A DNA stretch of 64,000 nt, from NCBI GenBank assembly GCA_964016885.1, contig OZ024760.1, positions 23,684,001 through 23,748,000 on the forward strand, in the 5' to 3' direction. The notes under the pieces were generated by a model. That model was not told where the DNA came from. It worked only from the letters and a program-made list of their open reading frames with translations, and searched no databases. The stretch is from Eledone cirrhosa. Taxonomy: Eukaryota. Below, one piece after another: positions 1-64,000 of this stretch; within the stretch, counting starts at the first letter, position 1, and every line of letters starts with the position of its first letter. The position numbers and the translations under genes were made by a program.

Positions 1-30810: not shown

Positions 30811-31135
30811 AAGAAACCATGATAATACAATAACACAAAGAGACTGAGGCATGAGAAGTTATACTAAAGCAATCATAAGCACTTAAATATAATTAAGAAA
30901 ATATTTATGTAGGTATATTTAGGTGTGTGTGTACATGTGCGTATATTTTTTTCCGTTATAAGATGTTATTTTAACTCAGCCTCATTTTCATTTTTAATAG
31001 ATATTAATTTCAAATCTTATATGCAAAATATAACTATATCATCGATTCAACGACTTGGACCTTTCTGTATGGATCGTCTAGTTTCCTGAAACCTTTGGTA
31101 ATGGAGTAATTATATCGTGTTGTTTATTATGCAAT

Positions 31136-31171
<36 letters not shown>

Positions 31172-31357
31172 TTATACATACACACATATATATATATATC
31201 ATAAAACCGTATGTCTTCTTTATAATATTGACACTCCGGCTGATACGTTCTTCATAATACTTTAAGTAACAAAAGTCGTAGAGGGATTTACATCTGTTTA
31301 CAACTAAAGTCGGTGGATTATTTAATCAGCCAATTTTCTTCTCTTGAATGATACACG

Positions 31358-31388
<31 letters not shown>

Positions 31389-31488
31389 ATAGTAACACAT
31401 ATATAGTAATAATAATAAATTTGAAGATCTCGTTAAGGATGGAAGCAGCGATTTTTTTTCCTTACTTAAACTTTAATCTGTTATTTTA

Positions 31489-31532
<44 letters not shown>

Positions 31533-31586
31533 TTATTAAAATAACAGATTAAAGTTTAAGCAAGGAAAAAATATCGCTGCTTCCAT

Positions 31587-31629
<43 letters not shown>

Positions 31630-31724
31630 AACATATACGATCGTGCCTTGAGCTGGTCGCCGGAGAAACAACTGTAATATGTCCAACAAATTCCTTTCGT
31701 CGCAACACTGATTCTCTTTTTTCT

Positions 31725-31768
<44 letters not shown>

Positions 31769-31963
31769 TTTGCAAACACTATGCACATTTCAGTGGACAG
31801 TTTCCGTAAGAATATGAAGGCATCAGCGGGTTTAAATTGCGTAATAGACGTATACCGACGGAATAATGGTAAATTTTAAGGAAACCAGCACCCAAAAAGA
31901 AAATAGAGAGGAAAAAAGTGTGTTTATGTTTTTCCCTCAGAGACAGACGTAGTAGTATGCTGT

Positions 31964-32018
<55 letters not shown>

Positions 32019-32261
32019 TTACCCAGGGAGTGTAACGTAAAGTTACTGTTGGTTCACACAGGTGAGGACTCAATGTTTAGGTTCAAGTCACTAGCGAAGT
32101 GTAGGGCTAGACTGAGTATAATATAGTAATTCACCAGTTCTATACAGATCGAACCTTGAGCTGATCAATAGCGAAACACGCGTTGCCAATCAACAAGTAA
32201 TGAAGGTTTAACCAATGGTCGTTGTATTTTTATTAGTGTTATTATATATATATATATATAC

Positions 32262-32535
32262 AATCCGGGAGCTTCCAACAGCAATGGTTGCATTATTTAA
32301 GGGTATGTCAATATTTATTTATAAAACTTATCTATATTATATTTTACCTGATGAAAGCACACCATAATTTAACTTGGTGTCCTTGAAATATGTATAATCA
32401 AATAAATATGGTTTTATAAATATAGTTTCCATTTGTTAATATCGTATTTTTACTCAAAAATATTTGTTGAGTGCTTTATATCAGTTATAAAAATATTTGC
32501 TTGTTGTATCCCAACAATTTAAATAGAACTTTTAC
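32262..32535 (+). mobile_element. Family-D PLE-type repeat with tail; hammerhead core 32340-32404
   Basis: CTGATGA at 32348, GAAA-TATGTA-TA at 32385; stem I weakened. Confidence 0.75.
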
Positions 32536-33597
32536 ACACACACATATATATATATATATATGTACGTATGTATGCATATATATATATATTTATGTGTATG
32601 TGTGTGTGTGTGTGTATGTATATATATATATGTATGTGTGTCTGTATATATATATATATGGCCTCAGCCGGATAGCTGGTACAGGTAAATAAGTAAAAGA
32701 GTATATATATATATGGGAAAGACCGTGGGTGGCTGAGAAAGAGAGAGAGAGAGTTAAATATAGATATAAGCGGATCTAAATATTTAATCAAAGTAACAAC
32801 TTCAGCAGTAGCAAACATCACAAGGAATTAAACAATCCAAAGTTTGAAATTCAACGAAAGTATTGTTATGTTGGAAACGCACAAAATAGCTGACAGGCAG
32901 TCGTACAATGCAGAGATATTTCTGCTTCTAAAGCATAGCGATGGAATCCGTACAAATGGTTTAAAGAATATCACAGAAGAATGCCAAATTTCTTGTGGAG
33001 AATTCGAAAGAAATAATCAAATTTAAAATATGTAGCAAAACAAAATATTTAAAAAAAATGAATTCTTGAAGGAAATACTGTTGATGATATAGATATAAAC
33101 AAAACCAAGACACAAAAATGGTTATTGATGCAGTTGAAATGCTTTGGGATATATAGCAAAGAGACTATTTCGAATCAATGGCTAATATGATATTATCTAA
33201 CTGACAAACAAATGAAACACTAACAAGAAATATCCACAAGGGACCACGCAAAGATCACTACAGCCTATAGGAGAAAAAGTATACTACATTATCAATAAAT
33301 GAATAGAAAATGAAAAGAATATAAACGTGAACGGACGGAATGAGTGAATGAATGAATGAATAAATGAATGAATGAATGAATGAATGAATGAATGAATAAA
33401 AAACTAAATACCAAGATAAATAAAAAAATAAAAAATAAAATTTCCAATAAAAGTAAAACAATAGAGAATGGCAAACGTAGAAGCAAATATTTAAAATCGA
33501 TTTAAAATAAAATGAGATCTATATCGTTCTTGATGGTACTAAGGCCCGAAGCATCCAACCTCATGCATTGTGTAACTCTTTATAAATCTTCTTAGGA

Positions 33598-33790
33598 ATA
33601 ATGGTTTCTGATTTTGGCATAAGGCCATCAATTTTGTGGAGAAGAGAAAGTTGATTAAATCGATCACAGTGCATAACTTTTACTTTATTTTATCGAACCC
33701 TTCAGGATAAGAGGCAAAGTTAACCACGGTCGGAGTTGAACTTAGAACGAAAATGGACGTAACTATGTACCGCAATTCATATAGGAGCAC
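33598..33790 (-). mobile_element. Diverged SINE copy (long variant)
   Basis: Matches SINE consensus with many substitutions. Confidence 0.7.
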
Positions 33791-34579
33791 TGCTAATATA
33801 CCTCCGTAAATTGTTCCGTAATACTGTGAAATAATTCCTTGAAAAATATGATTATCTGAAGCTGGTATTGATCAATACTGTAATTCTTTAAATGTATTAA
33901 AGACCACCCGATCACCAAATAAGGAAATCTTTTCTAATGAATGATTATCGTGTATGAGCAATGTTATAATGATCCCACCATTGGAAATGTACTGCTACTG
34001 CTGTCATGCGCAGACTTCCTATATCATATCCAGAAACACCCATTGACCTGTCTCAATTGAGGACAGAAACGCTCTATCCTCTCACCAACATACATTCTGC
34101 ATCTTCTCTCTCTTAAATCTCCTCGGAATCTGACATCACTTGTTGACCTCTACTCAGGAATCCGCATCTCACTATTCTCTTTTCCTCTCGTTACTCATAC
34201 GCAGAAAATCCATGTGCAGTATGCATATTGATATTATAGGCAAATATATATACATTTAGATATGATACTTCAAATAAAATCGTAATTGACTATATTCACA
34301 GAAATTGAAGAGAAACTCTGTTACACTGTCTTATGTAATCAGTAGAGTAATCCATGATACATTAAAAAACGGCGGTATTATATATAAACTGCATTAGCAG
34401 AAAATTAGAGACGGAAATGGAAACGTTATATAACGATGCAAATATATGAACGTGTATATCAGCGATGTAATAACGGACATACGTGTTGACATTTGAACAT
34501 TTTAACGAAGTGAATCTTGAAATAAGCAATAAAATTATTCATATTTAATCAAGTGTTACGAAATGTTGAACATAAATTA

Positions 34580-34972
34580 TTGGCAGTATCGGTAGCGGAT
34601 CGGACGCCATGCTTTCCAGCATAGTTACGTCCCTTTACGATCTAAGTTCAAATCCCGCCGAGGTTGACTTTACCTTTCATCCTTATGGGGTCGATAAAAT
34701 AAAGTACCAGTAATGCACTGGGTAATTGCTGGCCTTGTGCCTAAAGTAGAAACAATTATTTATTCTATTTAAGGGTGGTGGATTGGCAGTATTGGTAGAG
34801 GGTCGGACGCCATGCTTTCCAGCATAGTTACGTCCCTTTATTATCTGAGTTCAAATCCCGCCGAGGTTGACTTTGCCTTTCATCCTCACGGGGTCGATAA
34901 AATAAAGTACCAGTAATGCACTGGGTAATTGCTGGCCTTGTGCCTAAAGTAGAAACAATTATTTATTCTATT
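34580..34972 (+). mobile_element. Two tandem SINE copies
   Basis: Both end AGAAACAATTATTTATTCTATTTAA. Confidence 0.92.
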
Positions 34973-35418
34973 TAATCCAACTTATTTTACAAATAGGATA
35001 ATAAAATATATTCAGGACGCAGTCCCACAATTCTCCCTTCCTTATATTATGATTGGGTCTAGGCCCAGTGTTAATCAATAGGTATATATATAAAATTTTC
35101 CTCTGAAGAGCGTCATCCCTTTAGAATTCTCTTCTTGGACATGTTATTCACACAGGTATTGAACTCCGACAATATAAACTGAACACCACCATCAATCACA
35201 TCGATATACGAATGACTGCAACAATGATGTCAACAATTATATCCTCCTGACATAACAAAAAAATATACTTACTTAATTATTTAATCAGACAATAAATATA
35301 TCTTGAACTTTAGATAGACAGTCGTACAGATCAATGCCACAATCAATGTACAATCAATTTTTCTTGTAAGACATTTACAGTTTTAAAATCAAGAAAATCA
35401 TAAACACATCTATTTCAA

Positions 35419-35598
35419 ATAATTGTTTCTACTTTAGGCACAAGGCCAGCAATTACCAGTGCATTACTGGTACTTTATTTTATCGACCCCGTAAGGATGA
35501 AAGGCAAAGTCAACCTCGGCGGGATTTGAACTCAGATGGTAAAGGGACGTAACTATGCTGGAAAGCATGGCGTCCGACCCTCTACCGATACTGCCAAA
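35419..35598 (-). mobile_element. SINE copy inverted relative to 34580-34972
   Basis: Near-identical reverse complement. Confidence 0.92.
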
Positions 35599-36531
35599 TA
35601 ATAACAACACAACAGCTATTTAGAAACGGAAAATGATGGGCAGACAAGGACTCCAGAGTCACAGGAGAATGGGAGAGAAAGAGGGAGGATGATGGGCTCG
35701 GTGGTTTTGCTGTTGTGCCCCTCGCACGAAAAAATATTAACACTGGTCATGAATGTTGCGAAATATATATAAAAGTCCTCCAAATAACTGGAAATGAGAC
35801 AGTTGTTTAGAAATTAAAGAGGATGTTATAAAAGAATATGTTCTAAAAAAAACCTTACACTTGTCATTCGTGAAAAGATCGTAGGGTTTTTCTTAACGGA
35901 TTTCCGCCTGTAAGGCTTCAACTTCGAGATTACGAAAAGACCATCTTCTAATATTCCCCCTAGGCACTTTTCGTATCAGTATGTACTAGTTGTTCTCTCA
36001 TTTCTTGCTAATATCACATCATCTCAAACGAAGTTGTGTAGTTATGTATTCATAAATCTATCTCTTTTAACGTTATATATCATATACAATGCTTTAAGCA
36101 AACTACATGTTATTATATGTATATATATGTGTGTGTGTGTGTGTAAGTGTATGTGTGTGTGTATACATATATAATAAAATGTTACAGTTTCCTTGATGCA
36201 TTGTATATAAAATATAAGGTTGAAAGAGATAGAAGGCTAAACAATGCAAAATGGAATTTAAGATAAGGTAATGAAAATTAAGCTACCTGGTAATATATGG
36301 TGTTTTTCTTTTTTTTCCTGTCCATTTCAAATTTTATTCAAATTCTTATAAGTCGTACGAATTATATTATGTACTATGATTCTGTAGAGTTTTCTACAAA
36401 GGTAATAAATCCTCCATCCTTTTGTAGAAGAAATGAAACATATGTAAATAATTTATGTAAATAACTAATGTATTAATCTATTAAACCTTGGTGATCATTT
36501 CATTTCATTCATATATATATGTTTAAAAACA

Positions 36532-36718
36532 ACGGCAGAGCTGAAGCTGTTTCGACAGCTATTTCTGGACTATTTAGTTCAGAAATAGCCGTCGAAACGG
36601 CTTCAGCTCTGCCGTCGGGGTCATACTTTTTCCTATTACCCACTCTACTACCCTAACTATTGAGTAATCTGTTGCGTTATGGTCCAACTGGTTCCTTACC
36701 CCACTTCCTTCGTTATAT
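36532..36718. mobile_element. Family-B PLE-type insertion: ~42-bp inverted arms plus ~100-bp tail (relatives at 40358-40476, 47955-48015, 48815-48942, 54945-54998)
   Basis: ACGGCAGAGCTGAAGCTGTTTCGAC... / ...GTCGAAACGGCTTCAGCTCTGCCGT; shared TTCCTATTACCCACTCTACTACCCTA tail. Confidence 0.7.
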
Positions 36719-36871
36719 ATCATTGTACATATAAATATCTATATCTATATAAGTATATATATATACATATATAAATATATATATATAGAGAGAGAGAGTA
36801 ATAATAATAAATTTGAAGACTAAAATCCCCAAAGGACCGATTCTTTGCTTAAACTTTAATCTGTTGTTTTA

Positions 36872-36959
<88 letters not shown>

Positions 36960-36963
<4 letters not shown>

Positions 36964-37346
36964 TGGCTGCCAACTCGTTTTCGAGTACGGCCACTACTTT
37001 ATATCCATGTAGGAGAACCCCTACCGATGCGCTGAACGAATGTGACTTTTTAGTCCAGCCAGCGACTTGAAAACTTTGGTACAAACACTACACATGTGAC
37101 AATTATTGACACATAGTGCTGTGCCCATGGTACCATGTGACGACAAGTGCAGAGAGATCTCCAGATATAAAGCAATGCCTGTGCCGTGAAGTTTTTATAG
37201 TGAGCAAAGGCACTGCACAAAGCCAGTCCCACTCTCTTAACCAAGATGATATTTACCAAAAAGAAGAACAAGTCAACATCATTGGATATCATCAGGGTTG
37301 CAGGTGTTATATCAGAGTTTTCCTTCTCCTAGAATTCTGCCTTGAC
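36960..37346. mobile_element. Dispersed ~390-bp repeat, copy 2
   Basis: Near-identical to 9040-9426. Confidence 0.85.
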
Positions 37347-37566
37347 ATATATATACATGTATACCTTTATAAATATTAATATTAGTATCATACAATTATC
37401 AAGAGACAACATTTGTATCTTGAAGTGCATGAGAAATTATTTCCACTGATTTGATTTAGCCGTGATAAAGTTAGAAAACGTTCATATTGCACTTTAAAGG
37501 CATATGCTAAACTAGGTATTGATATATACAGTAGATATTTCATAAACTACAGATTACATATGTATG

Positions 37567-37605
<39 letters not shown>

Positions 37606-37634
37606 ATGTATACAAATTATGTATATGTATTTAT

Positions 37635-37711
<77 letters not shown>

Positions 37712-37751
37712 GTATATATATATATATGTATAAATATATACATAGATATAA

Positions 37752-37799
<48 letters not shown>

Positions 37800-37828
37800 A
37801 AATATATAGATATATATAATATATATAA

Positions 37829-37896
<68 letters not shown>

Positions 37897-38069
37897 TTCA
37901 AGAGTAACCAATCTGAAAGAGTGCGATGGAGATAGGAGAGGAGAGATTGGTGAATTAGTTAGAAGCCAAAGCGTAAATGAATGTGCTCAATGTGCAATAT
38001 GCAGTAGAAAGCACCTAGATTGCTCTGTTCATGCAGGGTTAGGCGCGCAGTACTGGAAATATTCATTAG

Positions 38070-38674
38070 GTAAGCAAAAGAAGACCACAAATTTCACAAG
38101 GAAGACATTATTAAAGGATTGTCAACATATTTTAGTTTGATGTAAAGAATGTAGAGAATAATAATAATAATATTAATAATAATAATGTCCATTTACAAAT
38201 GTTTCGCTACTCCATATAATATTTCTGGATCAAATGACTATATATCATTATTGATCTGTTTCAGTTGAAAATAATTAACATATTTAAAAACAGAGCGGCT
38301 CATCGGAACTTCAAAGGAATATAAATTAAGATAAGTAGATAACGTTACATAATGGAATGTTGAATATATTGGTATTTCACTATGGTGTCCTGGATGTATC
38401 AATTGTCAGCCATAATCAAGCAGTATTCATATGTCAAGGCTACATTGTGTGAGATCTGCCTATAGGTAACAAGATGGCTGCCAATGGACATATTTACCTT
38501 ACTGATTAGAGGGTGGTTTCAGGGGAAGTAACTCCTCGACAGATTAGAAATTGTGGGTATTATTATTAATATTTTTTTTATTATTCTCTACATTCCTTAC
38601 ATCAAAATAAAATATGTTGACAATCTTTTAATAATGTCTTCCTTGTAAAATTTGTGGTCTTGTTTTGCTTAAGT
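38070..38674. repeat. Element with ~110-bp diverged terminal inverted repeats (PLE-like remnant)
   Basis: 38072-38182 is reverse-complementary to 38560-38670; minus-strand GAAAC-ATTT-GTA half-hammerhead at ~38190-38205. Confidence 0.6.
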
Positions 38675-38876
38675 AATGAATATATATATATATATATACA
38701 AATTATGTATATGTATTTATTATGTGTATATATATATATATATATGCATATAAATTATGTATATGTATTTATTATGTATATATGTATATATATGTGTAAG
38801 TATACAAATTATGTATATGCATTTATATTTATGTATAGAATAAATACATACATATATATATATACGTGTTCCTGTC

Positions 38877-38950
<74 letters not shown>

Positions 38951-38984
38951 CGTAAATACATACATATATATATACGTGTGTCTG

Positions 38985-39047
<63 letters not shown>

Positions 39048-39440
39048 GTGTACTTATAGCATATATAAGTTATATTTATATAGTCACAGGTGTGTTGGTA
39101 TGTCTGTGAGTTAGTGTAAGCTTACATGCAAGTGTTTATATGTTTATACGTGCAAGTGTTTAGGGGGAAATTATACCAGCACGGAAGCTGAAAAAAATAA
39201 GTATAAAAATATCAAACAACAACAACAACAGCAGCAACAACAATAACAACACCATCAATAACAACAACAACAACAACAACAATATTAAAAACAACCACGC
39301 AACATTAAGCCTTAAATAAATATAATTATAATGATGAAAAAATGGTTGTGATTATTATTATTATTAGTATTTTTATTATTTTGAACATCATCATCATCAT
39401 CAGCATCATCATCGTCGTCATCATTATCAACACTGTCATT

Positions 39441-39477
<37 letters not shown>

Positions 39478-39802
39478 CGATCTTCATCACCAACATCGTC
39501 ATCATCACCATCATCATCATCATCATCATCATCATCATTATCATCCCTATGATTGTATTGTCATTATCATTCTCTTAATTGTTATTTACTCTTGCTATGA
39601 TCAATGCTGTTGGTGTTGTTGTTGTTAATACTTACCTAGGAAAAATAGATTCTTAATTTGCCATAGGGACTTCGAAGGAAATTAAATGAAACGTACATTT
39701 TCATTCCTAATCTATTTATTTCCTTTTTTACGCCATGTTTTATTAAACTGATATAAAAAGAATAGGATATATATATAATATATATATATGAATATATTTA
39801 TA

Positions 39803-39873
<71 letters not shown>

Positions 39874-39987
39874 TTATATATATATATAAATAAATATATA
39901 TATATATATATATATCATTACATATATATATAAATAAATATATATATGTATATATATATATCATTACATATATATATAAATAAATAA

Positions 39988-40024
<37 letters not shown>

Positions 40025-40126
40025 AATATATACATATGAATATATGTATGTATATGTATATGTATATGAATATATATATATATATATATATACATATGAA
40101 TATATGTATGTATATGTATATGTATA

Positions 40127-40213
<87 letters not shown>

Positions 40214-41892
40214 ATAACTCCGTAATAGCACCACCAACTACAAAAACAAAGACGGTTGAACTGTTTTACGTTGAGTACTCTCTATATTATTGCATTACGA
40301 TTGACCATACGGAATGGACCAGCTCTATACAGTGGTGAACCTCAAACCTGAATATATATATAACGAAGGAAATGTGGTAAGGAACACTATGGACCATAAC
40401 GCACCAAAGTACTCAATACTTAGGGTAGTAGAGTGGGTAATAGGAACGAGTAGGACCCCGACGGCTGAGCTCAAGCTAAAATAATTTAATTTAATGCATG
40501 AAACATCCAATACGGAACCATCGTTAATTATGTGAAGGATGTATAAACTATATATTACGTTTCTTGAATGTGAAAATGGATGTGGATACAAAAACCATAA
40601 CTTTCTTTTGCTTCTCCTTTATACTATTTTTCTGCACCCATACTTCTGTATCATATACAAACAATACCTTACCACTACAACCTCCATAATACTCTTACTT
40701 ACTCGCTTTAAGTGCTTCTATTACATGTAACACCCTGCCGCACAATAATCATATATAAATGAGTCATACGGGCATGCCCCACGTGTAACTAACGCATAAA
40801 ATAACTAAAATAACTACTACATCTGACTAACACTCTATACTCATGCATTATCTATGTTAACTGCCGATTGTATTTTAATTTTGCTTTGATTTTGTTTTAA
40901 TGTGATTTTGATTTTGAATTTGAATTGCTATACAGAAATATAATATAATATATGTCACTCCAATGTACATCAATATATACATATGTATCTGTATGTCTCT
41001 TGCGTTGGAAAAGAGGCCAATCATGTGTACAAACATTGAAAAATGCTCCGAAGACTCCAAACCTAGGTTTGGATGAAACAATTGTAAGTGAATAAATGCT
41101 TTGAACATAGCTTTGATTCTTGTGAATTCTATATAACTGCTCTGTAGAACAACTGATGTTATTACATTGAGCTATTTATCTTACTTGTAATAAAGTAGTC
41201 ATAAATGACTGACCTCCACTGTTTAGGGTTTAAAATATATATAACTATAAAAGTTTTAGTATATACATAACCATAAATAGTATCCTTAATAATATATATA
41301 TACAGATGTGTTGGTATCTGTGTTTCATCACATACATATTAGTTTATATATATATATATATATATACAATTTATACATGTATATTGAGATTATATATACA
41401 TTTAGAGTACTTATTGTTGAATAATAGACAGCAAGACTACCAGTAGTAGCAGTAGCTCTATTAGTAGTAATAGTAGTTTTAAAAAAAGTAGTAGTAGTAG
41501 CATCAGAAGTAGTATTATTCATGTTGCTATCCCATCATTCATCCACGTACAAACACCTGTTTATATTACATTAATGATAACCACTTTTATATAAGAATTG
41601 TAGAAATAACTTTTCACCACATTTTATGAACAACATTTTTTCACCTTATATTTTTCTAACTCTACAACTTACAGTGTTTGACATACATAATATTTTTACG
41701 CAAATTCTTTTTAAAACATATTTTATTTATCTATTCCTTCATTTATATATTTATTTATTTATTTACTTATTTATTAACTTCTATTTATTTATTTATTTAT
41801 TTATTTATTTATCTATTTATTTATTTATTTATTTATTTATCTATTTATTTAGTTATTTATTTATTTATTTACTTATTTATTTATTTATCTAT

Positions 41893-41923
<31 letters not shown>

Positions 41924-42058
41924 CTTATTTATTTATTTACTTATCATCGTTTCTTATATTTTCTTCTCTGGTGGATTCTAAATATTGAATGAAAAGGGAA
42001 GAATTCGAGAAAAAAAGGAATATAATATTATATATATATGTATATATATATATGTATA

Positions 42059-42131
<73 letters not shown>

Positions 42132-42411
42132 TTATTTATATATATATACTTGGTTATTTTTATAAATATATATATACTTGTCTGTTATTTTGATAAATAT
42201 ATATATATTTATGTATATAAATATATATATATATATATATATAACCCTATATTTAAATATTCAGATGGTGTGTGTATAGGTTTCACGCGCCTTATATATA
42301 TATATATATACCTATGCATGTATATATGTGTAGGTATGTACATATGTGTGTATATATGTATCTATGCATGTATGTAGGTGTTTGTTTATAAGTGACAGAC
42401 TTTTTTCTTCA

Positions 42412-42532
<121 letters not shown>

Positions 42533-42809
42533 AATGTGAAGACTTATATATATATATATATAGATATAAAGATATATGTATATAGTAATAATAGTAAATG
42601 CGAAGACTACATTATATATATATATACACAGACATTGTGTACAGTATGCAGCTATTTTCTAATAGCAGTGTATATATACATGATGTATTGGTTTTTATTT
42701 TATGTGGGGTGGGGGCAGGTGTTTACATTCTGTTCAGTTTTCTATAGACTTCTCAATTTTCAATATACATACATACCTATTGGCATATACATATGTTATG
42801 GTATATGTT

Positions 42810-43431
42810 AATAATGGTGATGAGGATGACGATGGTGATGATTATGATGCTAGCTATGTTAATAATGATATTGATGATGTTGGTGATGATGGCGATGATG
42901 GCGATGATGATGATGTTGATGATGGCGATGATGATGGCGATGTTAATCATGATATTGGTGATGTTGGTGATGATGGTGATGATGGTGATGATGATGATGA
43001 TGATGATGATGGCATTGATGTTCATGATGTTGTTGTTGATGATGATGATGATGATGATATCTTTGATGATGTTGATGACGTCTCTCGTGATGATGATGAT
43101 GATGATGATGATGATGGTGATGAGGAAGCTGGCGATGACGTCAATGATGATGGTAATGCTGATGGTTGATGGCGATGATTGTATTGATGGTGATGATGAT
43201 GATGATGGCGGTGATAGCGAAGATGATGATGATGCTGATGATGATAATGGGGATGATATCGCTGATAATGGTAATGCAGATGATGATGATGATGATGGTG
43301 GCGGTGATAGCGAAGATGATGATGATGATGATGATGATGATATATGTGATGCTGTTGATGACGTCTCTGCTGAAGATGACGATGGCAATCATATCGATGA
43401 TGGTGATGATGATGATGATGATGATGATATA

Positions 43432-43472
<41 letters not shown>

Positions 43473-43558
43473 CTATGATGATGATGATGATGATGATGAT
43501 GATATATTTGATGATGTTGATGATGATAATGATGATGATGATCGTGAGGAAGATGACA

Positions 43559-43593
<35 letters not shown>

Positions 43594-43920
43594 GGTGGTG
43601 GTGGTGGTGGTGGTGGTGGTGGTCGTGGTGGTGGTGGTGGTGGTGATGATGTTGATGATGATAATGATGATGATGATTGTGAGGAAGATGCCACTGATGA
43701 TGATGGTTATGATGATGATGATGATGATGGTGATGGTTATGATGATGATGATGATGATGATGATATAGTTGATGATGATGTTGATGATGATGATGATATA
43801 GTTGATGATGTTGATGATGATGATGATGATGGTGGTGATGACGGTGATGCTACCCCCGATGCTGCTGCTGCTGCTGCTGCTGTAGCTGCTGTAGGTGCTG
43901 GTGGTGCTGGTGTTGCTGTA
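42810..43920. repeat. (GAT)n/(GGT)n/(GCT)n trinucleotide array
   Basis: Direct reading; source of the 394-aa poly-M/D ORF. Confidence 0.93.
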
Positions 43921-44072
43921 TGGAATTGTATTAGCGAGACAACACTGTCATTAATAATGAGCTGTGAGCCAGTTTAACACGTCCTCCTCCTCTAACAGGT
44001 TTCTACTTCCCCAGACACTTGCAAATTACTCTTCAAATCGCTTGAAATATTAAAGAAAAATTCTGGCTCCAT

Positions 44073-44264
44073 ATAATTGTTTCTACTTTAGGCAGAAGGC
44101 CAGCAATTATCCCAGTGCATTACTGGTACTTTATTTTATCGACCCCCGGTAAGGATGAAGGGCAAAGTTAACCTCGACCGGATTTGAAATCAGATCATAA
44201 AGGAAGGTAACTCCATGCTTCAAAGCATGGCGCCCGACCCTCTACCAATACTGCCAATCCACCG
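44073..44264 (-). mobile_element. Full-length SINE
   Basis: Matches consensus. Confidence 0.9.
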
Positions 44265-44297
44265 TCCATATAACAGAAAGTAAGCCAAATACACACT

Positions 44298-44383
<86 letters not shown>

Positions 44384-45006
44384 CACATACATACACACAT
44401 ATATACATACACACACATACATACACACACACAAACATAAACACATACATACACACATAGACACACACATACATACATACACACACACACACATGCACAC
44501 ATACAGACACACATACAGACACACACATATATACATACATACATACATACACACATATATATACACACCCACATACATACAGACAAACACACACACACAT
44601 ACACACATACACACACACTCATACACATACACACGCAGGGATGCACACACACACACCACACTCATACACACACTCATACACATATACATGCAACATTACA
44701 CACATACACATAATCACATGCATGTCAAATCGCCAAAAAAGACACACACACACACACATACACACACACATACACACTCACACACACACACACATTCACA
44801 TAAAGGCTCACATGATCATGCAGATAATTTGCCAAAAAATACACATTCAGACACATTACTTTCACACGCACATATATATGAACACACACCTGACCACATA
44901 CCCACACGACCACACACACATAGACACTCATAGAGGTTTATACACATATACATAAATATTCATATAACCACACACACACAAAGGCCAACATATATATATA
45001 TATATA

Positions 45007-45791
45007 CTAGCAGCAGAACCCAGCGTTGTCTGGGTAGGTAAAATAATATCTGCTTTGATGAAAAGTTGTTGATCTTAACGACTGCTTCTCTATGACTCAT
45101 CTATGGCCACACACAGGCCAAGCGGGGGACGGTGGTGATGATCTCTATCACTGAGAAATGCAGGTGACTGAAGAAGGGGCATGCTGGGGGAGAGAGTTTC
45201 GAATTTGAACGAAATTGGTTGAAAAATGAGGGAACTAGAGCCGAAAAGGCGGATATTTGAGCGAAAATGTGGTATTTTCGAATATTTCAGCGGCTGCCAC
45301 GCCGTTCCCGAAAAAGAAATCCAAAATCTAAAGCTACTTTAACACGTGAAATAATCAGATCTAGCGTAGTGTAAAATTTGAACAAAGTAGGTTGATTAAT
45401 TTGGGAGCTAGAGCCGAAAAAGTATAAAAGTGGTATTTTAGAATATTTAAGCGGTTGCTACGCCATCCCTGAACAACAAATGCAAAATATAAAGCCATTA
45501 CAGGATGTGCAATGATAAATTCTATTTTGCTTTCACATTTGAACGAAATCGGTGGAAAAATTTGGGAGCTAGAGCCAAAAATCTTATTTTTCGATACATA
45601 AAAAAAGGTGGCCCCCTATCGATTTTTATCTGCAGAATGACCCCGGAATAAAAAGAATGATATATAGAAAATACTCCCCGATGAGAAATCTATGATCCTG
45701 TAAAGTTTCATGAAAATCGGTCGTATGATGTATGCCCCTATAGGTAATACACAGACACACACACACATACTTAATTTTATATATATACAGA
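45007..45791 (-). mobile_element. Non-autonomous Helitron
   Basis: Minus strand begins A|TC (ATCTGTATATATATAAAA) and ends with hairpin ACCCAG-ACAACG-CTGGGT then CTAG|T; three internal ~170-bp subrepeats. Confidence 0.85.
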
Positions 45792-45797
45792 TATATA

Positions 45798-46320
45798 TTA
45801 GTCTTAGTCTTAGATTCTTCCGCGCCGTTCGCCGCATCGAGTAGTAAGTACTCGCCAACGGTCACGATCAGCGGCAACCTTTTCGAGAGCGTGCCCGGTG
45901 ATGTTGGCTGCCATGAGTTCCTTACGGAACATTCGTCGCCAGGTGATCCTTGGGCAACCCCGCCTCTCCGTTTGCCGCCAGGCGGAGTCCAGTTCATCGT
46001 TCATGTTTTCGAATGCCGTTCATTTGGCAGACGCAGAATATGGCCAGCCAGACGGCACCGACGCTCCGTGACCACTCTCTGTAGCGTCCACGACTCGGCT
46101 CTCCGCAGGATCTCTTCGTTTCGCACTCGATCGCGCCAGGACACCCAAAGGATCTTTTCCAGGCACCGCTGGTGGAAAGCGTTCAGCCGTCTCTCTATTT
46201 TTGCCGTACTCTTCCAGATCTCGCTCGCATAAAGCACTGTCGGCAGCACGATGCGCTTGTACAGGCGGAGCTTGGTCTTGGTGCTAATAAAATAAGACGA
46301 CCAGACTGGGCACAACCGCT
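45798..46320 (-). mobile_element. 5'-truncated RTE-clade LINE (RT C-terminus, frameshifted)
   Basis: TKLRLYKRIVLPTVLYASEIW...LNAFHQRCLEKIL.VSWRDRVRNEEIL...RLAGHILR...RRGCPRITWRR; (CTAAGA)n tail. Confidence 0.95.
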
Positions 46321-46940
46321 GTAAAACTGCGGCTCTTTTGGTATTGGTTGATCTTTGCTAATCCGACAGTTGATATATATATATATATATATAAACACAC
46401 ACATGACCACACACTCACATGTAGAGACACGTTCATGGAGGTCCATGCACATACACAAACTGTTTAAATAACCACACGCACACAGGCACACATATATATA
46501 TATATTCACACATATATATATAAACACTCACATGACCACACACACATAGACACTCATGTATAGAGATTCATACTCATACACATACACGTTCACATGAACA
46601 CACACATGCATGCACACTGACATGAATGTGTATATGTATGTGTGTTTCTGTATCTGTGTGTAGGTATATGTGTGAGTGTATGTGTACTCACACACATAAA
46701 CTCTCACAGGAACACACATATACTGCCACACACACATAAAGATTCACATTCATATATATATATATACATGAGCACACACATACAGACACACACAGATAGA
46801 GATTCACACTCATATATATATATACATACATGAGCACGCATATACAGACACACACATATAGAGATTCACACTCATATATATATATATATATATACATACA
46901 TGAGCAGACACATACAGACACACAGAGATAGAGATTCACA

Positions 46941-46976
<36 letters not shown>

Positions 46977-47802
46977 CATAAGTAAGCACATACATACACA
47001 CACATATAGAGATCCACATACATATAAACACACACAAGAACATCGCCGAAAACACTCGTTTACACACAAAACAACAAGAAAAACGACCGATTTCATTCAC
47101 TTTCTCCTAAGAACAGAATAAGAATCGCTAAACAGAGGCGCGAAACTGCATTATACATTCATTCGCTTTAACACATACAAGCCACTTAATGCATCAGTTT
47201 TATTGTCCTCCAAGGTAGACTTACTGCTGTGTAAATGAAATGAAATAGAAAGAAAAGAAATTAACAAAATGGCCGACCGACTGAAAAAAAAAAAGGCCGC
47301 CATTTTCATATGATATTTTATTGAAGAAAATAGAGAGAAAATAGAAAATAGAAAATTTGATATGTGCAAAAGGGAATATGGTTAGGAGTGTGTCTTTGTG
47401 TATGTATATATGTACGTCTGTCTGTATGTATGCGTGTATATATGTGTGTATGTATGTGTATGATTGGCTTCATTGGTGTGTATACGTGTGTGTCTGTGTG
47501 TTGTGGTGAAGTAAAGGTGTTCGAAGTGGTAACGTCTTCATCACGTGGTTTCGTTTTCATACCTTCCCCGTTTAAAATCCCCGGTAGTGCTCCAGTCTCC
47601 TCTCCTGTCACAAACCTTTGCAATTTTAAATATTTTTTTTTGTTTTGTTTTTTTTTTTTGTTTTTGTTTTTTGTCGTTTTCTGTGTTGGTGCGACACTAT
47701 GTGTGTCCGTGTGTGTCAGGAGATAGAACTGGAATTCGTTAACCAGAAATATGTGTGGAAATATTTCCTATAAAATGCACAAACTCACACACACACTTAG
47801 AG

Positions 47803-47847
<45 letters not shown>

Positions 47848-48017
47848 TATATTATTATTACTATACGGGGTCGATAAAATAAAGTACCAGTAATGCACAG
47901 GGCCATTGCTGGCCTTCTACCAAAAGGAGAAACAAGTATTACTATATATATATATATAACGAAGGAAATGTGGTAAGGAACAAGGTGAACCATAACGCAC
48001 CAAAGTACTCAATACAT

Positions 48018-48598
48018 ATCATATGTTGATTTAAAACTGCACTATTCACAAGTGTTTTTTAACCTTCATATCATGTCTTCCTATTTTATCTGATGAAAAC
48101 ACAAATGTTATTGCATGATGATATTTGTTTTTGAAATGCGTATAATAAAATACATGGAACTCTTTTAACCATCTTTTGATCTTATATATTATATATATAT
48201 ATATGTATATATATATACATATAATATAAGATCAAAAGATGGTTAAAGGAGTTCCATGTATTTTATTATGCGCATTTCAAAAACAAACGTCATCATGCAA
48301 TAATATTTGTGTTTTCATCAGATAAAATAGGAAGACATGATATGAAGGTTAAAAAACACTTGTGGATAGTGCAGTTTTAAATCAACATATCATATGATAT
48401 CCTGTTTTATCTGATGAAAACACAAATATTATTGCATGATGACGTTTGTTTTTGAAATGCGCATAATAAAATACATGGAACTCCTTTAACCATCTTTTGA
48501 TCTTATATTATGTATACTCCAGTCCTACAAACTGTAGAGTGCTTCTTATCCGATATCTGCATTGCTTTATTGTACTACAATAAAACTCACCTCCTACA
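48018..48598. mobile_element. Three family-A arms (+,-,+), each with a minimal hammerhead (48082-48152 +, 48259-48329 -, 48403-48473 +)
   Basis: TATTTTAT-CTGATGA-AAACACAAATATT..ATATTTGTTTTT-GAAA-TGCGCA-TA-ATAAAATA. Confidence 0.85.
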
Positions 48599-48638
48599 TA
48601 TATATACACATATATATATATTTATATATATATATATG

Positions 48639-48698
<60 letters not shown>

Positions 48699-48699
48699 C

Positions 48700-48808
<109 letters not shown>

Positions 48809-48944
48809 TTTGGATCTAGCTGTCGAAAAGGCCGGACCTCAGCCGCCCGGGTCTTTTCCTATTACCCACTCTACTACCCTAGGTATCGAATATTCTAGTG
48901 CGTTATGGTCGACCTGGTATCTTACCACACTATCTTTGTTAAAT

Positions 48945-49004
<60 letters not shown>

Positions 49005-49024
49005 ATGTGTGTATATATTATATG

Positions 49025-49340
49025 AAGCTTATAGACTGGAACTAGTAAAACATTGTCTAAATCAGATATAAACGACACATAGCTCATGTAGAAAACTGGA
49101 AAAATATAAAAATAAATAGATATATATTGGCTTTTAGATAGCAATGGCGTAGCAGATCAGACCGTTTCAAGTGAAGATAAAGTAAGATGGGTTGGTTTTC
49201 CATGGACGATATATTAGAATCAACCATTAATGTCTCACAGTTTTCAAAAGCATCTCTAACAACAAATACTAACGTTAGTCCATTATCTTAATATTGCAAG
49301 TTCTATCTGTTCGTCTTAAATCAACGACAGATCTTCGAAA
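49025..49340 (+). pseudogene. Possible decayed GIY-YIG endonuclease end of a Penelope-like ORF
   Basis: Frameshifted peptides TGTSKT.. / IRYKRH / RYI-W / VLNQR loosely resemble PLE C-termini; weak. Confidence 0.3.
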
Positions 49341-49399
49341 AAGCCATATATCAATAGCCACCTCCTATGTCTCGTCGGACTGGATGGAAGTAGAAACTA

Positions 49400-49508
<109 letters not shown>

Positions 49509-49538
49509 ATGTATATATATATATATATATATATACGA

Positions 49539-51864
49539 ACAATTAAGTCAAAGATGTACATCCATATATGTATACTGAAATACTAGTATGTATATGAATA
49601 CACACACGTATACATATGTAGATGTACCAAGTTTTTTTTCACTGATCACTTTACTGTGAGTGGCCAGCTATTCTGTATGTAAACACACAGACAAACCGGT
49701 TTTTAGAGTCAAACTGGTTTTTGAGGAAACACCTTTCCTCTATTCTCCAGAAAGCCAGACAAGGAATATTGAACTAGTTTCGTTGTTGTTACAACTCATC
49801 AGCAATATTTACCTATCTTCCGGCCTCTCTAGAGAATCGTAAAAGCACATATCGCTATATGCTTTTTCTATGAAAATTAGTAGTGGGCAGACCAACTTGC
49901 ATAGAGTGTGAGTAAGTACCGGTTCAACGGAGACGATAAAAACAAATAACGAAACGAAATTAAATTTCGTTTCGTTTGTAACTCACTTTTGTATGACTGA
50001 CGCTCAAACAATTAAGTCAAAGATGTACATCCATATATGTATACTAATTTTCATAGAAAAAGCATATAGCGATATGTGCTTTTACGATTCTCTAGAGAGG
50101 CCGGAAGATAGGTAAATATTGCTGATGAGTTGTAACAACAACGAAACTAGTTCAATATTCCTTGTCTGGCTTTCTGGAGAATAGAGGAAAGGTGTTTCCT
50201 CAAAAACCAGTATGACTCTAAAAACCGGTTTGTCTGTGTGTTTACATACAGAATAGCTGGCCACTCACAGTAAAGTGATCAGTGAAAAAAAACTTGGTAC
50301 ATCTACATATGTATACGTGTGTGTATTCATATACATACTAGTATTTCAGTATACATATATGGATGTACATCTTTGACTTAATTGTTTGAGCGTCAGTCAT
50401 ACAAAAGTGAGTTACAAACGAAACGAAATTTAATTTCGTTTCGTTATTTGTTTTTATCGTCTCCGTTGAACCGGTACTTACTCACACTCTATGCAAGTTG
50501 GTCTGCCCACTACTAATTTTCATAGAAAAAGCATATAGCGATATGTGCTTTTACGATTCTCTAGAGAGGCCGGAAGATAGGTAAATATTGCTGATGAGTT
50601 GTAACAACAACGAAACTAGTTCAATATTCCTTGTCTGGCTTTCTGGAGAATAGAGGAAAGGTGTTTCCTCAAAAACCAGTATGACTCTAAAAACCGGTTT
50701 GTCTGTGTGTTTACATACAGAATAGCTGGCCACTCACAGTAAAGTGATCAGTGAAAAAAAACTTGGTACATCTACATATGTATACGTGTGTGTATTCATA
50801 TACATACTAGTATTTCAGTATACATATATGGATGTACATCTTTGACTTAATTGTTTGAGCGTCAGTCATACAAAAGTGAGTTACAAACGAAACGAAATTT
50901 AATTTCGTTTCGTTATTTGTTTTTATCGTCTCCGTTGAACCGGTACCTACTCACACTCTATGCAAGTTGGTCTGCCCACTACTAATTTTCATAGAAAAAG
51001 CATATAGCGATATGTGCTTTTACGATTCTCTAGAGAGGCCGGAAGATAGGTAAATATTGCTGATGAGTTGTAACAACAACGAAACTAGTTTAATATTCCT
51101 TGTCTGGCTTTCTGGAGAATAGAGGAAAGGTGTTTCCTCAAAAACCAGTATGACTCTAAAAACCGGTTTGTCTGTGTGTTTACATACAGAATAGCTGGCC
51201 ACTCACAGTAAAGTGATCAGTGAAAAAAAACTTGGTACATCTACATATGTATACGTGTGTGTATTCATATACATACTAGTATTTCAGTATACATATATGG
51301 ATGTACATCTTTGACTTAATTGTTTGAGCGTCAGTCATACAAAAGTGAGTTACAAACGAAACGAAATTTAATTTCGTTTCGTTATTTGTTTTTATCGTCT
51401 CCGTTGAACCGGTACCTACTCACACTCTATGCAAGTTGGTCTGCCCACTACTAATTTTCATAGAAAAAGCATATAGCGATATGTGCTTTTACGATTCTCT
51501 AGAGAGGCCGGAAGATAGGTAAATATTGCTGATGAGTTGTAACAACAACGAAACTAGTTCAATATTCCTTGTCTGGCTTTCTGGAGAATAGAGGAAAGGT
51601 GTTTCCTCAAAAACCAGTATGACTCTAAAAACCGGTTTGTCTGTGTGTTTACATACAGAATAGCTGGCCACTCACAGTAAAGTGATCAGTGAAAAAAAAC
51701 TTGGTACATCTACATATGTATACGTGTGTGTATTCATATACATACTAGTATTTCAGTATACATATATGGATGTACATCTTTGACTTAATTGTTTGAGCGT
51801 CAGTCATACAAAAGTGAGTTACAAACGAAACGAAATTTAATTTCGTTTCGTTATTTGTTTTTAT
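49539..51864 (+). mobile_element. Hammerhead-bearing 469-bp tandem array (~3.9 units, 50045-51864) with inverted ~1.08 unit (49539-50044)
   Basis: Units start at 50045, 50514, 50983 and 51452 and differ by few SNPs; 13-bp TSD TATATATATACGA at 49526-49538 and 51862-51874. Confidence 0.95.
50115..50159 (+). ncRNA. Minimal type I hammerhead ribozyme (also at 50584, 51053, 51522 on plus; ~49765-49809 on minus)
   Basis: AATATTG-CTGATGA-GTTG taacaa CAAC-GAAAC-TA-GTT-CAATATT; complete core, palindromic stem III AACTAGTT. Confidence 0.92.
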
Positions 51865-51870
51865 ATATAT

Positions 51871-52262
51871 ACGATATTAAATAAATGGAAACTATATTTA
51901 TAAAACCATATTTATTTCATTATATATATTTCAGGGATATCATATTAACAATATGTTATGCCTTCCTCAGACAAAATACAATATAGACAGTTTTATAGAT
52001 AAATAGATTTGACATACCGTTCAACATCGACTTGTATTTGAAAAAGTCTATAAAACTGTCTATATTGTATTTTGTCTGAGGAAGGCATAACATATTGTTA
52101 ATATGATATCCCTGAAATATATATAATGAAATAAATATGGTTTTATAAATATAGTTTCCATTTATTTAATATCGTAAATATACTCCAAATACTTGTTGAG
52201 TGCTTTTATATCAGTTATAAATATTTACTAGTTGTAACACAACAATTTAAATATAACTTTCC
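51871..52262. mobile_element. Family-D PLE-type head-to-head insertion with hammerheads on both arms (51913-51978 -, 52068-52133 +) and tail on the right arm
   Basis: TATTTTGT-CTGAGGA-AGG..CATATT gtt AATATG..CCT-GAAA-TATATA-TA-ATGAAATA; arms identical over ~125 bp. Confidence 0.85.
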
Positions 52263-52286
52263 ATATATATATATATATATATATAT

Positions 52287-52659
52287 CATCATCATCATTT
52301 TACGTTCGCTTTTCCCTGCTTGCAAGGGTGGGACGGGTCCTATTCACCACACAATCTCTCCACTTGTCATCATCCTTCGTCATCTCCTCCGTGAGCTTCA
52401 GGGATCTGAGGTCTGCTCTCACCACCTCCACCCATGTTTTTCGTGGTCTTCCTCTATTGCGTCTTCCTTCTACTTTCATTTCTTGGCATTTCTTTACACA
52501 CCGGTCATCCTCCATGCGCATCACATGTCCATACCATCTCAGTTTTCCCTCCTGCACACCACAACTTATCCCTCTTATCCCCAGTTTCTCTCTCAACTCA
52601 TCTATGCTTGGTCGTTCACGGATATTCAGATTGCACATCCAACGGAGCATGCTTGCTTC

Positions 52660-52662
<3 letters not shown>
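52287..52662 (-). mobile_element. 5'-truncated RTE-clade LINE
   Basis: MLRWMCN...LRWYGHVMRMEDDRCVKKC...GRRNRGRPRKTW; (GAT)n tail. Confidence 0.95.
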
Positions 52663-52699
<37 letters not shown>

Positions 52700-54044
52700 A
52701 ATAACATTAAGAAAAATGCTGATGTCACATAGATCATTTATTCATAATTATTTTTTCAACGATTCTTTTATGCAATCCATGATGTAACTTATGCATTTGT
52801 TGTTGTTATATGCATGGATTTAAGTAAAATGATAAAAACCGGTTTGAAAAGCGCATATGGTATATATAAAAAGGATCATTATATCATTTACAAAAATTCA
52901 GCAAAACTTTCTCTCTCCGTATTGGTTTAGCAAGACATTTATTATTAGGTTAAATTGTTTTTGTGACTAAAAATCCTGCGTATGCACACACACACATACG
53001 CACACACAGACACGCACACACACGTGCACACACACACACACACACATACACACACACATATATATATATATATATAAGAACCAAGTAGAGGTGTTACATA
53101 TGAGAGTTATCGCTTAACTCAGTTACAAATGTTTCCCAGGCAGCGGGCTGGTGATCTGACATTGGTACACTCATCAGTTTTCTTCGGACATCCTGAATCT
53201 TTTGCACGTATATATATATATATTTATATATATATTAAAATAACAGATTAAAGTTTAAGCAAAGGATCGCTGCTTTCACCCTTAATGGGTCCTTCTGAAA
53301 CTAACAAAAATCAATCTGTGAACGCAGAAGTAAATATTTCGAAAAACGATGCAACCGAAGGAAACCACAGGAAGACGATACTTTGGTTCGTGAAGACGTT
53401 CCCTGAAAATGAACGGAAAAAAGCGAAGATAATACGTCGTTATGTGGTCCGATGAGAACAATTACACACGGTGGAGGTGGTGGTGGTGGTGGTCGTAATT
53501 GTGAAGATGTTGCCTTTGATGTGAATGGTATTGATGGGGTGGACTGAATGGTTAATGGTGAATGCTGGATGGAGGATGGATATGGAATGACCATATCGAT
53601 CAATCAATCAGATTTCAACAATAGCTATTGAACAAGTTCTTCGTTCTCTCGAAGACTTGTTTGGAGTGCCAAGTTATTTACAAATATTTTTTTCTGATTC
53701 AGCTTTCTCTTTTTCTACTGAATACGTTTTTATTTATTGCTTTTTACTTTGTTTTTGTTGTTGTTGATTTCTTGAATTTATTTATTTTTTGTATTTTATA
53801 TATATTTGTTGTATTTTGTGTGGTTTTTGTCTTGCTTGATTTGTCTGTGTGTGTTTTATTCGAGTGGTATTTATGTTTGTTTGATGGTTGGTCACAAGTG
53901 TGTCATTAATAAATAAATAAAAACCCGAGCGACATTAACGTAGATATATTCACTAGCGATGTCCAGCTGTATATTTCTACAAAACAAAGACAACCGCCCC
54001 CTCCAAATACTCAACACATTTTTTCTAAAAAAAAAGCAAATGAC

Positions 54045-54088
<44 letters not shown>

Positions 54089-54880
54089 TAACAATAATGA
54101 TAATAAACCAAATAACATAGAAATGAGTTAGTTTTTCTCCGGTCGATATTTGTAAATGGACACCCGTGTATAGATATAAATCAAGTGACGATACAATAGA
54201 GAGTAGGATGTAGATGTGTGGTGGTGGTGGAGTGTGTGGTGCCTATTGAATGTATACATTTTCAAGATGTATATTCTAGTGTAATCTGACTTTCGACATC
54301 GATACGGATTTCTTTTGGAGGGGGGTGGGGTGATTTGTGTATGTGTATATGTGTAAGTATGCGTGTATATATGTGTGTGTCTTGTGTTGTGTCTGCCAAT
54401 TTGGAGTAATAGAAAAAAATCGTATTATGTAAGAGTAAGGGCGAAAGTAAGAAATCTATGTGTGAAGTTAAATGTATTTCCCATCTTCTATATATATATA
54501 TATGTTTGATTTTAATATATATATATATGTTCAGAAGCGATTGTTTTGGTAAAAAGAGGAGCCTGCAGGAGAAAGCTCTCTACATTCCTAGTTTGTTATT
54601 ACGATGGAGATTCAGTTTAAGATTAACATTAAAAAAGATATTGATGTTACAACAAATCGTTTATTCATGATACATATTTCAACGGTTCTCCCATGCAATC
54701 CAAGATGTAATTCATGTATTTGCAGTCGTTATGCCGGTGGCATATCACAAAATCGAATTTCGTCCGAAGAATCCGTTCCCATAACAACAACAACATATGT
54801 ACCAATTACATTATGATTGCATGGTAGAAGTGTTGAAATAATTATTCTGAATAAACGATTGATGTAACATCAGCATCTTT

Positions 54881-54943
<63 letters not shown>

Positions 54944-55060
54944 GTAGGAAAAGAGTCAGGACCCCGACAGCTGAGCCTCCGGCCGTTTCCACTGCTAGAT
55001 TCTTCTTCTTCTTTCTTCTTCTTCTTCTTCTTCTTCTTCTTCTTCTTCTCATACATTAAG

Positions 55061-55127
<67 letters not shown>

Positions 55128-55261
55128 ATATATATATATATATATATGAAAGGTAACTATAGTAGGTAAAGTCAATTTTTTAAAATTTATTTTGAAACTT
55201 TTTCACTATTTACTAAACCTTGTTTATATATATATATATATATATAGCTATATTTCTGACC

Positions 55262-55327
<66 letters not shown>

Positions 55328-55328
<1 letters not shown>

Positions 55329-55499
55329 GTAGGTCCCGGGTTGAGTCGGGGATAACCACAGTAAGTAAGGTACTCAATACATGGCAGAGTAAATTTTTTT
55401 TATTTTATAGAAGGAGCTTCTACAGGACTAGTACTGTTTCATTCAGATCTGAATGAAACAGTACTAGTCCTGTAGAAGCTCCTTCTATAAAATAAAATA

Positions 55500-55500
<1 letters not shown>
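55328..55500. mobile_element. Family-C insertion: tail plus near-perfect ~100-bp palindrome centred on AGATCT (55445-55450)
   Basis: TTTTATAGAAGGAGCTTCTACAGGACTAGTACTGTTTCATTC-AGATCT-reverse complement; (AT)n flanks. Confidence 0.8.
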
Positions 55501-55556
<56 letters not shown>

Positions 55557-55569
55557 TCTTCAAATCAAT

Positions 55570-55830
55570 CATGGAACTGGTTTCTGTATCGATGCTTGTC
55601 CTGCATCCATGATGTTGTGAAGCGTTGTCGTCTGGTACTTGCCAGCCATGTAACTCACCGCGATGATCCAACTGGGAGCGTGCTCGTCTGGTCTCCGGAT
55701 GCAAAGGGATGAGTTGGCCGGACGGTCCTATTTCATACCACCTTGAAATCAATCATCAAGATTGACTCGGGTGTCAAAGAAAATGATCTACATGCTACAA
55801 ATTTGGACCGAGAACTCTTGTTCTCCAACT
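55570..55830 (+). mobile_element. Decayed RTE-like LINE RT C-terminal fragment
   Basis: Own translation: LYRCLSCIHDVVKRCRLVLASHVTHRDDPTGSVLVWSPDAKG*VGR...IKIDSG...LDREL. Confidence 0.65.
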
Positions 55831-56106
55831 TTGTCAATAACAAACCACGGCCCCAAAGCATCGTAACACTAAAAAAGAAGATTGTTGATACTTCCTGAAA
55901 AACAATTCGTTAAATTTCATGAGGATATACTTTGTCAAACTCCAAATATCTCAGAACAATAATTTTCACAATTTTCTCAAATAAGCCCTCATGTGATCGA
56001 CTGTTTTCACAGTTGTTTTCTATATTTGTTATTCTAAAACTTTCAAGTTTGTGACATGTAAGAATACGTTACCAATTTTTATAACAACACTCTATAGTAA
56101 TCGTGA

Positions 56107-56250
56107 TGGCGCATGACTTAGTGGTTAGAGCATTGGGCTTGCAATCGAAAAGTTGTGAGTTCAATTCTCGGGCCGGGTGATGTGTTGTTTCCTTGAGCAA
56201 GACACTTTATTTCACATTGCTCCAGTTTACTCACCTGTAGAAAAGAGGTG
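56107..56250 (+). mobile_element. Second tRNA-derived SINE family (CORE-like central domain)
   Basis: TGACTTAGTGG A box, GAGTTCAATTC B box, CCTTGAGCAAGACACTTTA central motif. Confidence 0.8.
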
Positions 56251-56642
56251 ATAGGACTGGGGTCCCTATCATTAAGTCACCCAAAACACCTCCAAAGAGA
56301 TATACCTTGGAGGAGGCCGGCTAAACCTGCATAGGTGTGAGCTGTCACACACACACACTATAGTACTCGACTGTTATCACAGTAGTTTTATATATTTGTC
56401 AGTCTAAATTTTTCAAATTTCAGGAGACTAAGAGTAACTTACCAATTCTTATAACTATAATCTATTGGGTACGACTACTATTACTGTTATTTTCTCCTTT
56501 TAGGACTCTCATATTGTCAATTGTCAAACTATTCCCAGTGTTGCGATAATTAGAATTCTAAAGTTCCTCGCTTTAAAGCCTCTTGAACTTAGTGTTTAAT
56601 TTACCTATATATCATACGAATGTTATGTTGGAGCTACGTCTA

Positions 56643-56703
<61 letters not shown>

Positions 56704-56748
56704 GAAAGGTATAGAGATTGTTTTAGCGAGAAGCTAATAGTATTCTGT

Positions 56749-56820
<72 letters not shown>

Positions 56821-56835
56821 ATAGAATACGTTACC

Positions 56836-56873
<38 letters not shown>

Positions 56874-57333
56874 AAGGTGTATATTGAGTTAGCTTACAAC
56901 AAAATAGCTCTAAGAAAGAGATACCTTTGATATATTCGGCTCCGTGAATTTGTTGAACTATTTCAAATGTCGAGTAAACATCGTTGCTATTTTTAGTGGC
57001 GTGGGTTGTGACACACGCTGGGATGCTATGTGCGCTATTTTATATATTTTGTATATAGCATACCTAGATGTGTCTAGTATACTAATTCATCACCTACTTG
57101 GATTGTTATTTCTATTCACAATTAACTTTGCGAAACAAAAAGTTGCCTGGGTAGTTACCACAATTCCGGTTTGTATTTATTTTCTTGATTTTTTTTTTAA
57201 ATTGAGACAAGCAAACCCTATTGTCTATAGTTAGCATTCTTTTCACCTTAGCGAATCAGGTTCCTTACGATTTGAACACATATATGTATATGTCTGTGTT
57301 CGTATATCTATATGTATGTATGAATATATATAG

Positions 57334-57836
<503 letters not shown>

Positions 57837-57861
57837 CAGATATATACGTGCGTGTATTTTC

Positions 57862-57898
<37 letters not shown>

Positions 57899-58099
57899 GT
57901 GGGTATGTATGCGTGTATGTATGTGTATGTGTTTCAGTGTGTCACAACTCACAGTTCATAATACAGACATATAAAAAGAATCAATCAATTTATTTTCCCC
58001 AACACAGAATCTCTCAGAATTCATTACACTCACCATCAAAAGCACTCTCTCACCCACTTTCACTCACTCACTCACTCACTAACACTATATCTCCAGCCG

Positions 58100-58278
<179 letters not shown>

Positions 58279-58372
58279 GCCGTCAATGTTTCCCAATCTT
58301 GAAAGTTTCAAGCGTCTACTATATCTGTATTTATGTGTTTATACATACACCAACCCACACACTCTCATACAA

Positions 58373-58407
<35 letters not shown>

Positions 58408-58447
58408 TACATATATACATACATACATACATACATACATACATACA

Positions 58448-58482
<35 letters not shown>

Positions 58483-58548
58483 TAATCTCGAAAACTCCAC
58501 ACGAAGTAATAAATTAGTTGAAAGCAATTAATGTAGTATATATATATG

Positions 58549-58661
<113 letters not shown>

Positions 58662-58865
58662 ATATATATATATATATATATATTTATTTATTTATTTATG
58701 GATGTGTGTGTGCAGTGTCAGATTTAAAATAAGAAGATATCTCACTAAGCAGATTGTTACTCTCGTTCAACCTTATCTTTATCCCTGTGAAACTCACCAA
58801 CATCACGTGTAGTAGGTATTAGTATAGCAACAAGTCTTAATTTATCACATGACCTGTTATATACC

Positions 58866-58896
<31 letters not shown>

Positions 58897-59048
58897 CATA
58901 TATATATATTTATATATATATAAATATATATAAGTTGAAAAAAATGAAAACGAAATTTCATTTCTCACTCTTAGTATGGCACTTACTTAAATGTAAGTAT
59001 GTATGTATACGTACATACATATATGTATACAGACGTACAGTAGCAAGC

Positions 59049-59083
<35 letters not shown>

Positions 59084-59271
59084 ATATATATACATATATA
59101 TACACATATGCATACAGGTACACATACATATATGCACGCATCAGTTTAGCCTACGTTTATTATAACGCCGGCCGCTTTGTTCGTTTGTTTGTTAACAAAG
59201 CGAACAGCCTGAATTTATGCCATACGGTGTTAAGGCAACCACGTCACCTTTTTGTTCAACACTGACACAGG

Positions 59272-59316
59272 AACGATGTACTAGTTTCAAGCTTGTTAGC
59301 TATCATCAGCACCGTT
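59272..59316 (-). ncRNA. Minimal type I hammerhead ribozyme (nine copies; left coordinates 59272, 59774, 60276, 60780, 61286, 61788, 62290, 62794, 63296)
   Basis: Minus: AACGGTG-CTGATGA-T AGCT aaca AGCT T-GAAAC-TA-GTA-CATCGTT; GUA triplet, U-U at base of stem II. Confidence 0.88.
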
Positions 59317-59362
59317 TACCCATCTGCCAGATAGTTGAACGTTCGAAAGTATATACTTTCCT

Positions 59363-59398
59363 TATGAAAATTAACGGCTGAGCAGCCTAATTTGCATA
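59363..59398. promoter_or_regulatory. Octamer-containing dyad in each array unit (candidate promoter or protein-binding site)
   Basis: TATGAAAATTA-ACGGCTGAGCAGCC-TAATTTGCATA; exact ATTTGCAT at 59390-59397; homologous dyad at 50490-50524. Confidence 0.45.
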
Positions 59399-59551
59399 TA
59401 GAGTGAGTTAAATCGGTCAGGCATACCGAAAACGATAAGTTGAAAAAAATGAAAACGAAATTTCATTTCTCACTCTTAGTATGGCACTTACTTAAATGTA
59501 AGTATGTATGTATACGTACATACATATATGTATACAGACGTACAGTAGCAA

Positions 59552-59600
<49 letters not shown>

Positions 59601-60053
59601 TATACACATATGCATACAGGTACACATACATATATGCACGCATCAGTTTAGCCTACGTTTATTATAACGCCGGCCGCTTTGTTCGTTTGTTTGTTAACAA
59701 AGCGAACAGCCTGAATTTATGCCATACGGTGTTAAGGCAACCACGTCACCTTTTTGTTCAACACTGACACAGGAACGATGTACTAGTTTCAAGCTTGTTA
59801 GCTATCATCAGCACCGTTTACCCATCTGCCAGATAGTTGAACGTTCGAAAGTATATACTTTCCTTATGAAAATTAACGGCTGAGCAGCCTAATTTGCATA
59901 TAGAGTGAGTTAAATCGGTCAGGCATACCGAAAACGATAAGTTGAAAAAAATGAAAACGAAATTTCATTTCTCACTCTTAGTATGGCACTTACTTAAATG
60001 TAAGTATGTATGTATACGTACATACATATATGTATACAGACGTACAGTAGCAA

Positions 60054-60102
<49 letters not shown>

Positions 60103-60555
60103 TATACACATATGCATACAGGTACACATACATATATGCACGCATCAGTTTAGCCTACGTTTATTATAACGCCGGCCGCTTTGTTCGTTTGTTTGTTAAC
60201 AAAGCGAACAGCCTGAATTTATGCCATACGGTGTTAAGGCAACCACGTCACCTTTTTGTTCAACACTGACACAGGAACGATGTACTAGTTTCAAGCTTGT
60301 TAGCTATCATCAGCACCGTTTACCCATCTGCCAGATAGTTGAACGTTCGAAAGTATATACTTTCCTTATGAAAATTAACGGCTGAGCAGCCTAATTTGCA
60401 TATAGAGTGAGTTAAATCGGTCAGGCATACCGAAAACGATAAGTTGAAAAAAATGAAAACGAAATTTCATTTCTCACTCTTAGTATGGCACTTACTTAAA
60501 TGTAAGTATGTATGTATACGTACATACATATATGTATACAGACGTACAGTAGCAA

Positions 60556-60606
<51 letters not shown>

Positions 60607-61059
60607 TATACACATATGCATACAGGTACACATACATATATGCACGCATCAGTTTAGCCTACGTTTATTATAACGCCGGCCGCTTTGTTCGTTTGTTTGT
60701 TAACAAAGCGAACAGCCTGAATTTATGCCATACGGTGTTAAGGCAACCACGTCACCTTTTTGTTCAACACTGACACAGGAACGATGTACTAGTTTCAAGC
60801 TTGTTAGCTATCATCAGCACCGTTTACCCATCTGCCAGATAGTTGAACGTTCGAAAGTATATACTTTCCTTATGAAAATTAACGGCTGAGCAGCCTAATT
60901 TGCATATAGAGTGAGTTAAATCGGTCAGGCATACCGAAAACGATAAGTTGAAAAAAATGAAAACGAAATTTCATTTCTCACTCTTAGTATGGCACTTACT
61001 TAAATGTAAGTATGTATGTATACGTACATACATATATGTATACAGACGTACAGTAGCAA

Positions 61060-61112
<53 letters not shown>

Positions 61113-61565
61113 TATACACATATGCATACAGGTACACATACATATATGCACGCATCAGTTTAGCCTACGTTTATTATAACGCCGGCCGCTTTGTTCGTTT
61201 GTTTGTTAACAAAGCGAACAGCCTGAATTTATGCCATACGGTGTTAAGGCAACCACGTCACCTTTTTGTTCAACACTGACACAGGAACGATGTACTAGTT
61301 TCAAGCTTGTTAGCTATCATCAGCACCGTTTACCCATCTGCCAGATAGTTGAACGTTCGAAAGTATATACTTTCCTTATGAAAATTAACGGCTGAGCAGC
61401 CTAATTTGCATATAGAGTGAGTTAAATCGGTCAGGCATACCGAAAACGACAAGTTGAAAAAAATGAAAACGAAATTTCATTTCTCACTCTTAGTATGGCA
61501 CTTACTTAAATGTAAGTATGTATGTATACGTACATACATATATGTATACAGACGTACAGTAGCAA

Positions 61566-61614
<49 letters not shown>

Positions 61615-62067
61615 TATACACATATGCATACAGGTACACATACATATATGCACGCATCAGTTTAGCCTACGTTTATTATAACGCCGGCCGCTTTGTTCGT
61701 TTGTTTGTTAACAAAGCGAACAGCCTGAATTTATGCCATACGGTGTTAAGGCAACCACGTCACCTTTTTGTTCAACACTGACACAGGAACGATGTACTAG
61801 TTTCAAGCTTGTTAGCTATCATCAGCACCGTTTACCCATCTGCCAGATAGTTGAACGTTCGAAAGTATATACTTTCCTTATGAAAATTAACGGCTGAGCA
61901 GCCTAATTTGCATATAGAGTGAGTTAAATCGGTCAGGCATACCGAAAACGATAAGTTGAAAAAAATGAAAACGAAATTTCATTTCTCACTCTTAGTATGG
62001 CACTTACTTAAATGTAAGTATGTATGTATACGTACATACATATATGTATACAGACGTACAGTAGCAA

Positions 62068-62116
<49 letters not shown>

Positions 62117-62569
62117 TATACACATATGCATACAGGTACACATACATATATGCACGCATCAGTTTAGCCTACGTTTATTATAACGCCGGCCGCTTTGTTC
62201 GTTTGTTTGTTAACAAAGCGAACAGCCTGAATTTATGCCATACGGTGTTAAGGCAACCACGTCACCTTTTTGTTCAACACTGACACAGGAACGATGTACT
62301 AGTTTCAAGCTTGTTAGCTATCATCAGCACCGTTTACCCATCTGCCAGATAGTTGAACGTTCGAAAGTATATACTTTCCTTATGAAAATTAACGGCTGAG
62401 CAGCCTAATTTGCATATAGAGTGAGTTAAATCGGTCAGGCATACCGAAAACGATAAGTTGAAAAAAATGAAAACGAAATTTCATTTCTCACTCTTAGTAT
62501 GGCACTTACTTAAATGTAAGTATGTATGTATACGTACATACATATATGTATACAGACGTACAGTAGCAA

Positions 62570-62620
<51 letters not shown>

Positions 62621-63073
62621 TATACACATATGCATACAGGTACACATACATATATGCACGCATCAGTTTAGCCTACGTTTATTATAACGCCGGCCGCTTT
62701 GTTCGTTTGTTTGTTAACAAAGCGAACAGCCTGAATTTATGCCATACGGTGTTAAGGCAACCACGTCACCTTTTTGTTCAACACTGACACAGGAACGATG
62801 TACTAGTTTCAAGCTTGTTAGCTATCATCAGCACCGTTTACCCATCTGCCAGATAGTTGAACGTTCGAAAGTATATACTTTCCTTATGAAAATTAACGGC
62901 TGAGCAGCCTAATTTGCATATAGAGTGAGTTAAATCGGTCAGGCATACCGAAAACGATAAGTTGAAAAAAATGAAAACGAAATTTCATTTCTCACTCTTA
63001 GTATGGCACTTACTTAAATGTAAGTATGTATGTATACGTACATACATATATGTATACAGACGTACAGTAGCAA

Positions 63074-63122
<49 letters not shown>

Positions 63123-63531
63123 TATACACATATGCATACAGGTACACATACATATATGCACGCATCAGTTTAGCCTACGTTTATTATAACGCCGGCCGCT
63201 TTGTTCGTTTGTTTGTTAACAAAGCGAACAGCCTGAATTTATGCCATACGGTGTTAAGGCAACCACGTCACCTTTTTGTTCAACACTGACACAGGAACGA
63301 TGTACTAGTTTCAAGCTTGTTAGCTATCATCAGCACCGTTTACCCATCTGCCAGATAGTTGAACGTTCGAAAGTATATACTTTCCTTATGAAAATTATAA
63401 CACCGTATGGCATAAATTCAGGCTGTTCGCTTTGTTAACAAACAAACGAACAAAGCGGCCGGCGTTATAATAAACGTAGGCTAAACTGATGCGTGCATAT
63501 ATGTATGTGTACCTGTATGCATATGTGTATA

Positions 63532-63584
<53 letters not shown>

Positions 63585-63789
63585 TTGCTACTGTACGTCT
63601 GTATACATATATGTATGTACGTATACATACATACTTACATTTAAATATATATATATATCTATATATTATATTTATACATTTATATATACATATATATATA
63701 TATTTATATATGTATATATATATAATATATATATAATATATATATATATATAGATAGATAGAGAGAGAGGGGGGTATTGAAACATAGCC

Positions 63790-63817
63790 AGGTAGATAGA
63801 TGTTTAGGTAGATAGAA

Positions 63818-63864
<47 letters not shown>

Positions 63865-63892
63865 GAGACAGACAGATAGATAGATAGATAAT

Positions 63893-63932
<40 letters not shown>

Positions 63933-63992
63933 CAGATAGACAGATAGATAGACAGATAGACAGACAGACAGATAGATAGATAGATAGATATA
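63790..63992. repeat. (GATA)n/(GACA)n microsatellite
   Basis: Direct reading. Confidence 0.95.
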
Positions 63993-64000
63993 TTTATCCT

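Follow-up and report, generated by a model that had tools for sequence, protein, structure and literature searches.

A probable non-LTR retrozyme array with Penelope-like insertion anatomy in the genome of Eledone cirrhosa

Anatomy and outer ends of the array

The window analysed here is a 64-kb stretch of the Eledone cirrhosa genome. Between 49538 and 51864 it contains a composite of 469-bp units, array A, which represents the recent insertion of a retroelement that is non-autonomous and hammerhead-bearing. The composite begins with an inverted 5' arm on the minus strand (49538-50045; 508 bp, 1.08 units). The outer end of the arm lies at unit phase 344, a conserved position that we call site 1, and its inner end at phase 306-310. 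At 50042-50045 the arm meets the direct tandem array head-to-head. This junction shows a 4-nt microhomology and is the 5' start of the array, homologous to the start of a second array in the window, array B. From here the non-coding direct part continues on the plus strand (50042-51864; 1823 bp, 3.89 x 469 bp), with units arranged head-to-tail and without a central region. It closes with a 71-nt tail (51794-51864, plus strand), which spans the distance between site 1 and site 2, the conserved 3' end. A hairpin with a 13-bp stem (51824-51852) sits in the tail, 12 nt before the 3' end. GC content is 0.34 over 50001-52000, and the array has neither poly(A) nor a simple-repeat tail of its own.

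The longest ATG-initiated open reading frames (ORFs) of array A measure 19 aa in the sense and 23 aa in the antisense direction. With no RT/GIY-YIG ORF in its unit, array A is not an autonomous Penelope-like element (PLE). An autonomous PLE was also not found in the window, where none of 57 ORFs scanned with Pfam matches an RT or GIY-YIG family (58 passed the length and complexity filter, and one duplicate ORF of the array B unit was dropped). Repeats were taken from a masked self-BLAST of the window, as the unmasked run was dominated by microsatellites; tandem repeats were read from 150 of the 234 rows of a scan of the window. A promoter scan with a bacterial model, which does not suit this genome, only re-found the tail hairpin; no promoter was identified. 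A motif and a hairpin at 50478-50530, positioned just ahead of the array 5' start and spanning it, recur in the matching part of array B and are a candidate promoter or protein-binding element.

The first-pass annotation had counted about five units, one of them inverted, which agrees with the ~4.96 units that we find between the outer ends, arm included. Over this ~2.3 kb there are three variable positions. The arm carries a private variant, and its closest match is 50348-50855 (one mismatch, as opposed to 3 and 2 in later registers). At phase 436 the arm and unit 1 read T, and units 2 and 3 read C. This order, T/T/C/C, would follow if units 1-2 of a donor RNA with slight heterogeneity had served as the template of the arm.

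The outer ends are marked by the 13-mer TATATATATACGA, which is indeed present on the plus strand at both 49526-49538 and 51862-51874, as annotated; identity stops there in both directions. The left copy closes a (TA)n tract and shares its last base with the unit. The right copy shares its first 3 bases with the unit, and its last 3 are the terminus of a family-D element. Because these junction bases also match the unit, the target-site duplication (TSD) may measure anything from 9 to 13 bp, and the annotated length of 13 bp is its upper limit. Ten of the 13 bases form a (TA)5 run, a string found 2005 times per strand in the window, so that only the CG is informative (~2 informative bases). 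Elsewhere in the window CG comes next at 8 of 518 (TA)5 run ends, or ~1.5% by chance, and CGA at 1 of 518, which is the family-D terminus at 23842 on the minus strand. The only other copy of the 13-mer in the window, at ~23839 on the minus strand, is likewise the terminus of another family-D element. The right-hand CGA is therefore a normal D terminus, and the left-hand CGA is best read as a duplication. The empty-site junction predicted for array A resembles the natural D terminus present at 23842 (minus). We rejected the alternative that the left CG is the remnant of a 4-nt deletion in unit sequence, which would need an additional event.

Taken together, both outer ends of array A were probably made in one target-primed event. 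The annotation had gone further, proposing a single insertion without unequal crossover next to an older family-D element. The D element does adjoin the right copy, and it is older by nesting order only; its arm and sense copy are identical at 135 of 136 positions. The proposal of a single event fares well for the outer ends and less so for the internal copy number. Since the TSD fixes two ends and is blind to the number of units between them, later gain or loss of units is possible.

A related array and the hammerhead motifs

Array B lies on the minus strand at 58921-63653, measured from TSD candidate to TSD candidate. It belongs to a related family (~74% identity to A over aligned columns), and the two arrays are separate insertions. 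The full array occupies 58930-63644. Its direct part (58930-63397, sense on minus) comprises ~8.9 units of 502-506 bp with nine hammerheads, and its inverted arm occupies 63398-63644. The head-to-head junction is without clean microhomology. The 12-bp TSD candidate (58921-58932 and 63642-63653) is weak when taken alone, because its 12-mer occurs 55 times in the window. The (TA)n tracts of units 2-9 are 40, 40, 42, 44, 40, 40, 42 and 40 long, and that of the arm is 44, a succession in which slippage or a block of four units may perhaps be seen. Elsewhere in the 64-kb window, neither array was found to have a relative.

These tract lengths bear on the possibility that a short insertion, consisting of the arm and about two units, came first and was then enlarged locally by unequal crossover or slippage. 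Their hint of a 4-unit block would fit such growth, as would the C variant common to units 2 and 3 of array A and the blindness of the TSD to internal copy number; a 2026 preprint also favours this route (10.64898/2026.07.22.740005). However, the arm by itself exceeds one unit, therefore the template was already multimeric or circular, and the very low divergence leaves little time for growth. We consider this account improbable. Local growth can supplement the explanation that we prefer and does not replace it.

A type I hammerhead motif is present in every 469-bp unit of array A, namely in the arm (49752-49824, minus) and in four consecutive direct units on the plus strand (50100-50172, 50569-50641, 51038-51110 and 51507-51579). 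In unit 1 the cut is predicted between 50152 and 50153. Unit 3 has a private C>T change at 51091, the first base past the cut, where a G-U pair is kept. The Rfam model HH9 detects all five array A copies, four of them at E=2.8e-7 and the remaining one at 6.3e-6, with a score of 37.7 bits that is under the gathering cut-off of 52 bits; at gathering level, Rfam gives no match in the whole window. MicroRNA matches at the E-value level were discarded as (TA)n or palindrome hairpins that score far under their cut-offs.

Comparison of A with B, which are two sequences, leaves the hammerhead core unchanged and reveals six pairs changed on both sides, with 33 of 34 cells paired. Slid controls reached 35-53%, and 9 of 500 shuffles attained the observed level. 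A covariance model built from these two sequences recovers only its 14 source hammerheads of A and B, and its scan of the window found nothing beyond them below E=0.09. Helix III of the array A hammerhead is 2 bp long and lies inside a palindromic 8-mer; this hammerhead form has been reported to cleave as a dimer (PMC4209133). For monomers from cut to cut, the folding z-score of A is -11.0 on the hammerhead strand and -5.4 on the opposite one; for B the two values are -10.5 and -6.2. Isolated hammerheads do not fold significantly (z of -1.9, -0.6 and -0.8), and in a co-fold of two of them the intermolecular helix is merely 3.4 kcal/mol better than two monomers. Self-cleavage of the array A hammerhead would be compatible with the predicted structure. 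Outside families A-D, the window contains an isolated hammerhead-like core with a long helix II at 11856 (11841-11905).

Breakpoints in four families of elements

Two further families accompany the arrays, with hammerhead-like cores that in both cases were called by motif scan only. Family D has three copies with such a core, at 23653-23841, 32260-32533 and 51872-52262. The last of these, which flanks array A on the right, is a head-to-head palindrome with cores at 51970 (minus) and 52076 (plus). Its arm ends at D site 1 and its sense copy ~85 nt further, at D site 2. It is 82-84% identical to the other D copies and differs from them in its 5' part; the two arm-less copies have one common 5' end. 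Family D is thus a hammerhead-core-bearing head-to-head element of the array A design. Family C copies are short, lie in (TA)n and mostly carry a core (11610-11729, 23192-23343, 48015-48597 and 57405-57736). Four C elements are head-to-head and terminate at site 1 on one side and at site 2 on the opposite side. In the one at 48214-48597, arm and sense copy have common variants that are absent from other copies. Both families use two alternative 3' ends, ~85-95 nt apart.

Other repeats are found in the vicinity. Related elements in (TA)n occupy 55327-55503, with a perfect 78-bp palindrome (55409-55486), and 23454-23593, with a hammerhead-like core at 23548. An old palindrome at 54634-54880 has arms that are ~70% identical, and a related single arm is near (52698-52809). 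An inverted-repeat scan of 52600-55600 yielded nothing but (TA)n noise. Two ORF fragments, at 46004-46357 (minus) and 52303-52662 (minus), read like what we take to be C-terminal regions of LINE RTs. The former has a sub-threshold DUF6451 match, and the latter lies directly past family D. A dispersed, SINE-like repeat of ~200 bp is abundant (6204-6401, 13297-15130, 16750-17363, 34579-35597, 44071-44279 and others), often in short tandems, and its copies are 80-89% identical.

Breakpoints of A and B were taken from a pairwise alignment of their 3' halves, because MAFFT of whole units misaligned at the long (TA)n of B. Three of the four breakpoints are homologous between the arrays, and none coincides with the predicted cut, at index 111 in A and 95 in B. 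Site 2, the 3' end of the direct array, falls in the identical alignment column. The array 5' starts agree to within the 4-nt microhomology, and the outer arm ends at site 1 to ~3 columns, in an indel-rich stretch. The inner arm ends differ, with unit index 307 in A and 142 in B. A rough estimate of the chance of the three coincidences is 1/16 x 5/469 x 7/469, or ~1e-5, where the first factor stands for the 16 TAT sites per unit. Because the outer ends are fixed and the inner ends variable, we take the outer ends to be where synthesis began. Sites 1 and 2 are 71 nt apart in A and 57 nt in B.

The same pairing of ends extends to all four families. Sites could be assigned in seven head-to-head insertions (A, B, D at 51872, and C at 11610, 23192, 48214 and 57405) but not in the palindromes 54634-54880 and 55409-55486, which were left out. 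All seven combine an end at site 1 with an opposite end at site 2, an outcome expected with a frequency of 1/128 under independent even choice. The tail is one-sided in all seven and measures 57-85 nt. All seven sit in (TA)n, a sequence in which the window as a whole abounds. As best TSD candidates we find 13 bp in A, 12 bp in B and 11 bp in the C element at 48214 (weak); at set boundaries, three C elements have none and D has only (TA)5. Target ends are complementary to the RNA over 1-3 nt at site 1 and site 2. A consensus fold of the site 2 region is weak: of 19 pairs, two are changed on both sides. In all four families the 5' end precedes the hammerhead core by 64-87 nt. The 5' start of the arrays falls within a hairpin that A and B both conserve, in its 3' arm, with the 5' arm further upstream.

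Twin priming produces 5' inversions of L1 in which an inverted 5' segment, microhomology at the junction and a TSD around the whole are found. Array A has all three of these features and differs in that both priming sites are fixed and internal, poly(A) is lacking, and arm and direct copy overlap. LINE-type twin priming, or alternatively fold-back self-priming of the first cDNA, would make the arm without a second fixed site. The 4-nt junction microhomology and the best match of the arm to the adjacent 50348-50855 speak for such an origin, LINE-like fragments are present in the vicinity, and self-priming has been proposed for inverted junctions of PLEs (PMC3846280). However, fold-back predicts a variable outer end, whereas here the outer ends are fixed and the inner ends vary; trimming of the product at site 1 by a nuclease would rescue it. 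The junction of array B, without clean microhomology, and the lack of a poly(A) or simple-repeat tail also argue against this origin, which we regard as very unlikely.

An element that moves at the DNA level, or a fold-back artefact of sequencing or assembly, appears less probable still, to the point of being barely tenable. Helitrons form tandems, and their hallmarks are 5'-TC and 3'-CTRR ends and no TSD. The hairpin 12 nt before the 3' end of array A would suit a Helitron-like element, but neither terminal motif is present and there is a TSD. Nor are the outer ends inverted repeats, as they would be in a MITE/TIR-like element (15 of 40 positions match), and the bias of the structure to one RNA strand and the covariation of the hammerhead speak against any DNA-level element. 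As for an artefact, it would not keep to family-specific sites in seven elements. It is further rendered unlikely by the private variant of the arm and by the recurrence of the design in array B and five smaller elements. The annotation's argument against a read fold-back is borne out: the family-conserved arm end adjoins unique flank.

Template, mechanism and known relatives

A hammerhead in each unit, an RNA structure specific to one strand, fixed breakpoints and a TSD in (TA)n are all directly visible in the sequence. On these features array A is, with high confidence, a non-LTR retrozyme with Penelope-like insertion anatomy. Retrozymes have been defined, and a circle model proposed for them, in earlier work (PMC7229834; PMC7761336; PMC4209133). 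Like array A, the non-LTR retrozymes of animals consist of non-coding tandem units that each bear a type I hammerhead, with a GC content of ~35% (PMC7229834; PMC7761336), a weak palindromic helix III, a compact monomer fold and a TSD of >4 bp. The 469-bp unit is just over the 150-450 bp given in PMC7229834 and within the 51-972 bp of a recent preprint (10.64898/2026.07.22.740005). The preprint connects retrozymes with pLTRs and suggests that they are amplified locally; it reports cleavage in 1 of 9 dimers tested. An inverted 5' arm, a tail and fixed breakpoints, as present in array A, are not described for animal retrozyme arrays in the covered text of these sources. Our literature search found no retrozyme array that combines the three; figures, supplements, the 2005-2006 PLE reviews and most subscription papers lay outside it, and absence is not established.

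The insertion anatomy has its closest counterparts among EN+ PLEs with hammerheads (Penelope/Poseidon, Neptune, Nematis and Hydra; PMC3846280, PMC8557442, PMC11167929). These have in common with array A a partial tandem with an adjacent inverted, 5'-truncated copy, a one-sided tail, if of another length, a short TSD, an AT-rich or microsatellite target and a hammerhead in the repeat. Direct pLTRs and an inverted pLTR flanked by TSDs of 8-10 bp have been described, including one inverted pLTR with a 31-bp tail, as has mobilisation in trans via pLTRs alone (PMC3846280). An equal anatomy of tandem, inversion and tail has been reported for PLE clades, with (TA)n targeting noted, and the way in which PLEs make these structures is described as undefined (PMC8557442). 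Array A differs from the EN+ hammerhead PLEs in that it lacks an RT/GIY-YIG ORF and in that the tails measure 57-85 nt, not 30-40 bp; moreover, arrays A and B consist of 4-9 short units, in contrast to ORF-sized tandems. MRC1 and other non-autonomous Chlamys PLEs are a further parallel, as non-autonomous PLE derivatives that are often multicopy and head-to-tail (PMC8557442, PMC9940879). Multicopy head-to-tail insertions are given by MRC1 itself (PMC8557442), the activity of which has been confirmed (PMC9940879). Most Chlamys PLEs have no hammerhead and target (CA)n or (C)n, whereas array A has a hammerhead and lies in (TA)n. In vitro, a PLE protein in purified form has been shown to cut the two strands and to extend each of them, with two internal RNA start sites bounding the tail and uncut RNA as the main template (PMC11167929).

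We propose that array A arose in one PLE-driven target-primed event with two fixed RNA priming sites on a linear, uncut, multimeric template, a mechanism that we hold with moderate confidence as a whole. A Penelope-like RT/GIY-YIG protein would act in trans to mobilise the element. Transcription of the donor array would begin at a fixed position, ~110 nt before the hammerhead cut site, and the resulting RNA would serve uncut, as a multimer. The endonuclease would nick both strands of a (TA)n target ~12-13 nt apart. Site 2 of a downstream unit may then offer 3 nt of pairing to the bottom-strand end, the extension of which back to the RNA 5' end would yield 3.89 units. The top-strand end would prime 71 nt further upstream, at site 1, and give a shorter cDNA of variable length, the arm. 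Joining of the two cDNA ends via microhomology would leave the head-to-head inversion, the one-sided tail and the TSD.

A linear template is supported by the common 5' start of A and B, by the distance of 64-87 nt between 5' end and core in four families, two arm-less D copies among them, and by the T/T/C/C order at phase 436. Its main rival keeps the same element and enzyme and takes as template a circular monomer, formed by hammerhead cleavage and ligation. Reverse transcription would start at site 2, run for several rounds and stop preferentially at the conserved hairpin or at a second bound protein. This route is the one published for animal retrozymes (PMC7229834; PMC7761336; PMC4209133). 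It would account for array growth, which a linear template cannot by itself provide, and it suits the near-identical units (3 variable sites in 2.3 kb), the compact monomers with ends closed by stem I and the position of the array 5' start inside a conserved hairpin that could stall RT. Yet drop-off should scatter, and A and B start at one position; it is the arm ends that are scattered, and the arm of A reads through the array start position. The T,T,C,C variant would require an extra event, either nascent-cDNA copying or later conversion. Monomeric C and D copies, too, have fixed 5' ends in the same relative place. We judge the circular template to be unlikely, if clearly the strongest of the alternatives.

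The linear template has weak points of its own. The fixed 5' start of arrays is drawn from two arrays and, because it lies within a conserved hairpin, it may mark a place where RT stops or is blocked on an RNA that is longer or circular. Up to nine consecutive dimer-competent hammerheads would have to remain uncut. The tails of 57-85 nt are longer than the 30-40 bp reported for PLEs. In vitro, the PLE protein shows no strand difference in start site in the text covered, so the pairing of site 1 with site 2 is not seen in that work (PMC11167929). That arrays generally move as uncut linear multimers and not via circular RNAs, with a Penelope protein priming the strands at two fixed sites of one RNA structure, is accordingly a tentative proposition, quite possible without being the expected outcome. 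If true, the TSD, the inverted arm and the one-sided tail would all follow from a single rule, with hammerhead and circles reduced to a side product of mobilisation.

Elements of this kind are already known, and it is the fixed-breakpoint pattern that bears directly on how such arrays form. Two routes to retrozyme arrays compete at present, rolling-circle copying (PMC7229834; PMC7761336) and local amplification (10.64898/2026.07.22.740005). Here, two young arrays of related families have PLE-type ends, and their breakpoints are fixed, homologous and set apart from the ribozyme cut site. Their insertion anatomy, and not co-occurrence, links retrozyme arrays to PLE machinery. Palindromes of this type in (TA)n-rich genomes can pass for MITEs, microRNA hairpins or assembly errors, which calls for caution in their annotation. 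With this breakpoint pattern, the mechanism by which such arrays form becomes a question that can be tested, with counts that are fit for a whole-genome survey.

Follow-up and report, generated by a model that had tools for sequence, protein, structure and literature searches.

Two fixed end sites in hammerhead retrozyme arrays of Eledone cirrhosa and a likely internal start site for a Hydra-type Penelope reverse transcriptase

In Poseidon PAc of Anolis, the reverse transcriptase (RT) starts at two internal sites whose interval is the tail, and both target strands are cleaved and extended (Frangieh et al. 2024, PMC11167929). According to the same report, initiation occurs at RNA without homology to the cut DNA, RNA downstream of the start sites is needed, and the protein is predicted to be a dimer. 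Elements of the Hydra clade have a C-terminal endonuclease, an RWK motif and a usual length under 3 kb (Craig et al. 2021, PMC8557442); that account, in the part that bears on these elements, describes no RNA fold at the tail end. For metazoan retrozymes, mobilisation by Penelope-like elements (PLEs) was proposed from co-occurrence and pLTR similarity, with priming left open (Cervera and de la Pena 2020, PMC7229834; Li, Clavereau and Pollet 2026, bioRxiv 10.64898/2026.07.22.740005). This literature leaves open by what means Penelope-like RTs, which are telomerase's closest relatives, select their internal start, and how priming works in animal retrozymes. Our literature search found no paper with a junction at PLE start sites or with mapped retrozyme start sites; supplements may bear on the point.

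The window analysed here, a stretch of 64,000 nucleotides from the 3.0-Gb genome of Eledone cirrhosa, which is rich in AT microsatellites, carries two tandem arrays (Table 1). Judged by their anatomy, the arrays appear to be non-LTR retrozymes that insert like Penelope elements. The element class and the two-site behaviour are already known. Within one genome, the locus supplies a defined RNA element, two mapped candidate start sites, rules for the arms and for the register, and an intact element as driver candidate, so that the start-site question is open to a direct in vitro test. Our main reading, to which we give a probability of roughly 0.68, is that one of two fixed ends joining (TA)n lies in the linker of a predicted RNA junction, and that a Hydra-type Penelope RT likely uses this linker as one of its two internal starts.

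Table 1. Features located in the window (positions of the whole stretch).
Feature	Positions	Strand	Details
Array 1 (family 1 retrozyme, 469-bp unit)	49538..51864	+	direct arm 50041-51864 (B end); inverted arm 50045-49538 (A end)
Array 2 (family 2 retrozyme, ~502-bp unit, internal AT tract)	58930..63644	-	direct arm 63397-58930 (B end); inverted arm 63398-63644 (A end)
Type I hammerhead motif, short palindromic helix III	50115..50159	+	core pattern; predicted cleavage between 50152 and 50153
Site A, family 1	50379..50387	+	unit positions 227-235; ends mostly at equivalents of 50383, 50385, 50387
Site B, family 1, unpaired linker	50452..50457	+	50457 by longest match; probable true start 0-3 nt before it, at times 4-5
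Three-way junction, family 1	50407..50485	+	predicted: closing stem 50407-50412/50480-50485, long hairpin ~50417-50445, linker 50446-50462, small hairpin 50463-50474
Conserved hairpin directly 3' of junction	50490..50524	+	predicted fold and alignment; pairs the TATG that had been assigned to the closing-stem extension
Junction, family 2	59400..59476	-	predicted; site B ~59435-59438, site A ~59492-59500
Terminal remnants, autonomous Hydra-type family 3 (candidate driver)	48019..48597		further remnants 57405-57741, 23187-23343
Two-armed remnant, autonomous Hydra-type family 4	51870..52262		A end faces array 1; B end at 52262

Array anatomy and the two end sites

Both arrays consist of tandem non-coding units some hundreds of base pairs long, and a pattern search found one type I hammerhead core in every unit, the anatomy of non-LTR retrozymes; further family-1 copies of the motif lie near 49775 (minus), 50591, 51060 and 51529. 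The Rfam scan matched HH9 to the hammerhead (E 1.9e-6) with a score below the gathering threshold, and besides this match it returned AT-repeat noise only. Exact hammerhead-core matches in the genome numbered 9,288 for family 1 and 10,692 for family 2, with 0 in the reversed controls, which gives about 10,000 units per family. The two families are homologous, with 70-80% identity across the junction region. Their arms extend through the hammerhead cleavage site, which is compatible with a circle or an uncut multimer. Units within array 1 differ at single sites (50475 against 50944 and 51413), and at another locus such variants alternate (L066); this variation is unlike the product of a pure monomer-circle template. 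Elsewhere, one family-1 insert pairs an arm some 30 units long (14 kb) with an arm of less than one unit (G000:C1:5738326-5752444), which fits either rolling-circle copying or later expansion.

The ends were mapped on copies picked by their hammerheads, blind to the ends, by aligning the last unit of each arm from its last hammerhead; sampled were those arrays that come first in the list for one chromosome. All 36 family-1 ends fell at two sites, 21 at site B (unit positions 304-306, longest match) and 15 at site A (231-235), one row cut by the locus edge being left out. The 48 terminal segments of family 2 comprised 23 at site B, 18 at site A, 2 at other places and 5 that stop in or before the AT tract without a resolvable end. 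Site A thus takes about 43% of ends. It lies upstream of site B, and the interval between them, the tail, is 70-74 nt in family 1 and 58-62 nt in family 2. The 3' ends across copies are therefore strongly non-random, as the first-pass annotation had predicted, with about half of them in the junction linker. Its statement that both arrays end precisely at TTAT/CGT (the slash marks the breakpoint) describes the direct arms, which stop at this motif at 51864 and 58930; the inverted arms instead end at the second fixed site (49538 and 63644), and the breakpoint itself is ambiguous by 3 nt.

This pairing of one A end with one B end is a rule. It was found in 10 of 10 family-1 and 9 of 9 family-2 two-armed inserts with both ends resolved, with no A+A or B+B insert, three family-2 pairs with one unresolved or other end being left out; both arrays in the window follow it. 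The arms are head-to-head, inverted and 5'-truncated, and the tail is present at one end only (19/19), as in Penelope-type insertions. A tail of the usual 30-40 nt occurs in a 310-nt retrozyme family only (about 34 nt), the families 3 and 4 having 86-92 nt. Tail length thus differs from the Penelope norm, whereas tail behaviour matches it.

The inner head-to-head joints are scattered over the unit (52 family-1 inversion centres, KS p 0.22). This bears on the idea that the arrays spread as DNA, by unequal crossover or segmental duplication from a few founders, so that shared ends were inherited. Arrays of up to about 30 units, and units that are not always identical within an array, would suit such a history; the thousands of dispersed ends with unrelated flanks in several subfamilies, the differing inversion centres and the variation of the end from position to position make it hardly credible.

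The difference between the two arms of an insert is 0-2 letters in 9 of 9 family-1 and 9 of 12 family-2 cases, while the medians between loci are 7 and 6. These near-identical arms rule out two independent RNAs per insert as the rule, and they are as expected if one RNA or identical siblings served as template.

Several observations concern the surroundings of the ends. Two extra letters lie between the end of the inverted arm and the AT run (49537-49538), and a few other ends are similar; these letters are possibly non-templated. At 51864, about 8 nt of AT repeat separate array 1 from another Penelope-type end; in this AT run, array 1 and the two-armed family-4 remnant stand tail to tail (51865-52262). 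Nested insertions into one microsatellite were common among the loci examined.

Breakpoint precision and pairing register

Exact family-1 junctions of the TTAT/CGT type number 1,978 genome-wide, against 0 in the reversed control. Since TAT is common to the RNA and the (TA)n target, the exact position cannot be read more closely than 3 nt, and TTAT/CGT represents the longest match only. At four loci the internal copies read CAU, and the C was kept in none of the four site-B ends; three are in register with a target-derived T and one lies a base earlier. Copying therefore appears to start about 3 nt before the TTAT/CGT cut, and UUAU is not required. The proposed pairing of UUAU with a nicked (AT)n target is thus no requirement, as these ends and the 7 of 50 junctions that start 2-4 nt earlier show.

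Among the 50 distinct family-1 site-B junctions, the five-T form was found 38 times and the three-T form 7 times, the four-T form was absent, 3 had six to eight T and 2 were irregular. The 42 site-A junctions ended at unit positions 231, 233 and 235 in 16, 13 and 8 cases and at 227 in 1 case, with 2 off register and 2 irregular; 38 of the 40 assignable junctions were at odd positions (p 1.5e-9), a few rows being local duplicates. Junctions were counted by hand for ends within 12 nt of the anchors, distinct listed sites only, since the raw matches overcount the reverse strand. Ends step by 2 nt, the register used is by inspection the best match between (TA)n and RNA, and family 2 shows the same tendency. 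In these alignments, pairing seems to set the register.

These counts also bear on the earlier strict form of the priming model, a single start at TTAT/CGT set by UUAU pairing. It accommodates the 38 of 50 site-B junctions that can be read in this form, as well as a register that matches UAU; yet the large share of ends at site A, the loss of C from every CAU-variant end, and the fact that in that register a pure (TA)n primer offers no partner for the first U render it very improbable. What survives of the proposed site of RT recognition and internal priming is a site favoured by non-random ends, Penelope end rules, (TA)n targeting and a short-pairing register, as one of two probable start sites and not as the sole one.

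Another account is that cDNA is made first, by self-priming or with endonuclease resolution, and that microhomology afterwards links it to (TA)n, so that the ends would be cutting or joining points. Self-priming on an antisense template has been proposed for head-to-head repeats (Arkhipova et al. 2013, PMC3846280), the tail has been attributed to endonuclease resolution (PMC8557442), and later joining guided by microhomology could bias the register in a similar way. However, tail ends were mapped onto RT starts in vitro in the PAc study (PMC11167929), and here both outer ends are sense 3' ends at fixed sites while the inner joints are scattered. We consider this account improbable. From the PAc study and the junction statistics together, we infer that the A and B ends are RT initiation sites, as our main reading holds.

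Predicted fold at site B in retrozymes and autonomous elements

The stems that had been claimed for both arrays are present at the claimed places (Table 1). In whole-unit folds, linear or circular, the pairs of the closing stem have probabilities of 0.84-1.00 in family 1 and 0.80-0.99 in family 2, and the linker is mostly unpaired. Against dinucleotide shuffles, the junction region gave z -2.3 (family 1) and -3.8 (family 2); other parts of the unit fold equally well or better (z down to -4.5), so that the z-score alone does not single out the junction. The extension of the closing stem by CATA/TATG, also claimed, did not hold: the family-1 unit gives it a probability of 0.00 and pairs its TATG at 1.00 with a CATA lying downstream, and the MFE and centroid folds of family 2 contain the same downstream hairpin. 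According to these models, the extension is an artefact of folding 96 bases in isolation. Site A lies in weakly structured RNA, and the junction gives no explanation for it. In one family-1 array, three clustered A-to-G changes occur in the hairpin 3' of the junction, all of which keep pairing (L047:59-191); to judge by their type, they could be marks of RNA editing.

Comparison of families 1 and 2 gave little covariation. An unguided MAFFT alignment was made from 22 of the 25 representative variants, three with a non-homologous 5' flank being left out, and RNAalifold recovered from it the junction topology and the next hairpin, with 99% of cells able to pair. The closing stem is invariant, and a two-sided change was found in 1 of 22 pairs, which depends on the alignment, since the 3' strands of that helix are not aligned between families. 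The earlier remark that the stems differ in sequence but keep their pairing is weakly founded for these two arrays, which are homologous.

PLE frames were seen in loci chosen for other reasons. For family 3, a first look gave 7,519 candidates; in many of them a frame of 821 codons is open (800 aa from ATG), and the tandem unit measures 3.9 kb. Its protein has DKT at 123, YRDD at 357 and CxCx5C at 659, with RWT/RWI where RWK is described for the Hydra clade, and a hammerhead and (TA)n flanks are present; a Pfam search of the PLE frames gave no credible match. By motifs, family 3 matches most of the Hydra-clade description and is probably Hydra-type. Families 3, 4 and 8 also end at two sites; the 68 family-4 ends comprised 24 A, 22 B and 22 internal, in a sample that includes loci picked by the B-end pattern.

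The fold predicted for the 5' leaders of these autonomous elements consists of closing stem, long hairpin, site-B linker and small hairpin. Closing-stem probabilities around site B were 0.83-0.99 in family 3, 0.84-1.00 in family 4 and about 0.6 in family 7, and the stem was weak in family 8 (0.13-0.25). The covariation set comprised 11 leaders from 32 clusters in three lineages, the remainder being truncated, rearranged or too distant. In the ungapped columns of an unguided MAFFT alignment of families 3, 4 and 7, 4 of the 9 closing-stem pairs change on both sides, a count matched by 51 of 500 shuffles, while the score of the stem exceeded all 500; 87% of cells pair, against 21-41% with slid partners. 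The stem was named by the analyst, as RNAalifold alone did not predict it on the autonomous leaders, and the small hairpin is invariant in this set through selection by the search pattern. The covariation proposed by the first-pass annotation as a check thus came from the autonomous families, and it was weak between the two arrays themselves.

An upstream ACUC/GAGU hairpin of the autonomous families was at one time equated with the retrozyme closing stem and was dropped once the autonomous closing stem was found. Leaders of families 3, 4, 7 and 8 (L241, L288, L327, L031) contain one more conserved hairpin, placed between the junction and site A, to which nothing in families 1 and 2 clearly corresponds. 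The small hairpin motif 3' of site B also occurs in more distant elements (L328, L329, L331, L332). The window holds hammerhead-bearing ends of at least five other Penelope-type families (10526, 11856, 23548, 23740, 32348, 48090-48465, 57644), and one family group by itself has 59,792 genomic pattern matches. Two-copy repeats of about 200 bp with a SINE-like dispersed look were seen at 6919-7322, 16745-17177 and 34579-34975, one copy being inside a family-2 unit (L098).

For the third retrozyme, of 310 nt (L210, L346-L390; 19,603 genomic matches), 10 ends were at A and 12 at B, and one lay 6 nt before B. Its site B lies inside a closing stem (p 0.7-0.8) and before a GC hairpin, and there is no long hairpin. 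Since it follows the A/B rule without a long hairpin, the three-way junction as such is not universal; the predicted folds share as a minimum a closing stem, an unpaired linker with B and a 3' hairpin. The RT may recognise this fold.

The fixed ends could instead be Penelope RT starts that are set by a short sequence or a neighbouring hairpin, the junction being incidental to a self-paired RNA. This view draws on units with structure along their whole length, on a closing stem and site-B surroundings whose letters do not vary between families 1 and 2, on a 310-nt family devoid of the long hairpin, and on a site A without such a fold. On the other hand, site-B sequences differ among families while an unpaired-linker position 4-10 nt before a hairpin recurs, and the autonomous closing stem shows two-sided changes; we regard an incidental junction as unlikely. 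A bolder form of our main reading is that Hydra-type proteins load on a portable RNA multiloop resembling the template boundary of telomerase, with two starts fixed by the fold, a 2-nt (TA)n register that a few DNA-RNA pairs set, a dimer priming one nicked strand at each site, and mobilisation of unrelated-looking circular retrozymes by fold mimicry. We put this forward tentatively, as a possibility that we doubt rather than favour. If it were true, adding a cassette of some 150 nt would suffice for any RNA to serve as template in two-armed insertion aimed at microsatellites.

Candidate driver, proposed mechanism and comparison with known systems

When both retrozyme units were compared by BLAST with the full family-3 tandem, AT-tract matches only were found among the best 20 matches listed, and families 1 and 2 lack the similarity to the driver pLTR that would mark them as family-3 derivatives. 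Without such similarity, the link to the driver depends on the fold, the end rules and chimeras. In chimeric inserts, family 2 is joined directly to family 3, either with the A end from family 3 and the B end from family 2 (L249/L094) or in the reverse arrangement (L250/L091), and in an older chimera family 2 is joined to a family-3 relative (L195); no family-1 chimera was found in the loci surveyed. The complementary ends of these chimeras suggest template switching within one complex, and deletions between neighbouring inserts could mimic them. On their sequences, the three chimeras would tie family 2 to Hydra-type RNA.

We propose the following mechanism. A Hydra-type RT-endonuclease, probably a dimer, would bind the closing stem and the 3' hairpin of the RNA and nick both (TA)n strands. 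Each nicked 3' end would be aligned on the RNA by 2-5 imperfect pairs between the (TA)n primer and the RNA, the fold setting the place and the pairing the register, and extension would begin at B for one nick and at A for the other. Copying of a template that is circular or multimeric would yield arms longer than one unit, and the arms would be joined at their truncated 5' ends. Retrozymes would borrow the protein by presenting the same type of fold as the autonomous 5' leader.

The locus resembles PAc (PMC11167929) in its two probable internal starts, AT-rich target and upstream hammerhead. The PAc tail of 30-40 nt compares with 58-74 nt in the two retrozyme families, 86-92 nt in families 3 and 4, and about 34 nt in the 310-nt family. 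Unlike PAc, the retrozyme RNA is non-coding, and the putative start lies in a multiloop linker rather than in an AC-rich stem loop. The junction registers point to short pairing, whereas the PAc study reports initiation without homology. The rule of one A and one B end per insert was counted here.

Family 3 shares with the Hydra clade (PMC8557442) a single ORF with a putative C-terminal endonuclease, DKT, CxCx5C, a hammerhead, (TA)n targets and inverted 5'-truncated arms with the tail at one end; it differs from the published description in its length of 3.9 kb and in RWT in place of RWK. Families 1 and 2 resemble the metazoan non-LTR retrozymes described to date (PMC7229834; bioRxiv 10.64898/2026.07.22.740005) in low GC, tandem units of a few hundred bases and co-occurrence with PLEs. 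Unlike the metazoan retrozymes with pLTR similarity, they are dissimilar in sequence to the one full driver unit compared. To the main findings of those studies, our analysis adds the mapping of end sites, of a candidate cis fold and of chimeric inserts.
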